Shown: positions 1 through 44,554, numbered from the stretch's first letter. The stretch is 44,554 bases of DNA from Flavobacteriales bacterium (GCA_046596155.1 JBKJNF010000297.1:1-44554); one strand, 5' to 3'. Notes: generated by a model from the letters alone, not told the origin. A program made the numbers and translations.

Positions 1-1727
1 GTGACACCGCCGCGTGACGTATCCTCTGCGGCGAAGGCACGGCTATCGAACACGTGCCCTTCCTTCTTCACGGTCATGATCACATCGGAACCGGGTTTCA
101 GGCGCAACACGGTGGCATACTTACCATCGGCCTCATCCACCTTGATGATCTCCGTCTTGCGCGTGTCCATGTAAGTGATGCGCACTTCGGCATCCTTCAC
201 GGGCTCACCTTGCTCGTTCTTCACCTCTCCTTTCACGATCAGGATGTCCTCGGGGCGTGCGGCCTGGGGCAACTCGAATCCGTAGATATCCAGTCCACCG
301 GCCCCTTTGAAGCGATTGCTGGCGAAGTAGGCCATACGACCATCGGCGCTCACGATCAGTCCGTGATCATCCTGCGCGGTGTTCAGCGGGGCCCCAATGT
401 TCTTCGGTTCGCCCCACGCACCGTTGTCGTCCAAGTGGCTGTAGAAGATGTCATAGCCTCCGATGCCACGATGACCGAGGCTGGTGTCCGCCTTTCCTTC
501 ATCGTTCTTGGGCGGGCGCGCAGCGAAGTACAAGGTGCGACTGTCGGTGTGCAGGAAGGGTGCTTTTTCATCCCCGAGCGTATTGATGGGTGCGGGCAGC
601 GGCTTCGCCGGGCTCCACTCGCCTTGTTCGTTCCGCGTGCTGGTGTAAATGTCCGTTGCGCGACTACCCTTACGCAGCGTGGCGAAGTACAGCGTCCTGC
701 CATCTGCGCTCAACGATGGCTGGCTTTCCCAGCCGTCCTCGGTGTTGATATTCGGTCCCAAGTTCTCCGGCTCGGTCCAGTCATACGTGATGTTGCCGGT
801 ACCGAAGTCGACATGTGTATCATAATGCGTACGGTAGATGTCGAAGTTCTTTGCCTTCGATCCGGGAATGGGCGTGCCGATGGTGACGTACACCTCCTTG
901 TTGTTCAAGCTCACTGTAACGCCGCCGTAGTTGTCACCGAGGTTAAAGGGCTTAGGCAGTGCCGAGCCCTTGTCAAAGTCCTGTTTCACACTGGCGCGGC
1001 GGCTTTCCGTGAGTTCCTCCACATCGATGGAAACGAAATCACCCTTTGCTTGCTTCTTGGTAACGCGGGTGAAGAAGAGCAGCTCATTGTCCGGTGAGAA
1101 CATCGGAAGGTACTCGTCGGCCTGCGTGCTCACCCCTTGTAGCAGCGTGGGGTTGAAGGGCCGTTGATCCTGGTAGAACTCTGCATAGAACGCGAGCTCG
1201 GGCATGATGCGTTCCACCTCAGCGGTCTTCTTGTCCACGTCGGGTGCGAAGCGGGTCATGTCCTCCGTGGGGAACTTCAGGAATTTCTGGAAGGCCTGAG
1301 TGGCCTCGGGAAACCGGTCCTTGGCGTAGTACATGCTGCCCAGCGCGAAGTACATGTCGCTGTGGTAGTCGGGGCATTTGTCCTTCACCTTTTCCAGGTA
1401 ACCGATGCCGGTATCGAAGCTACCTGCACCGGTTCGGGCACGTCCGAACGCACTGATGCCAAGTTGGAAGAGGCATTCGGTGCATTCCGCGTCGATCTCC
1501 TGGGTAGCCTTCAGCTTGGCGTGGTGCTCCGTGGGGTTCTTCTCCTCCTCGGCATCGGCCAGCAACTTCAGGATCTTTTTATCCTGCGGTTTGTCGCATG
1601 GACCCGGTTCATCTTGCGCACCCGCGGCCATGGGCAGCAGCAGCGCGCAGGTCACCATGACCTTCACGGACAGGCGACACAACAGCTTCGTGAATGGCAT
1701 GGCACTTCGTTCCTTCGCGATCCTCAT
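1..1727 (-). CDS. OmpA/TolB-like outer-membrane protein, N-terminal ~575 codons; the 3' end lies beyond the window start
   Basis: Absent from the ORF track because there is no stop inside the window. My translation of the minus strand from ATG 1727 (alternative ATG 1700) gives MRIAKERSAMPFTKLLCRLSVKVMVTCALLLPMAAGAQ... and runs without a stop to position 1. It contains a TPR-like segment, repeated PD40/WD40-like motifs (SADGRTLYFA, DSRTLYFAA, SADGRMAYFASNRFKGAGGLDIY) and a CarboxypepD_reg-like stretch (IVKGEVKNEQGEPVKDAEVRITY). Plus-strand ORF 54..1097 is its antisense shadow. Confidence 0.8.
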   Translation of the reverse strand, partial: MRIAKERSAMPFTKLLCRLSVKVMVTCALLLPMAAGAQDEPGPCDKPQDKKILKLLADAEEEKNPTEHHAKLKATQEIDAECTECLFQLGISAFGRARTGAGSFDTGIGYLEKVKDKCPDYHSDMYFALGSMYYAKDRFPEATQAFQKFLKFPTEDMTRFAPDVDKKTAEVERIMPELAFYAEFYQDQRPFNPTLLQGVSTQADEYLPMFSPDNELLFFTRVTKKQAKGDFVSIDVEELTESRRASVKQDFDKGSALPKPFNLGDNYGGVTVSLNNKEVYVTIGTPIPGSKAKNFDIYRTHYDTHVDFGTGNITYDWTEPENLGPNINTEDGWESQPSLSADGRTLYFATLRKGSRATDIYTSTRNEQGEWSPAKPLPAPINTLGDEKAPFLHTDSRTLYFAARPPKNDEGKADTSLGHRGIGGYDIFYSHLDDNGAWGEPKNIGAPLNTAQDDHGLIVSADGRMAYFASNRFKGAGGLDIYGFELPQAARPEDILIVKGEVKNEQGEPVKDAEVRITYMDTRKTEIIKVDEADGKYATVLRLKPGSDVIMTVKKEGHVFDSRAFAAEDTSRGGV

Positions 1728-1825
1728 CCGACTAATGCATCATCTTCACACTTGCGGGTTCGGCACTGCGGTGGTGAACTGCAAAGCGTGTTCCGATCGG
1801 GCACCAAGGGCATTTCCGCGTAGTT

Positions 1826-4660
1826 CTACTTCACCGTTGTATTGGTCTCCTCGGCCTTTTTCACCAGATCGTCCCCTTTCTGTCGGGCCACGCCCACCAA
1901 TGCGTCGGCCTTTTTGTCGCCTTCGGCGATGAGCTGTTGTTCCTTTTTGTCGGCCTCCTTCTTCGCCTTGTCGGCCACCAGCTTGGCGGCCATCTTGGCG
2001 AGCGGGTTGGCCACCTTGGCGAGTTCATCATCGGCGGCCTTGTAGGCCTGCGCTTTCACGTTGGCAGCTTCGCTACGAGCGCGGGCCTTGGCATCGGCGG
2101 CCTGCATCTCAGCCTCGGCGATGAGGCGATCGCGCTCGGCCTTGGCCTTCGCGATGGCATCCTCCTTCACCTTGTTGATCTGGGTGTTGAGTTCCTCCTT
2201 AGCGGCGGCCACGACCGTCTCCTTGATGTTAGCACCACCGCCGGCGAACACGGGTTTCACGATGGGCTTGTCGATGGTGCCGGTGATCTTGGCGGTGAGG
2301 TCGATCTCCTTAGGCACCTCTAAGTTGCCGCCGATGGCCTTGTTCGCCTGTCCGAGCAGCCCTGCCACGGCCTGCGCAGCACCGGCGCCGAAGATGTCGC
2401 TGGGCACCTTGGCCGTCATGTCGTAATCGATGGACTGATCGGCGAAGGCCGTACTTCCGCCCACGCGGGCCTTGAGTCGGTCGATCTTCACGTCGAAGGG
2501 CTTGGTGATCATCTTACCGTCCCGGAACTCGTAGGCGAAATTCACCTCCTGCAACGTAGGGTTTTGGAGTTCCTTGATCTTCACCACCTTCTGCAGTTCA
2601 TCAAGCACCTTGAATCCTTCGATGCGCACGGACTTTGAGCGCAGGGTCCCTAGACCCGCCAGCGACTGCATTACCGGCATCATGTGCTGATCGAGGTCGG
2701 CCGTCATCTTTAGATCGGTGCTGAAGGCGCCTTTGCAGTTCTTCGCGATGGGAGCCAACTTCTGCACCGTCTCCATGTATTTCACGGTCTCTTCAATGTC
2801 GAAGTCGAGTACGGAGTAGTTGAAGGTGATGGTGGGTTTGGCGAGGTTGGAGGCCTCGTAGGAGCCGTTCATGGAGGCACTGCCCTTGAAGAGGTTGAAG
2901 AGGATGTCCCTCATCTCCACACGCTGATCATGCACGTACAGTTCGCCCTTGCAGTTGGTGAGCTCCATCTTGTCATAGATCACCTGCTTCACGGAGGTGG
3001 CCAAGCGGAAGTCGATGTTCTTCGGCACCTGGATCACGGTGAGCGGTGTGGTGTCCGCGGCGGCCTCACCTGCGGGCGATCCCGCAGTGGGGCCCATGAG
3101 TTCGTTCACGTCGAATTTATTGCTACTCACCGTGAAGTTGCCGGTGAGCGTGCTATCCTTCAGCCACCATTGCAGGTAGTTGTCCATGCGGCCGCTGGCG
3201 TGCAGATCACTGCCGCCCACGGTGCCGTCATAATTGACGAGTTGCAGGAATTGCGGACTGAACTGGAACAACAGATCGCTGATGCCGATCCCGTATGGCA
3301 GCGAGTCGCTCTTGTAGTTCACGCCCTTCAGTCGTAGGGTGCCTTCCGCCTTGAACTTGTCGTACTGACCCTTCTCCACAGCGCTCATACGCCCGGCCAT
3401 CTTCACATCGGCATCGAGGGTCCCCTGTAGATCATCCTTGCCCATGGGCACCACCTTCTTCACACTGGCCAGGTCGATGTTGGCCTTCAGTACCGCATCC
3501 ACATCGGGGTCGCTGATCGGCGTGCTGAGGTGCATGCGCGCTTCCACGGGATTCCCGGCCATGTTCATGGCAAAGCGCTTCAGTTCCACCACCATGCCAT
3601 CCAGGTCCTTGCCTTCAGGGCAGTTGATGTCGCAGTCCACAAAGATGTTCTCCACGCTGCTCGGCAGGTCGGGGTATTTGAAACGCCCGTTGTCCACGCC
3701 GATGCGCACGCCGAACCCAGGCATCTGCTTTTCGTTGTAGGTGCCCTTCACGTAGCCTTTGAACTCGGCCTTGCCGCTCATATCCACGCCTTCCAGGTTG
3801 CTGGCGAACTCGGCGGGCACCAACGAGAGCAGTGTTCCGAAGTCGGTCTTCTTGGTGTTCCAGGCGATGTCCATGGCGATGTCGTCCGTGGGCATGGCCA
3901 GCCATCCGTCAAAGCCGAGGGCCAGCTTGTTGATGGTCACTTCGTTCTCCTTGAACGTGAACTTCATGTGGGGCATGTCCATGTCAAGGTCAGCCTTCAC
4001 ATCGGCCTTCACGTTCTTCAGGTACTTCACGCCATCGTATACTACGTTCAAGGTATCGCAATGCGTCACGGTCTTCAGCACGAACAGGTCCTGGTTGAAG
4101 TCGCCTGCACCGGTATGCTCCAGTCCGGCAAGGTCCAGCAGCATCGGCAGGCTTTCGTCGTCGTAGGTGAGATGACCATGGGAAATGGAATATTCGCTGA
4201 GCTTTAAGTTGAACTTGGTTGCGCTTGTATCCTTGGCCAGTTCCGCATTGGTGCTATCGGCCTTGGCGATGTCCCAGTTGGCCCGGCCGTCCTTGAGCAC
4301 CTTCACATGGATCACGGGATGGTCCAGTGCCACGCGCTTGATGAGGATCTTCTCGCCGAAAAGGCTCATAAGCCCCACGGTGGCCTTCAGTTCGCCGATG
4401 TCCGCCAGGCAAATGCCCTGGAACGGAGCGACGTTGCACACCTTCACGTCCTTCACTTCGAAGCCCGCGTTGGGGAAGCTGCTGATGATGGTGAGGTCCC
4501 AATCACCCCAATCCACAGCGGCGTTGACGTTGGCATTCACCTGCTCCTTCACGGCCTTCTCGATCTTGTCCTTGAACAGGATGGGTATGAGAATGGCGGC
4601 CACGATGAGCAGCAGGAACAGGATGCCGACGGCGGCGAACAGGCGTTTGATCCACTTCAT
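1826..4660 (-). CDS. AsmA-family outer-membrane biogenesis protein with a Lys/Ala/Glu-rich C-terminal tail
   Basis: 944-aa ORF. It has an N-terminal anchor (MKWIKRLFAAVGILFLLLIVAAILIPILF) followed by a long beta-rich body typical of AsmA/TamB-like proteins. The last ~150 aa are coiled-coil-like (KEDAIAKAKAERDRLIAEAEMQAADAKARARSEAANVKAQ...). Its start lies 3 nt after the aroC stop. Confidence 0.82.
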   Translation of the reverse strand: MKWIKRLFAAVGILFLLLIVAAILIPILFKDKIEKAVKEQVNANVNAAVDWGDWDLTIISSFPNAGFEVKDVKVCNVAPFQGICLADIGELKATVGLMSLFGEKILIKRVALDHPVIHVKVLKDGRANWDIAKADSTNAELAKDTSATKFNLKLSEYSISHGHLTYDDESLPMLLDLAGLEHTGAGDFNQDLFVLKTVTHCDTLNVVYDGVKYLKNVKADVKADLDMDMPHMKFTFKENEVTINKLALGFDGWLAMPTDDIAMDIAWNTKKTDFGTLLSLVPAEFASNLEGVDMSGKAEFKGYVKGTYNEKQMPGFGVRIGVDNGRFKYPDLPSSVENIFVDCDINCPEGKDLDGMVVELKRFAMNMAGNPVEARMHLSTPISDPDVDAVLKANIDLASVKKVVPMGKDDLQGTLDADVKMAGRMSAVEKGQYDKFKAEGTLRLKGVNYKSDSLPYGIGISDLLFQFSPQFLQLVNYDGTVGGSDLHASGRMDNYLQWWLKDSTLTGNFTVSSNKFDVNELMGPTAGSPAGEAAADTTPLTVIQVPKNIDFRLATSVKQVIYDKMELTNCKGELYVHDQRVEMRDILFNLFKGSASMNGSYEASNLAKPTITFNYSVLDFDIEETVKYMETVQKLAPIAKNCKGAFSTDLKMTADLDQHMMPVMQSLAGLGTLRSKSVRIEGFKVLDELQKVVKIKELQNPTLQEVNFAYEFRDGKMITKPFDVKIDRLKARVGGSTAFADQSIDYDMTAKVPSDIFGAGAAQAVAGLLGQANKAIGGNLEVPKEIDLTAKITGTIDKPIVKPVFAGGGANIKETVVAAAKEELNTQINKVKEDAIAKAKAERDRLIAEAEMQAADAKARARSEAANVKAQAYKAADDELAKVANPLAKMAAKLVADKAKKEADKKEQQLIAEGDKKADALVGVARQKGDDLVKKAEETNTTVK

Positions 4661-4663
4661 GGT

Positions 4664-5812
4664 TCAGGTAATAGAGGTAGGCGGAAAGGGCGGGTCACCC
4701 GCCGTTGTAGTGGTGTTCAGGGGCGTTCGATCTTTCACCCTCGCAGCGGAATTTCTCAGGAGATGATCGGCGATCACGAGGCAGGCCATGGCCTCCACAA
4801 CGGGCACAGCGCGGGGCACCACGCAAGGGTCGTGCCTGCCTTTGGCTTCTAACACAACGGCCTGTCCACTGCGGTCCACAGTGGTCTGCTCGCGCATCAA
4901 GGTGCTCACGGGTTTGAAGGCCACATCGAAAACGATGTCCTCGCCCGTGCTGATGCCCCCTTGCACGCCGCCACTGCGATTGGTACGGGTGCTTATGGCA
5001 CCGCCATCGGCCACATACGCATCATTGTGTTCCGATCCGCGCATGCCCGCCGCACCGAAACCGCTGCCGATCTGGAAACCCTTCACCGCGTTGATGGAGA
5101 GCATGGCCTTGCCTAGGTCGGCGTGTAGCTTATCGAACACCGGCTCGCCAAGCCCAGCTGGCACGTGATCCACGACACAGGTTACCAGACCACCGAGTGT
5201 GTCGCCCTCGGCGCGCACGTTCTGGATGGCCAGCGCCATTCGTTCAGCCGTTGATGGATCGGGGCACCGCACGTCGCTGCTGTAAACGGTGGAGAGGTCC
5301 AATTCAGTATATGATCGCGTCAGTTGCACCTGGCCCACTTGGCTTACGTAGGCCTGTACGCGCATGCCTGATGCGGCGATCACTTGGCGGGCGATGGCGC
5401 CGCCAACGACGCGACAGGCCGTTTCCCGTGCACTGGCACGGCCACCACCGCGATGGTCGCGCAGGCCGAACTTTTGTTCCCACGTCAGATCAGCGTGCCC
5501 AGGGCGATAGGCATCCTTCAACTGGTCGTAATCGCTGCTCTTCGCATCGCTGTTGCGGATGATGAAGCCGATGGGCGTGCCGAGGGTGATGCCATCCAAC
5601 AGCCCGCTGAGGAACTCCACACGATCCTCCTCCTTGCGTGTTGTTCCCAGAGGGGTGCTGCCCGGCCTGCGGCGGTCGAGCTCGTCCTGCACGAGAAGCA
5701 GGTCCAGCGTCAACCCAGCGGGGCAGCCGTCGATGACGCCACCGATCGCTTGCCCGTGGCTTTCGCCAAAAGTTGTGAGCGTGAAGACCTTACCAAAACT
5801 ATTGCCGCGCAT
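4664..5812 (-). CDS. aroC: Chorismate synthase
   Basis: MRGNSFGKVFTLTTFGESHGQAIGGVIDGCPAGL..., GRASARETACRV and GRHDPCVVPRAVPVVEAM are textbook AroC blocks. There is a ~30-aa non-conserved C-terminal tail. Confidence 0.95.
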   Translation of the reverse strand: MRGNSFGKVFTLTTFGESHGQAIGGVIDGCPAGLTLDLLLVQDELDRRRPGSTPLGTTRKEEDRVEFLSGLLDGITLGTPIGFIIRNSDAKSSDYDQLKDAYRPGHADLTWEQKFGLRDHRGGGRASARETACRVVGGAIARQVIAASGMRVQAYVSQVGQVQLTRSYTELDLSTVYSSDVRCPDPSTAERMALAIQNVRAEGDTLGGLVTCVVDHVPAGLGEPVFDKLHADLGKAMLSINAVKGFQIGSGFGAAGMRGSEHNDAYVADGGAISTRTNRSGGVQGGISTGEDIVFDVAFKPVSTLMREQTTVDRSGQAVVLEAKGRHDPCVVPRAVPVVEAMACLVIADHLLRNSAARVKDRTPLNTTTTAGDPPFPPTSIT

Positions 5813-5929
5813 GAGGGGGCGAAGTTACCCGTGTGGACCGGCCTTTCTCCGAGCGTCCCGCTCAGCGATCAACGATCATGGGTGAAGAGCCCCATTCGCT
5901 GTCAACACCGCTTTGTGAAGGTCGGGCAC

Positions 5930-6691
5930 ATGCAGGTCCATTCCCTCGGAACTTCGCGATCGACCTTTGGACCCAAGCCGTTCATGCGCCCGATCCACAT
6001 ACAAGCCCAGCCTGACGATGACACATGCGGCGCTACGGCGCTGCAGGCGGTATACCAGTATTTCGGCGAGAAGATCGGTCTGAAGGAGGTGATCAATGAG
6101 GTGTACCACTTGGAGAACGGAGGAACGCTGGCGGTCTTTCTGGGCCTGCACGCGTTGAAGCAAGGCTACCATGTGCGGATCCATTCCTACAACCTGAGGG
6201 TGTTCGACCCCAGCTGGGAAGGCCTTCCGCCAGAGATCCTGCGCAAGAAGTTGGTGGCGCAAACGCGGTTCAAGGAGAGCAAGCGCCTACATGCATCATG
6301 TCTCGCCTACGCCCGTTTTCTAAAGCTGGGGGGGGAGTTGCGTTTCGATGACCCCACCCCTGCCCTGCTGCAGCGCTACTTCGACCACGATCTACCGGTG
6401 CTCACTGGTCTCAGCGCCACGTACCTCTACAAGAGCAAGCGAGAATACAGCACCACGGCCGGTGTCAGCGTGTTCGATGACCTGCGCGGTAAGCCGATGG
6501 GGCACTTCGTAGTGTTGAGCGGCATGAAGGGGAAGCAGGTAACGGTCTCCGATCCCTATAGCGGCAATCCGTTCAGTCAGGCGCATGAATATGAAGTGCA
6601 TGTGGGCCGCCTGATCAACTCGATCATGCTGGGCATTGTGACCTACGACGCCAACCTGCTGATCCTTTCACCGAAGAAATTGCCGGCATGA
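5930..6691 (+). CDS. Free-standing C39-like (papain-fold) cysteine peptidase
   Basis: This is the 3' part of track ORF 5384..6691; the upstream part overlaps aroC antisense and is rejected. In-frame ATGs lie at 5930 and 5984. The C39 signature is present: QPDDDTCGATALQAVYQYFG (Cys codon 6026-6028), GHFVVLSG (His codon 6503-6505) and VSDPYSG (Asp codon 6551-6553). The stop overlaps the next start as ATGA. Confidence 0.75.
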   Translation: MQVHSLGTSRSTFGPKPFMRPIHIQAQPDDDTCGATALQAVYQYFGEKIGLKEVINEVYHLENGGTLAVFLGLHALKQGYHVRIHSYNLRVFDPSWEGLPPEILRKKLVAQTRFKESKRLHASCLAYARFLKLGGELRFDDPTPALLQRYFDHDLPVLTGLSATYLYKSKREYSTTAGVSVFDDLRGKPMGHFVVLSGMKGKQVTVSDPYSGNPFSQAHEYEVHVGRLINSIMLGIVTYDANLLILSPKKLPA

Positions 6692-8169
6692 AGAAGATCA
6701 TCGTGGTGCGCGAGCCCAAGGAATTCAACCTCGGCGTGAAGGGCGTGGAAGTGGTGAGCAGTAAGGATTACCTCACCCATCCCCGCTTTGCGGCGATGAG
6801 CAATGTGCGCGTGTTCAACTTGGCGCGCAGCTACAGTTACCAGAGCCGCGGCTACTATGTAAGCCTGCTGGCCGAGGCGCGCGGACAAAAGGTTATCCCT
6901 GATGCGAAGCACATCCTGGACCTGAAGAATCCGGGCATGGTGCGGGTGTTCAGCCGCGACCTCGACGACCTGATCCAGCAAAGTCTTGGACACAAGTTGA
7001 CGGACGAGTTCACCTTCAGCATCTATTTCGGCAGGAACGTCAACCCCAAGTATGACAAGCTGGCGCACGAGCTCTATCTCTCCTTCCAGGCACCCTTACT
7101 GCGGGCGCGTTTCGTAAAGGGCGATAAGTGGGAACTGCGCTCCATCCGGCCTATCCCGTACAACGACATCCCGGAGGACCACCTCCCTTTTGTGCGCCAC
7201 TTTGCGTCCGACTATTTCGCCAAGAAGCGCTACGACAAGGCCCGGGAGGACCGGAGCGCTTACGACCTGGCCATCCTGGTGAATCCGGCGGACACAGCTT
7301 CGCCCAGCAACAAGCGCGCGATCGTGAAGTTCCGCCAAGCGGCTGAGGAGATGGGCTTCGCGGTGGACATCATTGGACCCAACGATATGGACCGTATTCC
7401 GCAGTACGATGCGCTCTTCATCCGCGAGAACACGCATGTTAACGACCACACCTACCGCATGGCGCGCAAGGCCCAGAAAGAGGGGCTGGCCGTGATGGAC
7501 GCGCCGGAGGCGATCCTGAAATGCAATAACAAAGTGTACCTAGCCGAGGTGATGGAGGCGCATGGCGTGCCCACGCCAAAGACCATGATCGTGCACAGCG
7601 AGAACCGGCACGAGGTGGCCTCACACTTCGGCTTGCCCTTAGTGCTAAAACTGCCGGACAGCACCTTCAGCCGCGGCGTAGTGAAGGCGAAGACCGCGGA
7701 GGAACTCGAGCAGAAGCTGGATGAAGTATTGAAGGAAAGTGACCTCGCGATCGCACAGGAGTTCATGCCCAGCGACTTCGACTGGCGCATCGGTGTACTG
7801 GACGGCAAGCCGCTATACGCCTGCAAATACTTCATGGCAGCGGGCCACTGGCAGATCTACAATTGGTCCAGCGGCACCAAGAAGGGACAGGAAGGCGACG
7901 CCACCACCATGCTCGTGGAGGAATGTCCCTCTTACATCATCGACACGGCGGTAAAAGCCGTGCTGGCGATCGTGGGTGACAAGGGGCTCTTCGGTGTGGA
8001 CGTCAAGGAAACACAGGGTAAGCCCTACGTTATCGAGGTGAACGAATGCCCCAACATCGATCACGGTGTGGAGGACCTGGCATTGGGTGATGAACTTTAC
8101 CGGGCCATCATCGGCAGCCTGAAGAAGACCATCGAGGAGAAGATCGGATCGGCAACAACAACGGACTAA
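6688..8169 (+). CDS. RimK-type ATP-grasp amide ligase with an N-terminal RLAN-like domain
   Basis: 493 aa. The C-terminal ~290 aa align by eye to E. coli RimK (PLVLKLPDSTFSRGV; IAQEFMPSDFDWRIGVLDG; GVDVKETQGKPYVIEVNECPNID). The N-terminal ~200 aa (MKKIIVVREPKEFNLG...RVFNLARSYSYQSRGYYVSLLAEARG) match my memory of the RimK-like ATP-grasp N-terminal (RLAN) domain. Confidence 0.9.
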   Translation: MKKIIVVREPKEFNLGVKGVEVVSSKDYLTHPRFAAMSNVRVFNLARSYSYQSRGYYVSLLAEARGQKVIPDAKHILDLKNPGMVRVFSRDLDDLIQQSLGHKLTDEFTFSIYFGRNVNPKYDKLAHELYLSFQAPLLRARFVKGDKWELRSIRPIPYNDIPEDHLPFVRHFASDYFAKKRYDKAREDRSAYDLAILVNPADTASPSNKRAIVKFRQAAEEMGFAVDIIGPNDMDRIPQYDALFIRENTHVNDHTYRMARKAQKEGLAVMDAPEAILKCNNKVYLAEVMEAHGVPTPKTMIVHSENRHEVASHFGLPLVLKLPDSTFSRGVVKAKTAEELEQKLDEVLKESDLAIAQEFMPSDFDWRIGVLDGKPLYACKYFMAAGHWQIYNWSSGTKKGQEGDATTMLVEECPSYIIDTAVKAVLAIVGDKGLFGVDVKETQGKPYVIEVNECPNIDHGVEDLALGDELYRAIIGSLKKTIEEKIGSATTTD

Positions 8170-8225
8170 CACAGCGCGATGCGGGCGGCATGAGCCGTCA
8201 TCATCGCAGCCAACGCATAGGAACA

Positions 8226-9458
8226 ATGGCCCAACAAAAGCCCTACGGCCTCTTCGAGGTCACCGGCATCGAGCTGGAATACATGGTAGTTGACCGCGAA
8301 ACGCTAAAGGTGAGCGCCACGGTGGATGAGCTCTTCAAGGACACCGTGGGAAAGGTGGTGAGCGATGTAGAACGCGGCGATGTGGAGTGGAGCAACGAGC
8401 TCACAGCCCACGTTGTGGAAATGAAGACCGCAAAGCCAACGGCGAACATCGCGAGCTACGAGATGAAGTTCGCCGCCGAGGTGCGCGCGATGAACGAGGC
8501 ATTGGCCAAGCGTGGCCGCATGCTTCTGCCAGGCGCAGCGCATCCGTTCATGGACCCGCTAAAGGAATCGGTACTGTGGCAGCACGAGCACAACGAAGTG
8601 TACGCGCTTTACAATACTATTTTCGACTGTCGTGGCCACGGCTGGAGCAACCTGCAGAGCACGCACCTCAACCTGCCCTTCGCCAACGACGACGAGTTCG
8701 CGAAGCTGCACACCGCGATCCGGATGCTGTTGCCCATCATCCCCGGGCTCAGCGCCAGCTCACCGATCCTCGACGGCAAGGTCACTGGGATGATGGACAC
8801 GCGTATGCACCACTACCTCACCCACCAGCAGCGACTTCCGCAGTTGATGGGTTCATTGATCCCTGAAGCCGTCTTCAGCCAGGAGGATTACTACCGCGTG
8901 ATCTTCGAACCCATCGCGCGGGCCCTTGCACCCTTCGATAAGGACCAGGTAATGGACCACCACTTCGCGAACAGTCGCGGTGCCATCGCACGTTTCGATC
9001 GAGGTGCCATCGAGATCCGCGTAGTGGACATCCAGGAATGCCCGAGCGCCGACCTGGCCATTGCGGAGATGATCGTTGCTACGCTCAAGGCCTTGGTGGC
9101 CGGGCGCTGGGTGAGCAACTACCTGCAGCGCGCATGGCACGAGAGCGACCTGCTGGCGATATTCAAGGACGTGATCGTGGATGCCGGTGATGCGGTGATC
9201 GCCAACAAGGACTTCCTGCTGATGTTCGGACTAATGCGCGAAAGCGCTACGGGCACTGAGCTTTGGAAGCACCTGTACCGCCAGGTGCGTGAGGACCTCA
9301 GCGATGGCGCACGGATCCGCATCGGTCACATCCTCGATCATGGATGCCTGGCGAAACGCATCCTCGCCCGCACTGGTCCATCGCCGGACCATGCGCGCAT
9401 AGTGGACGTGTATCGCGAATTGGGGCAGTGCCTGCAGGACGATCGTCAACTCGCATGA
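8226..9458 (+). CDS. GCS2-family carboxylate-amine ligase (YbdK-like glutamate-cysteine ligase family 2)
   Basis: Aligns by eye to E. coli YbdK: FEVTGIELEYMVVD, GAAHPF, LLPIIPGLSASSPILDGKVTGMMDTR, GAIEIRVVDIQECP. ATG 8226 is preferred; the track start at 8190 is an alternative. Confidence 0.88.
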   Translation: MAQQKPYGLFEVTGIELEYMVVDRETLKVSATVDELFKDTVGKVVSDVERGDVEWSNELTAHVVEMKTAKPTANIASYEMKFAAEVRAMNEALAKRGRMLLPGAAHPFMDPLKESVLWQHEHNEVYALYNTIFDCRGHGWSNLQSTHLNLPFANDDEFAKLHTAIRMLLPIIPGLSASSPILDGKVTGMMDTRMHHYLTHQQRLPQLMGSLIPEAVFSQEDYYRVIFEPIARALAPFDKDQVMDHHFANSRGAIARFDRGAIEIRVVDIQECPSADLAIAEMIVATLKALVAGRWVSNYLQRAWHESDLLAIFKDVIVDAGDAVIANKDFLLMFGLMRESATGTELWKHLYRQVREDLSDGARIRIGHILDHGCLAKRILARTGPSPDHARIVDVYRELGQCLQDDRQLA

Positions 9459-10150
9459 GCTCCGCACTCTTCCTCAGTTGCGAGCATGGCGGCAACGACG
9501 TGCCCGAGCCCTATCGCGCGTGGATGAAGGGCGCCGAGAAAGTGCTTGCCAGCCACCGGGGATACGACATCGGGGCCATGGACCTGTTCCATCGTCTGGA
9601 GCCGCTCGCCGAAGCTGCTGTCAGCAACAAGCTCACACGTCTGCTCATCGAATTCAATCGCACCGAGGGCAGCCCGCATTGGTTCTCGGCATTCAGCCGC
9701 GAGCTGCCTCCGCACCTGAAGGAGCCGCTGATCGACGCGTACATGCACTACCGCCTGACCTTCCGCGACGAGATGCGCAAGGCACTTGATGAAAGCCGCC
9801 AGGTGCTACACCTCAGCGTGCACACCTTCACGCCTGAACTCGATGGCGAAATACGCGAGCTGGATATCGGGCTGCTGTACGACCCGAGCCGTCCGCAGGA
9901 AAAGAGCTTCTGCGAGGCTTGGCGCGATGCCATCCGGCTGCGTGCTCCAGGTTTGCGCGTGCGCATGAACCAGCCGTACAAGGGCAACAGCGATGGCTAC
10001 ACACGCGCCTTGCGCCAGCACTTCGCGCCGTCGGAATACAGCGGCATCGAACTGGAGGTGAATCAGGCCTTCGCGAAGAAGAACGTGTTGGACGCCGATG
10101 TATGCACCGTGCTGCACGCCTCATTGGAGGCCGTGTTGCGCGGGTCTTGA
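9455..10150 (+). CDS. N-formylglutamate amidohydrolase (FGase/HutG-like) family hydrolase
   Basis: ATG 9455 overlaps the GCS2 stop as ATGA. FGase-family blocks are present: LFLSCEHGGNDVP, RLLIEFNR, HLSVHTFTPELDG, VRMNQPYKG, SGIELEVNQ. The track extension 9344-9454 overlaps the upstream gene and is rejected. Confidence 0.85.
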   Translation: MSSALFLSCEHGGNDVPEPYRAWMKGAEKVLASHRGYDIGAMDLFHRLEPLAEAAVSNKLTRLLIEFNRTEGSPHWFSAFSRELPPHLKEPLIDAYMHYRLTFRDEMRKALDESRQVLHLSVHTFTPELDGEIRELDIGLLYDPSRPQEKSFCEAWRDAIRLRAPGLRVRMNQPYKGNSDGYTRALRQHFAPSEYSGIELEVNQAFAKKNVLDADVCTVLHASLEAVLRGS

Positions 10151-10261
10151 CTTTTCACAGCGATCGGCAAGGGAGTCTCGGTTCCCTGGTCAGGGGCATC
10201 CGTCGAATAGATACAACCTCTCGTGGGCCGGGGCGTATCGCAGCGCACCAACCTCCGCCCC

Positions 10262-11185
10262 ATGCGCCCATTTGCCTACGCTGCGCTGCTGCTTTCCACA
10301 GGCCTACTAGCACAGGCCATACCCTCGTTCTACTGGCCGTTGAATGAAAGCGCCGGCACCATGGCGTACGAGGTGAACGGCCTGAGCGACGGTCTGCTCA
10401 GTGGAGAATGTACGTGGTTGCCCAACGGCGGCCATCATGCCGGAGCACTGCGCTTCTATGGCAACACGGCGCGGGTGGACATGGGCCCCTGTGACGTCAC
10501 GACCGGAGCAGGCGACCAGTTGAGCGTGGCGTGCTGGTTCAAGCCGGAGATCGTCAGCGGCACAGAGCGCATTTTGGTAGCGAAGACCATCGGGCCCACG
10601 AGCGACGACTTTGTGTGGAGCTTGAGCCTGGTGAACAATACCGGTGCCCGCTTCCGCGTGCAGAGCGGCGGTGCAGTGCATACGGTGGACATTCCGCCGA
10701 GCAGCATCTTCAGTAACACATGGTACCATGTTACGGGTACTTATGACGGAACAACGATGCGCCTGTTCCTGAACGGCAGTGAGACCGCCAGCGGTGCTGC
10801 CTCCGGTGGCCTTGGCTATCATCCGCAGGCGCCGGCCACCATGGGAAACGTCACGAACAATGGCCTGCCCTATTACGGCCAGTTGGATGATGTGCGCATC
10901 TATGATCGCGGGCTCACGCAGATGGAAGTGATCGATCTGGTGGTGGGCGATGTGAGCACGACCATGGGCGAACAGGGACCGATGCTGCTACCGGACGGTT
11001 CGCTGTGGATCCCACCGGGCACATGGAAGGAACTGCAATGGATCGATGCAGGCGGACGACTGGTCGCCGCGGAACGCATCTTGATAGGTACCACCCCGGC
11101 CAACGTCCCCACGACGCCGGGACTATACCTGGTCTGCCTCCAGGGGGCCGAAGGGCACATTGCGCGCCCCGTGGTGGTACCCTGA
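10262..11185 (+). CDS. Secreted LamG/concanavalin-A-like lectin domain protein with a T9SS C-terminal sorting domain
   Basis: Signal peptide MRPFAYAALLLSTGLLAQA. Laminin_G_3-type blocks are present (GALRFYGNTARVDMG, FSNTWYHVTGTYDGTTMRLFLNG, GQLDDVRIYDRGLT). The T9SS-like tail reads LQWIDAGGRLVAAERI...PGLYLVCLQGAEGHIARPVVVP. Confidence 0.8.
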   Translation: MRPFAYAALLLSTGLLAQAIPSFYWPLNESAGTMAYEVNGLSDGLLSGECTWLPNGGHHAGALRFYGNTARVDMGPCDVTTGAGDQLSVACWFKPEIVSGTERILVAKTIGPTSDDFVWSLSLVNNTGARFRVQSGGAVHTVDIPPSSIFSNTWYHVTGTYDGTTMRLFLNGSETASGAASGGLGYHPQAPATMGNVTNNGLPYYGQLDDVRIYDRGLTQMEVIDLVVGDVSTTMGEQGPMLLPDGSLWIPPGTWKELQWIDAGGRLVAAERILIGTTPANVPTTPGLYLVCLQGAEGHIARPVVVP

Positions 11186-11243
11186 ACGCGAAGAGGCACC
11201 GCCGTGACATGCACGGACGGGGCCTCCTCGCCTCTGCGCCGGA

Positions 11244-14198
11244 TCAGCGAACCACGGAGAATCGCTGCTGCACGCTGCCTCCATCCCAACGCGCGCGCAG
11301 CACATAGCCACCTGCCATCAAACCGCGCACATCGAGCATGGAACGGATCATGCCACCGCCGTTACCGAGTGGCTGCGTGAGCACAATGCGTCCTGCGGGA
11401 TCTAGCACCTCGGCCATTACGCGTCCTTGTGCCGACACATCGAGCACGATGTTGAGCGTGGCGTCCGCGGGATCGGGGTACAATGCGTTGATGGTCGCGG
11501 TCTGCTCGTCTATACCCACCACCGTGTTATCCCACAACTGAAGATCATCCATTGCGCCTTCCACGAGGCTTCCGCCATCGAGGTTCTGCCCCAAGCGGGT
11601 GCTGTCACTGGCAATGAACCGCAACTGCACGGTGCTGTTGGGCACCACGAAGTCCTGCACCCGGAAGGCGACCCTACGCCAGGCCCTGTCATCGCTTTTG
11701 GTATTCTCTACATACACCCAATCGGTGCCGTTGTTGGTGATCTGTACCTGCCACCAATCCGCACCAGGGTTGGCCCCACCAGGAGGGCTGTTGGTGTACC
11801 AGCGATAGTAGGTAAAGGTGGGGTTGATATAGGATGTCAGATCGATGGGATCCCCGCGTAGCGTGGTGAACCCTGCATCCACATCAGCTTCTCCGGGAGT
11901 GGTCGGGTCAGTGCCATTACCTGTAAAAAAGCAGAACTCACCGCCAGGTGTATGCTGGTCACCCGTCTGGATAATGCTGTTGTCCACGGTGCTGTACGTG
12001 GGATTCGGATCGTAAAGCTCCCATGTGCCGGTCGTGTTGTTGTCACCCGCCACACCCAGGTCCCAATCGCCGAGCTCGTTGAGGTTGTCCGCGTTCTCGG
12101 TAAGCTTGAGGTCGAATCCGATCAGCATGTAGTTCGGGAGGTTCGGATCTGGATCGGCCGCGCCAGAGGGTGTAACGCCACTGATCACACTGCTCACATC
12201 GAGCAGGCCGATGTAGTAGCTGATCACAGTACCAAGGGGCTGTCCGGGGATGGTTGCCTCGTAGTTGCTGCCACCCGTGTTCGTCATCATCATCTGCTGC
12301 CATACCCCTTGGTTCACGCGGTAGCTCAGTTGCACCCCTTGCAAATAGTTCTGGAAGACACCTGTAACACTGGCATTGGCCTGAATAAGGATGTCGTCAT
12401 TCACCGGGGCTGTTTCCACAGGTGTGTGCACGACATCAAATCCGGTTAGCAGGGTGATGCCATGCAAGCGGAAGCCTTCACCGATGGCATCGCCGTGGGG
12501 TGTTCCGTTCAGCAGGTTACCGTCATCATCATCGGCTTGCAGCACATCGATGAGCACATCGCGGAAAGCCACGCCCTCGTTCCCTCCCGCAGCTTCGGCT
12601 TGAAGACCGGGATACGCGAGCGCGAAGAGGTCCGTGGTCAGTTGCATATCATTTCCAAGAAGCACATACGTATCCCACCAGGCCCCAGCAATGATCTCGC
12701 CATCAGCATGCACCTCCCCTGTGATGTCCGCAGGGTACACCTTGCGGTTCTGGTCATAGCGGCGGATGTAAGCATTGGGGTCGCTGATCGTGTAGCCTGG
12801 GGCCAGTACTGGGTTCTGCGTAAGGGAGAAGCCCCAGAAATCGGCGTAGCCTTCACCCATGGCACCGTTGATGAAGTTGCCGCCGTTGGCCTGGTAGTAG
12901 TTGTCGTTGATGCCATGCCCATATTCATGATACACTACGTCGTTCACCCGCGCGAGCGAATAGCAGTCATTGCCCTCGAGGTAAAAATTGATCGAACTGC
13001 CGTCGTAGAAGGCGTTACAATCACCAGTGGTCAGATCCACGTTCGTGAGCAGGCTGAAATCCATTCCGGAAAAGCCGGGCAGCACAGTGGTGGCATGGTC
13101 GTGGATATTGTTGACATGGTAGTATGCGCTGCGTTCTTCCAAGGACGACTCGGGGTCGAACAACACCACGTTCGCGCCTTCCTGCAAGGTCCCCGTGAGC
13201 GAAGGCGTGGTGGAACCATTCACCACGGTGCTCCAAAGACCCGAAAGCTCTGTGGAAAGTGCCACAGGTCCGGTGATTCCGCTGCTTACAAAGCCGTTCG
13301 CATCCGTCACGAAGTCCTGGTTGCCAACGGTCATATTGAGATTCCGCAGTACGCCGACAGTGGGAGCGTTAAGTGGATTCGTAAGCTGCACTGTGGCCTG
13401 CATGGTTACATCGGCACCAACGTCCTGGCCTTCGGCGAGATCGACCTCGGATAGGATGCGGTTCTGGCGATAGAGCAGTTTGCCGCTCACGGCATCCACA
13501 TAGCACATCCAACGACCAGGCATGCTCCGCGTGTTGGTGGTCACTTCCACCTCCCGAACGAGGTGATGTTCCACGCCATGTATGACCGGCACAGGAAGGA
13601 TCCGCTCAGCGCCCACAACCGTTCCGCCGGTGATGTCGGACAGGCCTGCACTGGCCGCTGAGATCATCTGCGCCTCCGTGGCGATCGGTGTTGAAAGCGT
13701 ACCGATCTCCGCGTATACGTCCAGTCCGAATGCGATCACACGACCTTGCATGTCGAGCTTCACCAGCGCCTTGCTAAAGAGCACGTCCCGGCCTTCATGG
13801 CGCTGGGTGATGTGCACGTAATGATGCTTCGCCGTGCTCGACACGTGTCGCACATCCAACTCCTGCATAGGCAGGTTGAAGGCGGCCAGGTCCTGCGTGA
13901 GGAAGTTCAAGGCTCGCTCTGATGGCGTTGTCCCGGTGGTACTGATCGGTGTTCCCAACGCACGGTGCGGCAGTCCATTCGCCTCATTGAACTCCACCCA
14001 CCAGCCCGGATGCTGGGCCACGAATTGGCGCCATACCGATCGGCCGCGCAACTCACTCTGCCAACCCTCGTCGGGCTGCACCTTGCGGTCCTTGATGAAA
14101 GTGACCGCGGCCAGGTCACCACGGCCACGTATGTCCTGGGCATAAGCACCGAGACCTGAGGCCACAAAAAGGGCAGGAAGGAGTATGGATCGACGCAT
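11244..14198 (-). CDS. Secreted M36 (fungalysin)-like zinc metalloprotease with a jelly-roll (MAM-like) domain and a T9SS C-terminal sorting domain
   Basis: Signal peptide MRRSILLPALFVASGLGAYAQ (ATG 14198; the track start is 14231). Zinc motif VVYHEYGHGINDNYY plus downstream GAMGEGYADFWG, as in the M36 HExxH...GEGWSD arrangement. The tail LYPDPADATLNIVLD...LMAGGYVLRARWDGGSVQQRFSVVR is a T9SS type-A CTD. Confidence 0.85.
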   Translation of the reverse strand: MRRSILLPALFVASGLGAYAQDIRGRGDLAAVTFIKDRKVQPDEGWQSELRGRSVWRQFVAQHPGWWVEFNEANGLPHRALGTPISTTGTTPSERALNFLTQDLAAFNLPMQELDVRHVSSTAKHHYVHITQRHEGRDVLFSKALVKLDMQGRVIAFGLDVYAEIGTLSTPIATEAQMISAASAGLSDITGGTVVGAERILPVPVIHGVEHHLVREVEVTTNTRSMPGRWMCYVDAVSGKLLYRQNRILSEVDLAEGQDVGADVTMQATVQLTNPLNAPTVGVLRNLNMTVGNQDFVTDANGFVSSGITGPVALSTELSGLWSTVVNGSTTPSLTGTLQEGANVVLFDPESSLEERSAYYHVNNIHDHATTVLPGFSGMDFSLLTNVDLTTGDCNAFYDGSSINFYLEGNDCYSLARVNDVVYHEYGHGINDNYYQANGGNFINGAMGEGYADFWGFSLTQNPVLAPGYTISDPNAYIRRYDQNRKVYPADITGEVHADGEIIAGAWWDTYVLLGNDMQLTTDLFALAYPGLQAEAAGGNEGVAFRDVLIDVLQADDDDGNLLNGTPHGDAIGEGFRLHGITLLTGFDVVHTPVETAPVNDDILIQANASVTGVFQNYLQGVQLSYRVNQGVWQQMMMTNTGGSNYEATIPGQPLGTVISYYIGLLDVSSVISGVTPSGAADPDPNLPNYMLIGFDLKLTENADNLNELGDWDLGVAGDNNTTGTWELYDPNPTYSTVDNSIIQTGDQHTPGGEFCFFTGNGTDPTTPGEADVDAGFTTLRGDPIDLTSYINPTFTYYRWYTNSPPGGANPGADWWQVQITNNGTDWVYVENTKSDDRAWRRVAFRVQDFVVPNSTVQLRFIASDSTRLGQNLDGGSLVEGAMDDLQLWDNTVVGIDEQTATINALYPDPADATLNIVLDVSAQGRVMAEVLDPAGRIVLTQPLGNGGGMIRSMLDVRGLMAGGYVLRARWDGGSVQQRFSVVR

Positions 14199-14210
14199 GA
14201 GGGTGTAAGG

Positions 14211-14234
14211 GGTGTGCCACGAAGATCGCACACC
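14211..14234 (-). other. Intergenic GC-rich hairpin between the MBL-hydrolase stop and the metalloprotease start
   Basis: GGTGTGC (14211-14217) pairs with GCACACC (14228-14234), with a 10-nt loop. No U-tract follows, so its function (terminator or 5'-UTR structure) is undetermined. Confidence 0.35.
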
Positions 14235-14271
14235 GAACGATCCGTCCCACCGCCGGTAACCAACTCAAATG

Positions 14272-15048
14272 TTAGGGACCTTGGAGCTCCACCACGAGTC
14301 CGTCATGCGCTAAGCGAACATGTGCCGGCAACGTGGGCTCCACCGCGGCATGCAGGCCCATCCAGTGGCTGATATGCGTGAAGTAGGCCTTCCGGGGCTG
14401 CAGTTCCTCCACCAATGCCAACGCCTCGGCCAAGTTCAGGTGGGAATAATGCTCCTTGATGCGCAAGGCGTTCAGCACAAGCACCTCTGTACCCTGTATT
14501 TTCTCCTTCTCCTCCGGACGGATGGACTTGGCATCGGTAATGTAGGTGAAGCCACCGATACGAAAACCGAGCACGGGCATGTGCATATGCAGCACTTCGA
14601 TGGGTTGAACATGCACCCCGGCGGCCTCGAACGGTCCCCGCGTGATCATGTGCAGATCGAACTCCGGCACACCCGGGTATTTGCGCTCTTGGAAGGCGTA
14701 GGCAAATACACGTTTCACTGCATTCAGCGTGGTGGCATCCGCGAAGATGGGTACCGGTCGCGGCGGCTCATGCTGGAAGCTGATGGACCGCAGATCGTCC
14801 ATGCCCGAGATGTGGTCCATGTGCTCGTGGGTGAGCAACACGGCATCGAGGTCGGCCACTTGGGCGCGCAACAGTTGTTGCCGCAGATCGGGGCCTGCGT
14901 CGATGAGGATCCGTTTGCCTTCCGTCTCGACGATCACCGAAACGCGCAGCCGATTGTCGCGGGCATCGGCGCTGGTGCACACGGCGCAATTGCATCCGAT
15001 GATGGGAACGCCCTGGCTGGTGCCGGTGCCGAGGAAGGTGATGCGCAT
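14272..15048 (-). CDS. MBL-fold metallo-hydrolase (PhnP-like)
   Basis: MRITFLGTGTSQGVPIIGCNCAVCTS..., HxHxDH motif LLTHEHMDHISG. Confidence 0.9.
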   Translation of the reverse strand: MRITFLGTGTSQGVPIIGCNCAVCTSADARDNRLRVSVIVETEGKRILIDAGPDLRQQLLRAQVADLDAVLLTHEHMDHISGMDDLRSISFQHEPPRPVPIFADATTLNAVKRVFAYAFQERKYPGVPEFDLHMITRGPFEAAGVHVQPIEVLHMHMPVLGFRIGGFTYITDAKSIRPEEKEKIQGTEVLVLNALRIKEHYSHLNLAEALALVEELQPRKAYFTHISHWMGLHAAVEPTLPAHVRLAHDGLVVELQGP

Positions 15049-15392
15049 GGAGGAGGAAGGACGGTACCAAAGGTGGCACAGCGGCTGGGATGGAGGGAGG
15101 ATCAGGTTGTTCTGGCAGTTTGCTCGGTGAAGAGATCACGGCTGTTCTGCTGACTTCAGCGAGGGCAGAGGTCGGGTGAGGAGCACTTTCTAATTAGGGT
15201 AAAGCGCAGCGCAGCCAGATGCCTTCGGCGCTCGGCTCGTAATTCCGCGAGCACTTGCGGGTGAGCAGTCATGAACAGAAATCGCGCGAGAAGCGATTCC
15301 GTTAAGGAAAAACTTCGAGCGAACGCCGTATCCGTTTGCCCGCCAGTTTCATCCTTCATTCGCTCAAGCTGCGTTTGGCATCCGCCTGAACG

Positions 15393-15416
15393 AAAAAGCT
15401 GCCCTGCGGGGCGGCT
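15393..15416 (-). terminator. Intrinsic terminator-like hairpin plus U-tract, 8 nt downstream of the orphan tRNA-Ser 3' fragment
   Basis: The minus strand reads AGCCGCCCC-GCA-GGGCAGCT followed by TTTTT. On the plus strand this is AAAAA at 15393-15397 and AGCTGCCCTGCGGGGCGGCT at 15397-15416, with one G.U pair in the stem. Confidence 0.55.
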
Positions 15417-15424
15417 GTTCGATC

Positions 15425-15445
15425 GGCGGAGAGGGAGGGATTCGA
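15425..15445 (-). repeat. Orphan copy of the last 21 nt of tRNA-Ser (T-loop to 3' CC); candidate distal att repeat
   Basis: Plus-strand GGCGGAGAGGGAGGGATTCGA is identical to 16900-16920. The flanks diverge immediately (TTAAA here versus ACCCC in the tRNA). Confidence 0.85.
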
Positions 15446-16899
15446 TTAAACTGGGCTACTGTGGGCTTGGATAGCGGTTCGAGATAAGTAGATCCCGGTG
15501 CTGTTCTTGGCTTGGTGGTCTCGCTTCTTTTATTCTACCACCAACCGCACATTCCCCACCTCGCCCAAATTGTTAACGATCCGCACGGAGTAAACCCCCG
15601 CTGGAAGCCCTTGGGTATCGAATCGCTGTTGATGGCGGTCGTACGACAGGCCCATGTGTATGATCGAACGCAGTGGGCGACCCGTAATGTCCATCAACGT
15701 GAGGGTCACATCACCTTGGCTCGTGAAGGTGACCGTGGAGCTTACCGTGCACGGGTTCGGGAAGGCGGACGAAGCGATGTCGGACTGGCGCTCAGTGCTC
15801 ATACCAACGCTCGCGTCATTCACCCAGCGGATGGAATTATCAGCGGTGGTGACCCCGTTCGTGGTTACCGTTCCATTGGAATGCCGGACGATGGCAAATG
15901 GAATACCCACTTTGTAGTAGTAATAGAAATCACCGGTGGCGGTGGTCATATTCGGACCGAGGGTTTCCGTGTAGGTTTCCGTTAACCTCAGCCGCAGCAC
16001 GTCCGTTACCGTTCCGAAAGGCATCTGCAGATCGCCGTAACCGTCAATCAATCCTTGAACGGTACCGGACCTGAAGCCTACGATATTCCCATTGAAAAGA
16101 TAATTGCCCGAAAATGGATCCGTCCAAGAGGTGAGGTACATGCTGGGGAAGGGCAATTCCAACCCCGGATCATCGAGCACCAAGGCCAGGCCGTCGCTAA
16201 TTCTGTAGGCTCCCAGACCGGACCCACCGCCTGAAGTAACCTCCCGTGCAAGTACGATCTGCGTGGTCTGGTTCACCAAGAGGACGGTCGCTTCCGGGAA
16301 AAGTGATTCCAGTCCCGAGCCGACAGGGTCCACATATTCCAACACGTCCGTGGAAAGCGAGTTCAACTGGGTGTAGTCCCAGACCACGTTCGCTCCGGAT
16401 GGACCGAATGGCAGAGGGTCGGCGGTTGTGAGCTGATAGGAGACACCCGTGGTGGTGCCGAAAGAGTTCTGGTCGATGACCGGTTGGGCGTTCGAGGCCG
16501 TGGCCCCAATGATCAATAGAAGTACAGTAGAGTTGCGCATGCGCGAGTGGCTTTATCCCGCCAAAGTATACCAAGTTCCGCTATCAGGGAGACCGGGTGC
16601 GCAAAGCTGAAGATCGCTCTGGCGAGCGAGCGATCATGATCCGGAATCGCAGGAAGCGCGCCTTCCCAATGGGGGTTGGCCATCAGCAGCAAGGATCAGT
16701 TACTCGGATCGGCTCGTTCTTCCGCGGTCGCTTTGGTACGGGAGCATTCCGGGATTGCGCGAGGCGCGCTTTCCCGGAAGGGGTGGCTTCAAATAGCCCG
16801 AGCCGCTTTGCGGCTCGCCTCGTTCTTTAATGATCGCTCCGGCGAGCGAGCTCCCGCGCGATCCCCGAAGAACCAGCCCCGACAAGTAGGGGGCTATTT
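15446..16899 (-). mobile_element. Candidate remnant islet (1,454 nt) inserted at the tRNA-Ser 3' end; no integrase present
   Basis: Bracketed by the 21-nt direct repeat. It contains only the T9SS cargo gene 15530..16540 and a 358-nt repeat-rich spacer. Confidence 0.35.
15530..16540 (-). CDS. Secreted protein of unknown function with a T9SS C-terminal sorting domain
   Basis: Signal peptide MRNSTVLLLIIGATASNAQ. The tail is FPNPCTVSSTVTFTSQGDVTLTLMDITGRPL...LPAGVYSVRIVNNLGEVGNVRLVVE. It is a distant paralog of 31647..32702. Confidence 0.8.
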   Translation of the reverse strand: MRNSTVLLLIIGATASNAQPVIDQNSFGTTTGVSYQLTTADPLPFGPSGANVVWDYTQLNSLSTDVLEYVDPVGSGLESLFPEATVLLVNQTTQIVLAREVTSGGGSGLGAYRISDGLALVLDDPGLELPFPSMYLTSWTDPFSGNYLFNGNIVGFRSGTVQGLIDGYGDLQMPFGTVTDVLRLRLTETYTETLGPNMTTATGDFYYYYKVGIPFAIVRHSNGTVTTNGVTTADNSIRWVNDASVGMSTERQSDIASSAFPNPCTVSSTVTFTSQGDVTLTLMDITGRPLRSIIHMGLSYDRHQQRFDTQGLPAGVYSVRIVNNLGEVGNVRLVVE

Positions 16900-16988
16900 G
16901 GCGGAGAGGGAGGGATTCGAACCCCCGTTACCCTTGCGGGTAAAGCGGTTTTCAAGACCGCCGCATTCAACCGCTCTGCCACCTCTCC
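16899..16988 (-). tRNA. tRNA-Ser (anticodon UGA) with a long variable arm and encoded CCA
   Basis: The reverse complement reads GGAGAGGTGGCAGAGCGGTTGAATGCGGCGGTCTTGAAAACCGCTTTACCCGCAAGGGTAACGGGGGTTCGAATCCCTCCCTCTCCGCCA. Acceptor GGAGAGG pairs with CCTCTCC. The anticodon stem GCGGT/ACCGC carries loop CTTGAAA. The T-loop is TTCGAAT. Confidence 0.95.
16900..16920 (-). repeat. Proximal copy of the 21-nt direct repeat (inside the tRNA-Ser 3' end)
   Basis: Exact match to 15425-15445. Confidence 0.85.
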
Positions 16989-17112
16989 TGGTGATCCATC
17001 AACGCACGTGCGGGATGATAGCGGGCGGCGAAGGTAGCCCGCGATGGACCACCGGTGCGATCCCGACCAGCACCGGGGAATGCACTGCACCACCCGGGGC
17101 TATCTTTGGGAC

Positions 17113-18558
17113 ATGACCCGCCGCTCCTCTATTAACGCGCTGCTGATACTGGCCCTGCCAGCCATGACTGCGGCACAGAGCACCTTGGACGCCATCGTGG
17201 AGACCAAGCGCTTCCATGTTCCAGGTCAGGGTGAGCAGGTGGACATCAACATCGCCGTGCTGGGAGGTAGCGCACAGTGGAAGCCCAATGAGCGCGGTCT
17301 GTTGCAAGCCCAGGTAGAGGCGTTAACGATCATCGAAAAGGACAGCGCCATCGTGGACTACCGCAAGAGCCTGGTACTCGGACCGGAGCGTAGTGATAGC
17401 ATTCGCAATGACTTCATCGTTCAGGAGCATTTCGTACTGCCCGTGGGCGACTATTCCATGAGCGTGGAACTGCGTGATATGAACGGTACTGCGGAGAACC
17501 GCTCGCTCTGGAAGGGGCCCCTGCCCGTTGCCGCCCAGCCCAAAGGCACCCACTTTTCCGACGTGCTCCTTACGGCTGGAACCACCACGGATACCCAGGG
17601 CAATAAGGTGCCTTCGCCCTACACCGGCACGTACTTCCCCGAGGAGCAGAAGGACCTTGGCTTTTACACGGAGATCTATGGCACCGACGAGCGCTTCGGC
17701 AAGGACAGCCTGTTCGTATTGAACTACGCGATCGAGACGTACGAATCGCACCAGGTGAAGGGGCAGTTCAAACACACGCAACGCATGAAGGCTGGGCCTG
17801 TGGTGCCTGTTTCTGTGCAGTTCGGCATCGGGGACCTCCCTTCTGGCAACTACCTCGTGGCCATTGAAGCCGTGGACCGTAGCGGGCAGGTGGTGGCGCG
17901 ACAGGAACAGTTCATACAACGGAATAACCCGCTGAAGTACGACCTGAACACCTTGGCAACACAGGACCTGGGCAGCACGTTCGTGGATGCGATCACCGAC
18001 CTGGACACCTTGGCCGAGAACGTGGCCTGCCTGCGTCCGATCGCGGATGACCTAGAACGCCGCATGATCGACGACCGCTGGAAGGACCGCGATCCCACCT
18101 TGATGAAGCGCTTTTTCTACACCTTCTGGGTGAATCGTGACGGCTTCGATCCGGAAGGCGCTTGGCTGAAGTACCGCACACAGGTGAAGGCTGCCAACCG
18201 GTTGTATGGATGCCGGAACATCCGGGGCTACGAATCGGACCAAGGCATCACCTTCCTAAAATACGGTCTGCCCAGCACCGTGGTCGATGGCAGCAACGAC
18301 AACAAACAGCTACCCTACCTCATTTGGCATTACTACAAGGCCGGCCGGTACAGCGATAGACGATTCGTCTTCTGGCAGCAGAATGTAGGCATAGGCTGCT
18401 GGGAACTGCTGCATTCTGAGATGCCGGGCGAAGTGAAGAATCCGCGCTGGCAGAGCATGCTGAGCGCCCCGTTGGGGCCGGCTTCGATGTCCGACGGCAC
18501 CCGGGTGTACTCCATCGAGGGACAGCGCGTGGAGGACAATTTCAACAATCCGCACTAG
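17113..18558 (+). CDS. GWxTD-domain-like secreted protein
   Basis: Signal peptide MTRRSSINALLILALPAMTAAQS (ATG 17113). The C-terminal block is FWVNRDGFDPEGAWLKYRTQVKAANRLYGCRNIRGYESDQGITFLKYGLPS...YLIWHYYKAGRYSDRRFVFWQQN. This resembles the GWxTD family, with the signature degenerated to GYESD. Confidence 0.75.
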   Translation: MTRRSSINALLILALPAMTAAQSTLDAIVETKRFHVPGQGEQVDINIAVLGGSAQWKPNERGLLQAQVEALTIIEKDSAIVDYRKSLVLGPERSDSIRNDFIVQEHFVLPVGDYSMSVELRDMNGTAENRSLWKGPLPVAAQPKGTHFSDVLLTAGTTTDTQGNKVPSPYTGTYFPEEQKDLGFYTEIYGTDERFGKDSLFVLNYAIETYESHQVKGQFKHTQRMKAGPVVPVSVQFGIGDLPSGNYLVAIEAVDRSGQVVARQEQFIQRNNPLKYDLNTLATQDLGSTFVDAITDLDTLAENVACLRPIADDLERRMIDDRWKDRDPTLMKRFFYTFWVNRDGFDPEGAWLKYRTQVKAANRLYGCRNIRGYESDQGITFLKYGLPSTVVDGSNDNKQLPYLIWHYYKAGRYSDRRFVFWQQNVGIGCWELLHSEMPGEVKNPRWQSMLSAPLGPASMSDGTRVYSIEGQRVEDNFNNPH

Positions 18559-18572
18559 GCGGCACGCCTGCA

Positions 18573-19634
18573 GTGTCCATTTTTGCCGCCCCAATGATGC
18601 GGATGGATACGGCAGTGGTCATACTGAACTGGAACGGTGCGCGCTGGCTCCGGGAGTTCCTGCCGCAGGTAGTGGAACACTCGCGTGATGACGCTCGCGT
18701 GATCGTGGCGGACAATGGCAGCACGGATGGGTCGCTTGCGTGGTTGCGGGCCAATACGCCCGAGGTGGAGGTCATCGAATTGGGCAGCAACCTCGGCTTC
18801 GCAGGTGGATACAATGCCGCGTTGGCCAGCGTGGACGCGCCGATGTGCGTACTGCTCAATTCCGATGTGGAAGTTACACCTGGCTGGGTGGCTACGCTCC
18901 GCGGCTATCTGGAGCGCGACCCGCGCATGGCGGCCTGCCAGCCCAAGGTACTGAGCCATGCCGATCGCACGCGATTCGAACATGCCGGTGCAGCCGGTGG
19001 CTACATCGATCGAAACGGCTATCCCTTCTGTCGTGGCCGCATCTTCGAGATCACTGAAACGGATACACACCAGTACGATGATGAGCGGGAGGTGTTCTGG
19101 GCCACGGGCTGTTGTATGATGATCCGCAGCGCCGCCTTCCGTGAGGCCGGCGGTTTCGATGAGTCGCTCTTTGCGCATATGGAGGAGATCGATCTGTGCT
19201 GGCGTTTACGTCGCACGGGATGGCGCATCGGCTACACGAGCAAGGCCGTGGTGTACCACGTGGGTGGCGGTGCCTTGGGATACGGAAGTTCGCGTAAGAC
19301 CTACCTGAACTTCCGCAACAGCCTGTGTGTCCTCACGAAGAATCTCCGCTCCCGCTGGATCATGACACGGATCGCGCGGCGACTTACACTGGACATATTC
19401 GCGGCGATCAAGTTCCTACTGGAAGGACATGCGCCGCACGCGTGGATGGTGGGTCGTGCGCATCGCCATTTCCTGGTCCGCCTTCCCGCCCTCTTGCGAG
19501 AGCGGCGTCGGCTGGCTGGGTTGGAGCATGATGCGGACCTCACGGGTCAGTACCAACGCAGCGTAGCGTATGATCGCTTCATCCTTCGGCAGAAGACCTT
19601 TCCGCAGTTGGACGTGACGGCCTTCAGCGAGTGA
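18573..19634 (+). CDS. Family 2 glycosyltransferase
   Basis: VVILNWNGARWL, VADNGSTDGS, NLGFAGGYN and LLNSDVEV form the typical GT2 Rossmann-like N-terminus. The 3' end overlaps the aroQ 3' end by 11 nt. Confidence 0.88.
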   Translation: MSIFAAPMMRMDTAVVILNWNGARWLREFLPQVVEHSRDDARVIVADNGSTDGSLAWLRANTPEVEVIELGSNLGFAGGYNAALASVDAPMCVLLNSDVEVTPGWVATLRGYLERDPRMAACQPKVLSHADRTRFEHAGAAGGYIDRNGYPFCRGRIFEITETDTHQYDDEREVFWATGCCMMIRSAAFREAGGFDESLFAHMEEIDLCWRLRRTGWRIGYTSKAVVYHVGGGALGYGSSRKTYLNFRNSLCVLTKNLRSRWIMTRIARRLTLDIFAAIKFLLEGHAPHAWMVGRAHRHFLVRLPALLRERRRLAGLEHDADLTGQYQRSVAYDRFILRQKTFPQLDVTAFSE

Positions 19635-20043
19635 GGTAGGCGATCGCCATCGCGTAGCCTTCTGCACCGAAACCCGTGATCACACCCACACATTTCGCCG
19701 CGGTGAGCGAGCGTTCGCGGAATTCCTCTCGGGCATGGATGTTCGACAGGTGCACTTCCACCACGGGGATCCGCAATGCGCCGATGGCATCTCGCAGCGC
19801 CACGCTAGTATGTGTGTAGCCGCCCGCGTTCAGCACCACGCCGTCGTGGTCACCATCCGCGGCCTGTAACGTGTTTATCAACTCCCCTTCCACGTTGCTC
19901 TGGTGATGTAGCAGGGTGTGCTCCTTGAAACGTTCACGCAGCTGCTCCAGGATGTCCTCCAGAGTGCGTGTGCCATAGATAGCAGGCTCGCGTGTGCCGA
20001 GGAGGTTGAGGTTGGGACCGTTGAGGAGCAGGATGCGGGCCAT
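19624..20043 (-). CDS. aroQ: Type II 3-dehydroquinate dehydratase
   Basis: MARILLLNGPNLNLLGTREPAIYG...HQSNVEGELI...LNAGGYTHTSVALRDA...VEVHLSNIHAREEFR. The ATG is at 20043. The rest of the 308-aa track ORF is an unsupported extension. Confidence 0.93.
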   Translation of the reverse strand: MARILLLNGPNLNLLGTREPAIYGTRTLEDILEQLRERFKEHTLLHHQSNVEGELINTLQAADGDHDGVVLNAGGYTHTSVALRDAIGALRIPVVEVHLSNIHAREEFRERSLTAAKCVGVITGFGAEGYAMAIAYLTR

Positions 20044-20131
20044 GATCAGTGTGTAGGTCCCATAGGAACCCGCACCAATGATAGTGCGCTTGGAGCTGCG
20101 CGCGGATGGTGGGACGAGCTTCCTTTGCAGC

Positions 20132-21412
20132 ATGGATGCTTCCCCCCTGGCCGAACGCATGCGTCCGCGCCACCTAGGCGAGGTGGTGGGCCAGGAACAT
20201 TTGGTGGGTCCGGAAGGTGTGCTGTTGAAGGCGCTGGCCGCCGGCATGCTGCCCAGCATGATCCTGTGGGGTCCGCCTGGAGTTGGAAAGACCACCTTGG
20301 CGCGGCTCATCGCCGAGAAGCTGGGTAGGCCTTTCCATACGCTCAGCGCCATTAGCAGTGGTGTGAAGGATGTGCGGGAGGTCATCGAGAAGGCCGGGGG
20401 ATCGGGACTCTTTTCGCGCAGCGCCGTGCTGTTCATCGACGAGATCCATCGCTTCAGCAAGGCCCAGCAGGATTCGTTACTGGGCGCAGTGGAACGCGGC
20501 ACCATCACCCTCATCGGCGCCACAACGGAGAATCCTTCGTTCGAGGTCATCGGCGCCTTGCTCTCGCGCTGTCAGGTGTATGTATTGAAGCCCTTGGCCC
20601 AAGAGGAACTGCTCTCCCTGCTGCACCGGGCGATGGAACAGGACGAGGAACTGAAAACGCGGTCGATCGAACTGAAGGACATCGATGCACTGATGCGCGC
20701 CAGCGGAGGCGATGCGCGACGCTTACTCAACACCTTCGAGCTGTGCGTCAAGGCCTCGGGCGAAGGTCCGGTGGCGCTCACAGATGCCCTGGTGCACCAG
20801 GTGGTGCAGAGCAACGCGGCGCGATATGACAAGCAGGGAGAGCAGCATTACGACATCGTCAGCGCCTTCATCAAGAGCATCCGCGGCAGCGATCCGAACG
20901 CAGCCGTGTATTGGCTGGCACGCATGGTGGAAGGTGGTGAGGATCCGAACTTCATCGCGCGTCGCATGGTGATCCTGGCCAGCGAGGACATCGGCAACGC
21001 CGACCCCAACGCGCTGTTAATGGCAACCACGGCGATGCAAGCCGCGCAGATGATCGGCTGGCCCGAAAGCCGGATCATCCTGAGCCAATGCGCCATCCAT
21101 CTGGCGTGTGCTCAGAAGAGCAACAGCGCATACTTGGCCATCGGCGCGGCCCAGGCTGAAGTGCAGCGCAGCGGCGACCTGGCCGTACCTCTGCACCTGC
21201 GCAATGCGCCCACGAAGCTGATGAAAGAACTAGGGCACGGCAAGGGCTACCAGTACAGCCACGATCAACCTGACCACGCTGGCGATCAGCAGTTCCTGCC
21301 CGACGGGATCGACGGTATGCACTTCTACACGCCGGGTGACAATCCACGCGAACAGAAATACGCTGAACTGCTCGATCGTATCTGGAAGGCCCGGTACGGC
21401 AGGTCGCGCTGA
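20132..21412 (+). CDS. rarA: Replication-associated recombination protein A (AAA+ ATPase)
   Basis: MDASPLAERMRPRHLGEVVGQEHLVG, Walker A GPPGVGKTTLA, LFIDEIHRFSKAQQD, and the MgsA C-terminal block YDKQGEQHYDIVSAFIKSIRGSDPNAAVYWLARM. Confidence 0.93.
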   Translation: MDASPLAERMRPRHLGEVVGQEHLVGPEGVLLKALAAGMLPSMILWGPPGVGKTTLARLIAEKLGRPFHTLSAISSGVKDVREVIEKAGGSGLFSRSAVLFIDEIHRFSKAQQDSLLGAVERGTITLIGATTENPSFEVIGALLSRCQVYVLKPLAQEELLSLLHRAMEQDEELKTRSIELKDIDALMRASGGDARRLLNTFELCVKASGEGPVALTDALVHQVVQSNAARYDKQGEQHYDIVSAFIKSIRGSDPNAAVYWLARMVEGGEDPNFIARRMVILASEDIGNADPNALLMATTAMQAAQMIGWPESRIILSQCAIHLACAQKSNSAYLAIGAAQAEVQRSGDLAVPLHLRNAPTKLMKELGHGKGYQYSHDQPDHAGDQQFLPDGIDGMHFYTPGDNPREQKYAELLDRIWKARYGRSR

Positions 21413-21417
21413 AGGCT

Positions 21418-21870
21418 TCAGTGACTGCGTTCGTTCTCCAGGAAGTTCTGATGAAGGTCGTAAATGATGCCGAAGCTGACCACCAGTCCCCCCAACCCCT
21501 GTTCCAGCATCTGCCAGAACACATCCACCACGATGTGAATGGCCTGTTTGTCCGTGAAGGACATTCCAAAAATGAAGGCGATAAGGAACACGACGAACCC
21601 AAATATGGCCCCCAAGAGCAGGCCTTTCAGCGGAAAGCCCTGCTTGATGGTGATCCAATCATGCGCGATGGCCTGATGCATGGCAACGGTCATTCCCAGG
21701 CCGATGAGCACGTAGACCAGGGCGGATAGCGAGAAATACAAGGGTAGCGGGGTGCGCACCTCATGCAGGTCGTTCAGAGCCACACCATGCCACAGGTAGG
21801 ACAAGCCGAACATCAGGAGAGCGCTCCCTATCCAAGGAAGCAGAAAGCGACGTTCGCGTAACCTGGCCAT
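21418..21870 (-). CDS. Small integral membrane protein, unknown function (about 4 TM segments)
   Basis: 150 aa with four hydrophobic stretches (WIGSALLMFGLSYLW, LSALVYVLIGLGMTVAM, LLLGAIFGFVVFLIAFIFG, GLGGLVVSFGII). I recognise no family. Confidence 0.65.
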   Translation of the reverse strand: MARLRERRFLLPWIGSALLMFGLSYLWHGVALNDLHEVRTPLPLYFSLSALVYVLIGLGMTVAMHQAIAHDWITIKQGFPLKGLLLGAIFGFVVFLIAFIFGMSFTDKQAIHIVVDVFWQMLEQGLGGLVVSFGIIYDLHQNFLENERSH

Positions 21871-21949
21871 GACCTTATTCCAACAGCAAAACTAATCGGT
21901 CCAACGTCCTTTGACGAGCGAAGTTGCCCACCGTGGCTACCTTGCCCAC

Positions 21950-23584
21950 ATGAAGGAACGCACCGGACCCTGGCAGGTTGCCTGCGCACTTCTGGCGGTG
22001 CTGCCCCTGCTGGGCGGATGCCGGAAGGAACCTGCGCGCCCGTCGTGGGATGTTGACCTGGCCGTTCCGTTGGTGCACACTACGCTGGGCCTGGGCGACC
22101 TCATCGCGGACAGCCTGCTCCAGACCGACGTCAGCGGGAACGTCACCCTCCTCTACTCAACCCGCCTTTTCGCCCTGAAGCTTGACACCATCCTTTCGGC
22201 CCCCGACACCAGCTTCCGCTACAAGTACCCGCCCTTCGACCTGGGCAGCAGCACACTGAACATCTTCCCGGGCACCCAGTTCCAAGCGGTGAATGATGTG
22301 AACCGCTTTGACTTGGAGGATCTCCAGCTGAGCGAGCTGCGCGTGCGCTCGGGCAGCTTGGGTGTAACGCTCACGAACCGGCTGGGTACGTCGATCCTGT
22401 GCAGTTTCTCCTTACCGGCGGCCAACCTCAATGGAACGGTGCTGGGCTTGCAGACCTCCGTGCTGCCTGGCAGCGCACAAAACCCCAGCGTACATGCCGA
22501 TGCGATCCTCTTGGACGGCTATCACTTCGACCTGCGCGGGCCGACATTCAACGAGGTGAACACGCTGGCCACCATCCTGTCGCTCACCACCGACCCGAAC
22601 GGACCGGACGTGGTCATGAGCAACGCGGACAGTGTGGAGGCATTGGTGAGCTACGCCGACATCGTTCCGGCTTATGCCCGCGGCTATTTCGGCACACGCA
22701 TCATCACCATCGATCCGGACACTGTACCGCTCGACCTGTTCAACGGGGTATCCGGGTTGCTGGATCTCGAGGATGCCACCGCGCGCTTGCATGTGCGCAA
22801 TGGCATCGGCGTGGATGTGCGTGCGCGGATCAACCGTATCCGTGGCATCAACTCACGAACGAACACCCAGTTGGACCTAGCACATACCATCACCACATCG
22901 CCGTTGAACGTGGATCGCGCGCTGGATCTCGGCGGCACGTTCCAGGCTGCACAGAACAACTGGAGCATCGCTTCATCGAACAGCAACATCGTCCCCTTCG
23001 TGGAACTGCTTCCGGACCGCATCGCGTATGACCTCGATGTCACCATTGCCCCGCTAGGTGATGTGAGCAACGGCAACGATTTCTTCTACTATGCAAGCGA
23101 CCTGTCGGCCGACCTGGACGTGGAGATCCCGCTAAGACTGGCAGCAACGGACCTCACGCTCTCGAAGACCACCCAGCTTGATCTGGGTGGCACGCTGGAA
23201 CACCACGCCTTGCAGGGCGGCACTTTGCATGTCTTCACCACCAACCGCTTTCCCTTCTCGGCCACCATGCGATTGGTGATAGTGGACCTGGATAACAACG
23301 TTCTTGCTGAACTTGCACCGGGCGGCACTATTGCCTCGGCTGCGGTCAATGCGAACGGACTAGTTACATCGGGCACGGAAAGCCAGTTGGACTTCACCAT
23401 CACGCCGGAGCAAGTTGACCTGTTCTACGCGGGATCCAGCGCAGGACCCGATGGTGCACGATTACGCATAGACGCCACCTTCAATACGGCCAGCCAGCCG
23501 GATCATATACAGCTCCGGCATGAACACACCATGGACATCACCGTATCGCTGGAGGGCAACTACATTGTGAACGGGGATGAATAG
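21950..23584 (+). CDS. Lipoprotein of unknown function
   Basis: ATG 21950. MKERTGPWQVACALLAVLPLLGGCRKEP carries a lipobox (LLGGC). The body is a long beta-rich region with no motif I recognise. The 3' end overlaps the next gene by 8 nt. Confidence 0.72.
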   Translation: MKERTGPWQVACALLAVLPLLGGCRKEPARPSWDVDLAVPLVHTTLGLGDLIADSLLQTDVSGNVTLLYSTRLFALKLDTILSAPDTSFRYKYPPFDLGSSTLNIFPGTQFQAVNDVNRFDLEDLQLSELRVRSGSLGVTLTNRLGTSILCSFSLPAANLNGTVLGLQTSVLPGSAQNPSVHADAILLDGYHFDLRGPTFNEVNTLATILSLTTDPNGPDVVMSNADSVEALVSYADIVPAYARGYFGTRIITIDPDTVPLDLFNGVSGLLDLEDATARLHVRNGIGVDVRARINRIRGINSRTNTQLDLAHTITTSPLNVDRALDLGGTFQAAQNNWSIASSNSNIVPFVELLPDRIAYDLDVTIAPLGDVSNGNDFFYYASDLSADLDVEIPLRLAATDLTLSKTTQLDLGGTLEHHALQGGTLHVFTTNRFPFSATMRLVIVDLDNNVLAELAPGGTIASAAVNANGLVTSGTESQLDFTITPEQVDLFYAGSSAGPDGARLRIDATFNTASQPDHIQLRHEHTMDITVSLEGNYIVNGDE

Positions 23585-24839
23585 GTACTGGTACCTTGTA
23601 CTCGGTTGTTGGTCACTATCGCTTGCCCTGCAGGCACAGGTTACGGACAGCTTATCGACAAGCCCAACTACACGCGTTGGCGATCCCGTGCCATTGGCCC
23701 CTCAAGCGCAGCACTTCCTGCGGATCGATGCGCTCGGCATGTTCGACTCGAACGTCCTGCGCAACGAACTGGTGATGGGCCTGTGGCGTGGCGAAGCGCT
23801 GGGTCGCGATCTGCGCCAGCGTTCACAACGCACGACACAGGCGGCCAACAGGGCCGGCTATGTGCTGGAGGGACGCATGAGCTATGCGTGGGGCAATGCC
23901 CTCTTTGGTGATCCGTCCATACGTCCACGTCTATCGGTCTCCTACGCTGATGTCATGGGCCTTCGCTATGCGGACGACCTGTACAGCGTGACCTTCTTCG
24001 GCAACGCGAGGTATGAGGACCGGGTGGCAGAACTAGGTCCGGCGTCGCTGGAACAAGTGCGCTACCAGACCTTCGGTTTCGGTATAGAGGACAAGGCCTC
24101 GCGCTCGTACTTCATGATCCAGTTGGTGAACGGACAACGACTCACGGGAGCCACCATCCGCCAAGCGGATCTGTTCACCGGCACCGATGGGCGCTACCTG
24201 CGCCTCGACCTGGATGGTGCCTTCGCGCAGAGCGATACGGCGGGTAATATGTTCTCGAATGGCGTGGGGCTCGCCATCAGCGCTGAGGTGGATCATGCCT
24301 TCATGTTCTGCAGGCGACCTGCGCAGTTCATCATCGGAATGAACGACCTGGGCGCCATCGCATGGAACGGGAATTCGCTTCGCGTGCCGAAGGACAGCAC
24401 CATCCGCTACGATGGCGTCCGAGTGGAGAACGTGATCGACCTGGAAGGCCTAGTGGTGGGACAGGACGGTCTGCAGGACACACTGGGCCTAGGCTATGAG
24501 CGCGGCGGCTTTCTGCGTCCCTTACCGGCGCGCGCGTTCGCCCGCTTGCGCGTGGAGGTGACCGACCGCATTGGGATCACCGCTCAGGTGGAGGGGCGGG
24601 CCTTACCCGGCTTTTTACCGCGCGCAACGATCGCCGGTGATCATCGCTTCGGCAGGAACGAGCGGGTTCGAGCGGAAGCATCAGCAGGCGGCTTCGGTGG
24701 GTGGCGCGTGGGCGCCGCGTGGGAACACCGCTTCTGCAAGGCGCTTCGCACCACGGTGGCGTTGGAGAATGCACTTGGCATGGTGAGCACGAATGCCCGC
24801 GGCAAGTCGCTATCGCTCGGGGTGGAACTGGAATGGTAG
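23577..24839 (+). CDS. Putative outer-membrane beta-barrel protein of unknown function
   Basis: Signal peptide MNRYWYLVLGCWSLSLALQAQ. The sequence has alternating amphipathic stretches and a C-terminal aromatic residue (LSLGVELEW), typical of OM barrels. Confidence 0.68.
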   Translation: MNRYWYLVLGCWSLSLALQAQVTDSLSTSPTTRVGDPVPLAPQAQHFLRIDALGMFDSNVLRNELVMGLWRGEALGRDLRQRSQRTTQAANRAGYVLEGRMSYAWGNALFGDPSIRPRLSVSYADVMGLRYADDLYSVTFFGNARYEDRVAELGPASLEQVRYQTFGFGIEDKASRSYFMIQLVNGQRLTGATIRQADLFTGTDGRYLRLDLDGAFAQSDTAGNMFSNGVGLAISAEVDHAFMFCRRPAQFIIGMNDLGAIAWNGNSLRVPKDSTIRYDGVRVENVIDLEGLVVGQDGLQDTLGLGYERGGFLRPLPARAFARLRVEVTDRIGITAQVEGRALPGFLPRATIAGDHRFGRNERVRAEASAGGFGGWRVGAAWEHRFCKALRTTVALENALGMVSTNARGKSLSLGVELEW

Positions 24840-24843
24840 CGTG

Positions 24844-26076
24844 CTACCGCGTTTCCGCCAACGCCTCGGTGGCGTACACCCGTTCAGTGCAGGCCTGGCC
24901 ATCCTTGAAGTAGACCACGGGTCCACGTTTGTGCGCCACGCGGCGATACTCGGTGAGCTTGTTCCCGTTATCCACTTCCACCTTCGTGATCACCTGGTTG
25001 GCTTCTACCATAAGCTCCTGTTTGCGGGTGACCTTCACTTCGGGCACCACAACTTCAGGGCGCGTTTCTGCCCCTAAGTTCACCTTTGCGGGCTGAATGC
25101 GCGAGGCCTCTTCCAGCTCCTTGGGGGCGAGGCCCCGGCGTGTGTCGCCACCCTCCTTGGGATCACCACGGGTGCCCTTCATCTGTGCAACAACAGGCTC
25201 CGGCTTCAGCTCGGGTCGCACCTTGGGGACCTTCACCTTGGCTACCGGCGCTGGGGGCGGCTCTGGCTTGGGTTCCGGCCTCGGTTTCGGAGCTGGCTTG
25301 GGCTTTGGAGGTGGTGGTTCCTTGGCCTTTCGGCTGTCCTCAGCAAGCCGCTCCTGTTCCGCCTTTTTCGCAGCGATCTCGGCTTTCTTGGTCTCGGCTT
25401 CTGCACGATCCTTCTCCTTTTGTACTGCAACTTCCTGCTCTTTCTGCACACGGGCCTGTTCCTTTGACGCATCAGCTTCTTGCTTGGCCTTGGCGGCATC
25501 CGCCTTGGCCTTGGACTTTTCCTCCTCCGCCTTCAGCTTGGCATCAGCATCGGCCTTGTGTTGTTCATCTGCCTGTTTCTGTTCCACCTCGGCTATCGTC
25601 TTCGCCAAAGCGCTCTGAATGCTCTTGGTATAGTCGGTATCATAGTCGAAATCATCGGCCGTGGCATCGTACCGGATCATGCCCACCGGTTGATTGAAGA
25701 CCACCGTGTTCACGCCTTCATACTGCTTGAACAGATTCACACCGAATTCGAAGGGGGTGAAGCCATTGGCGGCGGCCTCCGCTGGCGCATTGGTATCGAA
25801 ATCCAGCTTCTTTGTAACGAAGCCATCCTTAACGAACTCCAATTGATAGGTGGTATTCACCTCTAGCACAAGGGAGAACTTGTTAAGCCCGTTGGAGAGT
25901 GTGCGTTGCTTTTCCCCGGCCTTGTACACGATCACTTTCACACCTTCCAGACTTCCGCCGTCCACCTTCACGCGACCGTTGATGGTGAATGAACGTTGCG
26001 CGTAAAGGCTGGACATACCGGCGAATGCCAGTACGCCAGCCAATGCGCAAGTCCGAAGAGTGTTCCGGTAGGCCAT
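24844..26076 (-). CDS. Secreted modular protein: CarboxypepD_reg-like N-domain, Lys/Glu/Ala coiled coil, Pro/Lys-rich linker and a small C-terminal domain
   Basis: ATG 26076 gives MAYRNTLRTCALAGVLAFAGMSSLYAQ (signal peptide). This is followed by FTINGRVKVDGGSLEGVKVIVY, then KADADAKLKAEEEKSKAKADAAKAKQEADASKEQ..., then PPPPKPKPAPKPRPEPKPEPPPAP. The 63-codon upstream extension in the track is unsupported. Confidence 0.8.
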   Translation of the reverse strand: MAYRNTLRTCALAGVLAFAGMSSLYAQRSFTINGRVKVDGGSLEGVKVIVYKAGEKQRTLSNGLNKFSLVLEVNTTYQLEFVKDGFVTKKLDFDTNAPAEAAANGFTPFEFGVNLFKQYEGVNTVVFNQPVGMIRYDATADDFDYDTDYTKSIQSALAKTIAEVEQKQADEQHKADADAKLKAEEEKSKAKADAAKAKQEADASKEQARVQKEQEVAVQKEKDRAEAETKKAEIAAKKAEQERLAEDSRKAKEPPPPKPKPAPKPRPEPKPEPPPAPVAKVKVPKVRPELKPEPVVAQMKGTRGDPKEGGDTRRGLAPKELEEASRIQPAKVNLGAETRPEVVVPEVKVTRKQELMVEANQVITKVEVDNGNKLTEYRRVAHKRGPVVYFKDGQACTERVYATEALAETR

Positions 26077-26249
26077 CGTCACGCGAGCGTGGTGATCAGG
26101 CCTTTGGCGGCCAAAGCCGCCACAATGCCCACAACGAGGGCACCGGCCATGATCAGCGTTCGCGCAGCTACGGACAGATTCTTGTTTCCCATGTGGATCC
26201 CGAACTATTTGATGGTCGATACGTAACACGGCCACCAAAAGTTCCAACC

Positions 26250-26753
26250 ATGAAACAGTTCTCACTTCCCATCCTTGCGTTCCTCACCTTGGGCGTACAG
26301 GCCCAGAACAACGACCAGACCATCCGTTCCGCCGAGGACTTGGCGGCCACGGTGAGCACCGATCTGGCCTCACTGAACGAGCACTTTGCCGGTCAGGCGC
26401 GATTCAAACTGGACAAGCGTGATCGCTTGGTGGCCGAATACCTCAACAATGGCGTAGCGGTGCGCACTGACATGGTGTACATCGCGTTCCTCGACGCGGC
26501 CAGCTGTGCGTTCAATATCGAGGAAGGCACGGTGATGTTGCAGTGCCAGGACCCACGGTCGAAGTGCATCGATAAGCAGGTGCAGAAGAGCGGTGTGATA
26601 AGCCCCACCGGTCGAATGAACCTACCCATTCCCGCAGGTGATGCTGAAGGTGCAAAGGCCCGGGCCCTGCTCATCAAGCTGGTAGAGGACAAGCAATCCG
26701 AAGAGCTCACGCGTCTGGCCGAAACAAACACGCGCGAGCGCCGTAAGAACTGA
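26250..26753 (+). CDS. Secreted protein of unknown function
   Basis: ATG 26250 gives MKQFSLPILAFLTLGVQAQ (signal peptide). 167 aa, no recognised family. The upstream track extension from 25989 is rejected. Confidence 0.68.
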   Translation: MKQFSLPILAFLTLGVQAQNNDQTIRSAEDLAATVSTDLASLNEHFAGQARFKLDKRDRLVAEYLNNGVAVRTDMVYIAFLDAASCAFNIEEGTVMLQCQDPRSKCIDKQVQKSGVISPTGRMNLPIPAGDAEGAKARALLIKLVEDKQSEELTRLAETNTRERRKN

Positions 26754-26776
26754 ACACCTGAACTCTGCTGACCGCC

Positions 26777-27306
26777 ATGCGTTCCCTGCTAAGCTGCACA
26801 CTGGCCATTTCCACCGTGGCGGCAACCGCCCAAGATCTGGCGCAGCAACTCCCCGTTGCCGAGATCGATAAGATCTTCCATGAGGGTGAACTGGCCAGCC
26901 GGAAAGGGAACTATGACAAGGCCATCGCCTTGTTCACCCAGGTGATCGAACGCGATCCGCAACACATTAATGCTCTCCTTCAGCGCGGCTACAGCCAGAG
27001 CATGAGCAGGCATTACGAGTTGGCCGTGGCCGATCTTACGGCGGTCATCAAGCTCAAGGACGACCACCTATGGGCTTACACCAGCAGAGGCAACGCCTAC
27101 AAAAGGCTGGGGCGCCAGACCGAAGCGATGGCGACTTCGACAAGGTGCTCTCCTTGGACACCAAGGACCAAGAAGCCTACAACAACCGTGGTTGGTCCAA
27201 AAAGGCCCAAGGCGATCTGAAAGGGGCGTGCATGGATTGGAAGGCCAGCAAGAAACTCGGGAACGGCGAAGCAGCCCTCATCCTGAAGAACAACGATTGC
27301 AAATGA
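26777..27306 (+). pseudogene. TPR-repeat secreted protein interrupted by a 1-nt frameshift (pseudogene or sequencing error)
   Basis: Track ORFs 26777..27220 and 27070..27306 are two frames of one TPR protein. ...AYTSRGNAYKRLGRQTEA (frame 1) continues as ...GDFDKVLSLDTKDQEAYNNRGWSKKAQGDLKGA (frame 2). TPR spacing from A20 to F24 needs 9 nt between GCG (27125-27127) and TTC (27136-27138), but only 8 nt are present. Confidence 0.75.
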
Positions 27307-27707
27307 CACACACACTATCCCTCTTGGCGGGTTGTCTCCTGGCCCTGTCCATGAACGCACAGGACCAGAGCTATGCCGATTGCGTGACCAAGGTGAACAG
27401 CAGCTGGGGGAAACCCTGTGAGAAGTGCGAGGCCTACACCGAGGTGTTCAAGCGCGACTATTCGGGTGTGTACCAGATCGAACTGAAGAATACCTGCAGT
27501 GAGCAGATCGAGGTGAAGGTGGCCATGCAGGAGAAGACCGGCAAGTGGCGCACCTTCCCCATCCGCGCACTGGCGGCCGGAGAAACGATGATGGCCTTCG
27601 CCTGCAACGGCACTGGCAAATATCTGTACTGGGCACGGCGCCTGCAGGACACCGAGATCGTGCTGCCCAGCGATCACGAGATCTTGGTAGAGTACCGCAA
27701 CCGCTGA
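27303..27707 (+). CDS. Small Cys-rich secreted protein of unknown function
   Basis: ATG 27303 overlaps the TPR stop as ATGA. Signal peptide MTHTLSLLAGCLLALSMNAQ. The mature part has 6 Cys (CVTKVNSSWGKPCEKCEAY...NTCSEQ...FACNG). Confidence 0.68.
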   Translation: MTHTLSLLAGCLLALSMNAQDQSYADCVTKVNSSWGKPCEKCEAYTEVFKRDYSGVYQIELKNTCSEQIEVKVAMQEKTGKWRTFPIRALAAGETMMAFACNGTGKYLYWARRLQDTEIVLPSDHEILVEYRNR

Positions 27708-27722
27708 TCTCATCTCATATAC

Positions 27723-27757
27723 GACGAAAGCCCCGAGCCCGGGGCTTTCGTCTTTCA
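27723..27757 (+). terminator. Intrinsic terminator after the secreted-protein cluster
   Basis: 13-bp stem GACGAAAGCCCCG (27723-27735) pairs with CGGGGCTTTCGTC (27740-27752) around a 4-nt loop, followed by TTTCA. Confidence 0.7.
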
Positions 27758-27841
27758 CGCCCCGCTGTTCACATCGACCGTGGCGTTGATGTCCCCGCAT
27801 GCCTTTCATGCGGGTAGCTTGGCCCTCGCTTTTGCATTGCC

Positions 27842-28231
27842 ATGGCCACCAAACGTCTGCATATCGACCGTACAGATACCAGTCCGGAGATCGACATGGA
27901 CCTGGAGCACGGTCACTTTGAGTTCATCGGTCGTTCGTTGCCTGCCAACAGCGAACTGTTCTATGAGCGCGTTTACCGCTGGCTAGAGGAATACATGAAG
28001 CATCCGCGTCCCACTGTGGTGGACATGAAGCTGGACTACTTGGACACCAGCAGCAGTAAGCACTTCTTCAACATTTTCGACAAGTTGAACGCGGTGAATG
28101 AGCGCGGGCATCCTGTGAAGGTGAATTGGCATTACGAGACGGGTGACGAGGAGATGGCAGAGACCGGCAAGGACTTCCAGAGCTTCTTCTCGCTCAACTT
28201 CGACTTCGTTGAGGTGAAGGACCTCTTTTAG
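27842..28231 (+). CDS. DUF1987 / SiaC-family regulatory (partner-switch) protein
   Basis: 129 aa. LHIDRTDTSPEIDMDLEHGHFEFIGRSLPANSELFYERVYRWLEEY...KLDYLDTSSSKHFFNIFDKL...VKVNWHYETGDEEMAETGKDF matches the DUF1987 family pattern as I remember it (G.S.PEN...FY.P...WL..Y, then the NTSSSK patch, then W.YE.DDEDM.E.GEDF). Confidence 0.85.
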   Translation: MATKRLHIDRTDTSPEIDMDLEHGHFEFIGRSLPANSELFYERVYRWLEEYMKHPRPTVVDMKLDYLDTSSSKHFFNIFDKLNAVNERGHPVKVNWHYETGDEEMAETGKDFQSFFSLNFDFVEVKDLF

Positions 28232-28313
28232 TTCCAGACCAAGGCAGCGGTTGGTGCGTGTGGCCAGCACGCTGTAGTGTGAAATGTTCGTAGCTGATCC
28301 TTCGGCTGGTGTC

Positions 28314-28346
28314 GGAAAACAAGAACGCGGCCGTGAAGCCGCGCTC
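28314..28346 (-). terminator. Intrinsic terminator-like hairpin downstream of the PIN/PhoH gene
   Basis: The minus strand reads GAGCGCGGC-TTCACG-GCCGCGTTC followed by TTGTTTTCC. The 9-bp stem includes one G.U pair that forms only in the minus-strand RNA. Confidence 0.55.
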
Positions 28347-28377
28347 ATTGTGCAGATCATGCGAGCATTCGTCGCCT

Positions 28378-29712
28378 CTACAGCAGGTCGTTCGCTAGGT
28401 TCGCCAGTGCACTGCGCTCCCCTTTCTCCAGTGTGATGTGCGCAAAGAGCGGATCACCCTTGGCCTTGTCGATCAAGTAGCTGAGGCCATTGCTCTCCGT
28501 ATCAAGGTAGGGCGTGTCGATCTGGTGGATGTCACCGGTGAACACGATCTTGGTGCCTTCACCTGCTCGACTGATCACGGTCTTCACTTCAAGCGGTGTA
28601 AGGTTCTGGGCTTCATCCACGATGAAGAAAATGTTGCTCAGGCTGCGGCCGCGGATAAAGGCCAGCGGTGCGATGGCGATCTTCTCGTTCTCCAACATCT
28701 CATCGATACGTTTGGGCGTGCCATCATGTTTATCGAACTGACCCTTGATCAGCTTCAGGTTGTCCCATAAGGGCTGCATATAGGGATCAAGCTTGCTTTG
28801 GATGTCGCCGGGCAGGTAACCGATGTCCTTGTTGCTCAACGGCACCACCGGGCGGGTCACATAGATCTGGCGGTAGTCGCGGCGCAGCTCCAAGGCACAA
28901 GCCAATGCCAGTAGTGTTTTGCCAGTACCTGCGGCTCCTTGCAGCGTCACCAGCTTGATCTCGGGGTCCATCAGCGCGCTCATGGCCAGGGTCTGTTCGG
29001 CGTTCTTCGGGCTTATGCCGAAGATGCTGTGCTTCTCTACGCGGTGCACCAATTCGGTGCGCGGATCATACTTGCTAAGGATGCTCTTCTTCTTGTGCTT
29101 AAGGATGAAGAAGTGGTTGCCCGTAGGCTTGGGCAGATCAAGGGCCGCGATGGGCAATTGTCCTTGCTCGAACAACTTGTCGATGAGCGTTTCATCCACG
29201 TCCTCCTTCACCGTACGTCCGCTGTAGATGGCGTCGCGCACGTCATGTACCTTGCCTGTGAGGTAATCCTCGGCGTTGATGTTAAGGCTCTTCGCTTTCA
29301 ATCGCAAGGCCACATCCTTGGTCACCAACACCACCTTGCGGTCCTTGTTCTGGCGCTGCAGTGTAAGTGCCGCGTTCAGGATCTGGTGATCGGCCTTGCC
29401 GTCCTGGAACACCTTGGTGGCGTCCACTCCATTCAGGTCGTGCTTGGCCACCACCTTGAACTGGCCTTTGGTGGGGCCGTTCAGCGGGGTCCAATCCGTC
29501 AACAGGTCGCCCTTGGCGATTCCGTCCAGGTGTCGGATGAATTCCCTTGCCTCGAAGTTGATGGTGTCATTTCCCTTTTTGAACGTGTCGAGCTCCTCCA
29601 ACACTTGTATCGGGATGGCCACGTCGTGCTCCTGAAAGCAATCGATGGCCGAGTGGTCGTAAAGGATCACCGAGGTATCCAGTACGAAGATCTTGCGGTC
29701 TTTCTTCTTCAT
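28378..29712 (-). CDS. PIN-domain plus PhoH-like ATPase (YlaK-type)
   Basis: N-terminal PIN domain (KIFVLDTSVILYD...LEELD). PhoH-type Walker A LQGAAGTGKTLLALA, then FFIVDEAQNLTP and IVFTGDIHQID. Confidence 0.93.
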   Translation of the reverse strand: MKKKDRKIFVLDTSVILYDHSAIDCFQEHDVAIPIQVLEELDTFKKGNDTINFEAREFIRHLDGIAKGDLLTDWTPLNGPTKGQFKVVAKHDLNGVDATKVFQDGKADHQILNAALTLQRQNKDRKVVLVTKDVALRLKAKSLNINAEDYLTGKVHDVRDAIYSGRTVKEDVDETLIDKLFEQGQLPIAALDLPKPTGNHFFILKHKKKSILSKYDPRTELVHRVEKHSIFGISPKNAEQTLAMSALMDPEIKLVTLQGAAGTGKTLLALACALELRRDYRQIYVTRPVVPLSNKDIGYLPGDIQSKLDPYMQPLWDNLKLIKGQFDKHDGTPKRIDEMLENEKIAIAPLAFIRGRSLSNIFFIVDEAQNLTPLEVKTVISRAGEGTKIVFTGDIHQIDTPYLDTESNGLSYLIDKAKGDPLFAHITLEKGERSALANLANDLL

Positions 29713-29861
29713 TCGATCAAGGAACGTTGATGATCAAAAGTGGTTCCATTCGGACATAGTGCACGAACCATGCCCCTTCACTTATCCACACATCAATGTG
29801 CTTTGGCCCTAACTCAATTGCACCTCGTCCGCCGTTCCTTTGCGCCCCGAACAACCCCCGC

Positions 29862-30353
29862 ATGCGAACCGAAGCTCAGGTCCTGGCCCACGTTATGGAC
29901 CGCACCCGTCAATACACGTTGAACTACCTCCGCTACTTGAAGGAGGTGGATGTGCATAAACGCTTTGTTTGCGAAGGTGTGGAACTGAACACCCCGTTCT
30001 GGCTTGTCGCACATTTGGCCACCAGCGAGAACGGCTTGTTGTTGATGGCCACTGGTGGCCCCTTCGAGAAGTTCAGTTGGGCCAAGCATTTCACACTGGG
30101 CTCAAAAGGACTGCCCGCGGAAGAGTGTCCGCCATACACCGAAGTGTGGACCACCTTCAAGGACGTTCATGCCAAGGCCGTCGCCCACATTGCCACGCTC
30201 AGCGACAAGGCGCTGAACGGTCCGAACCTGACAAGGCTTCCACTGATCGGAGAGACGGTGCGTGATGTGATCACACATGCGATCCGGCACGAAGGTTCGC
30301 ACATCGGCCACCTGGGCTGGCTGTGCAAGTTGCACGGCATCAAGACGATGTAA
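29862..30353 (+). CDS. DinB-family (four-helix-bundle, metal-binding) protein
   Basis: MRTEAQVLAHVMDRTRQYTLNYLRYL...FWLVAHLATSE...VITHAIRHEGSHIGHLGWL shows the DinB-like His pattern. Confidence 0.82.
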   Translation: MRTEAQVLAHVMDRTRQYTLNYLRYLKEVDVHKRFVCEGVELNTPFWLVAHLATSENGLLLMATGGPFEKFSWAKHFTLGSKGLPAEECPPYTEVWTTFKDVHAKAVAHIATLSDKALNGPNLTRLPLIGETVRDVITHAIRHEGSHIGHLGWLCKLHGIKTM

Positions 30354-30973
30354 GGGCTGTGCATGCACCTGGGACCTTGGTGAATGGGCACGGTGCGCTA
30401 ACGCCACTTGCCCGTACGGTGTTACACGCTGTGAGCGGGGCACCTCTTCACTTGCTAGAGGCGGCACGCATCCGGCGTTCGCAGCAGAACTGGGTACGCG
30501 CTCCCTGGTACCCTTACGATCGCGCCGGCGCGATCACCGTGGGGCGCACAATCTGGTTCACGCAAAAATGGTTCGCGCGCGATGGCTATGGTGATGGCTC
30601 GGCGGACAGCACATGGCAGTGGCTTCAGCATTTGGCGCATGAAGTGGGTCACCTGGCGCAGGCGGAACGCTATGGTCCCGGGCTGTGGGGAAAATTGCGC
30701 TACTTGGCACATTTCACGTGGCAATACGGCTGGCGCGCAATAACCTTGAAGCGCGCCGTGCACGACGGTGCATCGCTTGAGATCGAAGCGGACCTCGGTC
30801 GCTGGGTTTTGGCTGATGTGGTGGGAAAGGCAGGAACGGGGCATCCGCTCGTCCTCGCCATCCACGAAGGTCGCTCAACCGATGTGCAGGCCTGGTGCGA
30901 TACGCACAGCGATCGGCTCCTGTACGCGGCAGCTGCATACCGCGAAAAGGCGGGCCCGCATCATTTCGCTTAG
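30323..30973 (+). CDS. HExxH-motif zincin-like protein (DUF4157-like); start uncertain
   Basis: GAITVGRTIWFTQKWF...WLQHLAHEVGHLAQAERYG resembles the DUF4157 core. ATG 30323 overlaps the DinB gene by 31 nt. In-frame TTG 30377 and GTG 30380 are alternative starts. Confidence 0.55.
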   Translation: MQVARHQDDVRAVHAPGTLVNGHGALTPLARTVLHAVSGAPLHLLEAARIRRSQQNWVRAPWYPYDRAGAITVGRTIWFTQKWFARDGYGDGSADSTWQWLQHLAHEVGHLAQAERYGPGLWGKLRYLAHFTWQYGWRAITLKRAVHDGASLEIEADLGRWVLADVVGKAGTGHPLVLAIHEGRSTDVQAWCDTHSDRLLYAAAAYREKAGPHHFA

Positions 30974-31650
30974 CGATCAAAACTGGCGTCGGGTACCCCG
31001 GTGATGGGGATCACCGGTCCGAGGAAGTGCGGCGACGAATGGACTATCACGTTCACCACCGCCTTCAAGCAGGCCAGCGGTTCGCGCACAGCACTGCCGC
31101 GACAACTGCTGCCTTGCGGCGGATCGGCGGGAACACCGACGGCCTTGATGCCGGTACTTCTCGCTAAGTAGACTGCGCGCGGCAGGTGGAAGGCCTGGGA
31201 GATCACCAGCGCGTCGCACACTTCGAAGACCTTTCGGGCACGCACCATGGTATCATAGGTATCGAAGCCAGCGTGGTCCAGGAATACATGCTCCACCGGA
31301 ACGCCGTGTTGCACAAACCATGCTCGCATTGCATTCACCTCATCATACTGTACCGTGCCGTGGTCCCCGCTCACCAGGAGGCGCTGCACGCGACCCTGCC
31401 GATAGAGCGCAAGTGCCGTGATCAAACGTTCCTCCAGGCAAATTGATGGATCATCGCCGTTCACACGACAGCCTAGGACGATCCCGACGAAGCGCATGGG
31501 CGCCTCCTCAGGACTGGCCACAAGGAACGGCGAAGAAGCACGTTGCACGCGCGTATGCATGTCCAGCAAGACCGCAAGCATCACGCATGCCGAATAGGTG
31601 ACGATCAGGAGCAGGCGCGTGACCCTGATCCGCTGCAACGCGCGGGTCAC
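30970..31650 (-). CDS. sanA: SanA/YdcF (DUF218) family membrane protein
   Basis: N-terminal TM (LLLIVTYSACVMLAVLL). IVLGCRVNGDDPSICLEERL...RLLVSGDHGTVQYDEVNAMRAW...FLDHAGFDTYDTMVRA is the typical SanA core. The GTG start overlaps the upstream stop as GTGA. Confidence 0.85.
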   Translation of the reverse strand: MTRALQRIRVTRLLLIVTYSACVMLAVLLDMHTRVQRASSPFLVASPEEAPMRFVGIVLGCRVNGDDPSICLEERLITALALYRQGRVQRLLVSGDHGTVQYDEVNAMRAWFVQHGVPVEHVFLDHAGFDTYDTMVRARKVFEVCDALVISQAFHLPRAVYLARSTGIKAVGVPADPPQGSSCRGSAVREPLACLKAVVNVIVHSSPHFLGPVIPITGVPDASFDR

Positions 31651-32702
31651 CGAGCGACCACCAGCCGTGTTCCCACAGCCTCTCCGGCGCGGCGCAGCGT
31701 ATACACCCCCGGAGCAACGTCCTGCAGGTCCACCATCACTGCGCGAAGCACTGGTGCACTCTGGATCCGGCGGAGGAGTCGGCCTTGTGCATCATACAGT
31801 TCGATCGTGCGCGCATCATCGCAGGCCACGGCAACACGGTCACTTGCGGGATTCGGGAATACATCTGGACCAGCGTGGATCACAGGCGAACCGATCTCGG
31901 TGGAGAACTCATCAGGCTCGTACACGAACTGCACCAGCAGTGGCTGTCCCAACAGCGTGTTGATCTGCAGCACGGGTTGATCCTTTCCCAAAGCCAGCCA
32001 TTTGTATTCGATCGTCTCCGGGCGTGGGAAGGTAAAACCGAAGCTGAACTGGTCGATGTACAACGTATCGCGGATCACCAAAGTGCTCTTCACACGCAGC
32101 ACTTCGAATGTGTCGGCGGGAAGGTAAAGCGTGCCCCATCCATCCACTTCATTGTACCGCATCTGTGATTGGCCATAGGTGCCCAGTGTGGGCACGGTAA
32201 GCACGAAGGTGCTGGCGCTCGTGTCCTGGTCGCCATAGTTGAGTGGGAAACGATAGATGTAGTCCACCGGCTGGCGCTGGATGCTGGCGGGAAGTCCGTT
32301 GATCGTGGCGCCAAATCCCACGTTCCGATATCCGGCGTTGGTCTTTTTGTAGTAATCGTAAACGTTATCAAGGCTTACCGTTTGGAAGTTGATCGACATA
32401 CCACGCAGCGCAAGATCCGCGTCATGTTCAGGATAGAAAAAGCCATTATTGAAGAAGAATTGATAGAGGAAGGGTGTGCTCTCCACCGTAACGGCCGTAT
32501 CGGCCGCCTCACCCTGCGGTGCCAGGCTTTCAAAATGCCATTCGTGCCCGGGGCCGGAATCCGCGCCATCAAAGTTGGTCAACGTGCTCACCTGATGCCG
32601 CATGGTATCCCCAGCGCTAGGCATATCATCCGGACCTATGGTGATCTGTGCGACGGACCAAAGAGGCAGGCAATAGGTCAGTGACAGGAGGAACTTGTTC
32701 AT
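31647..32702 (-). CDS. Secreted protein of unknown function with a T9SS C-terminal sorting domain
   Basis: Signal peptide MNKFLLSLTYCLPLWSVAQ. The tail is VFPNPASDRVAVACDDARTIELYDAQGRLL...VAPGVYTLRRAGEAVGTRLVVAR. It shares the block VDGWGTLYLPADTFEVLRV with the 15530..16540 product (IDGYGDLQMPFGTVTDVLRL). Confidence 0.8.
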   Translation of the reverse strand: MNKFLLSLTYCLPLWSVAQITIGPDDMPSAGDTMRHQVSTLTNFDGADSGPGHEWHFESLAPQGEAADTAVTVESTPFLYQFFFNNGFFYPEHDADLALRGMSINFQTVSLDNVYDYYKKTNAGYRNVGFGATINGLPASIQRQPVDYIYRFPLNYGDQDTSASTFVLTVPTLGTYGQSQMRYNEVDGWGTLYLPADTFEVLRVKSTLVIRDTLYIDQFSFGFTFPRPETIEYKWLALGKDQPVLQINTLLGQPLLVQFVYEPDEFSTEIGSPVIHAGPDVFPNPASDRVAVACDDARTIELYDAQGRLLRRIQSAPVLRAVMVDLQDVAPGVYTLRRAGEAVGTRLVVAR

Positions 32703-32848
32703 GGGATCTGCGGATAGGGCCCTGCGAAACTACGGGGATCGGACCCAGACATGAATTGGAGAAGGCCGAGATCGATCAAAACTGCCAGAAGGACCGCTTG
32801 GCAGCGTTCTTGCACACAGCGCCGATCACCCCATTACCTTCGCTGCCC

Positions 32849-33478
32849 ATGCGTCATTCCCTGCTTGCCCTCGGTCTTATTTGCGCACTTTCCGTTCTGG
32901 GACAAGGGAAGGACAAGTCACGGCCGTTGATCCAGTTCAGCGGTGTGGTGGTCACTGGAGACAGTCTGTTGCCCGTGCCCTTTGCAAGCATCGGCACCAA
33001 GGGTAGCTTTCGCGGGACCGTCAGCGATGTGTTCGGGTACTTCAGCCTCGTTGCACAATTGGGCGATACGTTGCAGTTCGCAGCCGTAGGATTCAAGCGC
33101 GACTGGTATGCCATACCGGACAGTGTTCAGGGCTCCAAGTACTCCATCATCCACGTCATGCATCCGGATACGATCATGCTGGATCCGTTGATGGTCTATC
33201 CGTGGCCTACGAAGGAACAATTCGCCGACGCGTTCATGAACCTACGCTTGAACGATGATGATTACCAGACCGCGTTGAAGCATTTGAGCACGGCTGAAGT
33301 CTTGCAGCGCATGGAGAACATGCCGCCCGACGCCGGATTGAGCCAGCAGTACGCCATGGCCGTGGAGAACACCCGACTATACAACCAAGGCTCCGCACCC
33401 ACCATCGGATTGCTGAATCCCATTGCCTGGGCGCAGTTCATGCAGGCGTGGCGCTCGGGGAAGTTCAAGAAGAAGTAG
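32849..33478 (+). CDS. CarboxypepD_reg-like domain secreted protein
   Basis: ATG 32849 gives MRHSLLALGLICALSVLGQ (signal peptide). IQFSGVVVTGDSLLPVPFASIGTKGSFRGTVSDVFGYFSLVAQLGDTLQFAAVGF is the SusC-N-terminal-type regulatory-like fold motif. Confidence 0.75.
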   Translation: MRHSLLALGLICALSVLGQGKDKSRPLIQFSGVVVTGDSLLPVPFASIGTKGSFRGTVSDVFGYFSLVAQLGDTLQFAAVGFKRDWYAIPDSVQGSKYSIIHVMHPDTIMLDPLMVYPWPTKEQFADAFMNLRLNDDDYQTALKHLSTAEVLQRMENMPPDAGLSQQYAMAVENTRLYNQGSAPTIGLLNPIAWAQFMQAWRSGKFKKK

Positions 33479-33607
33479 AACGGCTTCGCGGATCCGACAA
33501 TCCCTGCTCGGTTCGTTGCTCCCTGACGCTTGCACGCGGATGTTGGAACTTAACAGGTTGGATCGAACGCATGTGTTGGAGGCGTGTACGGGTGCGAAAA
33601 TCCGAAC

Positions 33608-34582
33608 ATGCTCCACACACGCACGCTATTGCTGACCGCGGCGATCACCATCGCCATCCACGCCCGCCCACAGGCCATGGGCAATCTTTACTATGAGGCC
33701 AATAGCCGTATGTTCTTCCAGCAGGCCGAACAGGCCGTGAAGGCCACGATCAACGGCAACACGCTCACACTGGAGGTGAACGCCATGATGAACGTGAAGG
33801 CCGACAGTTACTTGGCCATCTTCAATGTGACCCAGCTGGGGCAATCGGCAGAGGAAGCGGACAGCCTCCTCAGCGAACGGATCGGCTCCATGATAGATCG
33901 GTTGCGCATGGACGGCGTAAAGGACGCGGACGTGTTCACCGACATGCTCTCGTTCATTCCTGTGTATGAAGTGGAGACCACTCGCAAGTTCTTCAGTCGC
34001 ACCTATCAAGAAGTGCCTGCCGGGTTCGAGATCCAGAAGAACATCCATATACGCTTCACTGATGCACGGATCCTGGACAAGCTGGTGACCGCCGCGGCCA
34101 AGGAGGAGATCTACGACCTAGTGAAGGTGGATTTTTTCGTGGCACAGCAAAGTGCGGCTTACGACACCTTGCGGATCTTCGCCACGAAACTGCTGCAGAA
34201 GAAGCTGGAGAACTTCGAGAAGCTCGGCATCAAGGTGGACAAGAGCCATCGCATGGCAGCAGAGCAGAACGGGGCGCACTTTCCGCTGGACCGTTATGCC
34301 GCCTATCAGGGCCACACTCAATCCTCGCTCAATAGCAAGCGCAAGGGACAACTGGTGAACGACATCCGCAAGCCGAACACGCTCTTCTACAATAAGGTTC
34401 CCTACGGCAACTTCGATATCGTATTGCATGCCGAGATCACTGAGCCGCCAGTGCAATACACCTACAACCTGACCATCCAATGTGAACTGCCCCCGGATGT
34501 CTCGGAAAAGGAGGTGAAAGAAGTGGTGAAATACCTCTGGATCACCGACAAGGGCGACGCTAAGACCTTGATGCTACCCTGA
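33608..34582 (+). CDS. Secreted protein, possibly SIMPL/DUF541-like
   Basis: ATG 33608 gives MLHTRTLLLTAAITIAIHARPQA (signal peptide). LTLEVNAMMNVKADSYLAIFNVTQLGQSAEEADSLLSERIGSMIDRLRMDGVKDADVFTDMLSFIPVYE follows the SIMPL pattern as I remember it. The family call is tentative. Confidence 0.55.
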   Translation: MLHTRTLLLTAAITIAIHARPQAMGNLYYEANSRMFFQQAEQAVKATINGNTLTLEVNAMMNVKADSYLAIFNVTQLGQSAEEADSLLSERIGSMIDRLRMDGVKDADVFTDMLSFIPVYEVETTRKFFSRTYQEVPAGFEIQKNIHIRFTDARILDKLVTAAAKEEIYDLVKVDFFVAQQSAAYDTLRIFATKLLQKKLENFEKLGIKVDKSHRMAAEQNGAHFPLDRYAAYQGHTQSSLNSKRKGQLVNDIRKPNTLFYNKVPYGNFDIVLHAEITEPPVQYTYNLTIQCELPPDVSEKEVKEVVKYLWITDKGDAKTLMLP

Positions 34583-34639
34583 ACGGCTGGACCTGACAAA
34601 ACGCATGTTCGCCTCGGCGCGCTTGGGTAGTTTTGCTCT

Positions 34640-35725
34640 GTGGAACCATTCAAGCTCGCCGGGGCGTGCGCCCTGCTCATGCTCATCGGCTGCAAGCCGA
34701 AGACGGAGACCATCACTGCCACCATCGGCCCCATCACGGAAAGCGTTTACGCCAGCGGCGTGATCAAAGCGCAAGGTCAGTATCAAGTATACCCCACCGT
34801 GAACGGTACCGTAACGGCCCTCATGGTGAGAGAGGGCGATACCGTAAAAGCGGGACAACCTTTGCTGCGCATCGACGACCGCAGTAGTAACCTCACCAAC
34901 CGCAGTGCCGGCGTTCAGGTCCGATCACTCGAACGGAAGGCAAGCGATAACGGCCCCGTGCTGTCGCAGTTTCGGGAGGCGGTGTCACAAGCGAAGGATA
35001 AATACGCGTTGGACAGCACCAACTTCGCGAGACAGACGGCGCTCTGGGCCCAGCAGATCGGAAGTCGCAACGATCTTGAACAGCGCGAACTGGCGTTGAA
35101 TACCAGCAAGGCGAACTACACGCGAGCGAAGGAAGCGCTCATCGAATCGCGGGAACGCCTGCGCACTGAACTGGACGTAGCACGCAACAGCGCGGCGATC
35201 AGCAGTGCTGGCAATGACGATCGATCGCCTCGCAGCCTGATCGATGGCCTGGTGTACGACCTGATGATCGAACCGGGCGAACTGGCTACCACCCAGCGCG
35301 CCGTGGCCGTTATCGGCAGCGCCTCCGACCTGTACATCGAACTGGAGGTGGATGAATATGACATCCGCCAGGTGAGACCAGGGCAGATCGCCTACATCAC
35401 CTTGGACAGCTACACGGGACAGGTCTTCCCTGCGGAGATCGCCCGAGTGATCCCCTTGATGGATCCGCGCTCGCGCACTTTCAAGGTGGAGGCACGCTTC
35501 ACCCAAAAGCCCCCGACCCTGTACCCCAACCTCACGGCCGAGGCCAGCATCGTGCTGCGCGTGAAGGAGAAAGCGCTCACCGTGCCTGCGGGCTATGTGG
35601 TCGACGGTGCCTATGTACTCACGGCCCCGGGCGAACGACAGCCGGTGAAGCTTGGTGCACGCGACCTGGAAAAAGTGGAAGTACTTGAAGGCATCGACGC
35701 GAACACTGAACTCTACAAGCCCTGA
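34640..35725 (+). CDS. Efflux-transporter periplasmic adaptor subunit (HlyD/MacA family lipoprotein)
   Basis: GTG start. The lipoprotein signal MEPFKLAGACALLMLIGC is followed by the lipoyl-like hairpin TVNGTVTALMVREGDTVKAGQPLLRID, a coiled-coil segment and a beta-barrel domain. Confidence 0.86.
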   Translation: MEPFKLAGACALLMLIGCKPKTETITATIGPITESVYASGVIKAQGQYQVYPTVNGTVTALMVREGDTVKAGQPLLRIDDRSSNLTNRSAGVQVRSLERKASDNGPVLSQFREAVSQAKDKYALDSTNFARQTALWAQQIGSRNDLEQRELALNTSKANYTRAKEALIESRERLRTELDVARNSAAISSAGNDDRSPRSLIDGLVYDLMIEPGELATTQRAVAVIGSASDLYIELEVDEYDIRQVRPGQIAYITLDSYTGQVFPAEIARVIPLMDPRSRTFKVEARFTQKPPTLYPNLTAEASIVLRVKEKALTVPAGYVVDGAYVLTAPGERQPVKLGARDLEKVEVLEGIDANTELYKP

Positions 35726-35837
35726 CATGATGGCCGCAGAGATGCAGGGTCTCAGCGTCATGATCCGCACTCACCGGTCATGTCGGATCGGCGTTCATGC
35801 ACCACGCATTGCTCAACGCCTACGCGGCCACTAGCGC

Positions 35838-37109
35838 ATGAAGCTCCTCCTCTCTATCGCCGTCACCCTCCTTCGCGCCAAGCTGCGCCAGAGCATCGTG
35901 GCCGCGGTAGGCGTGATGTTCAGCATCACCATGTTCGTCACGCTGCTCGGGTTCATGAACGGATTGAACGACCTGCTGGACGGATTGATCCTGAACCGAA
36001 CGCCACACATCCGGTTGTATAACGAACTGAAGGCATCACCGGTGCAACCGATCGACGAGGCCTACGCACAACAGACCGCGACCGGTGCCGATAGCGTGCA
36101 CCATTTCATCAGCTCTTTGAAACCGAAGAACGACCTGCCGCGTTTGCGCAATGCGGAAGCCATGATGGACGCGCTGAAGAAGGACCCACGTGTTCTGGCG
36201 GTTTCGCCGCGATTGGTGGCACAGGTCTTCTTCAACTCCGGAACGGTGGACCTCAACGGGCAGGTGAACGGGATCGACGTACCGCAAGAAGTGCTCTACT
36301 ACAAGTTCGGCGACTATCTCACGCAAGGCGACCCCAGGGACCTCGCGGTTGGCAACAACACCATTGCCCTGGGCAAAGGGCTGGCGGATATGATGGAGAC
36401 GGGCATCGGTGAAACGGTGCAGGTGACAACCGCCACAGGTGATCGTGCCCTGTTGCGCGTGGTGGGCATCTTCCAGAGCGGTATCGCCGACTATGACAAG
36501 GTGCAGTGCTATGCCAACATCAAAACGGTGCAAAAGCTCCTGGCACGGCCGAGCAGCTACTACACCGACATCAACGTGAAGCTGAACGACCTGCTGATGG
36601 CCCCCGCCATGGCGCAGGAATTTTCCGCGCGGTTCCACGTGGATGCGCTTGACGTGCAGCGGGCCAACGCGCAGTTCGAGACCGGCAGTAACGTGCGCAG
36701 CATCATCAGCTACTCGGTAGGCATCGTGCTGCTGATCGTGGCGGGGTTCGGGATCTACAACATCCTGAACATGATGATCTACGAGAAGCTCGACGCCATC
36801 GCTATTCTGAAGGCTACCGGCTTCAGCGGTAGCGACGTCCGCAGGATCTTCCTGATGCTGAGCATGATCATTGGCATTGTTGGGGGCATTACCGGACTCA
36901 TCGGTGGCGTTACGATGCAGCATATCATCGACAACATCCCCTTCGTCACCGCAGCCCTGCCTACGGTGAAGACCTTCCCCATCGACTACTCGCCGAAGTA
37001 CTACATCATCGCCATTACGTTCGCACTCATCACCACCTGGATCGCGGGCTGGTTCCCTGCGCGCAAGGCCAGCCAAGTGGACCCAGTGGAGATCATCCGT
37101 GGAAAATGA
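35838..37109 (+). CDS. ABC transporter permease, FtsX/MacB/LolE type
   Basis: 423 aa with an N-terminal TM, a ~230-aa periplasmic domain and a C-terminal FtsX-like 3-TM bundle (IISYSVGIVLLIVAGFGIYN ... PARKASQVDPVEIIRG). The stop overlaps the ATPase start. Confidence 0.9.
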   Translation: MKLLLSIAVTLLRAKLRQSIVAAVGVMFSITMFVTLLGFMNGLNDLLDGLILNRTPHIRLYNELKASPVQPIDEAYAQQTATGADSVHHFISSLKPKNDLPRLRNAEAMMDALKKDPRVLAVSPRLVAQVFFNSGTVDLNGQVNGIDVPQEVLYYKFGDYLTQGDPRDLAVGNNTIALGKGLADMMETGIGETVQVTTATGDRALLRVVGIFQSGIADYDKVQCYANIKTVQKLLARPSSYYTDINVKLNDLLMAPAMAQEFSARFHVDALDVQRANAQFETGSNVRSIISYSVGIVLLIVAGFGIYNILNMMIYEKLDAIAILKATGFSGSDVRRIFLMLSMIIGIVGGITGLIGGVTMQHIIDNIPFVTAALPTVKTFPIDYSPKYYIIAITFALITTWIAGWFPARKASQVDPVEIIRGK

Positions 37110-37789
37110 GCGCCATCAAGAACATCCTGGAGGTCAGGAAGGTGAACAAGTCCTTCCATGACCCGGTGACCGTGCCCGTGCTGAAGGACGTCTCGATGGA
37201 TGTGGAACATGGGGAATTCGTGAGCATCACGGGCAAAAGCGGATGTGGCAAGAGCACCTTGCTGTACATCCTGAGCACCATGGATACCGACTTCGAGGGT
37301 GAGGTGAAGATCGACGGAGAACCCACGCGCGGACTTTCCGGTGCACGGTTGGCGCAGATCCGTAACGAAAAGATCGGCTTCGTGTTCCAGTTCCATTACT
37401 TGCTGCCGGAATTCAGCGTGCTCAAGAATGTAATGTTGCCCGGATTAAAGTTGGGGCGGTATAGTGCGGAGGAAGTGGAAGCGCGCGCCATGGGCCTGCT
37501 AAAGGAGCTGGAAATGGACGAGCACGCAGTGAAGATGGCCAACCAGCTGAGCGGTGGCCAGAAGCAACGCGTGGCCATTGCTCGATCGTTGATCAACGAC
37601 CCCATGATCATCATGGGCGATGAGCCCACCGGCAACTTGGATAGTCGAAATAGCGGCATCGTGTTCGACATCTTCAAGAAAATCGCTTCGGAACACAAGC
37701 GCAGCTTATTGGTGGTCACGCATGACAACGACTTCGCGGCGCGCACGGACCGGCAGATCCTGATGGACGACGGACGTATCGTTGGTTGA
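37106..37789 (+). CDS. ABC transporter ATP-binding protein (LolD/MacB-NBD type)
   Basis: Walker A GKSGCGKSTLL, signature LSGGQKQRVAIARSL, Walker B IIMGDEPTGNLD, H-loop VTHD. Confidence 0.95.
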   Translation: MSAIKNILEVRKVNKSFHDPVTVPVLKDVSMDVEHGEFVSITGKSGCGKSTLLYILSTMDTDFEGEVKIDGEPTRGLSGARLAQIRNEKIGFVFQFHYLLPEFSVLKNVMLPGLKLGRYSAEEVEARAMGLLKELEMDEHAVKMANQLSGGQKQRVAIARSLINDPMIIMGDEPTGNLDSRNSGIVFDIFKKIASEHKRSLLVVTHDNDFAARTDRQILMDDGRIVG

Positions 37790-37912
37790 CCGTTCTTTTC
37801 GCGCGCTTTCGGACCGTTGGTAATGCGCTGAAGCCCAGCATTCGGCAGGGAGCGTCTTCGGATCGGCACGCCCGTTGCCATATTCGCCCCGCCTGCAAAA
37901 AGGTAGGAGAAC

Positions 37913-38524
37913 ATGAAAAAGCTGATGACCACCCTGGCCTTTGCTACGACCACAGCCATCGCCAGCGCCCAGTTCCAAGTGAACCCCCAGATCGGGCTCA
38001 ATTTCCAGAAGGTCACCGATGCCAAACCAGGCAGCGATTTCAAAGCGGCCCTCGGATGGACATTAGGTGCGGATGCACGGATCGGAGACCGGTTATTCCT
38101 GCAACCCGGTATATTCATCGGACGCAACACCACCACCATGAGCTTTGGCGAAGGCACGGCAATCGCCGTGAAGGATGATCTGATCCGCACGACCCTGAAG
38201 CTGCGTGCCATGGCCGGTTACCGGATCATCGACACGTACCAGTTCGACATGCGCTTCATGCTCGGACCCAGCTACGATGTACTGATGAGCGTGGACACCA
38301 AGGATAACAACATCGACTGGAACCGTGGTGACTTCAACGCAGGCTCCTTCAACATCGAAGCTGGATTGGGCTTCGATATGGGCCGCTTCACCCTGGCGCC
38401 TACCGCAAGCTTCGGCCTGAGCAAGGTATTCAAGGACAACCCGAACGTGAGCAACGTGGATAGCAAGTACATGACCTACGGCCTCACCATCGGTATGAAC
38501 TTCGGCGACGACGACGCGCAGTAA
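37913..38524 (+). CDS. Small outer-membrane beta-barrel (porin-family) protein
   Basis: Signal peptide MKKLMTTLAFATTTAIASAQ. The sequence has alternating beta-strand patterns and a terminal aromatic segment (YGLTIGMNFGDDDAQ). Confidence 0.78.
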   Translation: MKKLMTTLAFATTTAIASAQFQVNPQIGLNFQKVTDAKPGSDFKAALGWTLGADARIGDRLFLQPGIFIGRNTTTMSFGEGTAIAVKDDLIRTTLKLRAMAGYRIIDTYQFDMRFMLGPSYDVLMSVDTKDNNIDWNRGDFNAGSFNIEAGLGFDMGRFTLAPTASFGLSKVFKDNPNVSNVDSKYMTYGLTIGMNFGDDDAQ

Positions 38525-38546
38525 AGTTCCACCTAGAACAAATAGG

Positions 38547-38573
38547 AAGGCCGCCCCGAGGGGCGGCTTTGCT
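38547..38573. terminator. Hairpin between convergent genes (bidirectional terminator candidate)
   Basis: AAGGCCGCCC (38547-38556), loop CGAG, GGGCGGCTTT (38561-38570). T-rich sequence follows on the plus strand. Confidence 0.6.
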
Positions 38574-38590
38574 ATCTTCAAAGATCGACA

Positions 38591-39814
38591 TCAATCCACT
38601 TTCACCACGCGGCTCACACGGAGCTGGATCCCTTGGACAATTAGAGTGTACATCCCATTGGGTATGGCGGATAGGTCCAGCGCCAGCGCGCCGGGCACAA
38701 CATTCATCTGCAATACAACGCGACCTGCAGCATCCACCAACGTCAAGGCGCTGCGCTCTTCGATACGCACGTTCAACTGTCCCATCGTAGGATTCGGATA
38801 TAGAGAGGGCTGCACGGTGACCATGTCATCCGCCACCGTTAGAGGCAACTGGCCGCAGCTGATCGCATTTCCGCATGTCACGTCCGCGCAGAAGCGGGCA
38901 ACGGCACCAAACGCATTCTCCGTGTCGTACGTAAGGTAACCGACGTGTTGTGAGCCTGGGTAGCTCACGAAACAGTTCTCAATGCCCTCGTGGTCCAAAC
39001 GACGGTGCACGTCGCTACTTCCGGATGCGATCAAGCCGGTTGGTATACCGATCACGCTAACTTCTTCTGTACCATACGGCACAACCCCATCCCCTTCCTC
39101 GTGCAGGCTTATGCAGGGCTGGTCGCCTGGCTGTATCCAGGACGTGTCGCCGATAGCGCCACTCATGCTCCAGCAGGCCACCACATCGCTCGAGTAGGTG
39201 GGCCACCCGCTATTCCCTTCGATGCCACCTATGGTCATGGTATCCGGATACATGATGGGCGGGATCTCCGATGATTGATCAAGGTAAGTGACCTGCAAGG
39301 CACCGATACCTCCGGCGCTAATGCCGCCCACAATGATGCGGTCCGGGTCAATGCCATAGGGGTTGCCATCCACAGCAGCCGTCTTCCGAAGGCAACGGAT
39401 CGCGGCGCGCATATCGTGCATGCAGCGCACTACGGCGAGTTCCGTGGTGTGTGCGTTGGGAAAGAAGAAGCCGACCCGATAATCCGGGGCTACGGCCACA
39501 TAGCCCAAGTGTGCGAATCGTTCACACAGATCGGCCACATCACTGCGTTGCCCAGTGATGAAAGAACCGCCATACGCCACAACCACAACAGGACGTGCCG
39601 ACAACACATCACCCACCGGTTGGTAAATGTCCATCCGCAAGGTCTGTGTACCTCCCCCGGAAACAGGCGTATTGCTGCCGAACGTCACGGCGGAGGTTAC
39701 CATCACCGAATCGAAGTACATCGGGTCGAGGTACCTGCCATTACTGCATTCAGATTGGGCGAATACAGAGGATGCAAGCCCCGTGGCGATCAGAAGAGCG
39801 GAAAGGTGCTTCAT
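38591..39814 (-). CDS. Secreted alpha/beta-hydrolase (esterase/lipase) with a T9SS C-terminal sorting domain
   Basis: ATG 39814 gives MKHLSALLIATGLASSVFAQ. Oxyanion-region VVVVAYGGSFITG and nucleophile elbow GGISAGG (GxSxG) are present. The tail is LYPNPTMGQLNVRIEERSALTLVDAAGRVV...IPNGMYTLIVQGIQLRVSRVVKVD. Confidence 0.85.
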   Translation of the reverse strand: MKHLSALLIATGLASSVFAQSECSNGRYLDPMYFDSVMVTSAVTFGSNTPVSGGGTQTLRMDIYQPVGDVLSARPVVVVAYGGSFITGQRSDVADLCERFAHLGYVAVAPDYRVGFFFPNAHTTELAVVRCMHDMRAAIRCLRKTAAVDGNPYGIDPDRIIVGGISAGGIGALQVTYLDQSSEIPPIMYPDTMTIGGIEGNSGWPTYSSDVVACWSMSGAIGDTSWIQPGDQPCISLHEEGDGVVPYGTEEVSVIGIPTGLIASGSSDVHRRLDHEGIENCFVSYPGSQHVGYLTYDTENAFGAVARFCADVTCGNAISCGQLPLTVADDMVTVQPSLYPNPTMGQLNVRIEERSALTLVDAAGRVVLQMNVVPGALALDLSAIPNGMYTLIVQGIQLRVSRVVKVD

Positions 39815-39921
39815 GCGCTTGGCCGGGTTTGGCCGCAAAGTAGTCCTTCCCTTAACACCCTGCCGAGGCTGCGACAAATGACCGGTATCGATCGATAGAT
39901 GCGGCCGGAGCTCCCGCCGGA

Positions 39922-42900
39922 TCAGCGGCTGGGTTTCACGATAGGCCGCGTGCGGGCCGCCACGGCATCATGCACCACTTCCTGGATCCGCGTGCGGATG
40001 TTCAGTTCGCTGAGCTTCTTGTTCTCGGCGCTGGGGTTGATCCGGTTGCTCAGGAAGACATAGATCGTACTGTCCGCGGGGTCGGCCCAGATCTGTGTGC
40101 CGGTGAATCCGGTATGTCCGAAGCTCAAGTAGCTTACACATTCGCAGGCCGGTCCTGGCTTACCTGCAGGCTGGGGCTTGTCCCAACCCAGGCCGCGCCG
40201 GTTGTCCTTGCCATTGGGGGCGGGCAATGCGTTGGGTTTGCAGAACTGGCACTTGGTGAAATCCGCGATGGTACTGTCATGCAGGTAACGCACACCTGCA
40301 TATGTGCCACCGTTCAGCAGCATTTGCATGATCACGGCCAGATCGCCTGCATTGCTGAAGAGGCCCGCGTGACCAGCAACACCACCCAGCATAGCAGCGC
40401 CCTGGTCGTGCACATCGCCCTGGATCAGACGCATACGGAAATCGTGATCATCCTCGGTGGGCATGAGTCGATCCTTGGGAAAACGCTGCCAGGGTCGGTA
40501 TCCCATGGTGGCCAAGCCAAGCGGACGGTAGAAGATGGAATCAAGGTAGGTGTCCAAGGTTTTTCCGCTCACACGTTCCACCACGCGCGCCAACATGTGG
40601 AAGTCGAGGTCGCTGTACAAGTAGTTGCCCCGGGGCGCCACAGGGGCAGCGAGCATGGCGGACCACAGACTGTCCTGGTACGCAGGTTTCATGTACACGC
40701 CCTCGGCCACGCGCACCGTGTGAACGTGATCCAGAGTATCGGCGAACACATCGGCGCGGAGCGATCCAGTGCGCACAAGGCTGCGGTAGTAGGGGACGAA
40801 GGCCACCATGCCCGCTTGGTGCGTGAGCAGATCACGCAGCACCGAATGTCCATGTGCGGGATGCTCGTCGGCGAGTTCAGGGAGATAAGTGGCCAGATCC
40901 TTGTCCAGATCGATGCGGCCTTGCTCCGTCAGTTTCATCACGGCGAGCGTAGTCCCCACCACCTTGGAGACGCTGGCCAGGTCATAAAGGTCATCGGTGC
41001 GCACCCGGCGGCCGCCGTAAGTGGTTTTCCCATATGCCTTATTCCATAGCACATCGCCTCCCCGCGCAACGAGTACTTCACAGCCCGGGAAGGCCTGCTT
41101 CGCGATCGCATCGTTCACGATGGCATCAATACGTTTAAGATCCGCGGTGAGCACCCCGGCCGCTTCCGGCGCAGTGTAGGCCAATCTGTCCGCGCGATCG
41201 ATGGTCAATCCGTCGCCAACGTTGAAAAAGGAGGAGGCCGAGACCGGAAGATGCCCATTTGCCGGAATGGCACCGAAGATCATCTGGGCCACCAGGTCCT
41301 GTGTGTCATCATTCTCCTCATACGCCACCACCAGACCGCTCATGCGCTGTGCACCGTAGGCCTGGGTAAGGCGGTAAGGACTTGCGAAGAGCGCGAAGAC
41401 GGTCCGCTGTTGATCACTAAGGCGGCGCAGAAAGTCGAGCGTGACCTGAGGCACACCGAACTCCTTGTCGGCCCTGAAGGTGGTGCCGTGCACCGAGGCG
41501 ATCACCAGATCGTACTGCTTCAATTTGTTCAGCAGCACTTCGGCACTATCCGCGTTGAGCACTTTGTCACTACGAAATTCTGCGATGCGCGCATACCGGC
41601 CGAGGTACTGTTGGAACACACCATGCGCGGTGTCGCCGATGGCGAGCGACGCAATGCGCAGGTTGTTGACACGACGGATCGGCAGAACATGTTCATTACG
41701 AAGAACGGTGATGGCGTTCTGGTAAAGTGACCTTCGCAGCCATTTGGCGGCGGGCAGGTTCAGCTCATCGGCGATGTTGGCCACCTCGATGGGATCCAGA
41801 TGCGAAAGTCCCGCCCACTCCTTTGCCCGGAGCAGCTTCAGGCACTTGTGGTCGATCATTTCACGAGGCACAATGCCGCTGTCCACGGCCTGCATGATGC
41901 GGTCGATCGCCTTTCCGGGGTTCTGAGGAAAGAGCAGCACATCGTTGCCGGCGAGCAAGGCGCGTAGTTCGATCTCCCCTGGCTTGTCCGCGTTGGCAAC
42001 ACCCTTCATATTTAGGGCATCAGTGAAGATCAGGCCTTTAAAGCCGAGCTCCTTCTCCAACAGATCGCTCACGATCGCGTGGCTTAGCGTGCTGGGCATA
42101 CCCGGCGTTGTATCCAGCGCAGGTACTTCAAGGTGGCCCACCATCACAGCGCTAAGGCCTTCGGCCACCATGCGCTCGAATGGATACAACTCTAACGAAT
42201 CGAGACGCGCGCGGGTCTGTGCGATCAACGGAAGTCCAAGGTGGCTGTCGGTATCCGTATCCCCATGTCCGGGGAAGTGCTTGGCCGTGGCGATCACGCC
42301 GCCGTTCTGCAGACCGCGCATGTAGGCGATGGACTTGCGCGCCACCAGCTCGCGCCCTTCACCAAAGCTGCGATCGTTGATCACCGGGTTCGCCGGATTG
42401 TTGTTCACATCAGCTACGGGACTAAAGCTCACCTGCACGCCGAGGCGTTTCATCTGGCGTGCGATCTCGCCGCCCATGGCTTCGATCTGCTCGTCGCTCT
42501 GCAAGGCACCGAGCGTCATTTGCTTGGGGAAGCGCATGGTGCTGTCCAGTCGCATGGCCAGTCCCCATTCAAGGTCCATGCCCACGAGGAGCGGCGTGCG
42601 GGCCAGCTTCTGGTAGTGGTTTGTGAGCGTGGCCTGGCGCGCCGGTCCACCTTGGAAGAAGATGAGACCACCTATATTACGCTGGCGTACGAGGTCCTCG
42701 ATCTCACGCACATGCTCGCGGCCCTTGTTGCTCCACGCGGCCACCATCATAAGTTGTGCGATGCGCTCCTCGATGCTGAGGCTTTGAAGCACGCTATCGG
42801 CCCAGGGCATGGGGCCGTTCATGAAGGCCGGATCCTCACGGCGTTCGACGGCCAACGGGGTGCGACCGCCAAAGGACATCAGCGCCACGGCGGTAACACC

Positions 42901-42924
42901 GAGCAGGATGGGAAAACGCTTCAT
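39922..42924 (-). CDS. Fusion of a glycoside hydrolase family 3 domain (NagZ-like) with a beta-lactamase-fold serine hydrolase
   Basis: N-terminal half: GH3 blocks KHFPGHGDTDTDSHLGLP and GLIFTDALNMKG. C-terminal half: SxxK (LASVSKVVGTT), YSD (NYLYSDLDF) and HTG (FGHTGFTGT), the motifs of class-C/family-VIII serine hydrolases. Confidence 0.92.
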   Translation of the reverse strand: MKRFPILLGVTAVALMSFGGRTPLAVERREDPAFMNGPMPWADSVLQSLSIEERIAQLMMVAAWSNKGREHVREIEDLVRQRNIGGLIFFQGGPARQATLTNHYQKLARTPLLVGMDLEWGLAMRLDSTMRFPKQMTLGALQSDEQIEAMGGEIARQMKRLGVQVSFSPVADVNNNPANPVINDRSFGEGRELVARKSIAYMRGLQNGGVIATAKHFPGHGDTDTDSHLGLPLIAQTRARLDSLELYPFERMVAEGLSAVMVGHLEVPALDTTPGMPSTLSHAIVSDLLEKELGFKGLIFTDALNMKGVANADKPGEIELRALLAGNDVLLFPQNPGKAIDRIMQAVDSGIVPREMIDHKCLKLLRAKEWAGLSHLDPIEVANIADELNLPAAKWLRRSLYQNAITVLRNEHVLPIRRVNNLRIASLAIGDTAHGVFQQYLGRYARIAEFRSDKVLNADSAEVLLNKLKQYDLVIASVHGTTFRADKEFGVPQVTLDFLRRLSDQQRTVFALFASPYRLTQAYGAQRMSGLVVAYEENDDTQDLVAQMIFGAIPANGHLPVSASSFFNVGDGLTIDRADRLAYTAPEAAGVLTADLKRIDAIVNDAIAKQAFPGCEVLVARGGDVLWNKAYGKTTYGGRRVRTDDLYDLASVSKVVGTTLAVMKLTEQGRIDLDKDLATYLPELADEHPAHGHSVLRDLLTHQAGMVAFVPYYRSLVRTGSLRADVFADTLDHVHTVRVAEGVYMKPAYQDSLWSAMLAAPVAPRGNYLYSDLDFHMLARVVERVSGKTLDTYLDSIFYRPLGLATMGYRPWQRFPKDRLMPTEDDHDFRMRLIQGDVHDQGAAMLGGVAGHAGLFSNAGDLAVIMQMLLNGGTYAGVRYLHDSTIADFTKCQFCKPNALPAPNGKDNRRGLGWDKPQPAGKPGPACECVSYLSFGHTGFTGTQIWADPADSTIYVFLSNRINPSAENKKLSELNIRTRIQEVVHDAVAARTRPIVKPSR

Positions 42925-43262
42925 TTCTGGGAAAAGGGCCGGGGCCTGTGACTACAACGGCAAAACTACCGGCACCTGTACGGGAGGGTGGGCAAGGCAC
43001 GGGCCAGTTTTGAACAGTGAGGCACCGATAGCGATGGAACACTGGTTTCGAGGGAAATGGACGCAGATGACGCTGGCTCCAGCATAAAATTCCTGCAAAG
43101 GGTCTACCTGATGCGAACTGGTGGACGCGGATGAATTTGAAAGCCACGGCCTGCGCGCCCTGCGTCCCTGCGGTGAAAAACGCGAGTTCCGGCTTTCGCC
43201 CTACTTTCGCGCCCGGACCGCCAACGCCATGTAGGCCAGGCGCAAACAACAAACACGACAAC

Positions 43263-43409
43263 ATGCCACAGGATAGCGGTGCCCGATTGAACGCCAAGCG
43301 CAAAGCCACCTTGAAGATCGCCAAGCGCGCTGCCGCTGCGGAAGCTGCCGGAAAGGGCCGCGCAGAAGGCACCACCGGCCGCAAGAAGGCCGACAAGAAG
43401 AAGAGCTGA
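43263..43409 (+). CDS. 48-aa highly basic Lys/Arg/Ala-rich protein, unknown function
   Basis: MPQDSGARLNAKRKATLKIAKRAAAAEAAGKGRAEGTTGRKKADKKKS has 15 K/R in 48 residues. It has an A-rich leader (AACAAACACGACAAC) and is followed by a strong terminator. The track ORF start at 43131 is unsupported. Confidence 0.55.
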   Translation: MPQDSGARLNAKRKATLKIAKRAAAAEAAGKGRAEGTTGRKKADKKKS

Positions 43410-43425
43410 ACCACCTGTTCCGCAC

Positions 43426-43455
43426 AAAAAAGCCCTGCGAGATGCGGGGCTTTTT
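43426..43455 (+). terminator. Strong intrinsic terminator
   Basis: AAAAA-AGCCCTGC-GAGAT-GCGGGGCT-TTTTT: 8-bp GC-rich stem (one G.U pair), 5-nt loop, T5 tract and a matching upstream A-tract. Confidence 0.8.
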
Positions 43456-43627
43456 CATTCGATCATGTTCCGGGGTCCGAATTTTTAGGTTCGTTCAACA
43501 CCAACATCGCGGAATTGCGCGATCCGGGACTGTCCCCTGTCGAAATGCCCGCTTGCGGCGCGGAACCTCGACAACGGCGATGCGTATCCACCGCTGTCCT
43601 TCGTCCAACAACGAAAACCGAACCATC

Positions 43628-44140
43628 ATGCACGCACGGAACCACACATTGAACCTTGGCTTCTGCATCACGGCGCTATTCAACCTGACCACCTGGACCC
43701 ACGCCAGTTCGCCACCAGCCTTTCCGATGGACGAAGCGGTGGTGATCACCGGTTGGCTGCAAACGCAAGATCTCACCATGGTCGGAGCTGTGGTGTCCAT
43801 TGAGGTGAACGGCGAGTATCAGTCCACTACGGTTCCAGAGTCCGGACGTTTCGAACTCACCCTGCCGGCCGATTTAGAGGCCACCCTACGCTTCGAGAAA
43901 CCAGGCCACCTGCCCAAGGAAGTTGTGGTGGATACGCACCATGTGAACGACGGGGGCTTTGACGGTAGGACCCGTCACGTGAAGTTCGCCGTGATCCTGG
44001 AATTGGAGCGTCGTATGGGCGGACTCATCTATCCAGGCCCGGTGGGATCGCTCGGATTCGACAAGGACGGCGGCTGCATGGCCGTGGCCCACGACCGCAC
44101 CCTTGTACCCGCCGGTCGCGATAGGATCATGGTGTTCTGA
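43628..44140 (+). CDS. Secreted CarboxypepD_reg-like protein, paralogous to the N-terminal module of 24844..26076
   Basis: ATG 43628. VVITGWLQTQDLTMVGAVVSIEVNGEYQSTTVPESGRFELTLPADLEATLRFEKPGHLPKEVVVDTH aligns with GRVKVDGGSLEGVKVIVY...YQLEFVKDGFVTKKLDFDTN of the other protein. Confidence 0.68.
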   Translation: MHARNHTLNLGFCITALFNLTTWTHASSPPAFPMDEAVVITGWLQTQDLTMVGAVVSIEVNGEYQSTTVPESGRFELTLPADLEATLRFEKPGHLPKEVVVDTHHVNDGGFDGRTRHVKFAVILELERRMGGLIYPGPVGSLGFDKDGGCMAVAHDRTLVPAGRDRIMVF

Positions 44141-44152
44141 GCAGGAAATAGC

Positions 44153-44177
44153 CGCCTTCCGCCATGGGCGGAAGGCG
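44153..44177 (+). terminator. GC-rich hairpin downstream of 43628..44140 (terminator candidate without a U-tract)
   Basis: Perfect 11-bp stem CGCCTTCCGCC (44153-44163) pairs with GGCGGAAGGCG (44167-44177) around the loop ATG. Confidence 0.5.
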
Positions 44178-44281
44178 ACGGCCAAGGACTCAAAGGCGGA
44201 AGCAATGCCTCACCGGAGAAAGCCCACCGGAACCCGATATTTGTGCCTCGCTCCAGCCTGCTTGCCGGGGATCCCGCTTAC

Positions 44282-44503
44282 ATGTCCGACATCATCCGCC
44301 TGCTGCCCGACCATGTGGCCAATCAGATCGCCGCGGGCGAAGTGGTGCAGCGGCCGGCCAGCGTAGTGAAGGAACTGCTGGAGAACAGCGTGGACGCCGG
44401 GGCCACGAGCATCATCCTGTTGGTGAAGGATGCCGGGCGAAGCCTGATCCAGGTAACGGACGACGGCCAGGGCATGACGCCTACCGATGCGCGCCTGAGC
44501 TTC
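44282..44503 (+). CDS. mutL: DNA mismatch repair protein MutL, first 74 codons only; homology ends at 44503
   Basis: [74 protein letters not shown] is the GHKL N-terminus of MutL. The expected continuation (ERHATSKI) is replaced by the reverse complement of upstream sequence. Confidence 0.85.
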
Positions 44504-44553
44504 GGTAGGCGTCATGCCCTGGCCGTCGTCCGTTACCTGGATCAGGCTTCGCC
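44436..44553. repeat. Perfect 50-bp inverted repeat with an 18-nt spacer at the window edge
   Basis: 44436-44485 (GGCGAAGCCTGATCCAGGTAACGGACGACGGCCAGGGCATGACGCCTACC) is the exact reverse complement of 44504-44553. The spacer GATGCGCGCCTGAGCTTC lies at 44486-44503. I checked this base by base. Confidence 0.95.
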
Positions 44554-44554
44554 G

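Follow-up and report, generated by a model that had tools for sequence, protein, structure and literature searches.

Four plus-strand genes packed as one operon were found in the window, the 44,554-nt stretch of a Flavobacteriales bacterium that was analysed. They encode a C39-like cysteine peptidase, an RLAN-ATP-grasp ligase, a GCS2/YbdK-type ligase and an FGase-family amidohydrolase. The two ligases form the invariant core; the hydrolases are facultative and have been lost independently. We tentatively proposed, with a confidence somewhat short of even, that the operon is a self-contained cytoplasmic module in which a short glutamate-containing peptide is built non-ribosomally, starting from free amino acids or a small metabolite, and is also turned over.

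The features were located as follows:
5813..5983, no strand, spacer of 171 nt between the divergent aroC and gene 1, presumed promoter region
5984..6691, plus strand, gene 1, free-standing C39-like (clan CA) cysteine peptidase of 235 aa (Pfam, homologues, AF2, Foldseek)
6008..6028, plus strand, gene 1 segment from Gln9 (6008-6010) to catalytic Cys15 (6026-6028), QPDDDTC motif, invariant residues
6503..6553, plus strand, gene 1 segment from His174 (6503-6505, GHFVVL) to Asp190 (6551-6553, SDP), invariant residues
6688..8169, plus strand, gene 2, RLAN and RimK-type ATP-grasp ligase of 493 aa, its ATG overlapping the gene 1 stop (Pfam)
6763..7197, plus strand, RLAN domain of gene 2, aa 26-170 (PF14401, 154.5 bits)
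7522..8061, plus strand, catalytic ATP-grasp domain at gene 2 aa 279-458, with the invariant GHWQIYNW loop (ATP-grasp_3, RimK, Dala_Dala_lig_C)
8226..9458, plus strand, gene 3, GCS2/YbdK-type carboxylate-amine ligase of 410 aa (GCS2, 89.3 bits)
9455..10150, plus strand, gene 4, FGase-family amidohydrolase of 231 aa, its ATG overlapping the gene 3 stop (FGase, 66.1 bits)

The ATGA stop/start overlaps read earlier between genes 1 and 2 (6688-6691, gcATGAag) and between genes 3 and 4 (9455-9458, gcATGAgc) were borne out. Gene 2 ends with a stop codon at 8167-8169 and gene 3 was started at 8226, the next ATG agreeing with the homologue N-termini, which leaves the 56-nt gap that had been claimed; if translation began at the in-frame ATG upstream, at 8190, only 20 nt would remain. 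Gene 1 most likely begins with the ATG at 5984, and the position chosen by the sequence-only reading, 5930, probably lies 54 nt too far upstream, because the closest homologues were 235 aa long with 100% coverage of the 5984-start protein and the tblastn matches in related loci started at residues 17-24 of the 5930-start version. Hence, the divergence from aroC (4664-5812, minus strand; Chorismate_synt, 457.6 bits) stood, but the spacer of 117 nt had to be lengthened to the 171 nt given above. No Rfam family was found in this spacer, and a sigma-70 promoter scan gave nothing above chance. The aroC adjacency was lineage-specific, being observed only in L001 and L008 among the loci compared.

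All four predicted family assignments were confirmed by profile searches, the scores exceeding the Pfam gathering cut-offs (Peptidase_C39 22, RLAN 25, RimK 21, GCS2 21 and FGase 28.9 bits). None of the four proteins attained the curated NCBIfam cut-off for RimK or YbdK, nor that of any HutG model; they thus represent divergent subfamilies, and the transfer of function from the named families is weak. The PADLOC anti-phage defence models returned zero families for all four proteins.

Gene 1 scored 33.7-34.1 bits against Peptidase_C39 and 32.7 bits against Peptidase_C39_2, and every element of the C39 signature by which it had been recognized (QPDDDTCGATAL, GHFVVLSG and SDP) was found. The residues Q9, C15, H174 and D190 were invariant across 44 homologues, and the H174/D190 segment aligned with the His region of the PCAT1 C39 domain. 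The AF2 model (pLDDT 87.5, pTM 0.86) contained a helical insert of ~65 residues (roughly aa 70-135). Its best Foldseek matches were the C39 domains of PCAT1 (E 1.6e-5), ComA and LahT, with target-normalised TM values to C39 domains of 0.67-0.83 (ComA 0.83, LahT150 0.75). The fold and the Gln/Cys/His/Asp set are thus shared with the PCAT/AMS exporter domains, whereas gene 1 is free-standing, carries the insert and has no ABC transporter or GG-leader peptide gene nearby; the cleavage after Gly-Gly leaders, cited earlier for C39 peptidases, was therefore not transferable. The gene 1 protein is apparently cytoplasmic, and neither a signal peptide nor a transmembrane segment was found.

Gene 2 was assigned beforehand as an RLAN module plus a RimK-type ATP-grasp, which held, but it is not RimK proper. 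It scored 33.2 bits with Pfam RimK, the Foldseek matches of its catalytic domain were Ddl, ArgX/LysX and RimK at E about 1e-14 to 1e-16, and the PDB RimK was matched at E about 1e-6. The curated models were missed by a wide margin: 70.4 vs 143.4 bits for TIGR00768 (rimK_fam) and 28.9 vs 331 bits for the S6 ligase equivalog NF007764. Sub-threshold NCBIfam matches to MptN (58.7 bits) and CofF were also obtained, and glutathione synthetase models matched weakly. In RimK of P. aeruginosa, poly-Glu is held by S7, R8, S14, R64, S68, R189 and N262 (PMC10092738). The R189 position is occupied in gene 2 by the invariant GHWQIYNW loop (H387-W393), which is devoid of Arg; the N262 equivalent is conserved (EVNECPN), and the alignment did not extend to the N-domain residues. 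Because the RimK cut-offs were missed and the R189 loop is replaced, the residue added by gene 2 is only presumed to be glutamate.

With 735 representatives at E <= 1e-3 in a set of 1.84 billion proteins, RLAN is a small family, and no relative of the domain was found among solved structures. The RLAN plus ATP-grasp architecture of ~490 aa recurred in gene 2 homologues. An alternative architecture of this type of ligase, a GNAT-RLAN-ATP-grasp fusion, was found in other proteins; its GNAT domain was closest to RimI, below the RimI cut-off. Further, a 490-aa 'rimK' of Francisella adjoins an acetyltransferase gene. The NAGGN synthetase Ngg was tried as a candidate and rejected: its model TIGR03103 was absent from the gene 1 matches and from the best 25 of the 41 families matched by gene 2, and gave no match at E <= 1e-10 in the GNAT-RLAN-ATP-grasp proteins.

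The likeness of gene 3 to E. coli YbdK was upheld by the GCS2 score and by a profile of the orthologues, which found YbdK (1R8G) at E 8.6e-5. The G-x-E-x-E motif (G14, E16, E18) and 80 other columns were invariant in the orthologues; invariant acidic, His and Arg residues downstream of the motif include E58, H62, E65, H138, R251 and R265. The score with TIGR02050 was 61.1 vs a cut-off of 176.4 bits, and all gshA models were far below cut-off. Gene 4 contained each of the FGase blocks pointed out before (LSCEHGGN, LLIEFNR, HLSVHTFTP and MNQPYKG). Its closest solved relative was the uncharacterised Atu2144 (2ODF, E 1e-14), and C9, E10, H11, H34, D38, R62, H119, H123, E199 and E201 were conserved across 50 orthologues. 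Although the Pfam FGase family is shared with HutG of histidine utilisation, no NCBIfam HutG match at E <= 0.01 was obtained, and hut genes were neither conserved beside the module nor present nearby.

The co-occurrence of the genes was assessed in 80 related genome loci, each with a gene 2 orthologue by construction; the denominators 75, 77 and 71 are the loci eligible for each pair or gene. GCS2 lay next to RLAN-RimK in 73/75 loci, the C39-like gene was present in 57/77 and the FGase gene in 48/71, and the complete contiguous set was seen in 34/71. The expected co-occurrence thus held for the ligase pair but not for an obligate four-gene system. None of the nine eligible Flavobacteriaceae loci carried the C39-like gene, yet they retained genes 2, 3 and 4, hence gene 1 is not obligatory. 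In the clade of the window itself, FGase was present in 13 of 25 loci.

The module occurred in many Bacteroidota, in Fibrobacter and in one Legionella. The recurrence of the same gene order and strand in loci of several orders and two phyla is far beyond chance; the arrangement was kept across Flavobacteriales, Cytophagales, Chitinophagales, Marinilabiliales, Fibrobacter and Legionella while the flanking genes all varied. Overlaps of 4 nt, counted from longest-ORF starts, were recorded for genes 1 and 2 in at least 32/57 loci, for genes 2 and 3 in 25/75 and for genes 3 and 4 in 19/50. A unit of genes 2, 3 and 4 with overlapping genes was also present in Legionella adelaidensis and Limibacter armeniacum. 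The order, strand and overlaps kept across loci support the single expression unit suggested by the sequence-only reading. Its remark that the operon holds no precursor peptide, exporter or regulator was correct as well, and besides the module genes no conserved neighbour (carrier, precursor, target protein, small ORF, exporter or regulator) was found in the 80 loci.

No characterised product of the four-gene cluster was found in the open full-text literature, in agreement with what had been supposed. The Pfam RLAN family reportedly stems from Iyer, Abhiman, Burroughs and Aravind 2009 (Mol Biosyst 5:1636), who are said to have linked an RLAN-RimK-like ATP-grasp to a COOH-NH2 ligase and peptidases/amidohydrolases and to have predicted a peptide-derived metabolite or peptide tag. 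The window is a further instance of these amidoligase neighbourhoods, with nothing essential different. The survey association mentioned in the sequence-only reading was supported for the operonic ATP-grasp/COOH-NH2-ligase linkage, which a passage of PMC4431377 credits to Iyer et al. 2009. Comparative genomics had noted the association before; the present analysis contributes counts that separate core from accessory genes, together with the catalytic-residue and fold checks.

Since the ligase pair is kept and the C39-like and FGase genes are dispensable in whole clades, two ligations in succession would suffice to form the product, and the hydrolases resemble turnover enzymes. It was proposed that the GCS2 ligase would form the first amide in an ATP-driven reaction, most simply a gamma-glutamyl-X dipeptide, like GshA, EgtA and YbdK-type enzymes. 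The RLAN-ATP-grasp would then convert the free alpha-carboxylate of this product to an acyl-phosphate and add at least one further residue, probably Glu, an order modelled on GshA followed by GshB, or on N-acetyl-Asp followed by RIMKLA. The RLAN domain may be a family-specific module for substrate recognition or regulation. Acting as an N-acyl-glutamate hydrolase, the FGase-family enzyme would take off a C-terminal Glu; the C39-like peptidase may cleave or transfer the peptide via a Cys15 acyl-enzyme, and both hydrolases could jointly fix the chain length or recycle the compound.

This small-peptide scheme agrees with the known chemistry of the families. The substrates of characterised GCS2 members and of HutG are free amino acids or N-acyl-Glu, RimK can polymerise unattached Glu in vitro, and RIMKLA/B, MptN and CofF glutamylate small molecules. 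In N-acetyl-aspartyl-glutamate formation the N-capping enzyme NAT8L is combined with the RimK-like ligase RIMKLA; similarly, the GNAT-RLAN-ATP-grasp fusions and the Francisella acetyltransferase appear to pair the ligase with an N-acylating enzyme, matching the logic of an N-capped dipeptide. In the eukaryotic TTLL glutamylases and CCP deglutamylases, an ATP-grasp Glu ligase is opposed by a metallo-carboxypeptidase-type eraser. The likeness of the module to both of these systems is one of logic only. When ATP-grasp and COOH-NH2 ligases are linked, they typically catalyse consecutive ligation steps towards peptide-derived metabolites and cofactors such as glutathione (PMC4431377). Glutathione biosynthesis, in which a GCL-superfamily ligase (GshA) is followed by an ATP-grasp (GshB), is the minimal two-step tripeptide route; however, gene 3 is far below the gshA and YbdK cut-offs, gene 2 is RimK-like with RLAN rather than GshB-like, two hydrolases are co-encoded with the ligases of the window, and cysteine is not indicated as a substrate. 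Against the small-peptide scheme, the founding RimK modifies a protein (S6), and characterised C39 peptidases cleave peptides, not di- or tripeptides. Additionally, with no dedicated transporter or regulator there is no hint of a physiological role for a small-molecule product.

A rather less likely alternative is that the operon reversibly glutamylates a protein whose gene lies elsewhere, such as S6 or another housekeeping protein: RLAN-RimK, possibly with GCS2, would write a C-terminal or side-chain Glu tail, to be trimmed by the C39-like and FGase enzymes. RimK and the protein-modifying LysX/ArgX were among the closest solved relatives of the gene 2 catalytic domain, C39-fold enzymes are peptide and protein proteases, and the translational coupling of genes 1 and 2 is consistent with a complex. 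In the Pseudomonas rimABK operon, RimK is encoded with an interacting protease, RimB, which limits its poly-Glu tail on S6 (RpsF) as an eraser to the writer (PMC10092738), which gives a precedent for the plausible build-and-trim reading; RimB, however, is retropepsin-like rather than C39-like, that RimK lacks RLAN, and neither GCS2 nor FGase takes part. A target gene is missing from the operon, as is the case for rimK and rpsF, and rpsF was absent from the window. The nearness of the fused GNAT to RimI also points to proteins, but a RimI-like best match is common among generic GNATs. Further, no target can be named, GCS2 and FGase are without known protein substrates, whole clades lack the hydrolases, and gene 2 is below both the RimK equivalog and subfamily cut-offs and devoid of R189.

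It is improbable that the module remodels the glutamyl tail of a cofactor or metabolite, with GCS2 adding gamma-Glu, RLAN-RimK an alpha-Glu cap and the hydrolases shortening the tail. CofE/CofF act on F420, MptN on tetrahydromethanopterin and gamma-glutamyl hydrolase on folylpolyglutamate; the MptN and CofF matches of gene 2, and the presence of two different ligases with hydrolases and no carrier, would fit. However, these matches are far under their cut-offs (350 and 300 bits), no cofactor-biosynthesis gene was conserved beside the module in the 80 loci, and these bacteria are not expected to contain F420 or methanopterin.

An equally doubtful assignment makes gene 1 a biosynthetic transacylase or transpeptidase that would pass the ligase product via acyl-Cys15 to an acceptor, like CtaG, BtrH and phytochelatin synthase; the operon would then assemble its product in three steps, and FGase would be the sole hydrolase. 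Its Foldseek matches included Alr0975 as the glutathione acyl-enzyme (E 5.7e-3) and CtaG (E 8.5e-3), although the best ones were hydrolytic C39 domains. Papain-like relatives can also be transacylases, and pairs of an ATP-grasp with such a clan-CA Cys-His-Asp enzyme are proven in closthioamide (CtaD/CtaG) and butirosin (BtrJ/BtrH) formation (PMC7183216). Fusions of DUF3335-type C39-like domains with GNAT amidoligases are frequent (PMC10318531), and two gene 1 homologues matched DUF3335 weakly. The closthioamide and butirosin systems are, in contrast, thiotemplated on carrier proteins; none is encoded here, and gene 1 is dispensable in some clades. Finally, a stray peptidase beside unrelated RimK, YbdK and HutG paralogues is very improbable: each family also occurs alone, and records of Pseudomonas aeruginosa, Azospirillum and Aeromonas show RLAN-RimK with neither GCS2 nor FGase, but order, strand and overlaps are kept from Flavobacteriales to Fibrobacter and Legionella while the flanks change.

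A more far-reaching possibility was given only a slim chance: the ligase pair would make an undescribed gamma-glutamyl tri- or oligopeptide, e.g. a glutathione- or phytochelatin-like gamma-Glu-X-Glu(n), with the C39-like enzyme as a phytochelatin-synthase-like transpeptidase/hydrolase and FGase as a trimmer of the C-terminal Glu. Bacteroidota and Fibrobacter are not known to carry canonical gshAB. In this case, gamma-Glu-X-Glu(n) would serve these two groups as a redox, metal or osmotic buffer.

Four ORFs in a row were present on the plus strand at 5930-10150, and comparative sequence analysis showed them to encode one conserved, tightly coupled, putatively cytoplasmic enzyme module with intact catalytic signatures in all four proteins. 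Two ATP-dependent ligases formed the core of this module, and two hydrolases were optional. The operon and its surroundings were as follows.

4664-5812, minus strand: chorismate synthase gene (aroC), divergent from gene 1
5984-6691, plus strand: gene 1, C39-like cysteine peptidase
6688-6691, plus strand: ATGA stop/start overlap of genes 1 and 2
6688-8169, plus strand: gene 2, RLAN domain and RimK-type ATP-grasp ligase
8226-9458, plus strand: gene 3, GCS2/YbdK-type ligase
9455-9458, plus strand: ATGA stop/start overlap of genes 3 and 4
9455-10150, plus strand: gene 4, FGase-family amidohydrolase
10223-11185, plus strand: Laminin_G_3 (concanavalin-like) protein, downstream neighbour
11244-14231, minus strand: 995-aa protein without a Pfam match at E <= 1e-5
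16899-16988, minus strand: tRNA-Ser, anticodon TGA

Both ATGA overlaps and all of the motifs quoted for the genes in the sequence-only reading were present in the sequence. Gene 2 ended at 8169 and the ATG at 8226 was the most likely start of gene 3, in agreement with the 56-nt gap proposed between them; an in-frame ATG at 8190 received no support from the homologue N-termini. The start of gene 1, which had been placed at 5930, was revised. The nearest homologues were 235 aa long and spanned the protein starting at 5984 end to end, and with the longer version as query the tblastn matches in other genomes started at residues 17-24. Therefore, 5984 is the probable start of gene 1, which lengthens the spacer to aroC from the earlier 117 nt to 171 nt. 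The sequence GACCTTTG was located at 5962-5969, which is 15-22 nt before the ATG at 5984, and differed at one position from TAnnTTTG, the -7 promoter consensus of Bacteroidota. Were it a functional promoter, it would lie inside the originally proposed ORF and would support the 5984 start. Counts of internal promoters and terminators in the operon were not above the shuffled expectation. A known RNA element was ruled out, as no riboswitch or other known RNA was matched by Rfam or ARAGORN in the 44.5-kb window but the single tRNA.

Both downstream neighbours were syntenic in the window's own clade only, and by eye their C-termini resembled type IX secretion sorting domains. Two shikimate-pathway genes were found in the window, aroC and a 307-aa minus-strand ORF at 19624-20550. 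The type II dehydroquinase domain of the latter occupied residues 171-305 only, reflecting either an over-called start or an N-terminal extension.

Family membership was judged by Pfam gathering cut-offs and the identity of named enzymes by NCBIfam curated cut-offs. The four families predicted earlier were all recovered above the gathering cut-offs.

Pfam scores of the four proteins (gathering cut-off in brackets)
Gene 1: Peptidase_C39, 33.7-34.1 bits (22)
Gene 2: RLAN, 154.5 bits (25); RimK, 33.2 bits (21); ATP-grasp_3, 39.9 bits (23.2)
Gene 3: GCS2, 89.3 bits (21)
Gene 4: FGase, 66.1 bits (28.9)

None of the four proteins reached an NCBIfam curated cut-off. Gene 2 scored 70.4 bits against the rimK_fam model (cut-off 143.4) and 28.9 bits against the S6 ligase equivalog (cut-off 331), and gene 3 scored 61.1 bits against the YbdK model (cut-off 176.4). 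As judged from these profiles, the proteins belong to divergent subfamilies within the named superfamilies and are not orthologues of characterised enzymes. Canonical RimK, YbdK or GshA membership was rejected on the missed curated cut-offs, and a histidine-utilisation HutG identity of gene 4 was ruled out by the lack of both a match to the NCBIfam HutG models and a hut context. An Ngg/NAGGN synthetase (no TIGR03103 match among the NCBIfam families listed) and a defence system (no PADLOC match) were likewise rejected.

The residues Q9, C15, H174 and D190 of gene 1 were invariant among 44 homologues with identity down to 53%, and neither a signal peptide nor a membrane segment was detected in the protein. 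The AlphaFold model was confident (pLDDT 87.5, pTM 0.86). Structurally it was most similar to C39 domains, namely those of PCAT1, ComA and LahT (target-normalised TM 0.67-0.83). Next came PeiR, a pseudomurein endoisopeptidase, then the glutathione acyl-enzyme of Alr0975, which is phytochelatin-synthase-like, and CtaG, a transacylase. In contrast to the C39 domain of 140-150 aa, gene 1 is predicted to carry an additional helical stretch around residues 70-135.

The C-terminal 300 residues of gene 2 formed an ATP-grasp domain whose nearest relatives were Ddl, ArgX/LysX and RimK; this domain was the only part matched when the whole model was submitted to Foldseek. The R189 loop of P. aeruginosa RimK, where R189 holds the incoming glutamate chain (PMC10092738), was replaced in the gene 2 family by an invariant GHWQIYNW. 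Among 1.84 billion proteins the RLAN family had 735 representatives at 50% identity and was therefore small, and no solved relative was detectable by a profile search of PDB sequences or by Pfam scans. The sole match of the RLAN profile to PDB sequences was the eukaryotic ribosomal protein eS12, which has an L7Ae/L30e-type fold (E 0.035; RLAN aa 88-150, window 6949-7137). Since an L7Ae-type assignment found no support when 19 RLAN sequences were scanned against Pfam, this match was probably due to chance.

In gene 3 the G-x-E-x-E motif was retained and many further acidic, His and Arg positions were invariant, and a profile of its orthologues found E. coli YbdK (1R8G) at E 8.6e-5. In gene 4 a number of His, Asp and Glu residues were conserved, and the protein was aligned over its full length to the FGase-family structure 2ODF of uncharacterised function (E 1e-14).

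Further, 185,579 species genomes, one per GTDB species, were scanned with two family-specific gene 2 peptides. At least 599 matching stretches were obtained, at least 593 of them encoding a gene 2 relative, and the neighbourhoods of the best 80 of these were compared, with counts limited to loci with enough flanking DNA. The module was carried by Bacteroidota from the environment and the gut, by Fibrobacter and by one or more Legionella.

Genes adjoining gene 2 in the best 80 of at least 593 loci (C39-like upstream; GCS2 downstream; FGase after GCS2)
All eligible loci: 57/77; 73/75; 48/71
Window's own clade: 27/27; 27/27; 13/25
Flavobacteriaceae: 0/9; 9/9; 9/9

The expected co-occurrence held for the ligase pair, whereas the hydrolases were optional and the full contiguous four-gene set was present in 34/71 of these loci, again among the best 80 of at least 593. 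In the same set, 4-nt overlaps recurred at each junction in many lineages. Genes 2, 3 and 4 were also found as overlapping genes in Legionella adelaidensis and Limibacter armeniacum. Clustering of ORFs of at least 70 aa from the window and the best 80 of at least 593 loci revealed no further shared gene family beyond close relatives. Conserved small ORFs in the locus flanks or the gaps between genes 2 and 3 occurred only as clusters bound to related lineages and resembled alternative-frame ORFs lying over adjacent genes. No conserved precursor or exporter was thus found beside the operon in these loci, in line with the lack of either inside the operon noted earlier, and a RiPP/bacteriocin locus was rejected. 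The recurring upstream gene clusters inspected were bound to particular lineages and by eye comprised an ABC-transporter set and a DnaJ-like gene.

The closest among the matches listed was the Flavobacteriales MAG L001 (gene 2, 97% protein identity; region, 87% DNA identity), which marks an uncultured Flavobacteriales bacterium as the source of the window. Its FGase gene (CAWFCK010000005.1, 9768-10461) was split by a frameshift into two pieces, aa 1-132 (frame 3) and aa 120-231 (frame 1), which reflects misassembly or else decay of gene 4; half of the members of its clade had no FGase gene. In some Fibrobacter loci (L041:9739-14214, also L044 and L057) a block of ~4.7 kb separated GCS2 from FGase, which persisted displaced from the operon. 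By eye, the block contained opposite-strand thiE/thiH/thiG/thiF-like thiamine-biosynthesis genes and one plus-strand ORF, and looked like an unrelated insertion.

The RLAN-RimK protein stood alone in Pseudomonas aeruginosa, Azospirillum and Aeromonas records, and a GNAT-RLAN-ATP-grasp fusion existed. A stand-alone 529-aa copy in a P. aeruginosa 'plasmid' (L081, NZ_CP133752.1) had ggt and a glutamate/aspartate ABC transporter within a few genes, and the next gene after it was a convergent class I/II aminotransferase. The setting is one of glutamate and gamma-glutamyl metabolism, and the region has the look of a chromosome, not of a plasmid. A 4.94-Mb entry for Aeromonas caviae (L084, NZ_AP026896.1), filed as a plasmid in PLSDB, is evidently a chromosome. 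The 490-aa 'rimK' of Francisella (FTT0178), a probable family member by its length alone, neighboured an acetyltransferase gene and not GCS2.

The simplest scheme would be two successive ligations on free substrates. By family precedent, the GCS2 enzyme would form the first amide, gamma-glutamyl-X, and the RLAN-ATP-grasp enzyme would lengthen the free alpha-carboxylate with glutamate. The FGase-family enzyme may cut the C-terminal Glu off an N-acyl-Glu linkage, and the C39-like enzyme may perform peptide cleavage or transfer via Cys15. A small-molecule product made in this way was tentatively favoured because the hydrolases were dispensable, no carrier or target gene was conserved, the known GCS2 and FGase substrates are small molecules, and the RLAN-ATP-grasp ligase was paired with GNAT in other genomes. 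Additionally, linked ATP-grasp and COOH-NH2 ligases usually act in succession, producing peptide-derived metabolites and cofactors such as glutathione (PMC4431377).

The main rival, considered somewhat unlikely, was that the module writes and erases a glutamyl tail on a protein whose gene lies outside the operon. In Pseudomonas, RimK is paired with an operon-encoded protease, RimB, which binds RimK and trims the poly-Glu tail on S6 (PMC10092738). Enzymes with the C39 fold are peptide proteases, coupled translation of genes 1 and 2 fits a complex, and an RNA- or ribosome-binding fold of RLAN, if true, would favour this explanation. Remodelling of a glutamyl tail on a cofactor was judged improbable, and so was a glutathione- or phytochelatin-like gamma-glutamyl peptide made by the ligase pair for lineages without gshAB. 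Gene 1 might act as a biosynthetic transacylase, as in CtaD/CtaG and BtrJ/BtrH, but no carrier protein was encoded and gene 1 was absent from clades keeping the other genes, which left this role with little probability. A chance adjacency of the four genes was effectively excluded.

The sequence-only reading had referred to an RLAN/RimK-GCS2-FGase association. RLAN was reportedly defined by Iyer et al. 2009, who are also said to have described FGase and peptidase partners in the linked neighbourhood. That ATP-grasp and COOH-NH2 ligase genes are linked in operons was found in print, credited to Iyer et al. 2009 in a passage of PMC4431377. The open full-text literature contained no product, substrate or phenotype for the cluster and nothing tying the families together, consistent with the claim that no product had been assigned. 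The sole genetic datum found was that deletion of FTT0178, in a gene context different from that of the window, did not attenuate Francisella in mice. Nothing useful was obtained for PA1345, tentatively the PAO1 locus tag of the homologue in P. aeruginosa.

What comes nearest among known systems is the prediction from comparative genomics, now 17 years old, and the window is one more clean example with no new biology beyond it. The cluster belongs to an already known, uncharacterised gene association and is a good experimental target, unsurprising to a specialist. Solving the module would give a function to four poorly named protein subfamilies, the RLAN domain included, and would correct the routine mis-annotations 'S6 modification protein', 'glutamate-cysteine ligase' and 'N-formylglutamate amidohydrolase'. 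It would also tell whether glutamylation writer/eraser cycles extend beyond Pseudomonas or a novel glutamyl peptide is made.
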